A DNA stretch of 64,000 nucleotides from Promethearchaeota archaeon (GTDB taxonomy: Archaea; Asgardarchaeota; Lokiarchaeia; Sigyniarchaeales; SOKP01), in contig JAHPZA010000005.1 of assembly GCA_019058445.1 (NCBI GenBank), positions 1 through 64,000 of the forward strand, in the 5' to 3' direction. The position numbers and the translations under genes are program-made. Numbering within the stretch: position 1 is the stretch's first letter; each line of letters starts with the position of its first letter. Under the pieces are notes generated by a model. It saw nothing but the letters and a program-made list of their open reading frames with translations, was not told the DNA's origin and ran no database searches. Shown here one piece after another: positions 1-64,000 of this stretch.

Positions 1-254
1 TTCCAATAAGACTTCCAGTTTTTCATAACCAATCGCAAGATCTGCTGAGAGGTTTGGGCGGGAAGGGTCTTATAGGCACTATGGTCTTTTAAAATAATCT
101 GTAGATCATAGTAAGTGATAAATTCATCCAAATGAAAAAAGAATTGACGATAATGGAAATTTGCTAAGTTATAGAGATTTTTTGCCAAATGGCAGAGATG
201 TGATAATTCGGGAGTTTTCTTAAGTTGGATTTGTTCTGTTAATTGAATAATCAG
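1..254 (-). CDS. tnpB: TnpB (RNA-guided nuclease family) of an IS607-type element; N-terminal part only, running off the window start
   Basis: Manual translation of the minus strand gives LIIQLTEQIQLKKTPELSHLCHLAKNLYNLANFHYRQFFF...YKTLPAQTSQQILRLVMKNWKSYW, a typical TnpB N-terminus. A GGAGGTG RBS lies just upstream. There is no ATG, so the start is CTG or ATT. Not in the ORF track. Confidence 0.85.
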   Translation of the reverse strand, partial: MIIQLTEQIQLKKTPELSHLCHLAKNLYNLANFHYRQFFFHLDEFITYYDLQIILKDHSAYKTLPAQTSQQILRLVMKNWKSYW

Positions 255-307
255 TGCACCTCCTGGATTTGTTCTGTTAATTGAATAATCAGTGCACCTC
301 CTGGATT
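226..307. repeat. Perfect 38-bp tandem duplication (2 copies plus 6 bp)
   Basis: TGGATTTGTTCTGTTAATTGAATAATCAGTGCACCTCC at 226-263 and 264-301, followed by TGGATT at 302-307. Confidence 0.95.
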
Positions 308-394
308 AGTTCTTTAATAATCTTTCTTTTACGCTTTGAATACATCTTCATCGCAAAGTAATGCATTAAAGAAATATACTTCTCCAGTTTTCAT
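289..394 (-). pseudogene. tnpA: Internally deleted IS607 TnpA (serine recombinase) remnant
   Basis: ATG at 394 reads MKTGEV, resembling the start of the TnpA HTH. It joins out of frame to YISLMHYFAMKMYSKRKRKIIKELIQEVH*, which resembles the IS607 TnpA C-terminus. The stop overlaps the tnpB start region. Confidence 0.7.
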
Positions 395-476
395 ACTTAA
401 GATATAAATCTTTATAAGTTTTTATATGCTAGACTCCTTTGGTTTATCATATTAAAAGTAACTTTTCGGAAAGATT

Positions 477-1700
477 ATGTCAGATCAAGATTATTTGAGT
501 GAAATACATAAGATTAGAGAATCGTTTTCAGATTTAGTACACTTTACTCCTTTAGAGTTAAATCATACTTTTTCAATAATGTCTAATAATGAAATATATT
601 TGAAGCTTGAAAATTTTCAAAGAACTGGTTCCTTTAAAATTCGAGGAGCTTTTAATAAGATTTCAAAATTAACTGATGAAGAAAAGAAAGCGGGGGTAAT
701 TACAGCCTCAGCTGGAAATCATGGTCAGGCAGTTGCCTTAGCCGCTAAAATCTCTGATATTAAATCGACTGTAGTCGTACCTGAGGGAGCGCCAATTGTC
801 AAGATTGAAGCTATTAAAAATTATAACCCGAAAGGTAAAGTTATTGAATATGGTCGTACTTATGATGAGGCTCATCAAAAGGTTCTAGAAATTAAAAAGC
901 AAGAGAATAGTATAATTATCCCCGCATTTAATGATATAGATATTATTAAAGGTCAAGCCACCATCGGTTATGAAATTATGGAACAATTACCAGATGCAGA
1001 TTATATTTTTTGTCCAATTGGAGGTGGGGGATTAATTAGCGGTATTAGCTCATATTGTAAACAAAAATCTAAAAACATTAAAATTATTGGTGTGCAAGCT
1101 GAAAATGCTCCCTCAATGCACGAGTCATTTATGAAAGAAAAAATTACCCTAAAGCAACTAAAAGAAACCATCTGTGATGGTATTGCAGTTAAACAGCCTG
1201 GAGAAATAACTTATGATATGATAAAGAAGTATGTAGATGAGATTGTTCTCGTGTCTGACGAGGAAGTGGCAAATACTATTTTGCTTTTATTGGAAAGGGC
1301 AAAGTTATTTGTTGAGGGTGCTGGAGCAGCCGCACTGGCTGCGATTCTTTATAACAAACTTAATCTTCAAAACAAAAAAATTATAGCAGTAATCTCCGGA
1401 GGAAATTTAACTCCTAACTTATTAAGCCGAATAATTACAAAAGGATTAATCAAAGGAGGTCGTTTAGTTAAGTTCAAAACTAAAATACCTGATATTCCTG
1501 GAGCCTTGATGAATGTGTTGAAAATAATCGCTGAACAAAAAGGTAATATCATTTCAATAACTCATGACAGGGAGCGCTTAGAACTTGAATATAAAATGAC
1601 GGAGGTAATTGTAGAACTCGAGACAAGAGATTTTGACCATATAAATCAAATATTTTCAAAGTTGAGAGAGTATTTTCAAATTGAAATTTTAAAGTTTTAA
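477..1700 (+). CDS. ilvA: Threonine ammonia-lyase with C-terminal ACT domain
   Basis: PLP lysine motif KLENFQRTGSFKIRGA; ASAGNHGQAVA; PIGGGGLISG; C-terminal ACT domain (PDIPGALMNVL). Confidence 0.95.
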   Translation: MSDQDYLSEIHKIRESFSDLVHFTPLELNHTFSIMSNNEIYLKLENFQRTGSFKIRGAFNKISKLTDEEKKAGVITASAGNHGQAVALAAKISDIKSTVVVPEGAPIVKIEAIKNYNPKGKVIEYGRTYDEAHQKVLEIKKQENSIIIPAFNDIDIIKGQATIGYEIMEQLPDADYIFCPIGGGGLISGISSYCKQKSKNIKIIGVQAENAPSMHESFMKEKITLKQLKETICDGIAVKQPGEITYDMIKKYVDEIVLVSDEEVANTILLLLERAKLFVEGAGAAALAAILYNKLNLQNKKIIAVISGGNLTPNLLSRIITKGLIKGGRLVKFKTKIPDIPGALMNVLKIIAEQKGNIISITHDRERLELEYKMTEVIVELETRDFDHINQIFSKLREYFQIEILKF

Positions 1701-1809
1701 AATTCTAACAATCTAATGCTGTATTTCAACTATTTATGATTTGAATTTGTCTTTATTTTATTTTCTAATAAATAAAAAATATTAAGTGAAATAAAAAAAA
1801 CCCAATGTC

Positions 1810-2157
1810 ATGGATGAAAATATAAAAGAACTATTTCAAAGTTGGAATGAATTAAATAAACAAGCCGAGGAATCCTTTGGACAATTTGAATTCACCTCTA
1901 TAAAAGAAATCAGAGAGAAACAAAGAACAATTGAGGATTCAGTTTATGCCATTCTTTTGGAAAACGCACCTGAAAATTTAAAACAGATCTTACCAAAGGA
2001 TTGTGGATCTCTGGAAATAGGATTTGATACGGAAAATAAAATATTTTACTTTGTAATGCTTGATCCAAATTACGAAGACAGCGAGGAGACAAAATTATTA
2101 GCAATTACAATTGATTTAAACAAAAAAGTGAGCCTTATTGAAGATTTTAAGGAATAA
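1810..2157 (+). CDS. Hypothetical protein
   Basis: 115-aa acidic ORF with plausible codon usage; no motif recognised. Confidence 0.7.
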   Translation: MDENIKELFQSWNELNKQAEESFGQFEFTSIKEIREKQRTIEDSVYAILLENAPENLKQILPKDCGSLEIGFDTENKIFYFVMLDPNYEDSEETKLLAITIDLNKKVSLIEDFKE

Positions 2158-2213
2158 TATTATTATGCAAAATAAAGATAAATTTTTTTTAATTATTCGA
2201 GGATAGATCTAGT

Positions 2214-2987
2214 ATGAAAATTGTATTTCATGAAAGATTTTACGTTTCAAATTATTCGATGGACCCCGCTGCGTCTCCAGGGCGTCTGGAAAGTATTATG
2301 AACATTATTCACAGTAAACCTGAAGATTATGAAATTATTACTCCAGAACCAGCAACTGAAAAAGATATTTTACGGGCTCATGGAAAAAGGCATTATGAAT
2401 ACATAAAAAACGATCAGCTATTATATGAATTGGCAGCGCTAGCCGCAGGTGGTTCAATATTGGCTGCCGAAGAAGGATTTAAAGGAAATCCCACATTTGC
2501 CGTCATTCGTCCTCCCGGGCATCACGCATCTGCTGATTCATGCTGGGGCTTTTGTTTCTTCAATAATATAAGTATAAGCTTATTAAAGTTATACTCGGAA
2601 AAAAAGATAAAATCCGCATTTGTATTAGATTTTGATTTGCACACTGGTGATGGCAACATTAACATATTAAAAAATAGAAATGATGAGTTTATTGCGAAAA
2701 TACTTAATCCTAGCTCCAGTGGTAGTGCGAATTATATTAAGGAGGTTGAAGCTTATATGCAAAATCTTAAAGATATTGATATTTTTGTAGCGAGTGCGGG
2801 ATTTGATCAAGGAATTGAGGACTGGGGGCATTTATTACATCCTGAAGATTATACAAAGCTGGGGAGCTTAATGAAAGAATACTCCGAAAAATTATGTAGC
2901 GGACGGCGCTACGCTTTATTAGAGGGCGGTTATAATCACGATGTGTTAGGTAAGAATGCTGATGCGTTTTGTCAAGGATTTAAATAA
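2214..2987 (+). CDS. Histone deacetylase family (AcuC/APAH-like) Zn hydrolase
   Basis: RPPGHHA, GFCFFNN, DFDLHTGDG, SAGFD and LEGGY motifs. Confidence 0.93.
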   Translation: MKIVFHERFYVSNYSMDPAASPGRLESIMNIIHSKPEDYEIITPEPATEKDILRAHGKRHYEYIKNDQLLYELAALAAGGSILAAEEGFKGNPTFAVIRPPGHHASADSCWGFCFFNNISISLLKLYSEKKIKSAFVLDFDLHTGDGNINILKNRNDEFIAKILNPSSSGSANYIKEVEAYMQNLKDIDIFVASAGFDQGIEDWGHLLHPEDYTKLGSLMKEYSEKLCSGRRYALLEGGYNHDVLGKNADAFCQGFK

Positions 2988-3019
2988 AAAAAAAAGAAAG
3001 TTAAGTCGTTGTTTTAAAC

Positions 3020-4423
3020 TTAGAGACCTAGTTCTCTTAATTTCTGTTTAATTGCTAGCTTTTTCTCTCCTTCTAAATCATACCATTTATGCATGATTAT
3101 AAATGATACTAAGCACAGAAGAGATGGAATTAATCCTATGATGATGCGAATTCCCCATATAGCTAAAGGTGTTTGTACAGCATTAGGATTAGGATTATAT
3201 CCTGTGAGAAGATGTACTATTGTAAAGATAACAGCTTGGAGGATAAGGGAAAATCGAAAGAAACAGGTTCTAATTCCTCCATATTTTCCTTCTTGATGTT
3301 TTCCGTCCATTACAGTACATTCATCATTAACATCTGCAACAACAGGAGCCAAAGAGAATGTGAAAGCTCCAAGACCCGTCCCTGCAATGAAAGCGAAAAT
3401 TATTACTTGTTCAATTGTGGTTATCCATAAAAGGGGAAGATATCCTATAAACCCTATTATAAGACTTATTTTCATTACTTTATAAGCCCCATATTTTCTG
3501 ACTCTATTCATCCAAAAAGGGATAAATAAGACAAACCCTAAGAACCAAACTATTAATATATAAATATAATAATATAAGGGTAATCTTAATACATCTTTCA
3601 TAAAATAGATTCCAGAGGTAGAATATAATATTCCTGCTAGTGAAAGGAGAAAAAATACAAAGAAAGTAGCTATGAAATTTTTTCGTCCAAACGCTTTTTT
3701 CATTATCTTCCAAAAAGATTCGCTTTTTTCCTTTTGATTATTTTCATACCCTCGAAGAAAGCGTTCTTTCAAGTCCTCAGATTCACGAATGCCTGGAATA
3801 AGAAGAATTATTAATATAATTTGGACAATTAAACCAATTAACGCTGCCAAAATAAATGTCTCTTTTTTTCCGTATACAATAACAAGTGGTCCGATAAAAC
3901 CATAAAATAAAGCTAATGTAGCACCCAGAAAGTTCATAATAGCAACTGCTTTTCTACGTTCGGCATCAGTACGAAAATGATTTGTATATGCTGCATTTAT
4001 GTGTGTAGTATAAATAGAAAAGAATGTATCTGCTACACAAGTCATAATCATAAACCACCAAAAAACTGGCCAAGGATTATTAGGATCCGCATTGGGTGAG
4101 ATATAAACAAGGAAATAAAATATGCTTGCTGGTATTGCACCTATTAAAATCCAAGGGAATCTCATTCCCCATTTTCTCGTCCATTTAAAAGGTCGATCAG
4201 TAAGATATGCTACAAGAGGATCATTAATCATATTCCAAATCGAAAAAAAAATGAATCCTAATGCCAATAGGGCAACAGGCAAACCAATCTCGACTTCATA
4301 ATAATAAAAAAGTATTCTATTTGCGAAAGTAGCAGTAATCACATAACCTAGAGAAAACGATATCATTTTTTTTGTAGATGCTTGTTCCCATTCAGAAAGA
4401 TCGAAATTATTATCCTCACTCAT
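3020..4423 (-). CDS. GPH family (MelB-like) MFS sugar transporter
   Basis: IWNMINDPLVAYLTDR...WGMRFPW motif; about 12 TM segments; DVNDE...EGKYGG. Confidence 0.9.
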   Translation of the reverse strand: MSEDNNFDLSEWEQASTKKMISFSLGYVITATFANRILFYYYEVEIGLPVALLALGFIFFSIWNMINDPLVAYLTDRPFKWTRKWGMRFPWILIGAIPASIFYFLVYISPNADPNNPWPVFWWFMIMTCVADTFFSIYTTHINAAYTNHFRTDAERRKAVAIMNFLGATLALFYGFIGPLVIVYGKKETFILAALIGLIVQIILIILLIPGIRESEDLKERFLRGYENNQKEKSESFWKIMKKAFGRKNFIATFFVFFLLSLAGILYSTSGIYFMKDVLRLPLYYYIYILIVWFLGFVLFIPFWMNRVRKYGAYKVMKISLIIGFIGYLPLLWITTIEQVIIFAFIAGTGLGAFTFSLAPVVADVNDECTVMDGKHQEGKYGGIRTCFFRFSLILQAVIFTIVHLLTGYNPNPNAVQTPLAIWGIRIIIGLIPSLLCLVSFIIMHKWYDLEGEKKLAIKQKLRELGL

Positions 4424-4551
4424 AAATCTCGCTCTAAATTAATTTTTAATTGTAATTAAATTATTTATAACTAGGTTCTATAAAAACTTATCCTTGAGAT
4501 ATGAGCTAAATCAAATTACGTAAGTAAAAGATAAAATTGTTTCTTAAAGAA

Positions 4552-5019
4552 TCATTGTTGATTTTTTTTTATCTTTTTATATTTCTCTAATTTCTTTTGA
4601 ATTTTTTTTGAGATTAAATCAGGAAATTCGTCTAATGTTTTCCCTTCATATTTTTCATAACAGCTACAACAAAATCTTAATTCATATACATCAAAACCAT
4701 TAATTTTTTTCGGTCTAGTTTCTGGATGAAGTTTTCTGTCGCAAAGTATGCAATAATTATAGAATTCCAATTCTCTTTTTTTTTTTAGTTCTACTAATCT
4801 TTTAAATTCAATTTTTTTTTGAATTTCCTCCCTTTTTCTACGTTCTAATTGAATATCGGGAAATTTATTTTCAATAATAGCAAAAAAAGGCAAATCCTTT
4901 TCGAGGCGATCCTTTATCGCTATTCTTATTAATTCCGATCGAGATCTGCCAGTCTTTTCTCCTATTTGAGCTATTAATTTGACATAAACATCAGGCAAGT
5001 TAATAGTGATATTTCTCAT
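4552..5019 (-). CDS. Ribbon-helix-helix (CopG/MetJ-like) regulator with C-terminal Zn finger
   Basis: RNITINLPDVYV...SRSELIRIAIKD RHH; CILC...CCSC. Confidence 0.8.
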   Translation of the reverse strand: MRNITINLPDVYVKLIAQIGEKTGRSRSELIRIAIKDRLEKDLPFFAIIENKFPDIQLERRKREEIQKKIEFKRLVELKKKRELEFYNYCILCDRKLHPETRPKKINGFDVYELRFCCSCYEKYEGKTLDEFPDLISKKIQKKLEKYKKIKKNQQ

Positions 5020-5315
5020 TTTTAACCCTTTTTAGATTTTTTATTAATAATGTTAATGCAATCTGAATTTATAAAGGTTTTTACTACCAAATTCCTTAAA
5101 AAGCGGATTGAATAATTTTTTACATAGATATAAACAAGCTTGAAAAAGTTTATATAATTTAAGAAGACGGTAGAAATTTTTTTAGCCATTTAATGTCTTT
5201 TTACCTTTCTCTTCACAATTCTGACAAAATTTAAATTTCAAACCTCAAGTAAGGTGCTAAATTTTAAAATGATAAGAGTTCAAAATAAAAAAAAGAGTTG
5301 ATTTAAAGAAAAAAA

Positions 5316-6665
5316 TCATTTAATTTGAAAAAAGGACTCTTCAAATTCAGGTTTTCCCTTATATTTACCCATTAAAAATCCAACCCCTGAATCTAAACCC
5401 TTAAAAAATGCATTTTGGACTTTGATACCTGCCTCTTTAAGCGCATTAACTACATTTTCTCTTGCGGGAGGACAGCCTTGTATGGGAATCAATTCTTTTA
5501 TGCAAGGGTCATTCTTATTAAGGTTACATTGACACTGACCAAGTAGAATCGTTTTATTATTACCTTCAGTTGGTTTCATCCTTTTTCCAGTTAGAATTTC
5601 AATTTTGTCATATGGTTTGCCTTTCCATGAATATTTTATTGCCAGTAAAATTATCCCGTTTAATCCAGAGCAATAAGTGCACATAGAATTGTCATATTTA
5701 TGATATTTAAGACCTTCTACTCCAATTTTCTGAAAAGGGAGCGGTAGATCTCCAGCATCATTGTAAATGAAATCCCATTCGTGATGTGAGGTCAGGCTTT
5801 CAATACTTTCTCCGATAAGTTCAATATCAGATAAATCTCCCGGTCTATTTCTTTCTTTTGCGGCAAGTGCTAAATGGGGTATCTCTGATGGAACAAACCC
5901 TAATAAACTGGCTCCAACTAAGTCAGCAGAGAGAACGTCTCTTGAAGCTACAAGAATATTACTTCTATGAGCCTTTCCATCAATGGCAGGACCACGTTCA
6001 AGAGTATAAATTCCGTCAATGATAGTTAAAACGGGAGGTAACTTATTAGGAAGGTGAGCAACATTGTAATTCAAATCATGAACTAGGTCAGGACTATGAA
6101 ATTTTTTACGTGAGGCGATACTGATTAAACCCTTCAGATTTTTGAATGCGATGCTAGCCTTCGCTTGCGCATGAGTTTTTAACACTGGAATATCCAGAAT
6201 ATAATCCGCTGCAAATGCATCTGAACTAAAATTAACTTTAAAATCAAGGCCCATATCTAATTTATCAAAAGGTCTTCTAAAAGTATTGATTACTTTAACT
6301 CCATATCTCTCTTTTAGAATATCATAACCAAGTTTTTCGAACGCATCAGCTGCAGTGAGTTCATCTTTGGGATCTTCAGTAACTATCCCTTCCCCTATGG
6401 TAATATCTTTGATTCCCCGTTCATTAAGAAGAACAACTGCATCTTCTATTACTCGAGATGTAGTGAGTACCCCCCATTTTGGAAAATTACTATGTCGGTT
6501 CCAATATACTATATTTGGTTTGATAAATATCTTAGCATCAGTAGGGAGATCATCAAATAATTTGGATTGTTCAACTACTTTTCGAACTGATTCCAAGGGC
6601 TTTTCATATTTCACAACAGATACTATAGGTTTACTCATATTATCACTTATTAAATTAGATGTCAT
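5316..6665 (-). CDS. DUF362 family (Fe-S associated) protein
   Basis: IFIKPNIV, PVLKTH, FKNLKG and IIDGI motifs; C-terminal CTYC, GQC and IQGCPP. Confidence 0.85.
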   Translation of the reverse strand: MTSNLISDNMSKPIVSVVKYEKPLESVRKVVEQSKLFDDLPTDAKIFIKPNIVYWNRHSNFPKWGVLTTSRVIEDAVVLLNERGIKDITIGEGIVTEDPKDELTAADAFEKLGYDILKERYGVKVINTFRRPFDKLDMGLDFKVNFSSDAFAADYILDIPVLKTHAQAKASIAFKNLKGLISIASRKKFHSPDLVHDLNYNVAHLPNKLPPVLTIIDGIYTLERGPAIDGKAHRSNILVASRDVLSADLVGASLLGFVPSEIPHLALAAKERNRPGDLSDIELIGESIESLTSHHEWDFIYNDAGDLPLPFQKIGVEGLKYHKYDNSMCTYCSGLNGIILLAIKYSWKGKPYDKIEILTGKRMKPTEGNNKTILLGQCQCNLNKNDPCIKELIPIQGCPPARENVVNALKEAGIKVQNAFFKGLDSGVGFLMGKYKGKPEFEESFFQIK

Positions 6666-6822
6666 TATTATCTTATATTGATAAGAATACGAAGTATCTT
6701 AAAAATTAAATTATTATTAATAATTTGTTTTTAATAGTTTTAAATATAAATACCAAATATAAATAGTATCAGTTTTACAAATTAGATTAGAACTCAATTT
6801 AAAAAGGAATATGATGTAAGAT

Positions 6823-7866
6823 TTGAGATTTAGTTTCAGTATCCCTGTTCCAACTCCTAGACTTGAATACATGATCGATGGTACTAAGAGATCCGAAGCT
6901 TGTGGATTTTATTCTGTTTTTTATGCGGATCACACAACAATGCTAAATTCACCTGGAACATGCTACGATGCCTTTTCTTTTTTAACAGCTCTATCTATGG
7001 AATCTCAGAAAATTAGGTTATGTACAGGTGTTTCCGATTGTCATAGGTTTAACCCCGCACTAATGGCCCACAAAGTAGCTACCTTGGATGTGTTTTCCAA
7101 TGGGAGAGCCATGTTAGGAATAGGGGCAGGAGAGGCGATGAATATTGATTTGTATGGACTTGAAAGAGAGAAATCTTATTCGAAATTACGGGAATATATT
7201 GAACTTTTGAGGAAATTCTGGACTAAGAAACGAGTAAATTTCGAGAGTGAATTTTGGGGTACAATGAAAAATGGGTTTATTCAAATCAAACCGATTCAAA
7301 AAACACCTCCAATATATGTAGCCGCTAATGCTCCAAAAACAAGGAAAATGGCAGGTGAATTAGGTGAGGGCTGGTATCCATTTGTAGAGACTCCCTGGAC
7401 GTATAAAGAGAACTATAAAGAGGTTGTAGAAGGTGCTAAAAATGCTGGTCGGGACCCATCTGAAATTGATTACGTATACGACTGTTTTGTAGCAATAGAT
7501 GATGATGATCCCCAAAACGCTATTGAAAGATGTGATTTTTTCAAAACATCATATTTAGTGATGCCAACTAAAATTAACCAAGCTTATCCGAATGTTAATT
7601 TACCCGAAGATTTAACCATCCATAATATTCTTTTAGATGCCCCTGGAGCTACTGATTTATTACAATGTATTGATAAATTACCAAAAACTGTAAATGAGGA
7701 CCTAAATTGCATAGGAACGACCGATGATGTTATTTCCAGTATCGAGAAATTTAAAAATGCGGGCGCTACTCATCTTTCCTTAATGAACCGTGGTCCGAAT
7801 GTAAATAAAGTTTACGAGATTTTTAAAAACAAAATTATACCATATTTCGAAGAGCAGAATAAATAA
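6823..7866 (+). CDS. LLM-class (luciferase-like) flavin/F420-dependent oxidoreductase
   Basis: YADH, ATLDVFSNGRAMLGIGAGE, KPIQKTPPIYVAA. Confidence 0.9.
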   Translation: MRFSFSIPVPTPRLEYMIDGTKRSEACGFYSVFYADHTTMLNSPGTCYDAFSFLTALSMESQKIRLCTGVSDCHRFNPALMAHKVATLDVFSNGRAMLGIGAGEAMNIDLYGLEREKSYSKLREYIELLRKFWTKKRVNFESEFWGTMKNGFIQIKPIQKTPPIYVAANAPKTRKMAGELGEGWYPFVETPWTYKENYKEVVEGAKNAGRDPSEIDYVYDCFVAIDDDDPQNAIERCDFFKTSYLVMPTKINQAYPNVNLPEDLTIHNILLDAPGATDLLQCIDKLPKTVNEDLNCIGTTDDVISSIEKFKNAGATHLSLMNRGPNVNKVYEIFKNKIIPYFEEQNK

Positions 7867-8017
7867 GAATTAAGACTTTTTTTTCTCTATTTCTTTAAAG
7901 GATTTTTGATGATTTTCAAACGATTAACCAGATTAGATTTAAATATCTTATAAATTAATTATTATCATCAATTGTTATTATACGAATTCAATAAAATAAA
8001 AAAGGAATTGATAAAGT

Positions 8018-9082
8018 ATGGTTATCGAAACAAACATTACCAAAATGCTAGGAATTAAACATCCCATAATAGCTGCTCCAATGGGTCCATTTTATACAAC
8101 CGAATTAACGATTGCAGTTTCTGAAGCTGGCGGACTAGGGGTTATAAGCCATGCTTCAGATTTTGATCGCCCTGAAAAAGAAACATGGCAAGATAGAGAG
8201 GCGACTCTTAAAGCAATGAAAAGAAGTATGGAAAGGGTTGTCGAATATACAGATAAGCCCTTTGGATTTAATATTAGGACCTCAAGGGTACAGATAGATG
8301 CGCCAGTATTATGTAAAGAGATTCCTAAATTTATCATGAGTAATCCAAAATTAAAAGAACAATGCATTTATGCGGTCACCAGTGCTGGGTCTTCTAAAAC
8401 ATTGCCCGAATCAAAGTCTTTCCAAAAATTAAAAGAGAGTTCAAACATTAAACATTTTCATGTTGCACCAGCATTATGGTTAGCTGATAAATGTGTTGCT
8501 TCAAATGTAGATGGGATGGTCATTACGGGAACTGAAGGCGGAGGGCATCAATCCTATGAAGAAGTTAGTACTTTAGTCTTGTTACAACAAGTTTTAGAAA
8601 AATATCCTGATAAGCCTATCGTTGCGTGTGGAGGTTTTGCAACTGGCAGATCATTAGCTGCAGCTTTAAGTATGGGTGCTGGAGCTGTTGCAATGGGGTC
8701 TAGATTTATTGCTTCAAAAGAAAGCGAATTTCATGAAACATATAAAGACATTGTTCCTCCAGCAAGAGCTCAAGATACTGTATTAGCTACTGGAGCTTTT
8801 GGTCCGATAAGATTGTGGAAAAATCCATATGCTGCAACTCATCCTAAAGTAGGTTCTAAAGAAGAAAAGATGGCTATGGAAAAGCAAACGACAATTGAGG
8901 AATTCTTAAAGGAAGCTAGAGCTTATCGATTAATTTATGAAGGAAATACTAAAGAAGGAGCAGTGCTTCTCGGTCAAAGCATAGGTATTATTGAAAGTAT
9001 AGAAAAAGTTAAGGACTTAGTCGATAAAATTGTTAGCGATGCAGAGAAATTACTGAAAAGGGCAACTTCTCAAATTTTATAA
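8018..9082 (+). CDS. Nitronate monooxygenase / FabK-like FMN oxidoreductase
   Basis: PIIAAPMG, AVSEAGGLG, GTEGGGH, ACGGF...GAVAMGSRFIASKES. Confidence 0.9.
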   Translation: MVIETNITKMLGIKHPIIAAPMGPFYTTELTIAVSEAGGLGVISHASDFDRPEKETWQDREATLKAMKRSMERVVEYTDKPFGFNIRTSRVQIDAPVLCKEIPKFIMSNPKLKEQCIYAVTSAGSSKTLPESKSFQKLKESSNIKHFHVAPALWLADKCVASNVDGMVITGTEGGGHQSYEEVSTLVLLQQVLEKYPDKPIVACGGFATGRSLAAALSMGAGAVAMGSRFIASKESEFHETYKDIVPPARAQDTVLATGAFGPIRLWKNPYAATHPKVGSKEEKMAMEKQTTIEEFLKEARAYRLIYEGNTKEGAVLLGQSIGIIESIEKVKDLVDKIVSDAEKLLKRATSQIL

Positions 9083-9168
9083 GCAAATCCAAATTAACTA
9101 TTAAAAATTTTTTTCTTTTCTTATTTTATTTATTTTATTAGTTAAAATGATAAAAAAAAAGAAAGTAA

Positions 9169-12072
9169 TTAAAAAGTAATACCTTTCTTACGAGCTACGT
9201 ATTTTACCTCTTCAAAAGAAATAATACAGATCAACGATATCAAAAAGCATACAAGCCAATCAAATGCTGTCAAATACATGAACATGAAGTTAATGCCTAT
9301 TAATGCTAGAAAAATTTGTACTCCTGGGATATACATGAGGGCAAGAAAAGCTCCAAATAATAAACCGATTATGATATACATGAATTTGCTGCTATCTTCT
9401 TTAAAAGATTTGATCATTGATTTATTTGGACGTCTGATTTGGAATATGAGAAAACTTTCGCAGAAAAATAATGTCACCATTAACATCGTCAAAGCTTTCG
9501 CTATCTGTAAGTTGGTATTTGGTGTCAAATCTTTTGTTTCGGGGCTATAAAGATAGCCGTCGTTAAATGCACCAAAATTATGATTTTCTGGAAATACAGG
9601 ATAAACTCCCGTTAAAACAATGAAATAAGTGATTAACATACACAATGATAATAATGCTCCAAAACACATCATTAAAATTATTGTGTTTTTTGAAAGGATT
9701 TCTTCCGTATCTTTGGGTTGCTCTTTCATAACATCATCTGAGATGATATCAAACGTCAATATCAATCCCGGTAAGGCATGAAGCGTTATGGATAAAAATA
9801 TCCACATAAAATAAAATTCTTCATCTAACCAGAATGGTAAATTAAAAATTACAGCTAGTATAAATTGAACTATTCCTTCAAAAAGATTAATACAAATATA
9901 AAAAAACACGACTGCCCGGATTTTAGCGAAAATACCCCTCCCTCGATGAATACCTTTCACAATCGAGTTAAATGAGTCATCAGATATTACCATATCAGAT
10001 GCTTCTTTAGCCACGTCAGTGCCTTGAATACCCATTGCGATACCTGCATCAGCCATATTTAATGCGAGAGCATCATTAACTCCGTCGCCGGTCATTGCGA
10101 CCACTTTTTTTTCGGCCTGATAACGTTCTATGATTTCCTGTTTATGCTGGGGTGAAACTCTGGCAAATACTTTAATTTTACTAAACTCTTCAAAAGTTTT
10201 ATAATTTTTAATCTCATTACCTTCCACTGCCAAGTCATTCTCATCTGATGTAATAGATATTTGATTGGCGATGGCTTTAGCAGTAGTAGGTGAGTCTCCA
10301 GTAATCATTATAACTTTAACCCCAGCACTATGACATTGTTCTACAGATTCCTTAACGCCCTCTCTGGGAGGATCTAATATAGTTACAAATCCAATGTATA
10401 CCAAATTTGATTCACATATATCCCGTTTATTTTCAAGATCCGGAGGGATTTCTGACATTTCTTTATAGCATAAACTTAGTATTCGGTATCCCTGACTAGC
10501 AAAAATATTTACATTATGTAATATCTTTTCTTTTAACTCAGGAGTGAGGTCCTTTATAACTCCATCTTTTGAGAAAATTTTAGAACATAATGGTAATAAT
10601 ATCTCACTCGCACCCTTTGTAAAGGAATAAACTTTCGAATCCCTTTTATATACTTTTGACATTCTTTTGACCGATGAATCAAAAGGAAATTCTCTGATTG
10701 GCTCATAATCCTCAATTATGAAGTCTCCCATACCTTTTTGAAATAAAACCATTAATGCACCCTCTGTTGGTGAACCAATTACACTCCAATTGTGAATAAT
10801 TTTATTATCTACGGTTATCTCATTTTTCACCAATGCTGAATTATTGTTTAAAAATCCAGAAATTAATAGTTGCTTTAATTGGGGATAATCATTAATGTGA
10901 GAAACTAAAACCACATTTTTCGGATCATTAATTAGAAAAATGTCTCCGTCAGGTTCGTATCCTGCTCCAGAGACTCTAAATGTTGAACCATCTACCCAGA
11001 CGTATTCAATACTCATTTGATTTTTAGTCAACGTTCCTGTTTTATCACTACAAACCACGCTTGTGCGCCCTAAACTGTCAACTGAGGCAAGATTTCGGAT
11101 TATTACCCCTTGACGAGCCATTGCTAAAACTCCAGTAATCAGAACAACAGTAGTTAATAATGGTATATTAATAGGCATAATATCCATAGCCGAATTTAGA
11201 CTTTTTACAATGTCTAACCGAGTAAATCCACTCGCAACCCAGATTATCATTAATGTTATAAACCAGAAAACCACTACTGCTAAACCAAGCCATTTACCAA
11301 AATTATTCATTTTTTTTCTTATAGGTATTTCACTCGTTCCAGCTTCCTCTAATCCTTGAGAAATTTTTCCAATCTCCGTATTCCCTCCAGTGCTTACAGT
11401 TATGGCGGTACCATTCCCTGTAGTTATATAGGTTCCATAAAAAACCATATTTTTTCGACTACCAATAGGAATTTCTTGTTCTGTTAACGCATCTCCTTTT
11501 TCAAGTTTTTTAACTGGTTCACTTTCTCCAGTTAAAGATGCTTCATTCACTTCAAGATTAGTAGATTGAATAATTCTTCCATCGGCTGGAATTTTATCTC
11601 CTTGACTTAAAACCAACATATCTCCAGGCACCACTTTTTTCGTGGGAATATCCACCTTAGCACCATTTCTAATAACAGTCGTTGTTGGTGCGGATAATTC
11701 TCTTAAAGCTTTCAATTTCTTTGTGGCTCGATACTGTTGGAAAATAGCAATAAAACAATTAATAGCAACAATCCCTAGGGTTGCAAAAATAAATGTTAAA
11801 TTCCCTCCTAAACCAAAAATAGATGCTAAAAAAATGACTAGAGCCCCTATTAGATAAATCACAATGAGCCAATTGAACAAAGGTGCAAGATATATCTTTA
11901 TAAAACCTTTGGACACCTTAGGGATTTCATTCATTCCATATTTTTCTAGTCTTATTTCGGCATCTTCAATGTTTAGGCCTTCTTTAGGATTAGTTTGGTA
12001 TTTATCGTAAATTTCTTCTAAATCCCATTTATAATAGTTCTGATCGATAGGTTCAATTTCCGTGACTGTCAT
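9169..12072 (-). CDS. P-type ATPase, P2-like scaffold, atypical ion site (PINIP)
   Basis: LTGES, CSDKTGTLT, KGASE, DPPR, TGD and MTGDGVND motifs; about 10 TM segments. Confidence 0.95.
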   Translation of the reverse strand: MTVTEIEPIDQNYYKWDLEEIYDKYQTNPKEGLNIEDAEIRLEKYGMNEIPKVSKGFIKIYLAPLFNWLIVIYLIGALVIFLASIFGLGGNLTFIFATLGIVAINCFIAIFQQYRATKKLKALRELSAPTTTVIRNGAKVDIPTKKVVPGDMLVLSQGDKIPADGRIIQSTNLEVNEASLTGESEPVKKLEKGDALTEQEIPIGSRKNMVFYGTYITTGNGTAITVSTGGNTEIGKISQGLEEAGTSEIPIRKKMNNFGKWLGLAVVVFWFITLMIIWVASGFTRLDIVKSLNSAMDIMPINIPLLTTVVLITGVLAMARQGVIIRNLASVDSLGRTSVVCSDKTGTLTKNQMSIEYVWVDGSTFRVSGAGYEPDGDIFLINDPKNVVLVSHINDYPQLKQLLISGFLNNNSALVKNEITVDNKIIHNWSVIGSPTEGALMVLFQKGMGDFIIEDYEPIREFPFDSSVKRMSKVYKRDSKVYSFTKGASEILLPLCSKIFSKDGVIKDLTPELKEKILHNVNIFASQGYRILSLCYKEMSEIPPDLENKRDICESNLVYIGFVTILDPPREGVKESVEQCHSAGVKVIMITGDSPTTAKAIANQISITSDENDLAVEGNEIKNYKTFEEFSKIKVFARVSPQHKQEIIERYQAEKKVVAMTGDGVNDALALNMADAGIAMGIQGTDVAKEASDMVISDDSFNSIVKGIHRGRGIFAKIRAVVFFYICINLFEGIVQFILAVIFNLPFWLDEEFYFMWIFLSITLHALPGLILTFDIISDDVMKEQPKDTEEILSKNTIILMMCFGALLSLCMLITYFIVLTGVYPVFPENHNFGAFNDGYLYSPETKDLTPNTNLQIAKALTMLMVTLFFCESFLIFQIRRPNKSMIKSFKEDSSKFMYIIIGLLFGAFLALMYIPGVQIFLALIGINFMFMYLTAFDWLVCFLISLICIISFEEVKYVARKKGITF

Positions 12073-12164
12073 TAGAAGATCTAATTGCTGTTATTATTTA
12101 TTTTTTCTAATAAAATATAAAATATTATAATAAGACTAATAATAATAATCATTTTTAATTTATT

Positions 12165-15065
12165 CTAAAAGATTATATTTTTTCTTCGAGCGTAAAATTT
12201 AAAAAATTCAATCCCAAATATTCCTGGTAAGGCAAGTAAAATGCAAATTAACCAGTCTGTAGCCGAAAGGAACATAAAATTAATTTGAAGGTTAAGATTT
12301 AACTCATCATTTATAGTACTGTTAAATTCAAATGAATTACAAATCACATATATGTGAAGGGATATTGTGATTAAACAAATGATTAATAACTTAAACGAAA
12401 AATCCTCATCACGAATGCTCTTAATTAGAGATTTATTGGGTCTACGAATTGTCCAAATAAAGAATGATTCCACAAGATATAAGGTAGTTATGAACATGGT
12501 CCTAGCTTTCATTGCTCTTAATTCTTCTGATGATGTACCTTTTGGAATATAACTCAGTTTAAGAAATTCATTTGTATTCCACCCATTCAATGGAATAATA
12601 CCTGATAACGTTAATTGAATAGCCAAGACTAATCCTATACCCATTAAAAATGCTTGAATCAACAATAATATCCACATATTTTTGCTTAATAATTCTTCTT
12701 CATTTCTTGGCGGCTCTTTCATGATATCTTTAGGTTGGGTATCTATAACCAACGCTAAAGAGGGAAGTGAATGAACGATGCCAAATATATAAATGTGCTG
12801 CCAATTTGAACTGAACAATACAAATTCAGGGATAAATTCATAACTAAAGAATATAGTAGCCTCCATGATGTTCAAACAAATGAAAAAAAAGATAATTGTT
12901 CTGATCTTAGAAAATAAGCCCCTCCCAATTTTTACCCCTTCTTCTATAGATACAAAATTATCGTCAGATATGACCATGTCTGAGGTTTCCTTTGCAACAT
13001 CAGTTCCAGTGATACCCATCGCGATTCCGGCATTTGCCATTTTTAGAGCTAATGCGTCATTTATTCCATCACCAGTCATCGCTACAACTTTATTTTCTCT
13101 CTGATAGTTTCTTACAATTATTTCTTTATCGGAAGGAGCTACCCGAGCGAACACAGATACATTTTTAAAACCTGTTTCGGTTAAATCCTGAATTTTATCT
13201 CCTTCGACTACGAGATCACCCTCTTTATATATTCTCATTTGTGAAGCAATTGTTTTTGCCGTCGCTGGGTGATCCCCGGTAACCATTATAACTTTTATTC
13301 CAGCGGACTGACATTCTTCAACCGATTCCCGCACTCCTAATCGAGGAGGGTCTATAATCGATACAAAACCCAAGTAAATAAGGTCTTCCTCTATTTCTTC
13401 TCTAATTGGTTTATCTACTTCATCGATCTTTTTATAGGCAATTGCTAAAGTCCTATACCCTTGGATTGCTCGTCGGCGAATCCTATTCGAAATTTCTTTT
13501 TTTAATTTCTCATTAAAAGGCTTAATTTTCCCATTAATTTCAATTTGGGTTGATATGTTGATAATTCTTTCAGGAGCTCCTTTTGCAAAAGCTAATATTT
13601 CTTTATCATTTTCGACTGAACTGCATATGGTGGTCATCCTTTTAAATTCTGAACTAAATGAAAATTCAACTAATATATTGTACCTATTTTGAATGTCATA
13701 AGGAATGAATCCCGCTTTTTCTGCCAAAACTAATAATGCGGCTTCTGTTGGTGATCCTATTGCTCTTCTTATTGCCATTTCCTTCTTTTCACCAACTCTC
13801 ACCTTCACATCTTCATAGATGAGCTTCGCATTATTATTAATTATAATAGATTCAATAAATTTTTGAAAGGTTGGGTTTTCCTCTAAAGTAATAACTTGTC
13901 CATCCAATACAATTTCTCCAGGTTCTTCATATCCTGCTCCCGTAACTCCATATTCCATATCATTTATCTCAAACTTTTCAACTGACATCTCGTTTTTTGT
14001 AATTGTTCCTGTTTTGTCTGTACAAATTACAGAAACACGACCAAGAGATTCAATGGCAGATAAATTTTTAATAATAACTCCATTTTGAGCCATATTTAAA
14101 ACACCAGTAATTAACACCAAAGTTGATAAAAGAGGTAAATTGATGGGCACTACATTCATTGCTCTTAGAATAGAATCTACTAAGACTTTACTAACTAATT
14201 GATTCTGATTTAATAATTCGAAAAAATCTAAATTATTCATTATCATCAAGATAGAAAATTTGTAGATAATTAATATGATCAAATTGATTATCACAATTAC
14301 CCCTAACATATAGCCTAAACGATTTAATTTGCGAGTTAATGGGATATCTTCAATGCTTCCCATTTCGTTCAATTGACTGGAAATTTTTCCGATCTCAGTA
14401 TTAATTCCAGTGCATACTACTAGTGCTTTAGCCCTTCCAGTCCTAACATATGTTCCCATAAATAACATATTATTTTGTTTTTGGATTGGTAAGCTGTTAT
14501 TTTTTTTAATAATTTTATTATTTTTTACTACAGGTTCACTTTCACCGGTTAATGGAGCTTCATCAATCGTAAGATTCATATACTCTACAATTCGGCTATC
14601 AGCGGGAATTTTATCTCCTTCTTTTACTAGGACAATATCTCCCGGTACTAACTCTCGAGTGGGCATTTCAAATTCAAAACCATCCCTTAAAACAGACGTT
14701 TTTAGAGCAGCAATTCTCTGCAACGACTCCAATGCCTTTTGAGCTCTATATTGCTGACCAATTGCAGTTCCCGAATTTATAATAACCACTGTAAAAGTTA
14801 TAATTGTTGACTCTGGTTGCCCTAAAATGATAATTATCCCTCCCGTTATGATAAGAATAATGATCAAAAAGTTGAACAATGGAGCGAGGTAGATCTTCCA
14901 TAAGGATTTCTTGATCTTAGGAAGCTCATTATATCCAAATTCTAGGTATTTATCTTCCAAATGTTCAGCTGGTAAGCCATTGTTTAAATCTGTGTTAAAT
15001 TCAGTGATTAACTCATCTAAAGATTGATAATAATAACTTTTCTGTATACTATGATTATGTGACAT
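12165..15065 (-). CDS. P-type ATPase paralogue, atypical ion site (PINLP)
   Basis: LTGES, CTDKTGTIT, KGAPE, DPPR and MTGDGIND motifs; co-oriented, ending about 90 bp before the start of its paralogue. Confidence 0.95.
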   Translation of the reverse strand: MSHNHSIQKSYYYQSLDELITEFNTDLNNGLPAEHLEDKYLEFGYNELPKIKKSLWKIYLAPLFNFLIIILIITGGIIIILGQPESTIITFTVVIINSGTAIGQQYRAQKALESLQRIAALKTSVLRDGFEFEMPTRELVPGDIVLVKEGDKIPADSRIVEYMNLTIDEAPLTGESEPVVKNNKIIKKNNSLPIQKQNNMLFMGTYVRTGRAKALVVCTGINTEIGKISSQLNEMGSIEDIPLTRKLNRLGYMLGVIVIINLIILIIYKFSILMIMNNLDFFELLNQNQLVSKVLVDSILRAMNVVPINLPLLSTLVLITGVLNMAQNGVIIKNLSAIESLGRVSVICTDKTGTITKNEMSVEKFEINDMEYGVTGAGYEEPGEIVLDGQVITLEENPTFQKFIESIIINNNAKLIYEDVKVRVGEKKEMAIRRAIGSPTEAALLVLAEKAGFIPYDIQNRYNILVEFSFSSEFKRMTTICSSVENDKEILAFAKGAPERIINISTQIEINGKIKPFNEKLKKEISNRIRRRAIQGYRTLAIAYKKIDEVDKPIREEIEEDLIYLGFVSIIDPPRLGVRESVEECQSAGIKVIMVTGDHPATAKTIASQMRIYKEGDLVVEGDKIQDLTETGFKNVSVFARVAPSDKEIIVRNYQRENKVVAMTGDGINDALALKMANAGIAMGITGTDVAKETSDMVISDDNFVSIEEGVKIGRGLFSKIRTIIFFFICLNIMEATIFFSYEFIPEFVLFSSNWQHIYIFGIVHSLPSLALVIDTQPKDIMKEPPRNEEELLSKNMWILLLIQAFLMGIGLVLAIQLTLSGIIPLNGWNTNEFLKLSYIPKGTSSEELRAMKARTMFITTLYLVESFFIWTIRRPNKSLIKSIRDEDFSFKLLIICLITISLHIYVICNSFEFNSTINDELNLNLQINFMFLSATDWLICILLALPGIFGIEFFKFYARRKNIIF

Positions 15066-15180
15066 TGTGGTCTATTTAGAAAAAATATACCTTACTCAAA
15101 TTATAATAATGTAATGAATTAATGCTTTATAATGATTTATTTTACATTACTATTGACTTATATGTATAGATAAATAGCAA

Positions 15181-16152
15181 TTAAAGGGATGACCTATTCC
15201 TTTCTTGCTTAGGGGTCCCTAAAATATCTTTCAAAATGTTAAACTTCTTTCTAATAGTTGTGCTTGAAAATTTCGTAGCCTCTTCAATTAAGCTTTGTGT
15301 AAATATTTTACGATTCTCCAAACATTGTCCTGTATAATAAATTAGTCCTGCAGTAAATGCTTTATAATTTAGGTTTTTTAAATGAGAGTAAGAAATTTCA
15401 TTGAGTAGTTGATCGGCTATTAATTGCATTTCTACTTGCACTTTATTATATTCACTTTTACTAGGGATATGATCTTTCACCTTTTCATAGGGAATATTGT
15501 GCAAATCCTTCCCAAAAAGAATCTTTATTCTGTGCTTTATTTCTTTTTCGATCTCATTAGTGGTTTTAAGTTTTTTCCATACTTTTTCTGATTTTTTTAC
15601 TTTTAGCATTGCATTATTGAGCATTTTCTTGTTTATTTTGTGCCCTAATTCATTCGAGATTTCTATAAAACGCTCTATTCTTATGTTAGTTGTGTCTTTA
15701 ATTTCCATCCATACAATTGCGAGAAAGATAATTACCATATTTTGATAGGATTTTCTATGATTCCTATTATACTTGAGATACCTTTTTTTAATTGCCTCAT
15801 ATTTTGTGGTATCCGTGTTGATATCATAACTTTTCAAAAATTCTATTGTTTTTCGTTGTTCTGAGAAACTAGTTTGATAATCTCGATACCATTTTTCTAA
15901 TGTCTGTATTCGATCATATTGCTGCTTAATGATAGGATCTTGCTTGGCTTTTGAATCTCTCACTCTTATAGCTCGCTCATAATCCAACTGACTTTCTTTA
16001 TAATGATCGTCTATAGCGACGGTATCAACAAAATCTATGTTATCATCTAGCACAATGCCACAATCTTGGCATACGAGAAATCCTGAATCTCGCTTTACAT
16101 TTTTATGCTGGCAATTGGAGACCTCATGGTTTTCTTGGTTAGGATTTGTCAA
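15181..16152 (-). CDS. Divergent TFIIB/TFB-like protein (Zn ribbon plus cyclin-like repeats)
   Basis: CQH...LVCQDCGIVL Zn ribbon; C-terminal YKAFTAGLIYY...TQSLIEEATKFSSTTIRKKF resembles the second TFB repeat HTH. Confidence 0.75.
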   Translation of the reverse strand: MTNPNQENHEVSNCQHKNVKRDSGFLVCQDCGIVLDDNIDFVDTVAIDDHYKESQLDYERAIRVRDSKAKQDPIIKQQYDRIQTLEKWYRDYQTSFSEQRKTIEFLKSYDINTDTTKYEAIKKRYLKYNRNHRKSYQNMVIIFLAIVWMEIKDTTNIRIERFIEISNELGHKINKKMLNNAMLKVKKSEKVWKKLKTTNEIEKEIKHRIKILFGKDLHNIPYEKVKDHIPSKSEYNKVQVEMQLIADQLLNEISYSHLKNLNYKAFTAGLIYYTGQCLENRKIFTQSLIEEATKFSSTTIRKKFNILKDILGTPKQERNRSSL

Positions 16153-16311
16153 AGAAAAATTAGCCCGGTTAAAATATTATGAAAATTGTCTGATGAACTA
16201 ATGTATTAATTCATTTAAAAATTTTTTATTATGAAATTATAAAAAGCTTTTTTATTAATAGCAATCAAATATATAACTATAATAAATTTTATTTAATTTC
16301 AAATTGAAAAT

Positions 16312-16890
16312 GTGATTTTAAAAATGGAATATGAAGCGATTAAGAAATGGGTACAAGGTTTTGGTCTTATTTTTATCATAAGTTCTATAATAGAGCTAAT
16401 TAACACTATTCTCCTCCTTAATACTCAAGTAAAATTTAAAGGAAAAACATATACCATGCAAGAACTATTTTTCAGTTCTGGAAGATTGCCACCTACGACT
16501 CCATATATATTTGTCTTCTTAGTCTGTTCCATTTGCTGTTTTTTAATTTTTGGCTTCTTGCTAATTAAGATTGTGTCAAAAGATATTGATTTTAGATTAA
16601 TGGCTAAATATATATTAGTTTTGGGAGTGTTAACCTTGCTATTCTCATATATTAAATTGGGATATATCACTTATATAGAACGAGGTAAAATGTGTCTTAA
16701 CGGGGAGAAAATTACATTTCACTATTTTGTATGGAAATACAATACTTCAGTTATAGGACCATATTCCCTTCTTATTCTTTGGACGTTTTATACTGCGACG
16801 GTGTGTGCATATTTGATAATTGGGCTGGTAATGTCTGGAGGAGCCCTAAGTTGGTTAATAGAACTTACTAAACAACAATCTAAAGATTAG
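16312..16890 (+). CDS. Hypothetical 4-TM membrane protein
   Basis: Four hydrophobic segments separated by loops. Confidence 0.75.
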   Translation: MILKMEYEAIKKWVQGFGLIFIISSIIELINTILLLNTQVKFKGKTYTMQELFFSSGRLPPTTPYIFVFLVCSICCFLIFGFLLIKIVSKDIDFRLMAKYILVLGVLTLLFSYIKLGYITYIERGKMCLNGEKITFHYFVWKYNTSVIGPYSLLILWTFYTATVCAYLIIGLVMSGGALSWLIELTKQQSKD

Positions 16891-17008
16891 AAATCCAAAT
16901 AAAAAAATATGCAAGATTTTATAATTTACTTTGCACTATTAAAACGATTTTGATTATTGAAATATTTAAGTCTCTTGAAAGAGATTATAACTATTCTAAT
17001 CCCCCTTA

Positions 17009-17908
17009 TTATTTTGTGGTTTTTGCTGCTAATATCCAAGTTTCACGTATTTTCTGCCTACCTTTCAATTCTTCGAGTTTAGACCTCGGAATTTTGGCAA
17101 GGAATCTTCTTGAACTTACCTGGGCTGAAGGAACTTCAATTTTCTTAAAAATATCAAATTTACAGTTCTCAAAAAAAGCTTTAGCTGATTTAAAAGTCTC
17201 AAATTTATTTTCCTCGACATGATGTTTAGCTTTAAATTCCCTTCCCTTCTCATCAAAAATATCCAGCGCAAGTTCAGATTGCCTATTCTTTTTTGTATAT
17301 ATATCTGCGGTTATCCAATTTCCACCCCGATTACTCAATATCTTATGGATTATTGTACATAATTTTCTTTTTTGCTTCTGATCTAGATAGACTAATAGGC
17401 CTTCATTAACAACTGCTATAGGGCCAGGAGGAAAAAGATCAATGATTTCAGTAAAAACTTTTTCATCTAATACATTCAAACCATGCATGATCAGATTATC
17501 TATAGGATAATTACAATATTTTTTAGCTAATTCCAGCACAATAATCCTTTTATCTTCTATTAATTGAGGTAAATCAGTATCGACATAGAAAATCTCTGGA
17601 TTTTTACAAAGGCTTAACCCGCGAAAAGAGAAACCAGACGAAAATTCAAGAATATTTTTTATACCTATTTTAGACAGAGCTTCATCTATTGACCAATACC
17701 TAGTTTCGAAATGAATACATCTTAATATAAATTGAAGTGAATTTAATTCTTCTTGAGTAAATCGGGGGTGATTCTCACTCCAGATCATTTCGACAGCTTC
17801 CCTTGCAAAAGGAATGGTGGTAACTGCTTTGGTTAATAATAATGATCTGGCAGAGGGACTGATTGAATCAAATGCAGAGTTAAATGAACTATTCATTATA
17901 GTGATCAA
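17009..17908 (-). CDS. Class I SAM-dependent methyltransferase (LCM/TcmP-like)
   Basis: FETRY, ILEFSSGFSFRG, YVDTDLP, NEGLLVYL. Confidence 0.8.
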   Translation of the reverse strand: MITIMNSSFNSAFDSISPSARSLLLTKAVTTIPFAREAVEMIWSENHPRFTQEELNSLQFILRCIHFETRYWSIDEALSKIGIKNILEFSSGFSFRGLSLCKNPEIFYVDTDLPQLIEDKRIIVLELAKKYCNYPIDNLIMHGLNVLDEKVFTEIIDLFPPGPIAVVNEGLLVYLDQKQKRKLCTIIHKILSNRGGNWITADIYTKKNRQSELALDIFDEKGREFKAKHHVEENKFETFKSAKAFFENCKFDIFKKIEVPSAQVSSRRFLAKIPRSKLEELKGRQKIRETWILAAKTTK

Positions 17909-17980
17909 ATAAATAAAAATATAAAAACTATAATTTTAACTTTTTAAATTGTATAGATAACGACTAATTTGGGGAAATCT

Positions 17981-18919
17981 TTACAATTTGCTCTTGATCT
18001 GCTTGGCTCTACTTCTAAGTGTGACTTCTGTTATTTTTGCTACATCTGCTACTGCCGATTGCGTTTTGCGTAATGATCCGTCCTTAGCTGCTATATAAAT
18101 ACAAGCAGCTGCTAAACCCTTAGGATCTTTACCTGTTCTTTTTAATCCATTCTTGGATGCGTTTTTTAACATTTCAATTGCAGTTTTTTGAATGTTCATT
18201 GGTAAACTAAGCTCATTTCCAAAACGGAATACAAGCGACTCTGCGGTTATAGGCTGATATTTTAAATTGAGCTCAGGTAATACTTCCCTTATAATCATAG
18301 CTAAACTTCTATGAACAGTTCTTCGTGGAGTTAAAGACGCTTCACATACTTCATCAAGTAAACGCGGAAAGTCATGAACTCTTATTGCGGCGTATAGGGC
18401 TCCTGCAATAAAGCCATTAATAGATCGTCCCATTGTTAACTTTTTCTTTGCAACAAGAGAGTAAATTTTCCAAGCACTATCAGAAATATATTCAGGTATA
18501 TTTAATTTAGAACAGAGCATTTTTAATTTGGGCTTTGCTTCCCAGAAATTTCTTTCTATGCTTGAAATTAATGAATTCTGAATTTTTGATAATCGTGAAA
18601 AGAGTGCTTGCTCTTTTGCCCCGATTGATTTTCCTTTCGAATCTGTTTTAGTATTTGGGAGCATCGTTCGCGGACCAAAATCTCTCCATCTCGGTTCGGT
18701 TCGTTTCCGATTCTGGATCTCTTCAACAGTATAAGCCCTTCTCTCATTACCCACAAATTCTTTTTGAAAAATCATCCCGCAATTCAAACAAACTCGGTTG
18801 CCATCTCTTAATTGAATTGAAGGTTCCTCACAACAATCAGGATTGCTTTTAGGTAAATCTTCCTCTTCAAGGATGTTATTCCTACTAGTTCTTAAATATA
18901 ATCTGCGATTAGGTTCCAT
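17981..18919 (-). CDS. tfb: Transcription initiation factor IIB (TFB) paralogue
   Basis: Zn ribbon (CC...VCLNCG) and two cyclin repeats: LTMGRSI...LYAAIR and TGKDPKGLAAACIYIAA...TQSAVADVAKITEVTLRSR. Confidence 0.93.
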   Translation of the reverse strand: MEPNRRLYLRTSRNNILEEEDLPKSNPDCCEEPSIQLRDGNRVCLNCGMIFQKEFVGNERRAYTVEEIQNRKRTEPRWRDFGPRTMLPNTKTDSKGKSIGAKEQALFSRLSKIQNSLISSIERNFWEAKPKLKMLCSKLNIPEYISDSAWKIYSLVAKKKLTMGRSINGFIAGALYAAIRVHDFPRLLDEVCEASLTPRRTVHRSLAMIIREVLPELNLKYQPITAESLVFRFGNELSLPMNIQKTAIEMLKNASKNGLKRTGKDPKGLAAACIYIAAKDGSLRKTQSAVADVAKITEVTLRSRAKQIKSKL

Positions 18920-19303
18920 TTTTAATCCTTAAACTTAATATTTGATAATTTTTTTACAATATAGCCTATATACTTTATATATTAGACTAAACACTTTCTA
19001 CTTAAGTTAGAGTATAATATGCACACTTACATATTTAAATATATGTCTCGAATTGCAAATTTTTTATTTATTTAGATAAGTGTTTAAGTAATTTATTTAA
19101 AACTTTTACATAAAGAGAAAAAAAATGAATTTTATTATATCAAATTTTAATTCTATTGAACAAAAATACAGTAAATTAATAAATTTTCTTTTATCACTGT
19201 CTTTAACTCCGAATACACTATATTTTTTATTACCCCAATTATTAATAGTTTTGAAAGACTTTTGGTTTTAACTAGAAAATCAAAATAATTTGAGGAAATC
19301 AAG

Positions 19304-19819
19304 ATGGATTTCTATGAAGTTGTGAAAAAAAGAAGAAGTTTCCGTGTTTATAAACCTGATATGCCGGAAAAAGAAAAAATTGAAAGAATTTTGGATGCAG
19401 CGAGGTTGGCTCCAACATGGGCAAATATGCAAGGAGTACATTACATAATAGTTCAAGATTCAGAAAAGGTTAAAGCAGTTTGGAAGGCAGTGGGACAAAG
19501 ACGAAAATTTGCAGAAGCCCCCATGTTTATCGTGGGGATTATAAGAGAAAAAGGTTCAGGTATGAATGCAAATGGTGAAAAATATTATGGTGTAGATTTT
19601 GGTATTTGTTTTGAGCATTTAATCTTAGCTGCTACCGCTGAAGGATTGGCTACTTGTTGGATAGGCTTCTTTAATGAGAATAAAATAAAAAAGATCCTTA
19701 GCGTCCCGGAGGACTATCGAGTGTTGGGACTTACACCTTTAGGGTATTCTACAAAGGAGAAGGGGAGCGTTTCTGATCGAAAATCATTAAGCAAAATAGT
19801 TCATTGGGAAAAGTTTTAA
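19304..19819 (+). CDS. Nitroreductase family protein
   Basis: KRRSFRVY, AARLAPTWANMQ, EGLATCWIG, PLGY; GAGGA RBS upstream. Confidence 0.93.
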   Translation: MDFYEVVKKRRSFRVYKPDMPEKEKIERILDAARLAPTWANMQGVHYIIVQDSEKVKAVWKAVGQRRKFAEAPMFIVGIIREKGSGMNANGEKYYGVDFGICFEHLILAATAEGLATCWIGFFNENKIKKILSVPEDYRVLGLTPLGYSTKEKGSVSDRKSLSKIVHWEKF

Positions 19820-20050
19820 GCAGTTTTTTTTATTTTTTATTGATTTCATTATTATAACTAAAGAAGAAAAACAGTAATCAGATTAACAAATTCCTTTTTT
19901 GTGGTAAGAAGTACACAGTTTGTGGTAAAATATTTCTATTTCTGTACAAAGAAATACATATATCGTTATCTTTAAATAATAACTTACAAGATTGTACATA
20001 GAAACTAATATTTTTTTCTAATAATTACTTTCAAAAAAAATTGGCGAAAT

Positions 20051-23000
20051 ATAACGTATAAAAAAGTAATTCAAAATAAGAAATTAATTGCTTTACTATT
20101 AACTTCTATTATCCTCTTTTCAGGGTATGCTCCATTTTTAGCGCAGTATTTGAATACCTCAAATACATCAGAAACTGAAAGCAAGAACCAAGCAAATCCA
20201 AGTTTCCTATACCTAAATAATGTGACCAATGCTGATTATACTTTTGATGCGAAAGGAGAATGTTTTATAATAGTTGAAATTGAAGGGATAGATTTTACAT
20301 GGTTTGCTTTAGATGGGGAGAAGATTTACGAGGTAAGTTATGGATTAAATATTTTTCCTATAAAATTTGGGGAATCATATGAGTCTCATCAAATAATAAT
20401 GGATATTTCGAATCTAGAATTTTTTAAGTCATTTACCGTAGAACCACTCATTATAGCCGAAGGAATCTTAAACACCAGATTAGACCAAGACTCGGAAATT
20501 GAATTTCAAGCGGGTGGAATGATTTCCATTTTAGTTCGACCAACATTTGCTTATAATTGGTTATATGTAGCACTAGAGAATGAAACAAGCAAGACTAGAG
20601 TTCTCAAAGAAATTTATGACACAGCTGATTATCCCGAAGTTGATCCATTATTCTATTGTTTGGTTGTTGAGCAAGGTAGCTATATACGTTATGATTTAAC
20701 CTTAGATCCAGGCAAATATAAGTTAATTTTTAGAGGTAATGGTGATTTAGAATATAAAATTGTTGTAAATTCGGATTGGGATAAAGATTTAATTGATGAT
20801 GTAGAAGAACTACAACAAGAAGCCTTTTACAATTTTAAATTAGATCCAAAAATACCAGATATATGGGGTTTTTATGAGAAATCTGATGAAGCCATCCATT
20901 TTTCCGAGATTGAAGAAAGCGATTATATGCGGGGATTTTTTAGTTTTTACATCCCGGAAATATATTTATATAATGAGTTAAGTATTAGGGTTAATAGTGG
21001 TACATTTAAAGATATAAATATTGATGGGAATTCTACGATATTTCAAGGTAGAATATTTAACGCTGTTCGCGAATCAGAGCCGGATACTGGGCAATATGGT
21101 GTGATCGAAGCGGGATGGCATCAAATATCATATGAACATAAAGTTAATTTCACCTCTGAGATCGACTTCTTGGTTAACGATAAAATAGTTAAAGTGTTAA
21201 AAATTCCGGAATTTATCGATACTGATGGTGATGGAATTAAGGATATAGATGAGAGTCTTAGCGGTTTAGACCCTTCTAAAATAGATACCGATGAGGATGG
21301 AATCCCCGACAATTTTGACGCATCACCATTAACCAAACTGGTATTAAACCAGAAGAGTATTAATCAAATGATTATACCTACGGAAAAAGATAAAAATACT
21401 ATAATTAATGTCCAAATTAAAAAACCGACCAATGATTATTCTACAAACGGTGTCCCTAGATTATGGAGATGGACTTATAATGTTTCAATTTACCCCGTTA
21501 TTCGAATGTATGGAAATAAATGTCCAATATCAATAGATAATGACACTCAAGTTGACATGACGCAACAAAGATTAATTGACTGGTGGAGACCGAGTACCAC
21601 TATAAATCTTTTTAAGTCAGACGAAGCCTATGAGAAAAATTACAATGAAAAGGAAAAAGGTGATCCACTACCAAATCCTTCTAATCCCAATAGTGAATTC
21701 ATTTTCATATTTCCAAAACCATCAGAAGTTAGTTATGAATACGAGATAAAAATTCCTAAAGAGCATGGTTCGAAAAGCGATGGGTTATTAGATTTGCGAT
21801 TTGATTTTATTTGGTTAGTAACCACTTATTCTCCCTCGGAAGGTACATCCATCCTCCATTATTATGATTTTGAGGAAAATATAATACTTCAGTCAATGGT
21901 AAAGCGAGAAATATCGGATGGGAATTACATTTTAGGTAATCCAGATGGATTAATAGAACATCAGATCCTTTGGACTCTCACACAAAATCCTACATTAGGA
22001 ACTCCAGAAGGTTATGGGCTCAGTGATGATATCATCGGACAGGGATTTGACATTGATTATTTTAAATTACCCGATCAAATAATACAGGATAGAAAAAATT
22101 CTCCACTTAAAGTCAATGAAACAGAAGTGCTGTACTATACGGGATCATATCAAAATTATGATGTGCTAAATAAGATTAATTTAAGAACCATACAAAATCC
22201 CAATTTTGCGACGCGTTATTTCGGAGATTTTGAAGCTGGTTTTAGTTTTTCGGTTATAAATAATGTATACGATGGTTATTATTTTTTTGGCGACTCAGAA
22301 GTTCAATGTGAAAATAAAATCCTTTATCAAATCTACAATGAGAATTGTTCTGAAAATGGAAATTACTATGTTCAAAAAAAATATAATCTTTTGGATATGC
22401 CGGTTGCCATGGAAACGCATGCGAATTCGAAAGTGCTCTTAATATCACAGGCTCAAGGATCTAGTCTTTCTTTCGAAGAGATTCCTCAATCCATCACTTC
22501 AGAATTGAGCGAGAAAATATCGTTAAAATATCAAACATATATTCAGCGTTCTAATAGCGACCAAAGTTCCGGAGCGCCTTTCCTCAATTCTCAAGAGGGA
22601 GATGTTTACAAGGAAATTTTTGATAACCTTGGAGGATATAACGAATGGGAGCATCAATTCTTTACGTATGAATCGGGAGCTGAATCACTAATGAATCAGG
22701 TGAACGAATTTTGGAGCACTCTCGATTCAATTGACAATTACCTCAATGAACTCCGCGCTGAAGTTGATACACCGTTGCCTCAAGCATATTTAACAATTCA
22801 ACAAATGATAAATGAGTTCCGTTTGAAAACTTACTCAGAATTAATCGCTTATACTGATTTCTTTCGATTCGCTACCGATTTAGAACAAGTATCTTTCGGA
22901 ATGAATCCTAACAATGACTTTAGTACTACAACAGCATTCAACATAGCGAAAAATATTTTCGATGCAGTTGCTCAGGTATGTACTAGAGTAGGGAAAACTC

Positions 23001-26000
23001 TTCACCAAGCACTCCTCTCTGGACCCTCTGGATTTCAGGGTAACATTGATTGGAATTCAATTAAAACGCGCCCACGTTCAAATGCAATTTGCGATGGGAG
23101 ACCAAAACCGCAAATAAATAAAGCTAAATGCTGGGGAGTAGCGTCTTGTTTTTTTGGGGTTATCATGATATTTTTTGCGATCTGGGAGCTTGTAAGTCTC
23201 GAAGAAGGAGAAGGTGAAACTCCCGAATCGGAGTTTGGTATAAGAATGGCCACGGCTATTTGTAACCTAATTTTAGGAGTAGTATTACTAATAGATGGGT
23301 TATTTCATACCTTTGTGACCAGTGCACAAACCCTTAAAGTTGCAAGCAAGATTTGTGGATCTATAGCAATAGTGATATGTTATCTCGTGCTGTTTTTAGA
23401 TGTTGCCGCTTTTTTTTCAAGTGGTGCTGACACATCCGGAGGAGATTTTACTAAATTTGTTATTAACGTCGTTGTTTCGGTAATAGGAATAGCAATTGCT
23501 ACGTGGGTTGTCGCTACAGGGGCTGTAATTGCTTCTGGTGTAGCCTTTGGATTCGCAATAATTGTTGCTGCCATATTTATTTTTGATCTTATCTGGTCTC
23601 TTACCCAGAATAACCCAGATCTTACGACATGTGATGAGACTGGCTTAGAACTATCAAAGGAGACCAAAGAAAACATGAGAAGGCACGGCTCCTTAGAAGT
23701 TGGAGACTTAGTTACGTTCCGATTAAGAATGAAGAATACAGGAGATCGACCTCTGTGGATTCGAGCTCGGTTCATAGTTTTAGGGGGAGATTGGGAAGGA
23801 TTTTATAGCTATGTATACGATGATAATGTAACTGGGGGTACCTATGGGACGTGTTTAGGTCAAACTGGTTGGAAAGGAAGGTGGGGATCGGGTGTATATA
23901 ATTACTGGAGTTATGATCCATACGGGCAAATTACAGGCGATGATTATAAGAGATTTGAGGGCAGTTACACCAGTGGTGAAGTATACGATGAAATATTTAA
24001 CTCTAAAATTTATGGCGCAACTCCAAACTTAACATATAACTTGGAATATGAAGTAGATTGGCAAAAGAAAAATTGGTACCCACCTTATTTTGAAAGAGAA
24101 GTATTGTCGCATGGTACTAATGAAGAATCTCTTGGTATGCCTGTTTGTGAAAGTAGCATCTCATCTTTTAATGAAAGTACGACTGAATTTCAGAATCTTG
24201 ATCTAGCGAGGATCGAATTTTTTTCTGCTCTTGCGGAATTTAGGTACAAAGATGCAAATGATTGGATAAGAAAAGGAACTGAAGAAAGATTCGGTATTGA
24301 CGAGTGGTGGCTCAATTATCTTGACTCAAGAATCGAAGATTATGATAGCTTATATTATAAGGTACATACAGATGATGATAAAACTTTCAGGACCCTTATT
24401 AGGGAACATTATGACGAAGGGTTTCGCGCAAAAACGCCCGTAGGCTTTTTTTGGTATTTTGGAAGCTCAGAATTCTTTAGACATTATTGTGCGGGTTATG
24501 CATCAGATTACGATATTCTGGTTCCAAAAGCATGGTTTAACAACGCAACCTCGGTGTTCAACGAATTTGCTGACTTGCGAAAGTATTTAATAATAACTAC
24601 TAATATCAAGATAGATCTGAGAGGAAGCGAGATTGATATAGATAACAGAGAAGGGAAGGTTGATGTGAACCTGAAATTACACCTAGAAGGACCAGATACA
24701 CAAAGATGGTGTCGTTTCCGCCTTAAAGCTCCTGAAGGATTCTCAATCGACCCACAAGAATTTTATGGTAAACTATCATCCACATTACATTTTACTCTTA
24801 ATCTAACGGATCCGAATCTCGAATTAGGAGTGTATTTTATTGAGTTGGGGATTGAATTGGGGATAATGAATAAGACTATATTTGATTATGTTGATATTTA
24901 TAGTGGATTAATCCCGGTGAGATATAAAGGTTATTCAGAGGTAAAGTTAGAAACGTTTACAGCTACAGAACCAATTGTTCCTGGAGAAATATTCAATACT
25001 ACTAAAGTTATTAATTCAGGAGCGTATGTAGAATTGTTAAACGTTAGTGTTTCGGGAAATTTTACAGACAATTTCATCTATAAAGGTTTCTATCCCTATG
25101 ATTTTATCAAAAATACACATACATTTGCGCTTAAACCTGGAGAATCAAGAATTGGATTAGCCCTTAATCCTCCACGTCATTACACCACTAAACCTGGTAT
25201 TTATTATTATGATCTCCACGTGCTTGATAGAGCATATGGTAAATATGATATTCTATTCAGTGATACATTCGAAGTTGCCGAATTTTATGACATGGACTTT
25301 CAATGTCTAAATCCAGAGATCACTATTTTTGACTATCAGACGGGTACTTATACTTTTGAACTAACCAATTTAGGTAACGTTCCTCAAAAATTCACGATTT
25401 CTTTTGATGATATTCCTTTTGCTGATGGATATTTAAGCGAAGATGTTATATATCTAGAACCTGGAGAATCTCAATTAATAACATTGACAATTACTCCCAC
25501 CGGCTGGGGTGAACAGGAGTTTTCCATTAATGCGATTTCCAAAGGCAATTCAACTACAATTATCGGTAAAATTACAATAAATGATGATGATGTTAATCCT
25601 CCTGAAATCTCTAATTTTGAGATCATTGAGACTCCAATAGACGTCACTGTGAAATTTGATGTTTTGAATGAAATAGAGGGTGATGATAGAGGTCTTTCTA
25701 ATATAAAAATTTTCATTGATGACAAACTTATATTAGAATATATACCAGATCCTATGGAAACTAGCTTCTCATTCACGTTTAATGATACGCACGGTTTCTG
25801 GTTCATGGAAAATGGAACTCATGAATTACGAGTGGAACTGATTGATAATGATTTTGATGTACCCAATGATGCCTTGAGCTCTTCCATATCGGGTACTTTT
25901 GAAACCGAATTGGTGGATATGTATCTCTATGTGGATTGGCAAATAGAAGTATTAAAAAATTACACGGATACTCATTTATGCTGGCTGTTAGACAAATTAT

Positions 26001-26578
26001 TAAGTCATAAGTTGTGGATAGCCCAGAAACATTTAGAAAAAGCCTATCTTCTTGCTGAAAGGGGAAGAATTACATGTGGGCTTTTTCACGATACCGTTGC
26101 AAAAATAATGATTGAAATAACCGAATTTCGAACCGAAATTTTTAATAAAATCAAATTTATAAATGATGAGGATGCCACTCATATCATCGATTCTCTACAT
26201 ACTATTAGAAATAATATTGTACTGCTACTTGGGACTACTTCAGGAACAGAACAAGGAATTCCTCTGGCGTTAATCGAAATCAATCTACTTAATCTTAACG
26301 ATTTTATTGAAGAGAATATTAATTGTTGGAATCGAAAATGTCTCAGCTGTTATATTGACCATGCTGCTAAATCTTTAGAAATAGCGATTTTCAAAGCTTC
26401 AATGGATCATGGTCTTAAGTGTGCTTTATCTTGTGCTCAATGGAAATTAGAGCTCGCTAAGAATAAAGTCAATTGGTTATTAAACAAAGGAAAGATTTCG
26501 CAGGATTTAGCAGATACCATTTTATATGAAATTCAACGGGCTCAAAACGATATTGAAGCGCTAAAAGAACCCCTCTAA
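20051..26578 (+). CDS. Very large exported or surface protein with Ca-binding DxDxDG repeats, an internal hydrophobic helix bundle and Ig-like domains
   Basis: The ORF track starts at TTG 20150, but the frame is open from 20009 and encodes ITYKKVIQNKKLIALLLTSIILFSGYAPFLAQ (signal or anchor) from ATA 20051. Contains DTDGDGIKD and DTDEDGIPD, and beta-rich repeats (ELTNLGNV, LEPGES). Confidence 0.8.
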   Translation: MTYKKVIQNKKLIALLLTSIILFSGYAPFLAQYLNTSNTSETESKNQANPSFLYLNNVTNADYTFDAKGECFIIVEIEGIDFTWFALDGEKIYEVSYGLNIFPIKFGESYESHQIIMDISNLEFFKSFTVEPLIIAEGILNTRLDQDSEIEFQAGGMISILVRPTFAYNWLYVALENETSKTRVLKEIYDTADYPEVDPLFYCLVVEQGSYIRYDLTLDPGKYKLIFRGNGDLEYKIVVNSDWDKDLIDDVEELQQEAFYNFKLDPKIPDIWGFYEKSDEAIHFSEIEESDYMRGFFSFYIPEIYLYNELSIRVNSGTFKDINIDGNSTIFQGRIFNAVRESEPDTGQYGVIEAGWHQISYEHKVNFTSEIDFLVNDKIVKVLKIPEFIDTDGDGIKDIDESLSGLDPSKIDTDEDGIPDNFDASPLTKLVLNQKSINQMIIPTEKDKNTIINVQIKKPTNDYSTNGVPRLWRWTYNVSIYPVIRMYGNKCPISIDNDTQVDMTQQRLIDWWRPSTTINLFKSDEAYEKNYNEKEKGDPLPNPSNPNSEFIFIFPKPSEVSYEYEIKIPKEHGSKSDGLLDLRFDFIWLVTTYSPSEGTSILHYYDFEENIILQSMVKREISDGNYILGNPDGLIEHQILWTLTQNPTLGTPEGYGLSDDIIGQGFDIDYFKLPDQIIQDRKNSPLKVNETEVLYYTGSYQNYDVLNKINLRTIQNPNFATRYFGDFEAGFSFSVINNVYDGYYFFGDSEVQCENKILYQIYNENCSENGNYYVQKKYNLLDMPVAMETHANSKVLLISQAQGSSLSFEEIPQSITSELSEKISLKYQTYIQRSNSDQSSGAPFLNSQEGDVYKEIFDNLGGYNEWEHQFFTYESGAESLMNQVNEFWSTLDSIDNYLNELRAEVDTPLPQAYLTIQQMINEFRLKTYSELIAYTDFFRFATDLEQVSFGMNPNNDFSTTTAFNIAKNIFDAVAQVCTRVGKTLHQALLSGPSGFQGNIDWNSIKTRPRSNAICDGRPKPQINKAKCWGVASCFFGVIMIFFAIWELVSLEEGEGETPESEFGIRMATAICNLILGVVLLIDGLFHTFVTSAQTLKVASKICGSIAIVICYLVLFLDVAAFFSSGADTSGGDFTKFVINVVVSVIGIAIATWVVATGAVIASGVAFGFAIIVAAIFIFDLIWSLTQNNPDLTTCDETGLELSKETKENMRRHGSLEVGDLVTFRLRMKNTGDRPLWIRARFIVLGGDWEGFYSYVYDDNVTGGTYGTCLGQTGWKGRWGSGVYNYWSYDPYGQITGDDYKRFEGSYTSGEVYDEIFNSKIYGATPNLTYNLEYEVDWQKKNWYPPYFEREVLSHGTNEESLGMPVCESSISSFNESTTEFQNLDLARIEFFSALAEFRYKDANDWIRKGTEERFGIDEWWLNYLDSRIEDYDSLYYKVHTDDDKTFRTLIREHYDEGFRAKTPVGFFWYFGSSEFFRHYCAGYASDYDILVPKAWFNNATSVFNEFADLRKYLIITTNIKIDLRGSEIDIDNREGKVDVNLKLHLEGPDTQRWCRFRLKAPEGFSIDPQEFYGKLSSTLHFTLNLTDPNLELGVYFIELGIELGIMNKTIFDYVDIYSGLIPVRYKGYSEVKLETFTATEPIVPGEIFNTTKVINSGAYVELLNVSVSGNFTDNFIYKGFYPYDFIKNTHTFALKPGESRIGLALNPPRHYTTKPGIYYYDLHVLDRAYGKYDILFSDTFEVAEFYDMDFQCLNPEITIFDYQTGTYTFELTNLGNVPQKFTISFDDIPFADGYLSEDVIYLEPGESQLITLTITPTGWGEQEFSINAISKGNSTTIIGKITINDDDVNPPEISNFEIIETPIDVTVKFDVLNEIEGDDRGLSNIKIFIDDKLILEYIPDPMETSFSFTFNDTHGFWFMENGTHELRVELIDNDFDVPNDALSSSISGTFETELVDMYLYVDWQIEVLKNYTDTHLCWLLDKLLSHKLWIAQKHLEKAYLLAERGRITCGLFHDTVAKIMIEITEFRTEIFNKIKFINDEDATHIIDSLHTIRNNIVLLLGTTSGTEQGIPLALIEINLLNLNDFIEENINCWNRKCLSCYIDHAAKSLEIAIFKASMDHGLKCALSCAQWKLELAKNKVNWLLNKGKISQDLADTILYEIQRAQNDIEALKEPL

Positions 26579-26710
26579 ATTTATTTTTTTTTCCTTTATT
26601 TTAGTTATTATCAGTAAATTCTAATTTGAATATTTTTAATTAAAAAATTGTGTTTTTCTCTTCTTATTTTTAAGATAAAGAATAAAATAGGTCAAATATT
26701 AGTATTAATA

Positions 26711-28432
26711 ATGAAAATTGCCCGAATTAATGTAAATACAGAATCAATTCTCTATGAAGAAGTTACGAGAGATTCAAAATTCTTCCTATTAGGTGCGAGA
26801 GGGTTAAGCTCTCAAATTATTCATGATGAAGTTCCTCCAAAGTGTAATGCGTTAAGTAAAGAAAATAAACTCATTCTTGCTAATGGGATTCTTACTGGAA
26901 GTCCTTTTCCCAATTCGGCTCGAACTTCGGTTGGAGCTAAAAGTCCACTAACAAATGGCGTAAAAGAATCGAATGTCGGAGGTAGGCCTTCACTGATGTT
27001 AGCCTCACACGGAATTAGAGCACTAGTTTTGGAAGATATTGCTGATGAGTTAAAATTGATAATCATTGATGAGAATGGTATTAAATTCAAAGCAGCTAGT
27101 GAATTTCAAGGAATGGGAAACTATGAGTTGCATGTGAAACTGCGCGAAAAATATGGGGAGAGAATTGGTATCTATTCTATTGGTCCTGCGGGAGAATATA
27201 TGATGAAAGCTGCCAGTGTTGCTGCGAATGATATACAGGGATATCCGAGTCGTCATGCGGGTAGAGGTGGATTGGGGGCTGTAATGGGCTCTAAAAAGAT
27301 TAAAGCTGTTGTGATAATTCCTGCAAAAAGGTCAAAAGTTAAAATCCACGATATAAAAAAATTTCGAGAGCTTTCTAAACCATTTGCGAAAGAACTAGCT
27401 CAATCAAAAGAGGGTTTTTCAATTTATGGAACATCACTAGCGACTAAAGCCATGAGCGAATATGGCGGTTTGCCTACAAAAAGCTTTAGAATGGGGTCCT
27501 ATGAAGATGTTGAAGATATTTCTGGTGAGAAACTCCATGAACAAGTAATAGCACGCAAGGGTCAGAAACGAGTAGCTTGTAGTCCAACATGCGTAATAAA
27601 ATGTTCAAATATTATTGTTGATAAAAATGGTAATCATGTAACTTCTAGTTTAGAATATGAAACAATCGCATTAAACGGCTCTAATTGTATGGTAAACGAT
27701 CTAGATAAATTAGCAGAATTGGATCATTTATGCGATGATAATGGAATTGATACCATCGAGTATGGAGTAACTATAGGTGCTGCGATGGATGCCGGAAAGA
27801 TTGAATGGGGTGATGCTGATATCGTACTCGAGATCTTAGATAAGGAAATTAGAAAAAATACTGAAATTGGTCAATTATATGGAAATGGTGTTTGTCATCT
27901 GGGCAGAGAAATTAATTTTGACAGGATCCCTCATGTAAAAGGACAGGGGGTTTCAGGTTACGACCCTAGGGTATTTAAAGCTATGAGTGTTACCTTTGCC
28001 ACTTCACCAATGGGAGCAGATCATACCGCAGGAGCAGCTATTGCTGGCAGAAGTGCAAGAAGTGACAGAGATTACGGAGAATTTTCAGATCCAAAAGATA
28101 AGTTAGAATTGTCTTACGAATTACAAATTTATACAGTGGTGTTAGACTCAATGGGATGCTGCTATTTCATCGGGCCCAGCTACGAAACAATGGAATTAAT
28201 TGCTAATGTAATTAATGCTATGCACAAGACAGATTTGACAAGAGAAGATGTAATAAACCTTGGTAAACAGATAATAAAAACAGAGCTTGAGTTCAATGAA
28301 AGAGCTGGTATTACCCAAGAAATGAATGATATGCCAGATTTTTTCAAAGTAGAACCATCTGCTCCTACAAATTTGAAATTTGAATATTCGAAAGAATTAT
28401 TGAAGAACTTTTGGTCTAAATTAGATGATTAA
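26711..28432 (+). CDS. aor: Aldehyde:ferredoxin oxidoreductase (W/Mo pterin)
   Basis: GAKSPLTNGVKESNVGG, SIGPAGE, AGRGGLGAVMGSKKIKA, EYET, CDDNGIDTI, GADH. Likely start is ATG 26711 (MKIARIN). Confidence 0.93.
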   Translation: MKIARINVNTESILYEEVTRDSKFFLLGARGLSSQIIHDEVPPKCNALSKENKLILANGILTGSPFPNSARTSVGAKSPLTNGVKESNVGGRPSLMLASHGIRALVLEDIADELKLIIIDENGIKFKAASEFQGMGNYELHVKLREKYGERIGIYSIGPAGEYMMKAASVAANDIQGYPSRHAGRGGLGAVMGSKKIKAVVIIPAKRSKVKIHDIKKFRELSKPFAKELAQSKEGFSIYGTSLATKAMSEYGGLPTKSFRMGSYEDVEDISGEKLHEQVIARKGQKRVACSPTCVIKCSNIIVDKNGNHVTSSLEYETIALNGSNCMVNDLDKLAELDHLCDDNGIDTIEYGVTIGAAMDAGKIEWGDADIVLEILDKEIRKNTEIGQLYGNGVCHLGREINFDRIPHVKGQGVSGYDPRVFKAMSVTFATSPMGADHTAGAAIAGRSARSDRDYGEFSDPKDKLELSYELQIYTVVLDSMGCCYFIGPSYETMELIANVINAMHKTDLTREDVINLGKQIIKTELEFNERAGITQEMNDMPDFFKVEPSAPTNLKFEYSKELLKNFWSKLDD

Positions 28433-28524
28433 TTACTAATTTTTTTAATGATAATCTAATTTCTTTAATAGGGAATTATTTTCTAATAATAAAATAAAAA
28501 GAAAAAAAGTTAGTATAATTATAT

Positions 28525-29073
28525 TTATACGTAATTTAATAGTCCTTTTTTTTTCATTCTCATTTCTGCTAAAAGAACCAAACACATTCCTAGAATTACT
28601 AAGATTAATGGAGCGACACCTAGTAATAGATTTAATGCGATAAATGCTAATGCCCGAAAAATTGCTGAAAGTATGCAATATCCGATACCCCCGATAAGAA
28701 AAATTAATTTTTCCTTTTTAAAGATCGTTAAAGCAAAATGCCAGCAAAAGATAATCAAAATGTTAGAAACAATCACCACAATAAACAGGAGTGATATTGA
28801 AACACTGATCATTGCTGCGATTAAAATCATTACAACTGAGAAGATCCCTAATCCTATAAAAAATTTAGACGCATTATCCGTAAAGAAATCCTTTTCAAGC
28901 TTGAGTAATACGATTAAGACAAACCAAGCAATAAAGACTACTAATATTAGGATGTACATCGTGAAATCCAGGAGAAAGAAGTCAAATACGATTGAACCAA
29001 ATACACTTATAAGGATTAGGACCATCCCGAGCACTCGTAATAAACCTTCTTTTTTTCCTTTAATACTTTGCAT
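28525..29073 (-). CDS. Hypothetical multi-pass membrane protein
   Basis: About 6 hydrophobic segments. Confidence 0.75.
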   Translation of the reverse strand: MQSIKGKKEGLLRVLGMVLILISVFGSIVFDFFLLDFTMYILILVVFIAWFVLIVLLKLEKDFFTDNASKFFIGLGIFSVVMILIAAMISVSISLLFIVVIVSNILIIFCWHFALTIFKKEKLIFLIGGIGYCILSAIFRALAFIALNLLLGVAPLILVILGMCLVLLAEMRMKKKGLLNYV

Positions 29074-29174
29074 AATTCATTGTAGGGTTCTAAGTTTAAA
29101 ATAATTATCTATTTATAGAAACTTCAATAATCTAGTATTGACCTTAGAATTAATGATTTTAAAATGGTGATTAG

Positions 29175-30035
29175 ATGAGATTAGGAGCCCATATGAGCGT
29201 AAGTGGAGGAAAACATTTAGCTTTAATACGTGGGAAAGAAATTGGATGTGAATCAATTCAAGTTTTTATTAGAAATGTACGTTCTTGGTCATCTAAACCA
29301 CTGGAACAAGTAGATATTAACAATTTTCTTGAAAAAAAAGAAGAAATTAATGAAATTTGGCCTATTATTACTCATAATAGTTATTTAATTAATCTTGCAT
29401 CACAAGAAACGGAAAAACTTGAGAAATCTTATAATGCAATGCTGGATGAACTCACTAAAGCTGAGCAGTTAAAAATTCCTTATGCTAACATGCATCCAGG
29501 GGTAATTCCTAAGGAAAATGAAGGATTATCTTCGAAAGAGGCAATGAATCAAATTACAGATCAATTAAATAAATTAATCACCGCTACAAAAGATGCCAAA
29601 GTTATAATTCTACTCGAAACCACCGCGGGACAAGGAAAAGGATTAGGACACAAATTTGAACATATGAAATATATGATCGACAAAATAAAAAATAAACAAC
29701 GAATCGGAGTCTGTTTTGATACTGCCCATTCATTTGCGGCAGGCTATGATTTTACATCTAAAAAGAAATTTGATGCCTTATGGGAATCATTTGATGATAT
29801 TATAGGACTCAAATATTTAAAAGCCTTTCATTTAAATGATACTGATAAAGGATGTGGTTCGAGGGTTGATCGACATGCCCATATAGGAAAGGGAAAAATT
29901 GGAAAAGAGGCCTTTGGTTTTTTGGTCAATGATGAAAGATTCAAAGACTTACCTGGCATATTAGAAACTCCTGAAGGGGATAAAATGTTTGAAAAAAACT
30001 TAAATTTTTTGAAGAGTCTTAGAAAAAAAGAGTAA
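29175..30035 (+). CDS. nfo: Endonuclease IV (AP endonuclease)
   Basis: LGAHMS, HNSYLINLAS, HPG, LETTAGQG, CFDTAHSF, HLND, DRHAHIG, ILETP; GGTGA RBS. Confidence 0.96.
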   Translation: MRLGAHMSVSGGKHLALIRGKEIGCESIQVFIRNVRSWSSKPLEQVDINNFLEKKEEINEIWPIITHNSYLINLASQETEKLEKSYNAMLDELTKAEQLKIPYANMHPGVIPKENEGLSSKEAMNQITDQLNKLITATKDAKVIILLETTAGQGKGLGHKFEHMKYMIDKIKNKQRIGVCFDTAHSFAAGYDFTSKKKFDALWESFDDIIGLKYLKAFHLNDTDKGCGSRVDRHAHIGKGKIGKEAFGFLVNDERFKDLPGILETPEGDKMFEKNLNFLKSLRKKE

Positions 30036-30046
30036 AATGGAATAAT

Positions 30047-33000
30047 TCACTCTTTGAGTATTGGTAGGGAGAAATAGAAAATAGAGCCTCTATTCCTTCC
30101 TTCAGATTCCATCCATACTTCTCCACCATGGAGTTCTACCAATTTTTTAGTAATATAAAGACCTAAGCCCGTTCCTTCCGTTGAGATATAAGAACCTCTG
30201 CCATAATGCTCTATTTTCCCGAATTGCTTAAACACTTTTTCTTTCTCTGCCTGTGTAAATCCTATCCCATTATCTTTTACGGAAATAATATAAAGGTTTT
30301 TTTTGATATCTGATTTTATTTCAATCATCCCATAAGGCGGAGTATATTTAATTGCATTTGTCAATAAATTGCCTACAACTTCATGGATCCTTTCTTTTTC
30401 AAATCGAGTTATTAATTTTTCGTGAATATTTAGTGTAATTTTTTGATTTCTCGTTTTAGCTAAACCATGTAATTCTTTAACAGTAAATCGAATTAAAAAT
30501 GCTAAATCTTCGACAGATGTTTTCAACTCAATTTGACCGGTTTCCAATTTTGAAGTTTTTAAAAGCTCAATGACTAAATTTTCAAGTCTCGAACAGCCTT
30601 GTATTATTTCCTCAATCATTGAAATGGTATCAATATCGAAAAAATCTTTATTCTGATGTAGTATTAGTTCTGAATAACCTTTAATGGAGATAAGAGGCGT
30701 TTTTAGCTCGTGGGAGATTCTTCGCAAGAATTCTGATTTTAGTTTATCGATGTCACTCAATTTTTTATTTTGTTCCTCTAATTTCTGTAATAATTGCCAT
30801 CTTCGCTCCTCTATTGCTATCGCATCACTAATTAATAAGAGGATTAATTGATCTTCATCAGAAACTTCAGGATTATGTTCATATAAGATTGAGATGGCAC
30901 TTTTATACTCATCTTGAGAATTGATGACTTTCCCATAAGCTCCTTTTATTTTATGTTTCTGTATAAAAGGATCGCCTCTCAATTGAGTATTTTCATGGAG
31001 GTTTGAAAAAACTTGAGGTAACTCATGGTTATGTTCAAAAATCTCACTCATAAAATAGATCTTCTTAAATTCTTCAACATGATGCGTATATAATTCATTC
31101 TCACTGGATATTATTTGAACAATTTGTTTTTCTTTATCGAAAAACTTTCTAGTATAAAGAACTAATGTACCCTTAGATAATTTGATAATAGTTTGAAGAA
31201 GTAATCGAATATTCTCTTTCACATCAGCAGTAAAATTGAAAAATACCTGATTTAATTCAAACATTAAATTTTCGAGTATTTTCCTTTCTGTTATATCTTG
31301 AATGATTGAATAGAATAAAGTTTGATTTTTTATCGTGATTTTAGAGACACGGGAATTTATCCATCGTATACTTCCATCTCTTCGAATAATTCGCAATTCT
31401 ACGGGCTCTACACTTTCTCCACTCATTAATGATTGAAATCGTTCTTTTAGGATCATTTTTTGTTTATCATTTAATTCTGGCATTAACAAATAATCCTGAT
31501 TTATTATTAATTGCCTATTTACACCAAACATTCTTTCAATAGCAGAATTACAATCGATTATTTTCCCCCCCGAATCAAATAAAAGTATGGCAAAAGGTGA
31601 ATTTTCGAAAAGGTGTCTGAATTTTTCTTCGGATTCTCTTAATTCCGTTTCTGCCCTTTTTTTTTCTGTAATATCTCTCATGAATCCACTAAATCCTATA
31701 ATATTTCCCTCACTATCAAATCTTAAATGAATGGTGGTCTCCCCATATGCAATACTCCCATTTTTCGTAATAACTTCAAATTCAAAGTTTTTTTGTTCAA
31801 TTGCCGTTCTATAAACCACATTAAAGGTTTTATATGTCTTTTTAGCCATTTCTTTTGTCGCAAACATTTTAAAACTCTTTCCTATTATTTCCTCGGAACT
31901 GTATTTAAAAAATCTGCAAAAAGCATCATTAATAAAAGTGAAATTACCTTTTAAATCAACTTCAAAATAACCTTCCTTAGTATTTTCAATGATATTACGA
32001 TATTTTTCTTCAGATTCTCTTAATTTTTGTTCTGCCGCTTTTTTTTCTGTAATATCTATCAAAGTTAGTAAATCTGCGGGGTGCCCTCTATATATAACTG
32101 AATTGGAATAATTATCCACCCATATAATTTCTCCTGATTTTTTGATTCCCCTATATTGGTACTGCGCTACTATATCTTGTTCCCCTTTCTGTTTTTTTAC
32201 AAATTGTTCTAACGCAAAAGCTCTATCATCCGGATATATCACCTTAGCAGCATCTTTAGGTTCCCATTGCATCATTTCTTCAATGTCATATCCCCAGATC
32301 TCCGCATATTTTTTATTTATATATTTAATTTTATTATCTTGGGCTATACATATGCCCATCAAAGACTGCTCGGTAATTGTCCTAAATTTTTCTTCTGATT
32401 CTTTTAGCTGTTGTTCTGCTTTCTTACGTTCTGTAATGTCTCTTGCAATTAATAAACCCTTTATTTTACCTTCTTTATCAATAAACCTTTTTCCCTTAAA
32501 TTCAAACCATAAATAATGTCCCTGTTTATGACGTAATCTTAATTCTATTGAGCCTTTTCCCATTTCAAAACCTAATTTTAACTCTTCTATAGCTTTATTG
32601 AAATCCTCAGGATGAATGATTTCCCATCGTGTTTTTCCTAACATATCGTTATTATTATATCCTAAAACATTCAAGTAAGTTTGTTCATTAATAAATTCAT
32701 GCTCAAATTTCTCATTAAGAACTGCTATGAGGTCATATGCATTTTCTGTAATTAATCTGTATTTCTCTTCTGATTCTTTTAATTTTTGTTCTGCCTTTTT
32801 ACGTTCTGTAATATCCCTGGACACATATAATATTTTTTTCCTATCATCTTGCCCTGTAAATACCTTTCCTTTAGTCTCAAACCATAAATAATGCCCGTTC
32901 TTATGCTTTAACCTTAGTTGATAGGTTACTTTTCCTTTCTTAAAACAAACTTTACTCGCATTTTTTATGTTATCTACATCGTCTTTATGAGTAATAAATA

Positions 33001-36000
33001 TTTTAAATGCAAGATTGTTCAATCTTTCTATAGAATAACCTAAAAGTTTAGAATGCGTTTGCTCATTAATATATTCCAAATTAAGGTTTTCATTATATAA
33101 GGAGATAAGATCGTCAGCATCTTCTGCAATTAAACGATATTTTTCCTCTGATTCTTTTAATTTCTGTTCTGCACGCTTCCGCGCTGTTATATCTCTAACA
33201 AATATTAGTTGTTTAGGATTATTGTTATTATCAAAAAATATACTAACACTTACTTCCACTGGACAATAATAACCCTTCTTATGTCTTAATTCTAATTCTA
33301 TTGTCCCTTTATCTCTTCGAAATAGATTTTTTATGTTTAAACCATAACTTTCTAAATAATTGGGATTAATAAAAGATTTAATGTCTTCTCCAATTATTTC
33401 TTCTGGAGTATATCCATAATTCCTTACCAGCGGTCTTTTATTAATATATTCTATTATTGAATTTTTATTTATAATGACAATCAAATCATTGGCATTTTCA
33501 GAGATTAAACGATAGTTTTCTTCAGATTCTTTTAGTTTCCGTTTAGCCAGAATGCGATCTGTTATATTATTCGTCATACTCAAAAGGAAAGGTTCATTAT
33601 TGATTTCTATTAAATTTGCTGAAAACAAATCACACCGAAATTCTCCATCGTCTGTTTCTGAAATTATTTCGAGATTACTTATACTCTCTTTTTCTTGAAT
33701 AGAACGTATAATCTCATCCCTTGAATCTTTATCTTTCCATAATTTTAGTTCTTGCGCTGTTTTTCCAATAACATCCTCCCTTTTAAAACCAAGATTTTTT
33801 ATAAATACCTCATTACATTCAATAAATCTCCCTTCTTTAAGATCACTTATCGCCATTGCTACAAAATTATTATTAAATGCTTTAAAAAATTTTTCTTCTG
33901 ATTCGCGTAACTTTTGTTCAGCACTTTTACGTTTCGTTACATCCAATAAAACACCACTAAATCCAAGAAAGTTTCCTTTATCATCATATAATGCGTTACT
34001 ATTATCTTGAATCCATCGAATCGTGCCATCTGCATGAAAGATTCTATACTCAATCTGTAACGGAATTCTTTTTTGAATACAGTTAATCATTGCTTCACTT
34101 ACCCTTTTAATATCATCTGGGTGTAATAAATTCGCATATGTTTGTGTTGATTTTTTTATAAATTTTGAAGGGGGATAACCACTTATTTTTTGTATAGCTT
34201 CACTAATGTACTGCATTTTCCAATTCTTATCCGTGTGAAAAACCGCTCCAGGAATATTTGAAACAGTAGTGCGATAATTTTTCTCAGACTCTCTTAATTT
34301 TTGTTCGGACATTTTACGTTCAGTGATATCAAGAATAATACCAAAAGCCCGAATTGGCTTATGGTGCTCATCTCGATCGATCTCCCATTCAGCATGAATG
34401 TGCTTTAGTTCCCCATCCGTGCAGATAATTCGGAATTCTTTATTATGAAGATCTGTGCCAGATATGTTATCTCTAATTGAATTAAAATTTTTTTCAAAAT
34501 CTTCGGGGTGTACATGTGTAAGCCATTCTTTTATGGTAGGTTTATAGTCTCTTGGACGTTTATACATTCTATATAACTCATCTGACCAAAATATTTTATT
34601 TGTTAGGATATTCCATTCCCAGTGTCCTAGATGTGCAATTCTTTGTGCATCTGATAATAAAGCTTCGCTCCTTCGTATTTTTTCCTCAGCCAATCTGCGC
34701 TCTGTTATGTCTCTTGACATTATAAGAGCTTTTTTATTACCATTACTATCTCTAAAAATTTTTCCTTTAGATTCATACCAAATATAGGTCCTATCTTTTT
34801 TTCGTATTCTACACTCTGTCATCCCTACACCATTGTCAAATCCGACTCTCAATTTCTCAACGATTTCTTCCATTTCATCTGGATGTACAAATTTTCCCGC
34901 GAATTTCCCGATCATATCCTCTCTTGAATATCCTAAAACTCTTTTGTGGGTTTCTTCATTAATATATTCGTATCGGAACTTTTCATCAAGCACATCAATT
35001 AAATCATTAGCATGTTCAGTGATTAGTCTATATTTTTCTTCTGATTCTTTTAATTCTTGTTCCAAAACATATTTTTCAGTTATATCGATAATTGTACCTT
35101 CAGATGCCACAGGAATTCCTTGATCATTCATAATTAAATGTGTATTCCCTTGTAGGATAATTTTTTCTCCCGTTATTTTTTTTGCCGGAGAAATATAATC
35201 CTTTACAAAACCCCTTTCTCTTAACTCAGAAATGAATTTTTTTCTATCCTTTGAATCTTGCCATAAGTTAAAAGATTGAGTACCAATCAAATTTTGGGTT
35301 GGCTCTATACCAAATATCTCATTAAATTTTGGATTATGATCTAAAATCATTCCATCGAAACTGACTCTGAAGAATCCTACATCTAGGCTATTAATCATAT
35401 TTCTATATTTTTCTTCTGATTGTTTTAACTTCTCTTCAGCTAATTTTTGGTCAGATATATCTTGGGTAATCACTTGAAATAACGTCTCATTAGCAAGTTT
35501 TACAATAGACGCTTGTATCAAAACCCAAATAACAGGCCCATCTTTTCTATGAAGCTGTAATTCCTGTGATTCTGGAGTTTCTCCTTTAAGTAATTTACTA
35601 AAACTATCAAAAATTACTCTACTATCATCTTTCGAAAAAGGATGAAAATTTTTGAAACTTTTTCCTAAAATTTCTTCCCTTGTATATCCAAAAATCTTTT
35701 CAATATTGGAATTTACTTGGACCACAACACCTTTACTATCTATTAAACTTACAGCGTATGGTGAGCTTTCAAATAGAATTCTAAATTTTTCCTCAGATTC
35801 CTTTATTTTTTGTTCCGCTTCAATTTTTGGAGTAATATTCTGAATAAATACCATATCTGCTTTCTTACCATCATAAATGATTGTATTGGTTTGAGTTTCA
35901 ACCCAAATAATCTGCCCTGATTTTTTATTGATTCGGAAATGAAGAAAGTTTAAAGCATTATTATCACCAGAATATAACTTTTGAGCTAAGGAAATAAGTT

Positions 36001-36949
36001 TATTTTGATCATCAGGATGTATTACCTTAAAAAACTCTCTTGTTTTCCAAGCTGATATTTCTTCTTGAGAATATCCAATAGCTTCTGCGAATGCAGGACT
36101 GAAATATTTTATATCAAAATCTTGAAATATGGCAAAACCCATAAAGGTTTGATCTGTAATTTTGTTTAATAATTCTTCAGATTGTTTTAATTTCTTTTCC
36201 ATCTTTTTCCGATCCGTTATATCTCTACCTATTAAAATAGCTTTCTTATTCCCAGCACTATCTATTATTCTTTGCCCACGGACTTCTTGCCAATGATAAT
36301 TTCCATACTTATCTTTAATTCTTAATTCTATGGTTCCATTACTCGATTTAAAATCTTTAAATAGATCTCTAGTAATTTTTTTTCTATCTTCTGGATGAAT
36401 ATTTTCAATTGAAGGTGTGCCAAGTAAATCTTCTTTAGTATAACCCATTACCTTTTTAAAAACACCTTCATTAATATATTCGAATTCAAGTTTCTCATTT
36501 AATTTGAAAATCATATCATTAGCATTTTCTGTAATAAGCCGATAATTTTCTTCGGATTCCTTTAATTTTTTTTCTATCCTTTTATTCTCGGTAATATCTC
36601 GTCCAACTGCCAATATACTTTGCTTTCCTTTAGCATTGACTAAATTTCCCTTAGTAGAAATATAAATTTCATTGCCATTTTTATGTATCATTCTAAATTC
36701 AGAGGAGAAAATATTTTGAGATTGTTTAGCTTTTAAAATTGATTCTTTAACATTAGAAATGTCTTCTGGATGGATATAATCTAAAATGCTCGCGTTCATA
36801 AGCTCATTTTGATGATAACCTAACAGATCAACACATTGAGGGCTAATATAAATAAATTTACCATTTAAACCCATTTCAAATATAGTGTCTAAAATATTAT
36901 CTACTAAAAATTGATATTTTTGTACTGCAATATTTTTCAAATTGAGCAC
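30047..36949 (-). CDS. Giant cytoplasmic sensor histidine kinase: about 15 PAS/PAC + GAF-like + HisKA + HATPase
   Basis: 15 D[IV]T-type PAC/linker motifs counted by eye; H-box SHELKTP, NLLTNAIKY, DNGIG, GTGLGL; no TM segments. Confidence 0.95.
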   Translation of the reverse strand: MLNLKNIAVQKYQFLVDNILDTIFEMGLNGKFIYISPQCVDLLGYHQNELMNASILDYIHPEDISNVKESILKAKQSQNIFSSEFRMIHKNGNEIYISTKGNLVNAKGKQSILAVGRDITENKRIEKKLKESEENYRLITENANDMIFKLNEKLEFEYINEGVFKKVMGYTKEDLLGTPSIENIHPEDRKKITRDLFKDFKSSNGTIELRIKDKYGNYHWQEVRGQRIIDSAGNKKAILIGRDITDRKKMEKKLKQSEELLNKITDQTFMGFAIFQDFDIKYFSPAFAEAIGYSQEEISAWKTREFFKVIHPDDQNKLISLAQKLYSGDNNALNFLHFRINKKSGQIIWVETQTNTIIYDGKKADMVFIQNITPKIEAEQKIKESEEKFRILFESSPYAVSLIDSKGVVVQVNSNIEKIFGYTREEILGKSFKNFHPFSKDDSRVIFDSFSKLLKGETPESQELQLHRKDGPVIWVLIQASIVKLANETLFQVITQDISDQKLAEEKLKQSEEKYRNMINSLDVGFFRVSFDGMILDHNPKFNEIFGIEPTQNLIGTQSFNLWQDSKDRKKFISELRERGFVKDYISPAKKITGEKIILQGNTHLIMNDQGIPVASEGTIIDITEKYVLEQELKESEEKYRLITEHANDLIDVLDEKFRYEYINEETHKRVLGYSREDMIGKFAGKFVHPDEMEEIVEKLRVGFDNGVGMTECRIRKKDRTYIWYESKGKIFRDSNGNKKALIMSRDITERRLAEEKIRRSEALLSDAQRIAHLGHWEWNILTNKIFWSDELYRMYKRPRDYKPTIKEWLTHVHPEDFEKNFNSIRDNISGTDLHNKEFRIICTDGELKHIHAEWEIDRDEHHKPIRAFGIILDITERKMSEQKLRESEKNYRTTVSNIPGAVFHTDKNWKMQYISEAIQKISGYPPSKFIKKSTQTYANLLHPDDIKRVSEAMINCIQKRIPLQIEYRIFHADGTIRWIQDNSNALYDDKGNFLGFSGVLLDVTKRKSAEQKLRESEEKFFKAFNNNFVAMAISDLKEGRFIECNEVFIKNLGFKREDVIGKTAQELKLWKDKDSRDEIIRSIQEKESISNLEIISETDDGEFRCDLFSANLIEINNEPFLLSMTNNITDRILAKRKLKESEENYRLISENANDLIVIINKNSIIEYINKRPLVRNYGYTPEEIIGEDIKSFINPNYLESYGLNIKNLFRRDKGTIELELRHKKGYYCPVEVSVSIFFDNNNNPKQLIFVRDITARKRAEQKLKESEEKYRLIAEDADDLISLYNENLNLEYINEQTHSKLLGYSIERLNNLAFKIFITHKDDVDNIKNASKVCFKKGKVTYQLRLKHKNGHYLWFETKGKVFTGQDDRKKILYVSRDITERKKAEQKLKESEEKYRLITENAYDLIAVLNEKFEHEFINEQTYLNVLGYNNNDMLGKTRWEIIHPEDFNKAIEELKLGFEMGKGSIELRLRHKQGHYLWFEFKGKRFIDKEGKIKGLLIARDITERKKAEQQLKESEEKFRTITEQSLMGICIAQDNKIKYINKKYAEIWGYDIEEMMQWEPKDAAKVIYPDDRAFALEQFVKKQKGEQDIVAQYQYRGIKKSGEIIWVDNYSNSVIYRGHPADLLTLIDITEKKAAEQKLRESEEKYRNIIENTKEGYFEVDLKGNFTFINDAFCRFFKYSSEEIIGKSFKMFATKEMAKKTYKTFNVVYRTAIEQKNFEFEVITKNGSIAYGETTIHLRFDSEGNIIGFSGFMRDITEKKRAETELRESEEKFRHLFENSPFAILLFDSGGKIIDCNSAIERMFGVNRQLIINQDYLLMPELNDKQKMILKERFQSLMSGESVEPVELRIIRRDGSIRWINSRVSKITIKNQTLFYSIIQDITERKILENLMFELNQVFFNFTADVKENIRLLLQTIIKLSKGTLVLYTRKFFDKEKQIVQIISSENELYTHHVEEFKKIYFMSEIFEHNHELPQVFSNLHENTQLRGDPFIQKHKIKGAYGKVINSQDEYKSAISILYEHNPEVSDEDQLILLLISDAIAIEERRWQLLQKLEEQNKKLSDIDKLKSEFLRRISHELKTPLISIKGYSELILHQNKDFFDIDTISMIEEIIQGCSRLENLVIELLKTSKLETGQIELKTSVEDLAFLIRFTVKELHGLAKTRNQKITLNIHEKLITRFEKERIHEVVGNLLTNAIKYTPPYGMIEIKSDIKKNLYIISVKDNGIGFTQAEKEKVFKQFGKIEHYGRGSYISTEGTGLGLYITKKLVELHGGEVWMESEGRNRGSIFYFSLPILKE

Positions 36950-37147
36950 ATCCTGATTTTAATTGTTAGCTAATTCATTAAAAAATTAGTATGTTTTTTC
37001 GAAAAAACTATATTTTATAAAATAAGACTGCTAATATTAAAAGTTGTGTGCAAAAAGGGTATTTTTCGTCGCAAAGTTGCGTCCAACTGGGAGAAAATCT
37101 GATTTATAAATATTCAGTATAATTTATTTTAAAAAAAAGTGAAAAAT

Positions 37148-37549
37148 TCATTCTACTTCAAACCACATTGGACTTTTATCATCAACATGCCCGTTATAAT
37201 TTACTGTTAGTTCTTCCCCCTTTTTTATATCTTTGAGGGTAATATATTCTATTATTTGATTCTCATAATCATAAATATATTTTAAATTTGGTTCATAAGA
37301 ATGGTTAAAAAATTGGCATTGGCTTAATGCGATAGCATTTTGAAAATCTGGTTTATCTGGATCATCCCATTCATAAACATACTGGTAAAGTATTGTATCC
37401 TGAATTTGTTCATAATCCTTATTAGAGATTAATATTACATGCCCCTTTTCTACGAGGGTTCCTTTCTTAATGTCTTTCTTTGCAAAAATCCCTTTCCCTT
37501 TCTTAGGTGAAATATATAAAATTTCCAGATGGTTATCCAATGACGTCAC
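37148..37549 (-). CDS. SET-domain protein-lysine methyltransferase
   Basis: KGKGIFAKKDIKKG, FFNHSYEPN, DIKKGEELTVNY. Confidence 0.93.
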   Translation of the reverse strand: MTSLDNHLEILYISPKKGKGIFAKKDIKKGTLVEKGHVILISNKDYEQIQDTILYQYVYEWDDPDKPDFQNAIALSQCQFFNHSYEPNLKYIYDYENQIIEYITLKDIKKGEELTVNYNGHVDDKSPMWFEVE

Positions 37550-37691
37550 TCCTTAAAACTTAATAATAATTCCAATTACATTTTCAGCGTATTTTATTTC
37601 ATTATTGGAGATATGATTTATTAAAGCTTTTTAAATAATTAATTTTTTATGGTTCAATATTGCATGAAAGTAAGAAAATCAAATTTTTAAA

Positions 37692-40844
<3,153 letters not shown>

Positions 40845-40933
40845 TTAAGTTTTTTCACATTTACTAATAACATTTATGGAGTACAAAATATGTAAGAAAG
40901 AAAAAATAATAGTTAAAAATTTTTAAAATCGAC

Positions 40934-41143
40934 TTAGTTTGAAGCTCCGGCTTTCTTAATTAAAATTATTTTCTTTACGGGAATATAGATTAATTGTTCG
41001 TGATCCTCATCTTTAAATAAAACAATATGTTCACTAACATCTTCAATCTTTCCAAATAGAACACAATGTGGATCAGGTAAACCACTAATATAGAGCCTGA
41101 TTAATTCTCCTTTTAATTCTTCTAAAATAGACCAAGGAATCAT
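40934..41143 (-). CDS. Small protein, possible Sm/Hfq-like fold
   Basis: 69 aa; helix followed by beta strands (GKIEDVSEHIVLF...LIYIPVKKIILI). Confidence 0.55.
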   Translation of the reverse strand: MIPWSILEELKGELIRLYISGLPDPHCVLFGKIEDVSEHIVLFKDEDHEQLIYIPVKKIILIKKAGASN

Positions 41144-41310
41144 AACAAATCACTATTAATTATTGTAATGAAGATAATTATGCTTATTCGCTTTTAAAAT
41201 TTTTAATCCCATCCATTTTAATAGAAACAAATCATTTTTAATCTAAAAAAGCAGTAATAATTTTTGAAATTTAATTACTTAATGTTTCCTATTTTAGAAA
41301 TTTATAACGG

Positions 41311-42570
41311 ATGAAGAAGAATATGAAAGAACAAGAAAATAAAGTATTAAAGCATGAAGAACGGAAAAAATTCGATTTTGTAGAGGATGATCCGAAAGGT
41401 AGGATTGAGGCAACCACCGAATATCCAATAATGTATCACGCGTTAGGAAGTGAACCTAAAACAGAACATCCCTATAATGTATATAACGATATTAAAACTG
41501 AACCAGTTGCTATACGCAAAACTTTAGAATATGCCAAAGAATCCATCAGTAAAATTGCTGATGAATTCATTGAAAGAGGAATTAAACATATTGTAGGCAT
41601 TGGGATGGGTACTTCTCAATTTGTGGCTCAATCAGCAGGACCCGCATTCTGGGAATGGACGAATATAACCTCTGAAGATAGAGATTCTGTTGAGTGCCTA
41701 ACAGTTAATAAGCCTTATGACTACGAATATACAGCACTATTTGCTTATAGTGGAAGTGGAAGCACAGTTGATACCCTTGCAGCGACGGAAAAATTAAAAG
41801 AAAAAGGCTGCTATTGCGTTGCTATTACCTCGGTAGCCGGAAGTCCTTTAACGAAAATATGCCATGATACAATTGCCTGCGCTGGAGGCTTTGATACAGG
41901 AGGATCGGACACATTTCATTATGCAACTCGATTAGCAGCAAGTTTATTACTCGCTCTCACCCTCGGAGAGAGAAAGGGTATTAAAGGAACAGATTTTGAA
42001 AGTCTAAGAAAACAATTGAATCAAATCCCAGATCTTATGGCTGAGAGATGGAATATTTTCGATGCGCGCTGTTGGAGCATTGCTAAATATTATGCTCAGG
42101 TTCGCAGCATAATCATAGTTGGTGCGGGACCAAATTTCGGGACTGCTGAAGAAATGGAACTTAAATTCGAGGAAATGGCCCATATTCCGGCAAAATCTAT
42201 GGTTCCTACTAGACATCTCCATGGAGCATTAGGATTGACTGATGAAAAAATCTTAACAATTCTCCTTTATCCTAAAAATAATTCGGAGAAATGGTTTGAA
42301 CAAATTGCCAAATTCACAATGATGATAAAAAGTCCTGTTATCGCGATTTTACCCGATAATGAAGATAAAATATCAGCCCTAATGGATTATGTAGTCCGTA
42401 CACCTATTGATAATGAACATTTATTTGCCTTATATGTGGTTCCAATTATTCAATTACTTCCCTATTATTGTGCAGTAGAACAAAAAAATATAAATCCCGA
42501 TTGTCAAAAATCTAATATCCCTAAACATGCGAGAGCATGGATCATGATATTAAAACCGGGAGAACATTAA
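41311..42570 (+). CDS. Double-SIS sugar-phosphate isomerase/deglycase (GlmS/AgaS/FrlB-like)
   Basis: GMGTS, SGSGSTVDT, GAGPNFGTAEEMELKFEEM, HLHG; no glutaminase domain. Confidence 0.85.
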   Translation: MKKNMKEQENKVLKHEERKKFDFVEDDPKGRIEATTEYPIMYHALGSEPKTEHPYNVYNDIKTEPVAIRKTLEYAKESISKIADEFIERGIKHIVGIGMGTSQFVAQSAGPAFWEWTNITSEDRDSVECLTVNKPYDYEYTALFAYSGSGSTVDTLAATEKLKEKGCYCVAITSVAGSPLTKICHDTIACAGGFDTGGSDTFHYATRLAASLLLALTLGERKGIKGTDFESLRKQLNQIPDLMAERWNIFDARCWSIAKYYAQVRSIIIVGAGPNFGTAEEMELKFEEMAHIPAKSMVPTRHLHGALGLTDEKILTILLYPKNNSEKWFEQIAKFTMMIKSPVIAILPDNEDKISALMDYVVRTPIDNEHLFALYVVPIIQLLPYYCAVEQKNINPDCQKSNIPKHARAWIMILKPGEH

Positions 42571-42586
42571 TCAAAGTTGTATTTAT

Positions 42587-43531
42587 ATGGATTATAAAAT
42601 AGGAGTTATAGGACCTGTTAATTTAGATTTAATAATTAAGGGTAATGCTCCAACTAATATCAATGAATTAATTGAATGGGCAGATTTATCTGATGTATAC
42701 TGCATAACGGCGGGAGCTGCTGGTAATGTTGCGCAAAATCTTAAAAAACTCGGAAATGAAATTCATTTAGTTTCTTGTGTGGCAGATGATAATTTTGGAA
42801 CAATAGTATTGTCTTCATTGAAAAAAAGTGGAATACAAACAGACTTTATCACTGTCGAAGAAGGAAAGGAAGGAGGAATCGCTATATATATTTTGTTATT
42901 TGGAGATAATAAACGCCCTGCGACATATAAAATGCCAACTCATCACGGTTGGCCGCATGAAATTAGTGAAAGTATGAGAAATTACCTATTGGATACAGAT
43001 TTATTACATTCTTCTGGCTACCTGCATTTTTCTGATTTATGGAATGATGATTTTTTAAACCTCTTTAAGGAAGCAAAAGAAAAAGGAATTAAAACTTCAA
43101 TGGATCCTCAGTTTCCTTTAAAACCTCTGGATCCCCCTTGGATTAAGGTAATAAAACCATTGATTCCTTATATTGATATTTTAATGGTTGATGAGAGTGA
43201 AGCAATAAATATAACAGGATTAAACGAAATAAATGAAGCCGCAGATATGCTTATAACTGAAGGATTTGAAATTGTTGCGATTAAATTAGGTGAGAGGGGC
43301 GCAATAGTGCTAGATAAAGATATAAGTGAGCAAATCTCGGCGATTCAACCTAAAATTATTATTGATAGTATAGGGGCAGGGGATGCATTTGATGCTGGAT
43401 TTTTGCAAGGATTATTAGAGGGAAAAACTCTAAAAAACTCCGGTAAAATGGGAATTAAAGCAGCATCAATGAGTTTACAAGGTATAGATAGTACAGAAAA
43501 GTTTCCTACGAGAGCTTTATTAGATTTTTGA
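42587..43531 (+). CDS. PfkB/ribokinase-family carbohydrate kinase
   Basis: AGAAGNVA, KLGERGA, DSIGAGDAFDAG. Confidence 0.93.
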   Translation: MDYKIGVIGPVNLDLIIKGNAPTNINELIEWADLSDVYCITAGAAGNVAQNLKKLGNEIHLVSCVADDNFGTIVLSSLKKSGIQTDFITVEEGKEGGIAIYILLFGDNKRPATYKMPTHHGWPHEISESMRNYLLDTDLLHSSGYLHFSDLWNDDFLNLFKEAKEKGIKTSMDPQFPLKPLDPPWIKVIKPLIPYIDILMVDESEAINITGLNEINEAADMLITEGFEIVAIKLGERGAIVLDKDISEQISAIQPKIIIDSIGAGDAFDAGFLQGLLEGKTLKNSGKMGIKAASMSLQGIDSTEKFPTRALLDF

Positions 43532-43554
43532 AGGAGGTATTCTTTAGTAAAAAA

Positions 43555-46239
43555 TTATTTTAGAATAATATTGATTTTTTTAATGTTTTCCCCAGTTTCA
43601 ATAGAGATAAAATTTTCATCAATTATAGTGCGCTCTTTATCTTTCGTAATATCTTGTTGGTTAAATAATACAATTGATTCTTCTTTCCACCACTTAGGCT
43701 TAAAAATTCTAAACTTGAAATCTTGAAAGAATTCTAGATTTAGCTCGATCTTCATCAAATCTATTGAAGATTCTATTGAGAGGATAGGTGAATTAAATTG
43801 AAATTTTAGATCATCTAATTTAGGATGAATAGTTATTGAATCATAATTTGCTTCAATTCCAAGAATTTTGATTACGGATAATAAATAACAAGCGTGCACG
43901 TTGAGATTCATAAGGGGAAAATCGCACATTGGTGTAAGAAGGTGATAAAATGCTTCACCAGCATTTTCAGCATAGTCGGCAATATACGCATCAGGACCAC
44001 TCCAAATTCCATACCAAATATCGGGATATGCGTCTGCTCTCTGGGCAAGAGAATTTTTCTTTAATGAATTATAGGCTTTTTGAGGATCATATTGAGAATA
44101 ACCCCATGTTAACAGTGAATTCATGGCATGCCACACTCCCCCGTTCACGTCCCATCCTTCAGGTAAAATCCTATGTGGAGTTCTCTCAGCAGGAAATGAG
44201 ATGTATTGACCTATAGGGGAGGGTTTATCTAATGTATTGAAAATTTCATTGATTAATGCAGTAGCTCGTTCTTTTTCTAAAATCTTTGAAATTAAGAGCC
44301 AGTTATGGTGTTCCAAGTACATATTTTTATCTCCAATAGGATTATCATTGCCATCCCACCCTCTATAGAACCACTTGCCATTCCAAGTATGAATAACTGC
44401 TTGTTTTAAGTCCTCGTATTTTTCTTTACATAATTTAGCTAAATTTGGATTAAATCTTTCAAATAAAGGAATCGCTTTTGGAATAATATAAAGAGCAAAT
44501 GCTGAATTGAAGTTCGATTCTCCATATTTTATAAACTTCTTGCGATCTTGGACCATTAATGAGATTCCATCGGACCAATCTCCATCATTACACTTGATTA
44601 ATCCATGCTCTCCAAAACCCACCTTTTCTGAAAATAAATAATCGAAAGCAACATATAGCTTTTCAAGGACTGTTGATTCTTTCTTGGGAGGTCTGGAGTA
44701 AAAAGGTATTTTTTCGTGTAGAAAGGCAAAATCCCTTGTTGTATAGATATACTCCAGGATTCCCCATATTAGGAATATATAGAGATCCGAAGGTTTTGCA
44801 TGAACAGATCGGGTATATGTTTTGGCAAATCCATAAATACTGTAAGGTAATTTGCCATCTGGACGCATAAAGGAAATGGCATATGTTAAATACTCTTTAG
44901 CTAATTTAGGATCAATAAAAATTATTGAATTGAGGTATAACATATAATCTCTTATTGCTCCATCAAGCCCGTGTCCGAATAAATACACTGAACCTTGAGG
45001 AAATTTATGCAACCGAAAATACTCGTCGAAGACACAAGAACTTCGGGTATAATAAGAATGCCATCTGGTTTCGCGAGATAACCATGGATCTTTCTCACAG
45101 TTAAGTTCAATGAAGGAGTTTTTCCAGTTTTCAGCATTCCATGCAAGTATTGACGCGTCTGACGTGATTTCTCGATATTTCTCTATTAAAGTGGGTATCT
45201 CCTCTTCTTTACTATATCCGAAGATTAACACAATTTTCTGTACTTCATTTGGTTTTAAATCAATTTCAGTGCCAATTCCAAGACAGGGGTTTTTGATGTT
45301 CCTATGTGCAATTTGTTTTTCGGGAATAGCTGATTTATCCCATGTGAATTTTACATTATTATTTTTATTAATAATATTCTCGGAATTCCAAAAAACTCCT
45401 GTAGCTTTACCATGAATCATCGATAAGAATATTGTTTGGGGATAATAATTGTGTTTGGATGGTTCGTCTGGTTTAGAGGGTGGAGTTTTTTTATACTTTG
45501 GTCTAAGATAAATTGCTTGTGATTTGGAATGATAAGAAGAATTGAAATTAAATTTGTTATCAAACTTTCGCCTTGAACCATCTGTATCAGTTCCGGTAAA
45601 TTTCTGTGAAATCTTAATTAATTTCCCTATTAAATTGAGAATTTTGCTTTTACCAAATTTCTTTCTATTTTTCGCAGTTACCACTAAGGATCTTAATATA
45701 TGAAGCAAATAAATATCCCAAAGATCAAGAACTTTCACATTTTTAATCAATTCACTTTCAGAATTGTTGGAAATAATAATTTCCGAAATCAATACGGGAT
45801 CATCAGAAAAAGGAGTACAAATATTATGAGTTATATCTAAATTTTGTCTTATCATCCTTTTTTGAAAATAGCCAATTCCGAAAATCCGTTCAAAATTATA
45901 TTTCTTATCGGAATTTTCATTATCATATAAATCAGACCATAATACTTGGGAATTTCCTTTGCTAAAAAAAGCAATCCCTCCTCCAAACCTTTTTCTTTTC
46001 TCATTCCTATACGTTAACCATTGGAATCCCCGATTTGATTCTAAAACTTGAACATAACCACCATTATGAACCGTTGCTGTTATCCTATCATTTCCAATTT
46101 GATGAAAATGGTCAGCTGAAAATCCGTATGTAGTAGGAGTTTTAGCTATTGGTTCAATATATTGATTACAAGTATAGTTATATGCCGGTAAATTATAACT
46201 ATCGGTTATCCAATGTCCAAAATTACCATTTCCTTTCAT
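43555..46239 (-). CDS. GH94-like glycoside phosphorylase (alpha6/alpha6 barrel)
   Basis: GEHGL...GDWSDG (DWND-like catalytic motif), GES, WNGKWFYRG, NGGVW. Confidence 0.75.
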   Translation of the reverse strand: MKGNGNFGHWITDSYNLPAYNYTCNQYIEPIAKTPTTYGFSADHFHQIGNDRITATVHNGGYVQVLESNRGFQWLTYRNEKRKRFGGGIAFFSKGNSQVLWSDLYDNENSDKKYNFERIFGIGYFQKRMIRQNLDITHNICTPFSDDPVLISEIIISNNSESELIKNVKVLDLWDIYLLHILRSLVVTAKNRKKFGKSKILNLIGKLIKISQKFTGTDTDGSRRKFDNKFNFNSSYHSKSQAIYLRPKYKKTPPSKPDEPSKHNYYPQTIFLSMIHGKATGVFWNSENIINKNNNVKFTWDKSAIPEKQIAHRNIKNPCLGIGTEIDLKPNEVQKIVLIFGYSKEEEIPTLIEKYREITSDASILAWNAENWKNSFIELNCEKDPWLSRETRWHSYYTRSSCVFDEYFRLHKFPQGSVYLFGHGLDGAIRDYMLYLNSIIFIDPKLAKEYLTYAISFMRPDGKLPYSIYGFAKTYTRSVHAKPSDLYIFLIWGILEYIYTTRDFAFLHEKIPFYSRPPKKESTVLEKLYVAFDYLFSEKVGFGEHGLIKCNDGDWSDGISLMVQDRKKFIKYGESNFNSAFALYIIPKAIPLFERFNPNLAKLCKEKYEDLKQAVIHTWNGKWFYRGWDGNDNPIGDKNMYLEHHNWLLISKILEKERATALINEIFNTLDKPSPIGQYISFPAERTPHRILPEGWDVNGGVWHAMNSLLTWGYSQYDPQKAYNSLKKNSLAQRADAYPDIWYGIWSGPDAYIADYAENAGEAFYHLLTPMCDFPLMNLNVHACYLLSVIKILGIEANYDSITIHPKLDDLKFQFNSPILSIESSIDLMKIELNLEFFQDFKFRIFKPKWWKEESIVLFNQQDITKDKERTIIDENFISIETGENIKKINIILK

Positions 46240-46319
46240 AATTTTAAATCTCTCTTAATCAATAAGTAGAATTTATTATGTCTTATAATAGACGTTTTTA
46301 ATTAACAGGCAAGACTTTC

Positions 46320-46907
46320 CTATTCAATCGTCGCATGCCGTTTATCAATATCTTCTTCTGAAATCTTTAATATTCTAATTAAAGTCCCTCCTATTGAATC
46401 TAATACCGATAGGGCAGAAATATCAAATAGACTAGTGTAAGGGGCTAAGGTTTTTTGAGAAGTGGCTTTATCCTTACTTTTTCCCTCTATTTGTATAGTG
46501 CAATTGGATATTTTACCTATTGAACTACTTACATTACCGGTTAATAAAGCAATTTTTCCACCTATTTTTTTCGCTTTATTAGCAATTGCAACTGGAGAGG
46601 TTGTTTCACCACTACCACTAATTAAGATAAGTAAGTCTTCCTTTGTATATTGATAGGTAACCGCATCGGATACAAAGCAAGAATTAATTCCTAAGTGCAT
46701 TAATCTTTGAGCAAAACAACGTCCAATAAAACCAGACCTACCAGCTCCATAGACAAATACCATATTTTCAGAATCTTTTACATGGAGAATTAAATCGATC
46801 AATTGAAAGATTTTAGTATCGTCAATTATATTCTCATTTTTTTTTACTTGATTCGCAATTTCAGTCATAGTGTTGTGAAAAATGTCTTTAATCTCATCTC
46901 TATCCAT
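46320..46907 (-). CDS. hxlB: 6-phospho-3-hexuloisomerase (SIS)
   Basis: VYGAGRSG, RLMHLG, ISGSGET, C-terminal RHATIE. Confidence 0.88.
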   Translation of the reverse strand: MDRDEIKDIFHNTMTEIANQVKKNENIIDDTKIFQLIDLILHVKDSENMVFVYGAGRSGFIGRCFAQRLMHLGINSCFVSDAVTYQYTKEDLLILISGSGETTSPVAIANKAKKIGGKIALLTGNVSSSIGKISNCTIQIEGKSKDKATSQKTLAPYTSLFDISALSVLDSIGGTLIRILKISEEDIDKRHATIE

Positions 46908-46912
46908 CTTTT

Positions 46913-48157
46913 TTACTCCTCTTTATATTTTTCTGGATTAACACATCTCCGCCATTCTTCTACAGTTTCTTTCGGCCCTAAACCAATAATCAAATCACCT
47001 TCATCAAAAATAAAATCAGGTTTAAAACTATAAATCCATTTATCCTCTCTTTTTAATGCTATAATATGAAAACCTCTTTTATAGCGTTTATCTTGTAGGT
47101 CATGATAAGACTTTCCCCTAAAATAAGAATCCTCAGAAAGATTTTCACGGACGACAATCTCGTCAGTTTCTCGAATTGCTTTTTGTAAAATTCTATGAGG
47201 TTTAAATCCTTTTATTATATTTTCCGCTATATTTGCGGCGGCATCAGCTATTAATTCACATGAAAACACAATTCTCATAATCCCTGTGAGGTCACGTGGA
47301 GATTCAACCAAATGGGCAAAGTCTAAAAGATCCTTTTCAAAGGCAATATTTAGGCCATCCATTAATTCTTCCATTTCCAATATATCTTCTGCGAGTTCAT
47401 AATTATTAAAAAATAAAGATGCTAATGCTAACTCGATCATAGTTTCAGAAATATCAGTTATTTGAACATAAGTTCTTTTAAGTTCAGTTAATTGCTCATA
47501 AACCTCATCATTTTCAAACTTAAAATCAAATTTCTTCTTTTCTTTATCAATTTCAAAGGATAAGGGTTCTTCATCACAGCATAGTTTTTTCAAATCAATT
47601 ATTGGTTCAATTTCACCTTTAATTATTAAAATGTCATTTTCCATTACAAAATTTTCCCTATCGAAAAGCCATCGATCATTCCTTTTTATTGCAATCAAAT
47701 TAACTCCATGTTGAGACCTGAAATGTATTTCCTGTCGGGATTCCCCTATAAATTTGCATCCCTTGGTTACTTTGATTTTGATAATAGGTTCCGGTACGCC
47801 CCAAATTCCAAAAAATTGAGTAAAATCCGTAATATCACTATTAATATATACAACCCTCGCAATATCAGATAAAGCATCGCTGATTTTGTCAATAGAATAA
47901 CCCATAACTACAATTGGTTCTAATCTTTTTGCTTCTTTAATCCCTCCCGCTTGAGTTTGAATGATTTGAAAATTTAAGAGGTAGGTTAACTCATGAATTC
48001 TTCCTTCTAATCTATACGCCTCATCTGCTATTTCTTTGCTTCCGAACTTGATAGCACTATAGGCAATATCAATCATTAAGTCAATATTATGCTTCATTTC
48101 TCTTAGGATGTCCTTAAGGGATATGGGCTTATAGCTAAACTTTTTCTTAGGTTTCAT
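46913..48157 (-). CDS. Tandem PhoU + TrkA-C domain protein
   Basis: Two repeats of a PhoU-like helix bundle (LMIDIAYSA / TMIELALAS), each followed by TrkA-C (IAIKR...W). Confidence 0.85.
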   Translation of the reverse strand: MKPKKKFSYKPISLKDILREMKHNIDLMIDIAYSAIKFGSKEIADEAYRLEGRIHELTYLLNFQIIQTQAGGIKEAKRLEPIVVMGYSIDKISDALSDIARVVYINSDITDFTQFFGIWGVPEPIIKIKVTKGCKFIGESRQEIHFRSQHGVNLIAIKRNDRWLFDRENFVMENDILIIKGEIEPIIDLKKLCCDEEPLSFEIDKEKKKFDFKFENDEVYEQLTELKRTYVQITDISETMIELALASLFFNNYELAEDILEMEELMDGLNIAFEKDLLDFAHLVESPRDLTGIMRIVFSCELIADAAANIAENIIKGFKPHRILQKAIRETDEIVVRENLSEDSYFRGKSYHDLQDKRYKRGFHIIALKREDKWIYSFKPDFIFDEGDLIIGLGPKETVEEWRRCVNPEKYKEE

Positions 48158-48194
48158 ATGGTTTTATTCACTCATATTTTTCTATTTTTTGTTT

Positions 48195-48746
48195 CTATAT
48201 AAATATTATGATAAATATAATCAGCAGTAGAGGGGTTAAGAAATCTGCTAAAGATGTCACAAAAGGGATTAAGGTGTTGTTTGGATCTTTTCCCTTTTTG
48301 AATAAGTAAATCGAACTGATTAATAAAAATATAAACAAACAAAAAAACAATGAAAGCGTTGTTAAGATAATTATTAAGATAATTAAAAACGGATTTATTA
48401 TATTAAACCCTGTAGAAATTCCTATCATAAATCCTAATATAATTAAAACTAATAGGCTTAATAAAATCGTAATTAATAATCCAATAAAGTCCTGAAGTAA
48501 TCTTTCAGATTTTTGAACTTTAGGAGGGATTGAACCTATATAGAGGTGAGTTGTTAAACGAGAAGTTAAAACTGTACAAATATCTCCCGTCAAAGAATTG
48601 AGGGAGGGTAATATTAAGAGAATTATAGGAATGGCATAAATTATTTTCTCATTCATAGATAAAATAGTGCCTGAAAGAAGCCCCATAAGTGAGGAAATTA
48701 TAATGATAATGATTGATTCTTTAAAGATCTTTTTAAAATAATCCAT
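48195..48746 (-). CDS. MgtE integral-membrane domain, second half
   Basis: SRLTTHLYIG, KGKDPNN...VTSLADF. Confidence 0.85.
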   Translation of the reverse strand: MDYFKKIFKESIIIIIISSLMGLLSGTILSMNEKIIYAIPIILLILPSLNSLTGDICTVLTSRLTTHLYIGSIPPKVQKSERLLQDFIGLLITILLSLLVLIILGFMIGISTGFNIINPFLIILIIILTTLSLFFCLFIFLLISSIYLFKKGKDPNNTLIPFVTSLADFLTPLLLIIFIIIFI

Positions 48747-48747
48747 T

Positions 48748-49302
48748 TTAAGGAACCCCCAACATTAAAAGTGTAAAATAAAAACAGATAACAGTAAAAA
48801 AGTCATCAACAGCAGTCATTATTGGATTTACAATATTATTGGGATTTAATCCGAACCTAAAAGCTAAATAATTCAAGAATGTTGATGTTGGAATTGAAAT
48901 AGAGAGGGTTAAAAGAATTGCAATAATCGGGATTATAATAAGCATTTCCATCGAAAGAATTTTTTTTTTTATTAAAAAAAGATCGAGCATAATACTAAAG
49001 ATTCCAATTAAAATCGCTGTGACAATAGAAAGAGCATAGGTGGAAAGTACGTTTTCTATCCAAGATCTTTTATCAAATTCTCCAATTATTAAATCTTTAG
49101 AGGTTCTAGCTATAAATGGCCCGCTTAAATTTCCTCTCAGTGACAATAAGGCAGGAATTATGAGGATTAATATAATGAAGCTTTTAAAATTTAATAATAT
49201 AAGCGTTAGAATTACACCGGCAAGAATATCTCCGATTATCGAGACGATCTCGGATGGGAACGTTTCTTTGACAATCCTTCCCTTTGTATCTTGGCTTTCC
49301 AT
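48748..49302 (-). CDS. MgtE integral-membrane domain, first half
   Basis: PALLSLRGN, GLNPNNIVNPIMTAVDD. Confidence 0.85.
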   Translation of the reverse strand: MESQDTKGRIVKETFPSEIVSIIGDILAGVILTLILLNFKSFIILILIIPALLSLRGNLSGPFIARTSKDLIIGEFDKRSWIENVLSTYALSIVTAILIGIFSIMLDLFLIKKKILSMEMLIIIPIIAILLTLSISIPTSTFLNYLAFRFGLNPNNIVNPIMTAVDDFFTVICFYFTLLMLGVP

Positions 49303-49602
49303 CTTACATCATCATCATAATAGAATAAGATTTTGGAATTACTTTCCGGCATAATTTTATAATACTTTTAATTTTGAAATTTATTAAAAATTTCTTAATA
49401 AAGTGTAAGATTTTTTATAGAATTTGAATTCGAGAAGGATATATTATTAAACGAACCGATATGGTAATATGAGTTTTACTACTCAAGCTTTTATATTGAA
49501 CGATAACCTATATTAGGTGAAGTTATAAATATAGAGATCTCATATAAATTAATTATAAGAATCCAATTTCTGGGTAAAATTCATTAACGGAGGTTTAGAA
49601 TT

Positions 49603-50817
49603 ATGACGTATGTAAGGGTTTGGGATCCTCTTGAACGTTTTTTATTTGCAATGGCAATTACATTCCTAGTTATGTGTACATTCCTGTATATTTTAAGAGG
49701 AAAAAAAAGAGAGAATTTTACCGAAAGAATTATGATGTATGGATTTGCTTGTATTTTTATTCATCATGCAATTGGCTTCTTTTTTATTTATTTAAGAGCT
49801 TTTGCAATTCCAGGATTTTACATAGACTTTATATATTATGGTGATTATGAAAAGATTGGTCCAACTTATAAAACCCTCTCTAAATTAGTTTATGTTTCAA
49901 CTGCAGTTACTTATATATTTTTTCTGTTAGCGTTTGAAATAAGTGTCAAACGAACGAAATATATTCTTACAACTATTCAAGTAATAATATCAATAATTAT
50001 AATAATATTACCTTATGAGTCTGCACGTCTTTTTCATCACATAATTTACTATCCATTTAGAACAATTTCACTTATGATTATTTTTTATTTATTTACAAAA
50101 TGGTCAAGGATTGAGTTTAAAGCAGTTTCTTCCTTTTTATTGGTCGGAATTGGTATAATTATGGTGGGTAGCACTTTAGCTAGTCGAGATGTGGTAATGC
50201 TGAATATAGTTCCTTTATACATATATCCTCCATTAATGATTTTAGGGACTTTTATTGCTATTTTACCATTAATCATGGATCCCAAACACTTTTCTAAAGC
50301 TTTATTCTTATGGAAATTAAATGGGGCTATTGTAATCAGCATTTTATGTGGTTTTTACGTCTTTTTTATTTATTACTTTGGCTTTTTCTATTATAATTCA
50401 CTCATTTTAGTACTCTATACTTCGATCTTCTTATATATTTATTATCTTACAATAAGTATTATTAAAAATGAACAACGCTTAGATAGTAAAGATGTATCTA
50501 AAGAAAATATTATAGAAAAAAGGGCGAATATTTTAGGGATTTTTACTAGACCTGAAAAAATTACCGAAGAAGAAGTCTCGATTTCAAAGGAAAAGAAGAT
50601 TTGCTTAGTTTGTAAAGGAAAAGTCTCTGGAATCAATTTCTTATGCCGGGAATGCGAGAGTTTTTATTGTGAAAAATGTTATAATGCTTTGATAGGTATA
50701 GAGAACTTGTGTTGGGCCTGTGATGCCGTACTCGACGAGTCCAAACCTTTTAAACGACTAGAGAAAGAAGAAAAAGAAACCCTGGTCGATGAGAAGGTTC
50801 GTAAGGAAAAACTTTAA
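49603..50817 (+). CDS. Multi-pass membrane protein with a C-terminal C4C4 Zn finger
   Basis: About 9 hydrophobic segments, then C-x2-C-x10-C-x2-C-x4-C-x2-C-x10-C-x2-C; GGAGGT RBS. Confidence 0.85.
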   Translation: MTYVRVWDPLERFLFAMAITFLVMCTFLYILRGKKRENFTERIMMYGFACIFIHHAIGFFFIYLRAFAIPGFYIDFIYYGDYEKIGPTYKTLSKLVYVSTAVTYIFFLLAFEISVKRTKYILTTIQVIISIIIIILPYESARLFHHIIYYPFRTISLMIIFYLFTKWSRIEFKAVSSFLLVGIGIIMVGSTLASRDVVMLNIVPLYIYPPLMILGTFIAILPLIMDPKHFSKALFLWKLNGAIVISILCGFYVFFIYYFGFFYYNSLILVLYTSIFLYIYYLTISIIKNEQRLDSKDVSKENIIEKRANILGIFTRPEKITEEEVSISKEKKICLVCKGKVSGINFLCRECESFYCEKCYNALIGIENLCWACDAVLDESKPFKRLEKEEKETLVDEKVRKEKL

Positions 50818-50828
50818 GATATTACCTA

Positions 50829-52022
50829 TTAGATCTCATATTTCATTTTCATTACAAGAGCATTTATAATTAAAATGAAAAGTATTATGATACCCAAAAT
50901 ATAAAACATATTTGCTGAATAAAGTTCAGCGAAATACCCCCCAATGAGGGCGCCTAAGAAATTGCCAAACCATCCGAGACTTAATACTAAACCGAATCCA
51001 AATCCGATTCTTTTCGGGTGTACAAAATTATTCACCGCTGACAATAGTTGGGGATAAATAATATAAAGTAAAAAGCCCACAATGCCAAAAAAAACCAATG
51101 TTATAAACAAATCATTAATATTTAGATAGATGTATAATGTAAAAAGGCAAATTAATAAGCTACTAACTATAATAATGGATTTACTCATCCCGAGCTTCGA
51201 CTTAAAAATCCCCGATGAATAAGCACCTACTACACCAAAAAGGATTGTAAACCCTAATATTAATCCCGAAAATTCGGAGACTATACCGGTTTTTTCAACT
51301 CTAAGATAAGTTGCCAGATTTGTAATTACCATTGTATATGCGGCGGCATAAATGATATAAGTACCAATAATTAAGCCTATTAAAGAGTTCTCGGGTTTGT
51401 TCACTTCATAATTCTCTAAGTTCATATCTAAAATAGTTTGATCTAAGTAGTAATCTTCAAATTTTACATTTCTGAAGTTAACTATAATTATTATAAATAA
51501 AATAAAAGTCATCAATGACCACGTTATCAAAGCGAATTGCCATGTGAAAATGAGAATTATGAGTGCAGATAAAAACACAGCTACACATTTGCCCATGTCT
51601 CCTGCAGCACCTTGACGTCCTAACATAATATCTCTTTCTTCGATAAACATTTTGCTAGTAGTTGCATAAGAAATAGAGTGCTGAAATCCTAAAGCGACAC
51701 CGATGAGGGTAGCGAATATCAATAAACTTATAAAGTCATAAGAAAATATAATTAAAAATGATGCTAAAGCCAAAAGAAATATACCTATTTTTAATAGAAA
51801 TTCGGAATATCTATCCGTGAAATATCCTACAATAACTTGAGATAAAGTCAATGCTAACGCATTAAAGGCAAAAATCACGCCTGTCTGAAACCAGTTTAAA
51901 TTAAACGTTATAAAGAAACTGGCCATTAATATCGGTAATATAAAGGTTAAACCATCATTTAGAAAATGATATGAATAAAGCCGATTCTGGATATAACTTC
52001 GTTTATCTTTATGTGTGCTCAT
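50829..52022 (-). CDS. MFS transporter (Fsr-like)
   Basis: HFLNDG, QVIVGYFTDRY, GFQH; 12 TM segments. Confidence 0.88.
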   Translation of the reverse strand: MSTHKDKRSYIQNRLYSYHFLNDGLTFILPILMASFFITFNLNWFQTGVIFAFNALALTLSQVIVGYFTDRYSEFLLKIGIFLLALASFLIIFSYDFISLLIFATLIGVALGFQHSISYATTSKMFIEERDIMLGRQGAAGDMGKCVAVFLSALIILIFTWQFALITWSLMTFILFIIIIVNFRNVKFEDYYLDQTILDMNLENYEVNKPENSLIGLIIGTYIIYAAAYTMVITNLATYLRVEKTGIVSEFSGLILGFTILFGVVGAYSSGIFKSKLGMSKSIIIVSSLLICLFTLYIYLNINDLFITLVFFGIVGFLLYIIYPQLLSAVNNFVHPKRIGFGFGLVLSLGWFGNFLGALIGGYFAELYSANMFYILGIIILFILIINALVMKMKYEI

Positions 52023-52162
52023 TAAGGTTATAAGCGCTTTATAATATAAAAATTTCTTTTTTTATATCCAAAATTAGAAGTTTAGCTCTAATTTGAATCT
52101 TTAAGTTTTAAATAATAAAAAAAAGTAATAAAAATTTTAAAAAAAATGTCATACAACAATTT

Positions 52163-53449
52163 TTAGGCAAATAGAGCTTCTTCAAAACCCAAAACATATG
52201 CAAAATATAGACAAATAAAAGCTGCGACCATAATAAGTAAGAAAAGTATTATTTTTCCTTTTTTAGTTTGAAAAAACCCACCAGTTTCATCGATCATTTC
52301 TGGACGATTCATATATTTCAAATTAATGGTCTTTGGTTTTCGAATCTCCAATGTGCCCAATTGCATAAATTCACTTGCCCGAATTCTTACGTTATTTACC
52401 CATCTTTCATGATAGTAAGATAAATATACCAGCGTTACTAAAAAGGGTGCTGCGGCACACATACCGATTATAAGAACAAACCACAAAAGAGTTGTGGTAT
52501 ACAATTGAATCGCCAGTTCTGGTCTCGACATTAATTTTGAATAACTCATCTGTTCACCTCCGGTTAACAGAGCAGTTGCCAACTCTTGAGCTAAATTAAA
52601 TACCAAAACAATCCCAAAGAATCCCAGGATTTTACTGATTGGTCCAGTTCTTAAATAATAGCCCAGACGGACAGAGTCCTGATTTTCATTGACTCGGTAT
52701 GCTTGAGTATCTTCCGCTATCCATAATACAGGCATAATAAACGTCAGAATCAGTAAAGTAAATGGACCCATATATATCGTTATATCAATCATCAATTCTT
52801 CGATATTCCAATACCATTCATATTTGGTAATATAAGGGTCATAAATTGCTGACCAAAGAAATGGTGCTGTAATTTGAGCGATTATAACACTCATACCTAT
52901 AGAAATAAATAATACTTCCATAACCCTCTTGATAAAAATCTTTAAATGAACAAAATCACTTCCTAGATCTAAATCTACGGGATAAGCTTCAAGATAATAA
53001 ATATCTTTGGTTCTCATCGGATATCCAAGAAAAATTTCAGTGAATTTTGGTCTCTTTTTCTCTACTGTTTTTCTTAAATATTTCACAATGCTGTTTGAGG
53101 CAATTCGCGAACCAATCTGACCCCACGCTAATATGGGAACTATCGTAATCACAAGAAAAACGAGAGGTACAAAATAATATGGAAAAATGGGATATGTTTC
53201 AAGATCATAATACTCAGGATAAAAAGCCAGCATGTAGAATCCAGTGAAATAAAAGAATTGAATAGAGAATAGTATCGCAAAAATTATAAAAAGAATGATG
53301 CGTCTCTTTTTCGGTACAATTACATCGAATTTGTCATCGGCACTTTCTATATTCAAATGCATGGGTTTTCTTTTATAAAGATAAGCCTCTTTCTCTGAGC
53401 TATTTTCTTTTTCTATATAGTCTTTATTATTGTTTGACATAGGTATCAA
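52163..53449 (-). CDS. Hypothetical multi-pass membrane protein
   Basis: About 7 hydrophobic segments; no family recognised. Confidence 0.75.
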   Translation of the reverse strand: MIPMSNNNKDYIEKENSSEKEAYLYKRKPMHLNIESADDKFDVIVPKKRRIILFIIFAILFSIQFFYFTGFYMLAFYPEYYDLETYPIFPYYFVPLVFLVITIVPILAWGQIGSRIASNSIVKYLRKTVEKKRPKFTEIFLGYPMRTKDIYYLEAYPVDLDLGSDFVHLKIFIKRVMEVLFISIGMSVIIAQITAPFLWSAIYDPYITKYEWYWNIEELMIDITIYMGPFTLLILTFIMPVLWIAEDTQAYRVNENQDSVRLGYYLRTGPISKILGFFGIVLVFNLAQELATALLTGGEQMSYSKLMSRPELAIQLYTTTLLWFVLIIGMCAAAPFLVTLVYLSYYHERWVNNVRIRASEFMQLGTLEIRKPKTINLKYMNRPEMIDETGGFFQTKKGKIILFLLIMVAAFICLYFAYVLGFEEALFA

Positions 53450-53801
53450 TTAAGATAATTGTCTTTAAAAATTTTTTAGATTCAAAAACCACATTATTAA
53501 TGAAAATGAAAACAGATAAGCATTCATTCTTACTTCAGAAAATCAATACAAGAAAGTATATCTCATAAACATGGGTTGTCTAGTTCATATTAATGTAAAT
53601 ATTTTTAATGCAGTAATGGTTAGAAATAATTTATTTTATCCAATTAGTGTTAATTAAGATTTAATTAATAAATAACTCCAATTGCCTCAATTTAAGGGAA
53701 AGTAAATATATTCATAATTGAAATATTAAAAGACGCTCTTGAATAAAAACATAAATTGGTAAGATTTTATTAAAATCAAAAGCTTTTCAATCTCTAGTTT
53801 T

Positions 53802-55475
53802 TCATAATAAGGTCATCCAGTCAGGATTTATTTGATTCAAAGCTTTTTCAATTTCTTGACGCACGTCCCAATTGTCATCTCCGAGTGCATTTATAAGGGG
53901 ATTTAAAGCTTTTGTATCTCTTATTTCTCCTAGAGCCCTAACAGCGGCAATTCGAATTTTAGGATCGCTATCGTTTAACAGGGAGGTTAGTGGAGTAAGA
54001 TCTCTGAGATTTTCGAGTTTTCCAAGGGAATTTGTAGCCCTAGATTTAATATATACATCGTCATCATTAATACAAGAGATTAAGGGTTCCAATGATTCAT
54101 CAGTTCCAATTTTCGTTAGTAAATTCACTGCCTCTCGCCTTACTTTCCAATCTGAGCTAGTTAAATAGCTTTTCGCACGCTCTATAATTAATTGTCTATT
54201 TTTTGGTTGTTCAAATTTAGAAAGAGCATTAATTGCTCCCTTCCTTACACTTGATTTTTCATCACTTATAAGGGCAAAAAGAGGTTCAATATAATTCTCA
54301 TCTCTAATTGCTCCTATTATTTTGGCACAAAATTTACGAATTTGCCATTCTTTCGTATTTAATCCTTCAAGTACTAATTTATCCACTTTATTATCTGAAA
54401 CTTTTATAATCGCATTATAGGCTAAATTTCTAATTCTTGAATCTTTACTATTAAGCAAGCGTATTAAAATCTGCATCGCATCTGGATCATCTCCCGCACT
54501 TGACAGTAATTTTACCGCTTCCCTTCTCGCAACTAAATTTCTTTTTTGTAATACTTCATAAACTTGCTCGAATGATTGTGAATGGACTAATATCTTATCA
54601 AGTGCTTTAACTGTCTTTGTTCGAATCGCTTCATCTTTATCTTTTAATAATTCCATGAGAGATTGTATACTTCTTTTGCTTCCTATATTGCCCAAAACAC
54701 TTATTGCTGTCTTTCTGACGTCTTGATCTTCATCATTGAGCCTTTTTATAATATGGGATACTCTATTAGAAGGAATAATTTTTTCCAATGCCTTAATTGA
54801 ATTTTTTCTCACAATTGGATTTTTATCATTTAATAATTCGATAAGAGGATTAACTGCTTCTTTATCCCCAATTTTCCCTAGTATAACAGGTATGGCCTTT
54901 TTTATATTTAAATTATCGGAAGAAAGGAAGGGGATTATCTTCTGTATATCTGCCTTTTTTCCTGTCTTTATGATTACCTTAATTAAGATATCTTGAAGTT
55001 CTTCATTACGATATTGCAGAACCTCAATCAACGCTTCTAAAGCATCTACTACACCTTCAAGTGAAATTACGGCTGACTTTTTAACTTCAATATTCGAATC
55101 TCCTAAAGCGTATGTTAAAAATTCAATTGATCCTAATTTATCTGTTGTCCCAAGAGCTTCAATAAGTTTTTTCCTTACGTTCCAATCTTTTTCATTCATG
55201 TATTGAGTTTTTAAAAAATCAGTCCCTTCTTTTTGGTAACCTTCGGATAATAGCTTGATAAGCATAATTTTAGCATCTGAATGAGACTCATTCAAATAGA
55301 TACTTTTAATTTCTTGAAAATGAGAATTATCTTGAACGTGGATTAATTTTTCTATTGCTTTAGTTCTCCTCCCCGGTTCATTTGCGGTTACTATTATTGA
55401 CAAAAGAACTTCAGATGCTTTTTCAGCATCCATATCCTTTACCTTGTCAATAATTAAATCGTCATTAAAACTCAA
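53802..55475 (-). CDS. HEAT/PBS-lyase repeat protein
   Basis: Many ~31-aa L-x-D-x3-VR-x2-A-x2-AL repeats. Confidence 0.92.
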   Translation of the reverse strand: MSFNDDLIIDKVKDMDAEKASEVLLSIIVTANEPGRRTKAIEKLIHVQDNSHFQEIKSIYLNESHSDAKIMLIKLLSEGYQKEGTDFLKTQYMNEKDWNVRKKLIEALGTTDKLGSIEFLTYALGDSNIEVKKSAVISLEGVVDALEALIEVLQYRNEELQDILIKVIIKTGKKADIQKIIPFLSSDNLNIKKAIPVILGKIGDKEAVNPLIELLNDKNPIVRKNSIKALEKIIPSNRVSHIIKRLNDEDQDVRKTAISVLGNIGSKRSIQSLMELLKDKDEAIRTKTVKALDKILVHSQSFEQVYEVLQKRNLVARREAVKLLSSAGDDPDAMQILIRLLNSKDSRIRNLAYNAIIKVSDNKVDKLVLEGLNTKEWQIRKFCAKIIGAIRDENYIEPLFALISDEKSSVRKGAINALSKFEQPKNRQLIIERAKSYLTSSDWKVRREAVNLLTKIGTDESLEPLISCINDDDVYIKSRATNSLGKLENLRDLTPLTSLLNDSDPKIRIAAVRALGEIRDTKALNPLINALGDDNWDVRQEIEKALNQINPDWMTLL

Positions 55476-55600
55476 TAGTAAAACCTATAAATGAAAATAT
55501 TTAGTTAAACTCAATATATACTCAAGATATTTATGTATTTAGAAAAACATAATAAATTCTAAACTGCAAAAATTTTTGAAAAAACTGGGGTCGAATTGGT

Positions 55601-56230
55601 ATGCTGGGACTTTTTATCATAATTTTCATGATTCTTGTTTTAGATCATATTTTAATAATAATTTTAAGGCGTAAAGAATCTAAAAATAAAATTTTAATAT
55701 ATTTTTGCTCGATTTTGTACGCCAGCGCACTTTTTTTTATCCCCTTTTACGATCCTCTACAATTATCAGGATTTTGGGCTTCTGTAATCTTACAAAATTC
55801 AGAACCTACACTTCCTAGTTTCATTATCGGATTAATTGTAATAAACTGTGGGATATATGGGATACATATATTTTTAATTAGTGCGAATTTAATATGGGCA
55901 GAAAAGTATAGGGGAAGGTTAATTTCTACAAGTCAATTCTCAAAAAGACGTTTTCCTATCTATGTGTCATATCATCTTATTGGTTTATCTTATCTTATTT
56001 TAATGGGATCCATTATTGGAGTAATATTTTTGAGTCTGATGATAATATTCTTGTATTTTGACACCATCAAGATTGAAAAAACAGTTTTAATTCCCCGATT
56101 CAAAGAAGAATATTACAAATATCAAAAACAAGTTCCTAAAAGGATGTATTCCTCCGAACTCCTGTTTATATTGATATTAGAATATATATTATTCGTGATT
56201 GGAATTGTTTTTTCTTTTATCTCAATATAA
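55601..56230 (+). CDS. Membrane protein, ICMT/PEMT-like methyltransferase family (degenerate)
   Basis: LIST..FSKRRFPIY resembles RHPxY; EK...L..RFKEEYYKYQKQVP. Confidence 0.6.
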   Translation: MLGLFIIIFMILVLDHILIIILRRKESKNKILIYFCSILYASALFFIPFYDPLQLSGFWASVILQNSEPTLPSFIIGLIVINCGIYGIHIFLISANLIWAEKYRGRLISTSQFSKRRFPIYVSYHLIGLSYLILMGSIIGVIFLSLMIIFLYFDTIKIEKTVLIPRFKEEYYKYQKQVPKRMYSSELLFILILEYILFVIGIVFSFISI

Positions 56231-56285
56231 ATTTCTGTAATTATTATAATCTTAATATTTTCAATTATCTTATTAGTAATTTAAG

Positions 56286-56990
56286 ATGGGATTTGAAAGA
56301 TATGAATCAAGGTTTCAAGCAGGAGAAATTTTAGCAGGGGAAATTAAACGCAAAAATGAAGATCTTTATGATTTTATAATAAAAAATCCGAATCAGTTTT
56401 TTTGCTTTGCGATTCCCAATGGAGGTGTGCCTGTGGTAGAAGGGCTCTGTTCTCAGTTTAATACGGGGTATGATATGCTGATTGTGCGAAAAATCAAAAT
56501 ACCCTTTAATACTGAAGCAGGATTTGGTTCAGTTACTACTGATGGAACCGTCTTAATCAATGAGGGATTGCTAAGCCATTTAAATTTGTCAGAAATGGAA
56601 GTGTCCGATTCCATAGAATTGACTAAATCAGAAATTAGGGACCGATTAAAATTTTATGAGAAGGAGGCTAACTTAGAGCAACATTATAAACAACACATTG
56701 AAGGTAAATGTATTTTTATGGTTGATGATGGATTAGCTTCTGGTTTTACCATGCTCGCAGCTATAAAGATGGTAAAAAAATATAGTCCTAAAAAGATTTT
56801 TATAGCCGTTCCAACAAGCCCTTTAAGCTCTGTTCAAAGAGTCTCACCTTATATTGATGAATTATTCTGCCCCAATGTGAGGAATGTATGGAGATTTGCA
56901 GTAGCAGATGCATACAAACACTGGTATGATGTACCTGAATCTGAAGTATTAGAAATTATAAATACTTCGAAATATTACTTAAAAAAATAG
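56286..56990 (+). CDS. Type I phosphoribosyltransferase
   Basis: AIPNGGVPV, VRKI, PRPP loop MVDDGLASGFTM. Confidence 0.9.
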   Translation: MGFERYESRFQAGEILAGEIKRKNEDLYDFIIKNPNQFFCFAIPNGGVPVVEGLCSQFNTGYDMLIVRKIKIPFNTEAGFGSVTTDGTVLINEGLLSHLNLSEMEVSDSIELTKSEIRDRLKFYEKEANLEQHYKQHIEGKCIFMVDDGLASGFTMLAAIKMVKKYSPKKIFIAVPTSPLSSVQRVSPYIDELFCPNVRNVWRFAVADAYKHWYDVPESEVLEIINTSKYYLKK

Positions 56991-57016
56991 AGTTAAGAAA
57001 ATTTGTATAAACTAAG

Positions 57017-58186
57017 ATGAATAGAAGAGAACGGGTACAAAGAGCCTTCCATTTTAATCGCCCTGATAGAGTGCCTTTCCTTGGACTAACCGTACAATCT
57101 GATTTCTATCCTATAGAGCCAGTTTTGCCAATTGCATTTCAACCAGAAAAGTATCCTCCACATCCTAATGGCGGGGATACTACAATTAAGAATGCTGCAT
57201 ATCGAAGAGATGTTTATGATTGGAAACCAGAAATTAGAGAAAAATTAGGCTATTCTGAAAATTGGTGGGAAACTCCTCATGATAGTATTGATGAATTTGG
57301 TGTAATATGGCGGTCATCTGGAACTGAAAGTGGTGACAAAACAAAAGGGCATCCCTATAAAGGGCCCTTTCAAGATGAGGGTACAGGTGAAGGATGGGAT
57401 AATCTTGATAATTATGTATTTCCAGATGCAATGGATCCCAAACGTTATTCAAGGATACAGTCTGGAAGGTGGAAAGAAATCGCAGAAGATCGATACCTTT
57501 TAGGTGTTGTTAATATTAATGGAATGTTTAATAAGTGCAGTCAATTGCGAGGTTTTAGCGAACTTTTAATAGATTTGGTGCGAAATCGATATCCGAAAAG
57601 ATTGGATTTTTTAATTAGTTCCGTTCTCTCATTTACTTTAACTACTATCGAGAAAATGAAAGAATCTTGTAAACCTTTAGATTCTATATTTATTGCAGAT
57701 GATTTCGGAACTCAAAAATCAGCATTTGTAAGCCCAAGAATATTTAAAAAATTCTTTAAGGAACCATACAGAAAAATAGTCAGTTTAACTCATGATTTGG
57801 GTATGGACTTTCTCCTTCATTCCTGCGGTGACGTTCTAGGCCTTATCCCAGAATTTATAGATATAGGTATTGATGCTTTACAATTTGACAGCCCTCACAT
57901 GACTGGAGTTGAAAATTTTAAAAAATTTGCCCAAGAAAGAAAAATGGCATTTTGGCTGAGCTCAAACATACAAAGCACATTTATTAATGGAACGCCTCAG
58001 GATGTTGAAGAGGAAGTGAAATATTACATCAAGGATGTAGGGAATAATGAAGGAGGATTAGGAATCTGTGAATACACTGATTTTGAAGCAATAGAAGCCC
58101 CTAAAAAAAATGTCAGAGCCCAGAGAAAAGCCGTACAAAAATGGGGAAACTATAACGAAAATGGTATTATTGAGTGGTTAGTCTAA
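57017..58186 (+). CDS. URO-D family / MtaA-CmuA-like methylcobalamin methyltransferase
   Basis: RERV...PDRVP, ADDFGTQ, HSCG, GTPQDVEEEV. Confidence 0.85.
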   Translation: MNRRERVQRAFHFNRPDRVPFLGLTVQSDFYPIEPVLPIAFQPEKYPPHPNGGDTTIKNAAYRRDVYDWKPEIREKLGYSENWWETPHDSIDEFGVIWRSSGTESGDKTKGHPYKGPFQDEGTGEGWDNLDNYVFPDAMDPKRYSRIQSGRWKEIAEDRYLLGVVNINGMFNKCSQLRGFSELLIDLVRNRYPKRLDFLISSVLSFTLTTIEKMKESCKPLDSIFIADDFGTQKSAFVSPRIFKKFFKEPYRKIVSLTHDLGMDFLLHSCGDVLGLIPEFIDIGIDALQFDSPHMTGVENFKKFAQERKMAFWLSSNIQSTFINGTPQDVEEEVKYYIKDVGNNEGGLGICEYTDFEAIEAPKKNVRAQRKAVQKWGNYNENGIIEWLV

Positions 58187-58286
58187 CCTTATTTTAAAAA
58201 TGGCTTAATTACAATATTTAAGATAGCATATAATTCATTGAAAATTATAAAATCAAAAAAAAGAAAAGTAAAAAAATAGATAATGT

Positions 58287-58553
58287 TTAGGAGCTTACCA
58301 ATCGAAATAATAAGGCGCCATGAGGAATGTAGAATTCGTCTTTTCTCTTTATCACGACGGTATGAAAATACTCCGCCAGTCCGAGAAACCCTCTTATCAC
58401 ACTCTCGTCTTCTTCAAATTTAAATGTTATATTTGATATTGCCGATCCTGTATTAAAGGCGACCTTCTCATAAACACGCTCATCGATTAAGGGAATTTTT
58501 AATTCATTGACGATTTCATAAACTCGCTTAATAAATAATTCTTTTTTAGCCAT
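58287..58553 (-). CDS. Hypothetical protein
   Basis: 88-aa ORF with ATG start and plausible composition. Confidence 0.65.
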   Translation of the reverse strand: MAKKELFIKRVYEIVNELKIPLIDERVYEKVAFNTGSAISNITFKFEEDESVIRGFLGLAEYFHTVVIKRKDEFYIPHGALLFRLVSS

Positions 58554-58828
58554 TCACATCACGATCATGTTGATTGATTTATTCAGAAATTAACAATATT
58601 TGGTTATTCTTATTTCAGAAAATTTTGTTAATTGTATTTTTTGAAAATATCAATTTCTGATATTGTTAATAATAGTATAATAAAATACTTATATTTATAC
58701 TTTAATTATTCGAAGTCTTGACTTTCTGTTTAAATTTGGATAATAAAATCAAAAAAAAAATTTAAAAATAAAAACTATTGAAGTAGAAAAAACCTTTAGG
58801 ATTCTTCTTAAAATTAATATTTATAGGA

Positions 58829-59974
58829 TTAATTAATAGAAATGGGGTACTTTCCATGTTTTAAAATCACTTTAAAGATTGTTGGGATCGAAGCTAACAT
58901 GTGCATAAAGGAGGGAAAACCTTCTGATATACCCATAAGAAAGTTATCTCCAGGAGCGGCATCCTTCAACATTTCCAATGTCTTTTTCTTTACTGCCTTT
59001 TGACCTTGAAGGCATACAGGTTCAGGGAAGTTAGCCCAAATTACTTTATCTTTCCATGACTCTTTAGCTTCATTAATGGGAAGATTTCCTACAGGAGGTG
59101 CCGTGAAACTCTCAATGGCATCAATTCTTGTTTTCGCAATAAGCTCCTTTAAAGCTTTTAACTCGCCATCCATATGTACAACATATAGTTTATCATGTTT
59201 ATGGAAGATATCTGCTACTTCATTATAGAAAGGCAGACTATATTTCTCGAAAAATTTTGGACTAGTAACTAGAGAAGTAACGTTATCAGGACCCCAAATT
59301 ACTTCACAAGGGGATTCTGCTGCAATTTTATAAACCTCCAGTTCTTTTTTATAAATAATTTTGTAAAGCTCATCAAATTCCTTTTGATGCATATAATAAT
59401 CTAAAGCCAATCTTTTCGGTCCCATAAGCATAATTAATGATTGAAGAGGAGATTTTGGAACAAAGGAGGGGACAATCCCAAAATCACCGATAAACATTTG
59501 AAATTCCTCAATTTCATCATAAAAAGGGCTATATTCAGTATCCTCTATAATATATTTTAATACTTCATAATCCTCAAGAGTTTTGAGGAAATATCCATCT
59601 TCTGGAAACCAAGGAAGGTTCGCAGAAAGGTCAAGACTTTCCATTTTTGCTTTTACTGAAAGTTTCCCTCTTGGAGTACTTAAACTTCCGGTTATATCGT
59701 GAGGGGTATTAAATGCTATCATAATATCTACCGGTGACCAAGAAGTTTTATTCCCATAATGATGGTTAATATCCATCTTAGTATTTGGACAAGAAACTTT
59801 ATGTGTCTGAACTGCCAAAGCAGCATGTAATCCAAGCCCTTTGTCTAATAGTTTTCTCCATGGTTGATAAAGAGCTAATCCAGCTAAATATTTTGTTTCC
59901 ACATAGATAGTAAATGGTATCATATCGGGAGGTTCTCGTCGAAGAACTGCCATTATTCTTTCTTTTGCATTCAA
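58829..59974 (-). CDS. URO-D family methyltransferase (second copy)
   Basis: KERI...PDMIP, DNV, SPKFF, HMDG. Likely TTG start at 59974 overlaps the corrinoid gene stop (TTGA), with a GAGGTGG RBS. Confidence 0.85.
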   Translation of the reverse strand: MNAKERIMAVLRREPPDMIPFTIYVETKYLAGLALYQPWRKLLDKGLGLHAALAVQTHKVSCPNTKMDINHHYGNKTSWSPVDIMIAFNTPHDITGSLSTPRGKLSVKAKMESLDLSANLPWFPEDGYFLKTLEDYEVLKYIIEDTEYSPFYDEIEEFQMFIGDFGIVPSFVPKSPLQSLIMLMGPKRLALDYYMHQKEFDELYKIIYKKELEVYKIAAESPCEVIWGPDNVTSLVTSPKFFEKYSLPFYNEVADIFHKHDKLYVVHMDGELKALKELIAKTRIDAIESFTAPPVGNLPINEAKESWKDKVIWANFPEPVCLQGQKAVKKKTLEMLKDAAPGDNFLMGISEGFPSFMHMLASIPTIFKVILKHGKYPISIN

Positions 59975-60618
59975 CTTTTTACCCACCTCATACAAATATT
60001 AACACCATCCATCGCATTTTTCGCATAAGCATCTGCTCCGATATCCTTTATAAACTCTTCAGTGACAGGAGCGCCACCAACAATAACTTTTACTTCTTTT
60101 CTTAGATTTGCCTCTACTAAAGCTTTCATTAAATTACCAACTTCAGGTAAAGTCATAGAGACTAAAGCGGATATGGCAACTATATCTGGATTTTCAGCGC
60201 GTATAGCTTCAATAAACCTTTCTGAAGACACATCAACACCTAAATCAATGACCTCAAAACCTTCTGCTTCTAAAAAAGTTATAACCACATTCTTTCCTAT
60301 ATCGTGTAGATCTCCTTTCCCTGTTCCGATTATAACTTTGGCAAGAGCATTTTTATCACCTTTTTCTTTAATTTGAGGTTCAAGTATTTTCATTGTCTCT
60401 TTTATAATTTCACCAGCCATGATAAGTTCAGGAATGAAGAATTCTTCAGCTTCAAATTTATCACTGATAATATTTGCTGCTTTTGCGATTCCTTCTTGAA
60501 TTATCTTATATGGATGCATTCCTTTAGCAATCGCATCTTCACATACTTTCTTGGCCATTTCAATATCCATCTCGATTACCGCTTTTATATACTGACTTAT
60601 ACTATTTTCTTCTGTCAT
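59971..60618 (-). CDS. Corrinoid (B12-binding) methyltransferase protein, MtbC/MtaC-like
   Basis: Cap domain FFIPELIMAGE; DLHDIGKN (Co-ligating His), DLGVDV, VIVGGAPV. Confidence 0.95.
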   Translation of the reverse strand: MTEENSISQYIKAVIEMDIEMAKKVCEDAIAKGMHPYKIIQEGIAKAANIISDKFEAEEFFIPELIMAGEIIKETMKILEPQIKEKGDKNALAKVIIGTGKGDLHDIGKNVVITFLEAEGFEVIDLGVDVSSERFIEAIRAENPDIVAISALVSMTLPEVGNLMKALVEANLRKEVKVIVGGAPVTEEFIKDIGADAYAKNAMDGVNICMRWVKS

Positions 60619-60733
60619 TTTAATACATTTCTTAATTTCAATTAAAATTGATTTATTTTTATTTGATATTAGTTTCTCATGCTAAAATTAAAATTTTAGA
60701 TTAAATAAAAAATATAAATTTTTATATACATAC

Positions 60734-60787
60734 ACTATAATTTTAATATAGTCAGAAAATACTATAATTTTAATATAGTCAGAAAAT
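60734..60787. repeat. 27-bp tandem duplication, each unit containing an ACTATA-n7-TATAGT palindrome
   Basis: ACTATAATTTTAATATAGTCAGAAAAT at 60734-60760 and 60761-60787, in a divergent intergenic region. Confidence 0.9.
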
Positions 60788-60849
60788 ATACTAGTAAATA
60801 AATTTAGGATTAATCTATTTTTAAAAATATTAGAGGAATTGATTAAATA

Positions 60850-61623
60850 GTGGTTTCAAAGGAACAGAAGAAGTTAAATCGTGTGATGAATTTTCTAAAA
60901 AAAGGTTTATCCGGTTTAGCAGATGAGTTAGAAGGTACAATTAAAGGAATAAATGAATTCTTAGACTCCCTTCAAAAAGCTCAAAAAGATTTAAAGGGAG
61001 TCGAATCTGAAGAAGAAGTTGTTACTGTAAGCACTTCCTCTACGAAAATTGCTACTCCCAGTCCTGAGACTGCAAAAACTGCAGCTGCAAGTACGTTATT
61101 TAGTTTATTGAGCGGAACTGGAGGTGAAGCAGCTCCAGGCTCCGCACCAGTAGCAGCTGCTGCTTCAGGTGGACTTCCTAAAACGCCTTCAGGCGGTGGA
61201 CCTCCTAAAGCACCTTCAGGCGGTGGGCCTCCAAAGGCACCTCCAGGCGGTGGGCCTCCAAAGGCACCTTCAGGCGGTGGGCCTCCAAAGGCACCATCAG
61301 GCGGTGGGCCTCCAAAGGCACCATCAGGCGGTGGACCTCCAAAGGCACCATCAGGCGGTGGGCCTCCAAAGGCACCATCAAGTGGGTTACCTCCGGCTCC
61401 AAAACTTCCTCCTGCCCCTGGAACAGGCGCCCCTCCTACAGCACCAGGTGGCGTGAAACCGCCAGCTTTTGCAAAAAGAGCAGGACCTCCTGGAGCTCCA
61501 GGAGCACCCCCCGGTGGAGCAGCCCCAGCAGTAGCAGCTCAACCTGGCGGAGGTTTGAGTTCACTTAGAGATGAAATGTTGGATGAATTAAATCGTCTAA
61601 AGAAAATTATGCGTGGAGAATAA
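60850..61623 (+). CDS. Coiled-coil + Pro/Gly-rich repeat + C-terminal WH2-like helix protein (candidate actin regulator)
   Basis: N-terminal heptad helix; 7 x P[SP]GGGPPKA; LPPAPKLPPAP; C-terminal SLRDEMLDELNRLKKI. GAGGA RBS and GTG start. Confidence 0.8.
   Translation: MVSKEQKKLNRVMNFLKKGLSGLADELEGTIKGINEFLDSLQKAQKDLKGVESEEEVVTVSTSSTKIATPSPETAKTAAASTLFSLLSGTGGEAAPGSAPVAAAASGGLPKTPSGGGPPKAPSGGGPPKAPPGGGPPKAPSGGGPPKAPSGGGPPKAPSGGGPPKAPSGGGPPKAPSSGLPPAPKLPPAPGTGAPPTAPGGVKPPAFAKRAGPPGAPGAPPGGAAPAVAAQPGGGLSSLRDEMLDELNRLKKIMRGE
61186..61380 (+). repeat. In-frame 27-bp coding minisatellite, 7 copies
   Basis: CC[TA][TC]CAGGCGGTGG[GA]CCTCC[AT]AA[GA]GCA units at 61186, 61213, 61240, 61267, 61294, 61321 and 61348. 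Confidence 0.95.
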
Positions 61624-61790
61624 GAGTTTTAACAAAACATTACTTTCTTTTCCTATATCTGTTCAATTTTATTGTTACAATATATAAAGTATTTTAAATT
61701 CAATTTCTTTGTATAAAATTAAATAGAAAAATATGAATTATATAATCAAAGTACATTTTTATTTTAAATAGATTTAAGTGATTAAATTTT

Positions 61791-62909
61791 ATGGGTAATC
61801 TTACTGTTGTTTTAGATATTGGTCAATTTTCGTCTAAAGCGGGTTTCGCAGGTGAAGATTTCCCATCTCAGGTATTTTTTACCATTGTTGGTAAACCTAA
61901 ATATCATAATCTTGATGCGCAATATGGTGGAGGAGCCGAACAGGAAGTTTATGTAGGAGAGGAGATTCAATCTCTTGGACTTTATAAAATTACCTCACCA
62001 ATTAATAAAGGAAAAATAATTGATTGGAGTTATTTCGAAAAGATTTTGGACTATATTTTTTATAATTTAAGAGTTGATCATACTTTAGTAAACGTATTAT
62101 TTGCTATTCATCCATTGTTTCCTAAAAAAGATCTCCAAAAAATATTCGAATTGTTTTTAGAGCATTATCAATGTATGGGATTTTATCCTGTTTTAGACTC
62201 TTTATGTACTCTTTATTCTGGTGGATTTCAAACAGGATTAATTATAGAAATTGGAGATAGTAGTACAAGAATCGTACCTATTTATAATGGATATAAAATA
62301 GATCATGCAATTAAAATTTTAGAAATTGGTGGAAGAGCTCTTACCCGGTATATGGAAACTCTTTTAGGATCCATAGGGTTTGCTTCTGATTCATCAATAA
62401 GGAGAGAATTAGTTCGAGTTTTAAAAGAAAAAGCATGTTTTGTTTCTTTGGATTATAAGGAAGATCTGAAAAGAAGTGAAGAATATACCAAACAATATTC
62501 ATTACCCGATGGGGCGACTATTTCTTTATCCAAAGAAAGATTCATTCTTCCGGAAGCTCTATTCAATCCCTCCTTAATAAATTTAGAACATTATTCATTA
62601 CCAGAAGCAATAATGGATGTAATTGAATTATGTGATGTTGATATTAGGGCTGAATTGTTAAATAATATCTTTTTGTCAGGAGGTTCTTCTATGTTTCCAA
62701 ATCTTAAAAATAGAATATATCAGGAGCTTGAACTCTTGATGGCAAGAAAAAAAATAGACAATCAAGGTATAAAAATTATTGCCCCAAGAGAGAGAACTTT
62801 TTCGGTGTGGGTTGGAGGATCCATTTTATCGATGATCCCGGAATTTTCTGACAATTGGATCACTCGGGCGAAATATTATAAGGACGGCATTCCAGAAGAC
62901 TTTATATGA
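61791..62909 (+). CDS. Actin-family protein (divergent actin-related protein)
   Basis: VVLDIG..SKAGFAGEDFP, YVGEE, TGLIIEIGD, LKEKACFV, YSLPDG, ERFILPEALFNP, CDVDIR, LSGGSSMFP, SVWVGGSIL. Confidence 0.97.
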   Translation: MGNLTVVLDIGQFSSKAGFAGEDFPSQVFFTIVGKPKYHNLDAQYGGGAEQEVYVGEEIQSLGLYKITSPINKGKIIDWSYFEKILDYIFYNLRVDHTLVNVLFAIHPLFPKKDLQKIFELFLEHYQCMGFYPVLDSLCTLYSGGFQTGLIIEIGDSSTRIVPIYNGYKIDHAIKILEIGGRALTRYMETLLGSIGFASDSSIRRELVRVLKEKACFVSLDYKEDLKRSEEYTKQYSLPDGATISLSKERFILPEALFNPSLINLEHYSLPEAIMDVIELCDVDIRAELLNNIFLSGGSSMFPNLKNRIYQELELLMARKKIDNQGIKIIAPRERTFSVWVGGSILSMIPEFSDNWITRAKYYKDGIPEDFI

Positions 62910-63032
62910 CTTAAACTCAGTAATATTGCACTTTATTTTGAAATCAGCTATTTTTAATGAGATGATATTGGGATATCACATTTTATTAAATAAAAAATGT
63001 TGATCTTATTCTTCACTATTAATTAAATTTTT

Positions 63033-63401
63033 TTGGTGTGTTATTTGGAAGAACTTCCTGAAAAAAGTTTCAATAAACAAAGTATGATGAGTAAATACGA
63101 TTTATTTAACAAAATCAAGGGAATTAATACTCCTGTAAAAAGCGATATTTTGATTGCTCTCTTGGATGGAGAATATCATTCTGAGACAGAATTAATCAGA
63201 TTAGCAAAAAAAAGGGGTACAAATTATCTTGGAGCAGTAACTTTAGGAACCATGGTCAATTCATTGAATCATTTATTAAAAAGTAATTATGTAGAGAAAC
63301 AATTTGTAAATGGTGAAATGAATTATAAAATCTCCGATAATTATGTAGGCCTTACGCGAGCAGCATATAATAACTGGCAGCATAAAGCATTTAAATATTA
63401 A
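63033..63401 (+). CDS. Winged-helix-like protein, paralogue 1
   Basis: KSDILIALLDGEYHSETELI...YVEK...YKIS; the real start may be ATG at about 63084. Confidence 0.7.
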   Translation: MVCYLEELPEKSFNKQSMMSKYDLFNKIKGINTPVKSDILIALLDGEYHSETELIRLAKKRGTNYLGAVTLGTMVNSLNHLLKSNYVEKQFVNGEMNYKISDNYVGLTRAAYNNWQHKAFKY

Positions 63402-63406
63402 GGGGA

Positions 63407-63775
63407 ATGATTTTGGATAAATTAGGAAAAGAATTTAATATTTCTACACTTATGAAAATCGTCTTTAAACCAGAATATTCCAATATGTTCAATAAGATCA
63501 CTAATATAAATGCTCCTGTAAAAAATGACATCCTAATAACTCTTTTAGATGGGAAATACCATTCTCAAACCGAAATTATAAGACTCATTAAAAAAAAACA
63601 TCAATATCTCGGTCCAATAACTCTTACGACCATGATAGAATCTTTGAATAGTCGCACAAAAAATAATTACTTAGTAAAAAAGATTGTAAATGGAAGAATT
63701 TACTATAAAATCTCTGATAATTATGTTGGCCTCACAAAGGCTGCTTTTACAAAATTCAGGTTTGCAAATATTTGA
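63407..63775 (+). CDS. Winged-helix-like protein, paralogue 2
   Basis: KNDILITLLDGKYHSQTEII...YYKISDNYVGLTKAA; clearly similar to the upstream gene. Confidence 0.7.
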   Translation: MILDKLGKEFNISTLMKIVFKPEYSNMFNKITNINAPVKNDILITLLDGKYHSQTEIIRLIKKKHQYLGPITLTTMIESLNSRTKNNYLVKKIVNGRIYYKISDNYVGLTKAAFTKFRFANI

Positions 63776-63777
63776 GA

Positions 63778-64000
63778 TTATCGCTTAACACATTTATTAT
63801 TTACTATTTTATAATTCTCACAGCTAGAGCAAAAGCCTTTTGTAGTCTTACTGCTTAGTCCTTCAGCCCAACACTTCGGGCACATATAATATGAAAATTT
63901 GTTGTTCCCCTTTTTTGTGGAAACCATAAAAATATTAAAATTACAGATTGAACAAGTAGAATTCAATAATTTCAACCGACCCCGTTTAGGTAATGGCAAA
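63778..64000 (-). CDS. C-terminal Zn-ribbon end of a larger gene, possibly DNA topoisomerase I
   Basis: LPLPKRG...TCSIC...CPKC...CSSC resembles archaeal TopA C-terminal Zn ribbons; the frame runs off the window end. Confidence 0.5.
   Translation of the reverse strand, partial: LPLPKRGRLKLLNSTCSICNFNIFMVSTKKGNNKFSYYMCPKCWAEGLSSKTTKGFCSSCENYKIVNNKCVKR

Follow-up and report, generated by a model that had tools for sequence, protein, structure and literature searches.

Arcadin-2, the regulator of crenactin in Pyrobaculum, has a core from which a linker, unstructured and not conserved, leads to a small C-terminal helix that is conserved. Its gene adjoins that of crenactin, and it is through this helix alone that the protein binds, in the hydrophobic groove of crenactin (PMC5173319). 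The gene P0001 recalls this system. It lies in the window, i.e., the whole stretch of 64,000 nucleotides of Promethearchaeota archaeon DNA analysed here, and its product likewise ends in a conserved helix that follows an unstructured linker, with an actin homologue encoded next to it (this adjacency being found in only one taxonomic family, f1). No sequence relation is apparent behind this likeness. P0001 differs from arcadin-2 by its arm, which is a long Pro-rich repeat, and by its family, which is Asgard-wide.

Current accounts have Asgard archaea regulating Lokiactin mainly via profilins and gelsolins (PMC13716822). Like P0001, these regulators (including 1DGelX) are Asgard-specific and are proposed to act on Lokiactin, according to three reports (PMC7444086, PMC9433394, PMC13716822), among which the «domain X» of 1DGelX is described as an uncharacterised predicted coiled coil. 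P0001 differs from them in having neither a gelsolin nor a profilin domain. The four gelsolin-domain ORFs of the genome contain no end-helix motif, either by eye or in a strict pattern scan of the genome. The P0001 family is not mentioned in the available parts of the same three reports, and the main texts on the co-immunoprecipitation of L. ossiferum Lokiactin, within the part available, name profilin, gelsolins and an ARF GTPase and no P0001-like protein (PMC13716822).

The best overall explanation, adopted here tentatively, is that P0001 belongs to an Asgard adaptor family whose end helix docks on the groove of actin-family proteins in the manner of arcadin-2. The family plan joins an almost invariant C-terminal helix, which would be the docking element, to a head that varies, through a flexible arm rich in proline. 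The family, this plan, its distribution, the gene-order pattern and the negative WH2 comparisons are results of the analysis; for P0001 itself we infer oligomerisation, contact with the product of a neighbouring gene (S88) and docking on actin.

Layout of the adaptor protein

P0001 (60850..61623, + strand) starts with a GTG codon and encodes 257 aa. The residues following the start (VSKEQKK...) are kept in the homologues, most of which have an ATG at that place. More than 235 homologues were found, all unnamed and all from Asgard MAGs, and 35 of 41 relatives have one. P0001 is thus a member of an undescribed, Asgard-only protein family present in most Asgard genomes. The possibility that the ORF is a chance frame in a repeat was considered and ruled out, since its N- and C-terminal blocks are common to these >235 proteins. 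No Pfam family was found on P0001; the first 60 residues give sub-threshold helical matches only.

The AlphaFold2 (AF2) model, built from a 20-sequence alignment, contains one helix at residues 4-52 and another at 236-254 (pLDDT about 90 for both), with a weak helix at 72-87 and disorder from 88 to 235 between them. The first of these (60859..61005, + strand) is a single helix of 49 residues, conserved across the order. It is probably a coiled coil and a candidate contact for S88. Such a coiled-coil head would probably make P0001 multivalent. In other Asgard families, transmembrane segments together with a coiled coil take the place of the helical head.

The head is followed by the short motif AASTLFSLLSG (aa 79-89; 61084..61116, + strand), which overlaps the weak helix. 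In the 20 sequences no variation is seen at A79, A80, L83 and L87, and almost none at F84. Counterparts of this LFxLL helix in other families read SLFDFLEG and DLWTLLTG.

The arm itself (aa 95-232; 61132..61545, + strand) is delimited by Tandem Repeats Finder, by its composition and by the disorder of the model. Pro, Gly and Ala make up 76% of its residues. It includes a 27-bp coding repeat present 7.1 times (61189-61380), and the G+C content of the repeat region reaches 0.58 vs. about 0.30 around it. The proline motif LPPAPKLPPAP (aa 180-190; 61387..61419, + strand) is conserved across the order, with L180, P181, P184 and P187 invariant or nearly so. The length of the arm varies among homologues; it would be set by the coding minisatellite, with the short conserved motifs being retained. 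The layout described in the original prediction for this 257-aa protein, i.e., a coiled-coil-like N-terminus, a Pro/Gly arm and a terminal helix with LKKI, is thus real, as judged by the ORF, the model and the composition, the coiled coil remaining probable.

The C-terminal helix and its carriers

The C-terminal segment (aa 233-257; 61546..61620, + strand) comprises a Gly run and a putative docking helix, delimited by conservation and by the predicted helix 236-254, with the core LRDEMLDELNRLKKIM at 61564-61611. The helix is strongly amphipathic, 19 residues long in the model, and nearly invariant in about 120 homologues (invariant core LRxEMLxELxRL). The tetrapeptide LKKI occupies residues 250-253, inside the predicted helix, and is followed by MRGE. 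Across the family this position reads LKKI, LKKL, LKRL, LKKY, LKKF, IKEI, LREI, LKAI or LQQI; the «KK» pair is not conserved, KE, KR, RE, KT, KA and QQ also being used.

A profile of the helix alone matches 127 of the 151 sampled Asgard genomes, and 69 of the 73 of high quality, mostly with one copy per genome. Among 1.84 billion representatives only 14 proteins match it at E<=0.001. In the same survey of Asgard genomes the helix was not found in families f19 and f22, which still have Lokiactin-like actins.

The helix is carried by proteins of several kinds: (i) transmembrane coiled-coil, i.e., membrane-anchored, proteins that it terminates; (ii) P0130, where it co-occurs with a Ras-family domain; (iii) a Sec23/24-like protein, within which it lies; (iv) P0128, where it precedes a domain that, by its Atlas model, is similar to longin and TRAPP folds (a lead only). 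Two to three tandem copies are present in P0128, P0130 and P0132, and one pair flanks a PPPPP run. A word-index search for longer helix-bearing proteins returned the P0001 family itself and no new fusion in the first 120 rows.

The original prediction had likened the end of P0001 to WH2 (helix plus LKK[TV]). No WH2 match (PF02205) was obtained with hmmscan at E<=10, on the whole protein or on its last 43 residues, with the limit that a very weak match could be hidden, as few matches above about 0.1 pass the HMMER filters. Likewise, a profile of the C-terminal 40 residues searched against 177,635 solved-structure sequences (E<=10) retrieved no WH2 or VASP chain, short motifs being hard to detect in this way; the only hit, a coiled-coil repeat from a C-type lectin, is not significant. 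The LKK resemblance is incidental: what stays invariant is the core LRxEMLxELxRL, and the «KK» changes.

With WH2 the helix shares the form of a short portable amphipathic segment having a hydrophobic i, i+1, i+4 triad, often placed after a Pro-rich region and sometimes in tandem. It differs by the absence of the linker and of the extended LKK[TV]: LKKI ends in a hydrophobic residue, its second Lys varies, and the whole lies within a continuous helix.

Ena/VASP proteins are built of EVH1, a proline-rich region and EVH2, the latter containing motifs that bind G- and F-actin as well as a coiled coil for tetramerisation. P0001 is comparable in its presumed oligomerising helix, its Pro-rich arm and its amphipathic basic helix after a Gly run, which we liken to the F-actin-binding motif of VASP. 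On the contrary, EVH1 is absent, the long helix is N-terminal whereas the coiled coil of Ena/VASP is C-terminal, and the prolines occur as GPPKAP units and not in long runs. Neither EVH1 nor CRIB was found on P0001 with Pfam, and the end of the protein (...RLKKIMRGE) has no Trp and no acidic tail as in the Arp2/3-binding region of WASP/WAVE. As far as its sequence can tell, P0001 is no recognisable relative of WH2, VASP or WASP proteins, and the suggestion of a WASP/VASP-like nucleation-promoting factor is not supported. The likeness to WH2 and VASP would be one of mechanism and not of common descent.

An identity with the MIM1 motif of ESCRT-III was also considered. The MIM1 consensus is (D/E)xxLxxRLxxL(K/R), at the C-terminus. 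The identity was rejected, the best register of the end helix (MxxELxxLK) having an invariant Glu at the Arg position. The ESCRT-III of the genome ends with ...EEIEKLKKELSE, which loosely resembles the end helix; it is not among the matches of the helix profile at E<=0.001.

The actin-related paralog and the possible partners of the helix

The downstream gene P0002 (61791..62909, + strand) encodes an actin-related paralog of 372 aa, with a full-length match to Pfam Actin (PF00022, 286 bits, profile positions 6-401 of 410). Its best solved-structure relatives among the matches listed are actins (E about 1e-84), as are 60 of the 60 best listed; by this comparison P0002 is closer to actin than to anything else among the matches listed. 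It is the fourth of six actin-family loci in the genome and shares 40-41% identity with the two canonical actins. At the positions equivalent to Gln137 and His161 of actin it has Asp and Arg, respectively, the Arg being kept in the whole clade.

P0001 and P0002 are co-oriented with a gap of 167 bp, in agreement with the predicted distance of about 170 bp. Of the 78 close-relative loci with room for it, 75 have the paralog downstream on the same strand, at 0.13-2 kb, and 48 of these 75 linked loci, which belong to family f1, have another gene in between, usually of the PIG-L family. The adjacency is kept in f1 and disappears beyond it: in family f2 the orthologue of the paralog lies 44-100 kb away from the adaptor, and in family f4, where the adaptor is present, no orthologue of P0002 was found. 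The pairing thus amounts to a gene order peculiar to one taxonomic family and does not form a two-gene module that is conserved. Since other neighbouring genes are also kept in f1, simple retention of the local gene order may account for it. Two f1 genomes lack both adaptor and paralog, with S88 and the genes beyond still in place; this co-absence is counted, together with the f1 linkage, in favour of a link to actin, and one deletion spanning the two neighbours could also explain it.

The spacer (61624..61790, + strand) contains a T-tract (61640-61653) and an AT-rich, TATA-like box (61756-61770). A TTTCTTTT-type T-tract is found 15-30 nt past the stop codon in most of about 20 orthologous spacers, and an AT-rich box upstream of the actin start is shared by many of them. 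These terminator-like and promoter-like elements suggest separate transcripts, so that P0001 and P0002 are probably not co-transcribed. The reading of the locus as an operon prefiguring WASP-Arp2/3 is corrected accordingly: the pairing is local.

With a single broad face of hydrophobic residues, the end helix would contact a partner that is strongly conserved. The constancy of the helix from family to family, behind heads that differ, speaks for a partner that is external and itself conserved. The best guess is the hydrophobic groove of actin-family proteins, i.e., that of canonical Lokiactin and perhaps that of the neighbouring paralog; the adaptor would then act on actin, by recruitment or regulation, in the way that arcadin-2 acts on crenactin. 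Lokiactin is 88-99% identical across the order, whereas P0002 orthologues are only 47-95% identical; the high conservation of Lokiactin matches the invariance of the helix and is counted in favour of docking on actin. Counted against such docking are the end of the synteny at the boundary of f1, the persistence of the helix in f4, which has no orthologue of the paralog, and its absence from f19 and f22 despite their Lokiactin-like actins. The latter absence means that the phyletic pattern does not discriminate between partners. As to the arm, a role in feeding profilin is weakened by the reported finding that Loki profilins do not bind polyproline (PMC8410842).

A stronger form of the actin explanation seems unlikely. 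The end helix would be a true actin-groove-binding module, functional counterpart or even forerunner of the WH2, VASP-FAB and formin-DAD helices, and the family would be the missing actin assembly or tethering factor of Asgard archaea. S88 or transmembrane heads would anchor it, GTPase and coat-like proteins would have reused it to couple membranes to Lokiactin, and in one Loki-type family it would work with a dedicated actin-related paralog.

The best placed of the rival explanations, itself rather doubtful, is a trafficking or small-GTPase adaptor. The helix would dock on a hub other than actin (small GTPase, longin/roadblock platform, coat component or MIT-type domain), the arm would act like those of TANGO1 or Sec31-type scaffolds, and the paralog would be incidental. 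The carriers of the helix, with their Ras-family domain, longin-like domain (again a lead only), Sec23/24-like protein and membrane anchors, fit trafficking as well as actin, and no cytoskeletal neighbour of the adaptor is conserved outside f1. However, eukaryotic actin-binding motifs also move between proteins, occur in tandem and are found on membrane proteins or on proteins regulated by GTPases, thus the same carriers fit actin too; moreover, the failure of the MIM1 consensus and the unmatched ESCRT-III tail speak against an MIT-type hub.

It is improbable that the helix has no partner in trans and binds another copy of itself, the N-terminal helix or S88, leading to autoinhibition or to self-assembly into a scaffold or condensate. 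Its strong amphipathicity, on a protein with a probable coiled-coil head, and the tandem copies would suit such pairing, but the helix is kept on the membrane-anchored, GTPase and Sec23/24-like forms, which have neither the N-terminal helix nor S88, and its invariance behind varying heads favours an external partner.

Finally, a WASP/VASP-like factor that activates or feeds the neighbouring Arp, in a two-gene module prefiguring WASP-Arp2/3, is very improbable: the Ena/VASP- and WASP-like layout and the co-oriented linkage kept in f1 are outweighed by the lack of WH2, EVH1, CRIB, acidic Trp tail and conserved LKK, by adaptors without the paralog (f4) or far from it (f2), and by the intervening genes and transcription signals.

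An Asgard-specific, widespread and usually single-copy adaptor with a presumably multivalent proline arm and an invariant end helix is an obvious candidate for tying the cytoskeleton to membranes, small GTPases or coats. Should the partner be actin, modular helix-based actin recruitment would predate eukaryotes; if it is not, the family would mark an unknown hub of Asgard cell organisation.

S88 and the other neighbours of the adaptor

The gene S88 (58290..58553, - strand), recognised by neighbour clustering, encodes an orphan alpha/beta protein of 88 aa (AF2 pLDDT 84.5). In 63 of 80 close-relative loci, fewer than 600 bp separate it from the adaptor. It also adjoins the adaptor, in varying orientation, in families f3, f5, f14, f21 and f23, i.e., in six taxonomic families in all, and is thus a more widely conserved neighbour of the soluble form than the actin paralog. 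The helical head type co-occurs with the S88 gene and usually adjoins it, and S88 would be the likely partner of that head. It should be added that one genome (G010) has an intact S88 and no adaptor was found in it; S88 therefore does not strictly need the adaptor.

No Pfam family matched S88, and Foldseek against the PDB gave no match at E<=0.001. The best Z in the structure comparison by VIA-align is 4.0. The best Atlas rows reach a TM of 0.60-0.61 (by query), to parts of much larger DUF5305 proteins, and S88 was given no fold on these comparisons.

Two genes of a methyltransferase system (58829..60618, - strand), assigned by Pfam to a URO-D-like protein and a B12-binding corrinoid protein, separate S88 from the adaptor. 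The distance between S88 and the adaptor is 250-490 bp in most relatives, and both genes appear to have been inserted in the present genome.

S88 was mostly not found where the membrane-anchored form of the adaptor occurs. The neighbours of that form, judged by reading of their sequences, look housekeeping: ribose-5-phosphate isomerase-like, tRNA endonuclease-like and PIN/KH ATPase-like.

Adaptor protein and its likeness to WH2

The adaptor is the 257-aa product of an ORF at 60850-61623 (+). As the original prediction had stated, a gene of the actin family (61791-62909, +; 372 aa) lies 3' of it on the same strand. The spacer between the two is AT-rich and 167 bp long. On comparative grounds the adaptor gene is real, since more than 235 homologues, all from Asgard MAGs and all unnamed, have in common the same N-terminal block and a near-invariant C-terminus. 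In the order-wide alignment the motifs AAxxLFxLL and LPPAPKLPP are also kept.

AlphaFold2, run with 20 homologues, predicts one long helix (residues 4-52), a weak helix (72-87), a disordered stretch (88-235) and a confident helix (236-254), hereafter the end helix. Pro, Gly and Ala make up 76% of the arm (residues 95-232). The layout first proposed, i.e., N-terminal helix, Pro-rich low-complexity arm and terminal helix, is thus recovered by both model and composition. Within the arm, a 27-bp coding unit present 7.1 times accounts for a local G+C of up to 0.58; it forms a coding minisatellite at 61189-61380 (PSGGGPPKA, 95% matches). The arm looks length-variable, because its length is unequal among close homologues (210-267 aa).

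The adaptor had been described as WASP/VASP-like, with a WH2-like LKK ending; neither description is supported. No WH2, EVH1 or any other Pfam family is found on the adaptor, even at E<=10 for its last 43 residues, and when 177,635 solved sequences are searched with a profile of its C-terminal 40 residues, none of relevance is retrieved. In WH2, a linker comes before LKK[TV], which is extended, whereas LKKI of the adaptor lies inside a continuous helix predicted by AlphaFold2, which continues straight through it. An alignment of all end-helix contexts has L-R/K-x-E-M-L/M-x-E-L/I-x-R/K-L/I as its invariant core; in place of the «KK» of the adaptor, other members have KE, KR, RE, KT, KA or QQ, and the residue after it is hydrophobic. 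An acidic tail with Trp is absent from the sequence. A relationship to WH2, VASP or WASP is thus supported by none of these tests (Pfam, solved-sequence profile, helix layout, core, tail) and, for these reasons, the LKK likeness is incidental.

In the literature consulted on Asgard actin regulators, no description of the adaptor family was found. The regulators it reports are profilins and gelsolins, and according to one paper Asgard proteins often contain polyproline motifs. The points that are new here are: (i) the taxonomic limits of the actin pairing; (ii) the gene that usually stands in between; (iii) the putative partner gene, which encodes S88, an 88-aa orphan protein; (iv) terminator-like and promoter-like signals in the spacer of the pair; (v) a Sec23/24-like carrier of the helix; (vi) the changed catalytic residues of the actin paralog.

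Carriers and possible partners of the end helix

A helix-only profile was run on an even sample of 151 Asgard genomes. It finds the end helix in 127 of them, in 69 of the 73 of high quality and in 21 of 29 families, as a rule with a single match per genome. Among 1.84 billion protein representatives, only 14 proteins match it at E<=0.001. The soluble head of the adaptor is shared by families f1 (the family of the adjacent gene pair), f2, f14 and f23, and by f5, in which genomes are about 1.4 Mb in size. In other families the head comprises one or many transmembrane segments and a coiled coil, and a Pro-rich arm links it to the same end helix. The proteins P0128, P0130 and P0132 have two or three end helices in tandem; those of P0130 come after a Ras-family domain and stand on either side of a PPPPP run. 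The Atlas model of the P0128 C-terminal domain resembles longin and TRAPP folds, which may be taken as a lead only. The motif also occurs in a Sec23/24-like protein of one relative, and family f1 has small proteins joining the end helix to a Cys4 zinc-ribbon-like domain.

The Sec23/24-like protein (L191:1566-3230, -; 555 aa) has a zinc finger, a trunk and a beta-sandwich, after which comes the motif LKSEMLNELNRLK. One to three end helices are joined to the Cys4 domain in P0128, P0130, P0132, L192:380-832 and L194:396-812, some of these proteins having also a Ras-family or longin-like domain. A second ORF of the genome under study (G000:C10:30083-30700, -), otherwise unrelated, has a partial motif (..ALRQEMLGELDRLRSV..) near its C-terminus.

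Docking of the end helix on actin is the leading, though tentative, reading. Counted in its favour are: (i) synteny of adaptor and actin paralog in family f1; (ii) the portable, tandem and Pro-flanked habit that the end helix shares with eukaryotic actin-binding helices; (iii) the conservation of Lokiactin across the order (88-99%), which parallels the invariance of the end helix; (iv) the precedent of arcadin-2, encoded beside crenactin, in which a core and a linker precede a conserved C-terminal helix that binds the crenactin groove. Three points are either against docking or neutral: the other carriers fit GTPase and coat biology as well as they fit actin; families without the end helix still have actin; and the main texts on Lokiactin co-immunoprecipitation, as distinct from the full table, name no such protein. 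A non-actin trafficking hub is a somewhat less likely partner than actin. Self-association of the end helix is improbable, and the module first proposed, a nucleation-promoting factor with its Arp, slightly more so. A MIM1-type reading was rejected, as the register does not fit.

Actin paralog and its pairing with the adaptor

As predicted, the paralog belongs to the actin family. It is full-length and scores 286 bits on Pfam Actin, and its closest solved sequences are conventional actins (E ~1e-84). It ranks fourth among six actin-family loci of the genome and is 40-41% identical to the two canonical ones (441 and 424 bits). In its clade, Asp stands at the position aligned with actin Gln137, where sister families have Gly or Ser, and Arg at the one aligned with His161. 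These replacements suggest that polymerisation-coupled ATP hydrolysis may be altered or lost. The name «Asgard actin-related protein» agrees with published usage (PMC9834061). Two of the six loci (G000:C10:653495-654577 and G000:C9:593898-595019) contain in-frame TAA stops and may be pseudogenes or assembly errors. Directly 3' of the paralog are two tandem paralogous ORFs of 122 aa (63033-63401 and 63407-63775, +), neither with a Pfam family; a related ORF has the same place in four other loci.

The 80 closest species-level genomes gave 78 loci with room downstream of the adaptor. Synteny of the pair stands within family f1, where the paralog is downstream on the same strand in 75 of these 78 loci, and is lost outside it. 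Adjacency is direct in 27 of the 75; the other 48 are at 0.85-2 kb, and the gene in between, wherever annotated or clustered, encodes a PIG-L-family deacetylase. In three f2 genomes the paralog orthologue (47-55% identical) is 44, 71 and 100 kb away. In three f4 genomes the adaptor is present and the best actin match is canonical actin, at 41%. In other families, 16 loci lack any actin gene within ~6 kb of the adaptor. Ordinary conservation of local gene order may explain the pairing, because other genes flanking the adaptor are also kept within f1. Two f1 genomes have neither adaptor nor paralog: in the first, S88 and the far-side genes are in their usual place and different ORFs stand where the adaptor block is expected; in the second, the contig ends at S88. 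This double loss is consistent with functional coupling, and equally well with one deletion that removed both neighbours. Among about 20 orthologous spacers printed, most have a TTTCTTTT-type tract 3' of the adaptor stop (putative terminator) and many a shared AT-rich box 5' of the paralog start (putative separate promoter).

It must be added that on the contig of locus L117 (DATKTW010000083.1), labelled «Candidatus Nanopelagicaceae bacterium», S88, adaptor and paralog have the order and spacings of the Asgard locus L116. This contig is probably mis-binned or mislabelled.

S88, a more widely conserved neighbour

S88 (58290-58553, -) is an alpha/beta protein found by clustering flanking ORFs. 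In 63 of 80 close relatives, less than 600 bp separate its gene from that of the adaptor. S88 adjoins the adaptor also in families f3, f5, f14, f21 and f23, i.e., S88 neighbours the soluble form in six families, in divergent, convergent or tandem orientation. With the membrane-anchored form it is mostly not found (f9 1/26, f15 0/3, f18 0/5, f24 0/7). S88 thus goes with the soluble head rather than with the end helix, from which we infer that its counterpart in the adaptor is the N-terminal helix. One genome has an intact S88, but the adaptor was not found there. The S88 model is confident (pLDDT 84.5), yet it could not be matched to any fold or family. In the window, two methyltransferase-system genes separate S88 from the adaptor. 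They belong to a set at 57017-60618 of two URO-D-like methyltransferase genes and one gene for a B12-binding corrinoid protein, and it is only in this lineage that two of the three come between S88 and adaptor.

Follow-up and report, generated by a model that had tools for sequence, protein, structure and literature searches.

A conserved C-terminal helix on a proline-rich protein of Asgard archaea: a probable docking element, with actin as a possible partner

The window analyzed here, i.e., the whole stretch of 64,000 nucleotides, contains a forward-strand gene for a proline-rich protein, followed by a gene for an actin-related protein (ARP). Translation of nucleotides 60850-61620 (+) gives a protein of 257 residues, whose C-terminus reads ...AAQPGGGLSSLRDEMLDELNRLKKIMRGE. 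The features of this locus are as follows:

60850..61623, + strand: proline-rich gene, with a GTG start, encoding 257 residues plus the stop; coiled coil, proline-rich arm and end helix
60874..60996, + strand: N-terminal coiled coil, residues 9-49; AF2 predicts a helix at 4-49, with pLDDT ~90
61024..61041, + strand: conserved TVSTSS motif, residues 59-64; no variation at T59, S61, S63 or S64 among 38 homologues
61072..61116, + strand: a further helix, short and conserved, AKTAAASTLFSLLSG, residues 75-89; AF2 predicts a helix at 72-87, with low confidence
61135..61545, + strand: Pro/Gly-rich arm, residues 96-232; disordered, AF2 pLDDT <60
61546..61620, + strand: C-terminal Gly-capped amphipathic helix, GGGLSSLRDEMLDELNRLKKIMRGE, residues 233-257
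61791..62909, + strand: ARP gene, downstream of the proline-rich gene; 372 residues, Pfam Actin 4e-85

The whole protein has no Pfam family match in hmmscan, and we found no published description of its family in the literature. Homologues, which share a common start (MVSKEQKK) at the same site, are present in 35 of 41 related genomes; the protein is a member of an undescribed, Asgard-wide family. The data sets listed for the locus are DNA from sediment and soil metagenomes, with no RNA set among them. In its N-terminal coiled coil, the a/d heptad positions are hydrophobic (L9, V12, L16, L20, L23, L27, T30, I34, F37, L41, A44 and L48) and, in an alignment of homologues, invariant or nearly so. 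The same alignment shows K76, A79, A80, T82, L83, L86 and L87 to be invariant in the helix at residues 75-89, for which other Asgard classes have an acidic-plus-hydrophobic variant (DSLFDFLEG, EDLWSLLTG). The arm contains seven to eight GGGPPKAPS units encoded by a 27-bp repeat, which stands out in the GC profile (~60%, compared with ~30% for the genome); the number of PPKAP units per protein ranges from 1 to 7 among 38 homologues. Two pieces inside the arm are conserved, namely LPPAPKLPPAP (61387-61419) and FAKR (61468-61479).

An earlier note on this DNA had described, at 61549-61620, a C-terminal motif made of a Gly-preceded amphipathic helix followed by LKKI. The translation confirms this string. 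Because 61620 is the end of the last sense codon, the interval covers residues 234-257, i.e., GGLSSLRDEMLDELNRLKKIMRGE, of which residues 234-253 (nucleotides 61549-61608) are GGLSSLRDEMLDELNRLKKI. The helix after the proline-rich region is also borne out: AF2 predicts 19 helical residues, 236-254, with pLDDT ~92, and the helix continues straight through LKKIM. Across 38 homologues that were picked with residues 1-100 only, that is, by their N-terminus alone, the C-terminal motif is identical or nearly so, with no variation at 22 of the last 25 positions. On average, 95% of the rows share the majority residue in the helix, compared with 49% in the proline-rich arm. No other part of the protein is under constraint as strong as that on the C-terminal helix. 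Constraint extends across the phylum, in that L239, M243, E246 and K251 are invariant among 22 sequences from ~12 Asgard families, and the variable positions in this set all lie on one face of the helix.

In this Lys-rich proteome, the LKK string by itself is uninformative: the 5074 ORFs contain 1575 occurrences, and 251 ORFs carry the string within their last 30 residues. A stricter WH2-like pattern occurs three times in the 5074 ORFs, once at a C-terminus, which is that of this protein. The non-random status of the motif rests on its conservation, not on the LKK string. The earlier note had made its reading depend on whether LKK is conserved in homologues. Within Lokiarchaeales the string is kept, so that on this point the reading is not refuted there; phylum-wide its L and first K are invariant, and only the second K varies (K/E/S/A/T/R).

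In MIM and ABBA, a WH2 domain follows a proline-rich region in a protein with an oligomerizing N-terminus. The reading of the Asgard helix as WH2-like, made in the earlier note, stands as far as the helix, its placement after a proline-rich region and its conservation are concerned. As in the WH2 elements of WASP, N-WASP, WAVE, WIP, MIM/ABBA, Spire, Cobl and VopL, a short amphipathic helix with the core R-x-x-hydrophobic-L-x-x-hydrophobic is followed by L-K-K-[IV], at the end of a protein with a proline-rich region and an oligomerizing N-terminus; in both cases the element is portable and sometimes in tandem. The core R-D-E-M-L-D-E-L can be superposed on the WASP/N-WASP WH2 helix, R-[GD]-A-L-L-D-Q-I, and has the same hydrophobic triad (R240-D-E-M243-L244-D-E-L247, compared with GRGALLDQI and GRDALLDQI in 2a3z_C and N-WASP chains).

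Membership in the WH2 family does not stand. As the earlier note had noticed, the linker between helix and LKK is shorter than the canonical one: it spans three residues here (L247 to L250) and six in solved WASP/N-WASP structures, from the I to the L of LNKT/LKKV. With a linker three residues shorter, the LKK would be unable to reach its canonical site if the helix were in register. The absence of an acidic/Trp tail, also pointed out there, is evident from the terminal MRGE. At E<=10, hmmscan with PF02205 gave no match to residues 225-257, to residues 200-257 or to the whole protein, nor to distant family members or to the type-B helix described below, and a genome-wide search at the same threshold returned 0 matches. 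When the motif profile was compared with solved WASP WH2 by hhalign, P was 0.18-0.19 and 70 of 300 shuffled peptides scored as high, which is noise level. A PDB profile search with the motif found only coiled coils (e.g., the GCN4 segment '...EVARLKKLM') and no WH2 chain. Assignment to the WH2 domain was therefore rejected on the missing Pfam match, the profile comparison, the LKK spacing and the variation of the last K across classes; judged from sequence, any WH2 resemblance would be either convergent or too old for detection.

The strict form of the earlier reading, in which the element is a true PF02205 homologue that grips G-actin via helix and LKK, is thus very improbable in our assessment. 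It could draw on the pattern R-x-x-[LM]-L-x-x-[LI]...LKK[IV] after a proline-rich region, on the invariant L and first K of LKK, and on the tandem arrays of the helix, which recall those of Spire and Cobl; what opposes it, besides the failed PF02205 and hhalign comparisons and the missing WH2 chains among the PDB matches, is that the predicted helix passes straight through LKKIM. A second helix with LKK near the N-terminus, which the earlier note had added (NRVMNFLKKG), proves to be residues 10-19, within the heptad coiled coil; LKK in this NFLKKG is kept only in this taxonomic family and is absent from other Asgard classes, so that its reading as a WH2 element falls away.

From Asgard archaea, reports of WH2-like elements have so far been limited to the linkers LRRV and LKDV in two-domain gelsolins, which are actin regulators (PMC7444086, bioRxiv 10.1101/2025.11.30.690169). 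These are four residues between gelsolin domains, whereas the element described here is a 24-residue terminal helix in a protein without a gelsolin domain. None of the gelsolin-domain ORFs that we examined in this genome ends in this helix or in the type-B helix.

A second comparison is with Ena/VASP proteins. The site of F-actin binding (FAB) in the EVH2 region corresponds to human VASP 259-278, and the tetramerizing coiled coil to residues 343-380 (PMC10340426). Ungapped, the motif compares with the FAB at P=0.007 in hhalign (probability 5%; 14 of 300 shuffles score as high), and alternative helical registers align about equally, such that the likeness appears marginal at the level of sequence. 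The two share a Gly-run cap and then a gapless L-x-[DE]-E-M-x-x-x-L-x-R-x-[KR]-K, and in both cases the protein is oligomeric and a proline-rich region precedes the site; here, the helix comes after the arm (96-232) of a protein with a heptad coiled coil at 9-48. The domain order is however reversed, in that the coiled coil is C-terminal in VASP and N-terminal in the Asgard protein, and the latter lacks an EVH1 domain.

A related Asgard helix, which we refer to as type B (SLRGAIMGELKQLFAKRKK), compares with the motif at P=4e-4, profile to profile. In the form IMGELKQLFAKRKK it is a clear match to the FAB (hhalign P=8e-5; 1 of 300 shuffles as high), and it also matches WH2 better than the motif does (1 of 300 shuffles as high). 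The type-B helix is strongly basic (LFAKRKK) and terminates four Arf-family (Arf-like) GTPases in this genome. Against PDB sequences its profile gave only chance short matches, and when long fusions of the type-B mini-protein were sought, one weak match came up, in a setting where proline-rich words crowd out relatives.

The C-terminal helix is pan-Asgard and portable. A motif-only profile matches 250 of 301 Asgard genomes. The helix is present at the end of both soluble and transmembrane (TM)-anchored protein forms, and it also occurs on Ras-family GTPases, on a 10-TM protein and in a TIR fusion. Proteins of a zinc-ribbon/longin type carry it in tandem: one to three copies precede a CPxCG...GIPCCxCF zinc ribbon, and in some of these proteins the ribbon is followed by a C-terminal domain whose model matches the longin domains of VAMP7, Sec22b, Ykt6 and TRAPP, with the VAMP7-Hrb and delta-adaptin complexes among the fold matches. 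AF2 gave no confident docking of the tandem helices in cis on their own longin domain (helix pLDDT 50-60), and a feature search of the ESM Atlas gave no usable match. Outside this taxonomic family, gene neighbors are unrelated housekeeping genes and point to no partner. They include NUDIX, ribosomal S25, RPE65, PhoU-like and scramblase-like genes, as well as adenylosuccinate synthetase, an Eco57I-type methylase and ribose-5-phosphate isomerase.

Within the family, the neighborhood is different. The ARP encoded next to the proline-rich gene is 40% identical to this genome's Lokiactins, and of the 45 family loci with room for it, ~40, from at least 9 genera, have an ARP gene downstream in the same orientation, at a distance of either 130-480 bp or 900-1400 bp; the upstream neighbor, by comparison, is kept in just one other locus. 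At 20 loci from seven other Asgard lineages, no actin-fold gene was found within 4 kb. The ARP linkage is limited to one taxonomic family.

The distribution of the motif can also be set beside that of actin. Canonical Lokiactin occurs in 46 genomes, of which ~40 also have the motif, Odin genomes of 1.3 Mb among them. The motif-only profile did not find it in 13 genomes, which belong to three families; five of the 13 were checked for actin, and there the best actin match is only 51-54% identical. Because the motif-less lineages may be a single clade, the phyletic pattern may reflect one event. Lokiactin itself, with identities of 96-99% inside the family and 70-80% over the phylum, is frozen to a degree comparable with the C-terminal helix.

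There is precedent for a terminal helix of this kind. Arcadin-2 uses its last 17 residues to bind the groove of crenactin, at 31 nM, and ParR binds ParM in the same manner (PMC5173319). The Asgard protein resembles arcadin-2 of Pyrobaculum (PDB 5LY3) and ParR of ParMRC in having a conserved C-terminal helix of ~17-20 residues, and in being encoded beside an actin-fold gene, in its case in one family only. Those helices, which do not resemble eukaryotic actin binders in sequence, sit in the hydrophobic groove of an actin fold (PMC5173319), whereas docking is only putative here, and the Asgard protein has a coiled coil and a long proline-rich arm in addition. Taken together, the ARP linkage, the phyletic pattern and the arcadin-2/ParR precedent hint at an actin partner. 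Co-immunoprecipitation of Lokiactin in L. ossiferum names profilin, gelsolins and an ARF GTPase, which is enriched and would favor an actin partner if it is of the type-B kind, and no protein of the proline-rich kind, which counts against such a partner (PMC13716822).

We conclude that the C-terminal helix probably grips a conserved partner, and that this partner is possibly actin. The explanation that we put forward, tentatively, is that of a portable docking peptide on an oligomeric tether, for which the groove of an actin-fold protein is the leading candidate. The last 24 residues would form a free-standing amphipathic helix, placed at the tip of a long, floppy, proline-rich arm that extends from an oligomerizing N-terminal coiled coil. 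We infer that the partner is one highly conserved protein, and the best candidate surface would be the hydrophobic barbed-end groove of Lokiactin and, in this taxonomic family, perhaps also of the adjoining ARP. The mode of action would be like that of WH2, the VASP FAB site, arcadin-2 or ParR: an oligomeric scaffold may hold several actin-fold subunits on the ends of its flexible arms, and membrane-anchored relatives may tether such subunits to the membrane. On the side of sequence, the LKK spacing, the variable last K and a WH2 comparison at noise level would count against an actin partner, as would the restriction of the ARP linkage to one family.

The choice of partner is where the most serious alternative arises. 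In proteins outside the family, the helix is found together with Ras-like GTPases, with a zinc ribbon and with a longin domain, which indicates a GTPase or trafficking partner at least as well. The helix might dock on a non-actin hub of an Asgard network of small GTPases, longin proteins and membrane remodeling, with the proline-rich protein as its tether, a proposal that we regard as plausible yet doubtful. In its favor are the fusions to Ras/Roc-family GTPases, the one to three copies before a zinc ribbon with a longin-type domain following in some proteins, the type-B helix at the end of four Arf-like GTPases, and the restriction of a nearby actin gene to one family; longin domains are also known to bind helical peptides, and VAMP7-Hrb and delta-adaptin are among the fold matches. 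It names no particular partner, however, it receives no help from AF2, in which the helices (pLDDT 50-60) do not dock on their own longin domain, and it leaves unexplained both the ARP linkage in this family and the absence of the motif from lineages with divergent actin. Candidate hubs would include longin and roadblock domains, regulators of GTPases and components of ESCRT. By inspection, the MIM1 (Vps4 MIT-binding) consensus is one residue off register in the N-terminal half of the helix and was discarded.

Two further alternatives concern self-association and membrane binding. In the spirit of VASP tetramerization, the helix could be a short self-associating zipper that joins motif proteins or cross-links the tethers, which we judge rather unlikely. 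The residues do fit a heptad, with 236, 243 and 250 at d, 247 and 254 at a, and extra hydrophobics at e and g, and E246 and K251 make a classical g-e' pair, a fit that also speaks against an actin partner; the best PDB matches are coiled coils, including the GCN4 C-terminal EVARLKKLM, and tandem copies might build an intramolecular bundle. About 19 helical residues amount, however, to only 2.7 heptads, which is at the minimum for a coiled coil that forms on its own, and AF2 shows no confident packing of the tandem copies. Across the phylum, M243, E246 and K251 are invariant, and E242 and R249, at the c positions on the solvent side, are nearly so, which is tighter than a coiled coil usually needs. 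Moreover, a heptad coiled coil of 40 residues is already in place at the N-terminus, so oligomerization need not fall to the end helix. The specific suggestion in the earlier note, a coiled coil like the VASP tetramerization domain, is not supported: both are helices at the C-terminus of a proline-rich protein and show charge pairs and a heptad-like spacing, but Pfam VASP_tetra (PF08776) gave no match at E<=10, and 19 helical residues fall short of the ~35-40 of such a coiled coil (343-380 in VASP).

The helix could also be an amphipathic C-terminal targeting sequence that binds the membrane, in place of the lipid anchors absent from Asgard GTPases. Its hydrophobic face is ~180 degrees wide with R240 and K251 at the flanks, it forms the very end of the chain, behind a flexible linker (cf. 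MinD and FtsA), it occurs on small GTPases, and its type-B relative is strongly basic. Since the net charge is close to zero, the acidic E242 and E246 are invariant or nearly so, integral membrane proteins (the TM type and the 10-TM protein) also end in the helix, and its residue-level invariance exceeds what lipid binding needs, we give this idea little credence.

A broader version of the docking-peptide explanation, which we hold more loosely, would make the helix the actin-binding element of a set of pan-Asgard tethers (oligomeric scaffold, membrane-anchored and GTPase-linked) that couple Lokiactin, and in this family the ARP as well, to membranes and to small-GTPase signaling. The element would then be a pre-eukaryotic counterpart of WH2 and the VASP FAB, and the proline-rich protein an assembly factor like Ena/VASP or WASP.

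In the papers drawn on here, profilins and gelsolins are the main known Asgard actin regulators, and no nucleation or elongation factor and no membrane-actin tether is reported. The proline-rich family is nearly universal in Asgard archaea, and its layout of oligomerizer, proline-rich arm and terminal helix is like that of a small eukaryotic actin-assembly factor. If Lokiactin is the partner, the family would supply this missing class of regulator, and WH2/FAB-like handling of actin would predate eukaryogenesis. If the partner is a different protein, the helix would still mark a conserved, Asgard-specific interaction hub that links GTPases, longin-domain proteins and membrane proteins.

The Pro-rich protein is encoded at 60850-61623 (+), starts with GTG, and its 257-residue translation ends in ...QPGGGLSSLRDEMLDELNRLKKIMRGE. 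The host genome, an AT-rich assembly of the Lokiarchaeia type within Asgard, comprises 4.6 Mb on 10 contigs at 92.6% completeness; it encodes two paralogues of Lokiactin along with several further, divergent members of the actin family. A Pfam search of the protein returned no family, and a feature-based search of the ESM Atlas gave no usable match. An AlphaFold2 model, built on a 38-sequence alignment, has the following features:

Residues 4-49: N-terminal helix, confident
Residues 72-87: second helix, weak
Pro-rich part: disordered throughout
Residues 236-254: C-terminal helix, confident (pLDDT about 92)

Positions 9, 12, 16, 20, 23, 27, 30, 34, 37, 41, 44 and 48 of the N-terminal helix are invariant or nearly so among homologues, and since these residues form an unbroken 3-4 heptad, the helix is a coiled coil. 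The earlier note had pointed to a second helix with LKK here, in NRVMNFLKKG (residues 10-19). This is not a second WH2, because FLKKG lies inside the coiled coil and other Asgard classes do not keep its LKK, the counterparts there being FLSKA, YFLEA, FLYEA or FLSEG. In the Pro-rich arm, a 27-bp coding repeat at 61186-61380 of the window specifies seven to eight units of GGGPPKAPS, with a GC content of about 60%, versus roughly 30% for the genome. Homologues have between 1 and 7 PPKAP units; thus, the length of the arm evolves fast, with both ends of the protein fixed.

The helix-LKK string noted at the C-terminus is present, at residues 234-253 (nt 61549-61608); the interval noted for it reaches the last sense codon, at 61620. 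LKK by itself means little in this Lys-rich proteome, in which it occurs 1575 times in 5074 ORFs and falls within the last 30 residues of 251 ORFs. For the strict WH2-like pattern there are three occurrences, of which the only C-terminal one is that of the Pro-rich protein. Homologues were searched for with residues 1-100 only, and the C-terminus thus played no part in their selection. All 37 proteins retrieved are unnamed and from Asgard MAGs; in their alignment with the query, 22 of the final 25 columns are invariant. Over this terminal stretch, 95% of rows share the majority residue; the figure is 76% for the coiled coil and 49% for the Pro-rich arm. The gene was found in 35 of 41 related genomes, and the helix is kept by distant members from other classes, including Odin-size genomes and assemblies source-named Atabeyarchaeia and Heimdallarchaeum. 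Among these, L239, M243, E246 and K251 never vary, E242, R249 and L250 hardly do, and the variable helix positions (237, 238, 241, 245, 248 and 252) all lie on a single helix face. Conservation of LKK holds for L250 and K251 but not for the second Lys, which is replaced by E, S, A, T or R across classes. The observation of the motif is confirmed, and its conservation puts it far above chance.

A profile of the motif alone matches 250 of 301 sampled Asgard genomes, including 80 of the 90 of high quality. A search of 1.84 billion protein representatives gave just 59 proteins at E<=0.001, and the named matches in a 5.8-billion-protein collection are all Asgard MAG proteins. This census did not find the motif in 13 genomes of three Asgard families, f21, f24 and f15 (e.g., G059, G069, G087, G078 and G049), which keep small gelsolin-domain genes. 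The best actin match is 51-54% identical to Lokiactin in all five motif-less genomes checked for actin, and among 46 genomes that have canonical Lokiactin about 40 carry the motif, 1.3-Mb Odin genomes included. Because the three families may be one clade, the absence of the motif together with divergent actin may be a single event.

Downstream of the Pro-rich gene, on the same strand, lies an actin-related protein (ARP) gene (61791-62909 (+); Pfam Actin, 4e-85), whose product is 40% identical to Lokiactin. An ARP gene follows on the same strand in about 40 of the 45 host-family loci whose sequence extends 1.2 kb or more downstream, at a distance of 130-480 bp when adjacent, or of 900-1400 bp when one PIG-L-family gene is inserted. 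The inserted gene, a de-N-acetylase (L030:2321-3064 and about 25 other family loci), spans many genera of the host family, with all three genes co-oriented. The upstream corrinoid-protein gene is common to only one other locus. In 20 loci from other Asgard lineages, no actin-fold gene was found within 4 kb, and the surrounding genes are unrelated. At 63033-63775 of the window, downstream of the ARP gene, are two tandem 122-aa paralogues without a Pfam match.

The earlier note had labelled the C-terminal motif WH2-like. R240-D-E-M-L-D-E-L247 can be overlaid by eye on G-R-[GD]-A-L-L-D-Q-I of WASP-type WH2; however, three residues separate the helix from the Leu of LKK, as against six in WH2. Pfam PF02205 (E<=10) matched neither the peptide, the Pro-rich protein, its distant members nor anything in the host genome. 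The WASP WH2 query was checked against the PDB, where it is identical to chain 2a3z_C, with N-WASP and VopL WH2 sequences also returned; against it, the motif profile gave hhalign P=0.18-0.19, and 70 of 300 shuffled peptides scored as high. A profile search over all PDB sequences matched only coiled coils, among them GCN4 ...EVARLKKLM, so xRLKK-hydrophobic is ordinary coiled-coil sequence. Since two features that define WH2 were tested for and not found, the motif is not assigned here to the WH2 domains. The suggested alternative, VASP tetramerisation, fares no better: Pfam VASP_tetra is unmatched, and the VASP coiled coil is about twice as long as the helix. Compared without gaps with VASP's F-actin-binding site (FAB) (sequence from PMC10340426), SLRDEMLDELNRLK gave P=0.007, with 14 of 300 shuffles as high and another helical register nearly equal; FAB is thus a better look-alike than WH2, though the likeness is marginal.

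A related terminal helix, type B (RPASPQSLRGAIMGELKQLFAKRKK; profile-profile P=4e-4), ends a 122-aa protein of the same plan, with a coiled coil and GGPPGGPPPPP repeats (contig C1:106032-106397 (-), equal to L110:1501-1866:-), found in 39 of 41 related genomes. The type-B helix resembles both VASP FAB (P=8e-5) and WASP WH2 (P=0.003) more clearly than the helix of the Pro-rich protein does, with 1 of 300 shuffles higher in each case. It also terminates Arf-family GTPases, four paralogues of which lie on contig C10 of this genome, with others in further genomes:

About 628-631.1 kb (-), reverse-complement offsets 69006-71841: three tandem Arf-like GTPase genes
About 674.7 kb (+): fourth Arf-like GTPase gene

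The four proteins have 415-428 aa and tails ending in ...SQVLNELKDLFAKKKSLDL, which in one comes after PPPPPPPP; Pfam Arf was confirmed for their relatives in other genomes. A VWA protein and a TM protein also carry the type-B helix, in each case behind a Pro-rich segment. A search for long fused forms of the 122-aa protein gave nothing beyond one weak match.

The putative docking helix (residues 233/234-257) likewise occurs on other proteins. A TM-anchored form of 270-350 aa, in Thor-, Heimdall- and Atabey-type genomes, consists of an N-terminal TM segment, coiled coil, Pro-rich arm and docking helix; it adjoins ribose-5-phosphate isomerase A in four distant lineages (L066, L069, L072 and L077), in varying orientation. 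An exhaustive search found the helix in Ras/Roc-family GTPases, either at the C-terminal end or with the GTPase on one side and a CPxCG...GIPCCxCF zinc ribbon on the other, in two or three tandem copies ahead of this ribbon, and in a 10-TM protein and a TIR fusion. The metagenomic P0179 (549 aa) joins a TM segment, a complete Pro-rich protein copy with helix, and a C-terminal TIR (Pfam TIR_2, 6e-18). Tandem-copy proteins have a C-terminal domain whose modelled fold is longin-like (best Foldseek matches VAMP7, Sec22b, Ykt6 and TRAPP subunits). The zinc-ribbon family (CPxCG...NHxxYL...GIPCCxCF; P0162, P0164, P0180, P0154, P0197, and in this genome C9:173184-173672 (-) with C10 and C6 paralogues) is often fused to a Ras-like GTPase and sometimes to a longin-fold domain, with 1-3 helix copies ahead. 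Several GTPase-zinc-ribbon paralogues are encoded in this genome, as is a single 163-aa protein whose helix is degenerate. Among the gelsolin-domain ORFs of this genome that were inspected, no fusion with either helix was confirmed. The helix is thus a module that flexible linkers attach to many different carriers, and docking peptides behave in this way. As far as we have seen, the new elements are the FAB and WH2 comparisons with shuffle controls, the census of the phylum by motif alone, the co-distribution with actin type, and the zinc-ribbon and longin carriers.

The Asgard actin studies consulted describe profilins and gelsolins, and the only WH2-like elements they report are linkers of four residues within two-domain gelsolins (PMC7444086; bioRxiv 10.1101/2025.11.30.690169). 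VASP polyproline was not bound by Loki and Odin profilins, and only weakly by some Heimdall and Thor profilins (PMC8410842). Lokiactin co-immunoprecipitation in L. ossiferum enriched a profilin, five gelsolins and one ARF GTPase, unnamed in the text (PMC13716822). Arcadin-2 and ParR show that a conserved helix at the C-terminus of a protein encoded next to an actin-fold gene can bind in the hydrophobic groove at nanomolar affinity, although it has no likeness to WH2 (PMC5173319). The docking-helix sequence was not found printed in the literature searched.

The established layout is a coiled-coil base, a disordered Pro-rich arm of variable length, and a frozen, portable terminal helix, which would bind one very conserved partner. 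We tentatively rank first the groove of an actin-fold protein: an ARP gene is linked, the motif co-occurs with canonical Lokiactin, both helices have a FAB/WH2 flavour, Lokiactin is conserved to a matching degree, and there are archaeal and bacterial precedents. Docking on a GTPase, longin or trafficking hub is possible and comes second, on account of the carriers with which the helix travels. A homotypic zipper, ranked third because the helix fits a heptad, is rather doubtful. That the helix is a true WH2 domain is improbable, and membrane binding equally so. On the first-ranked reading, the Pro-rich protein would be a tether whose terminal helix docks on actin.
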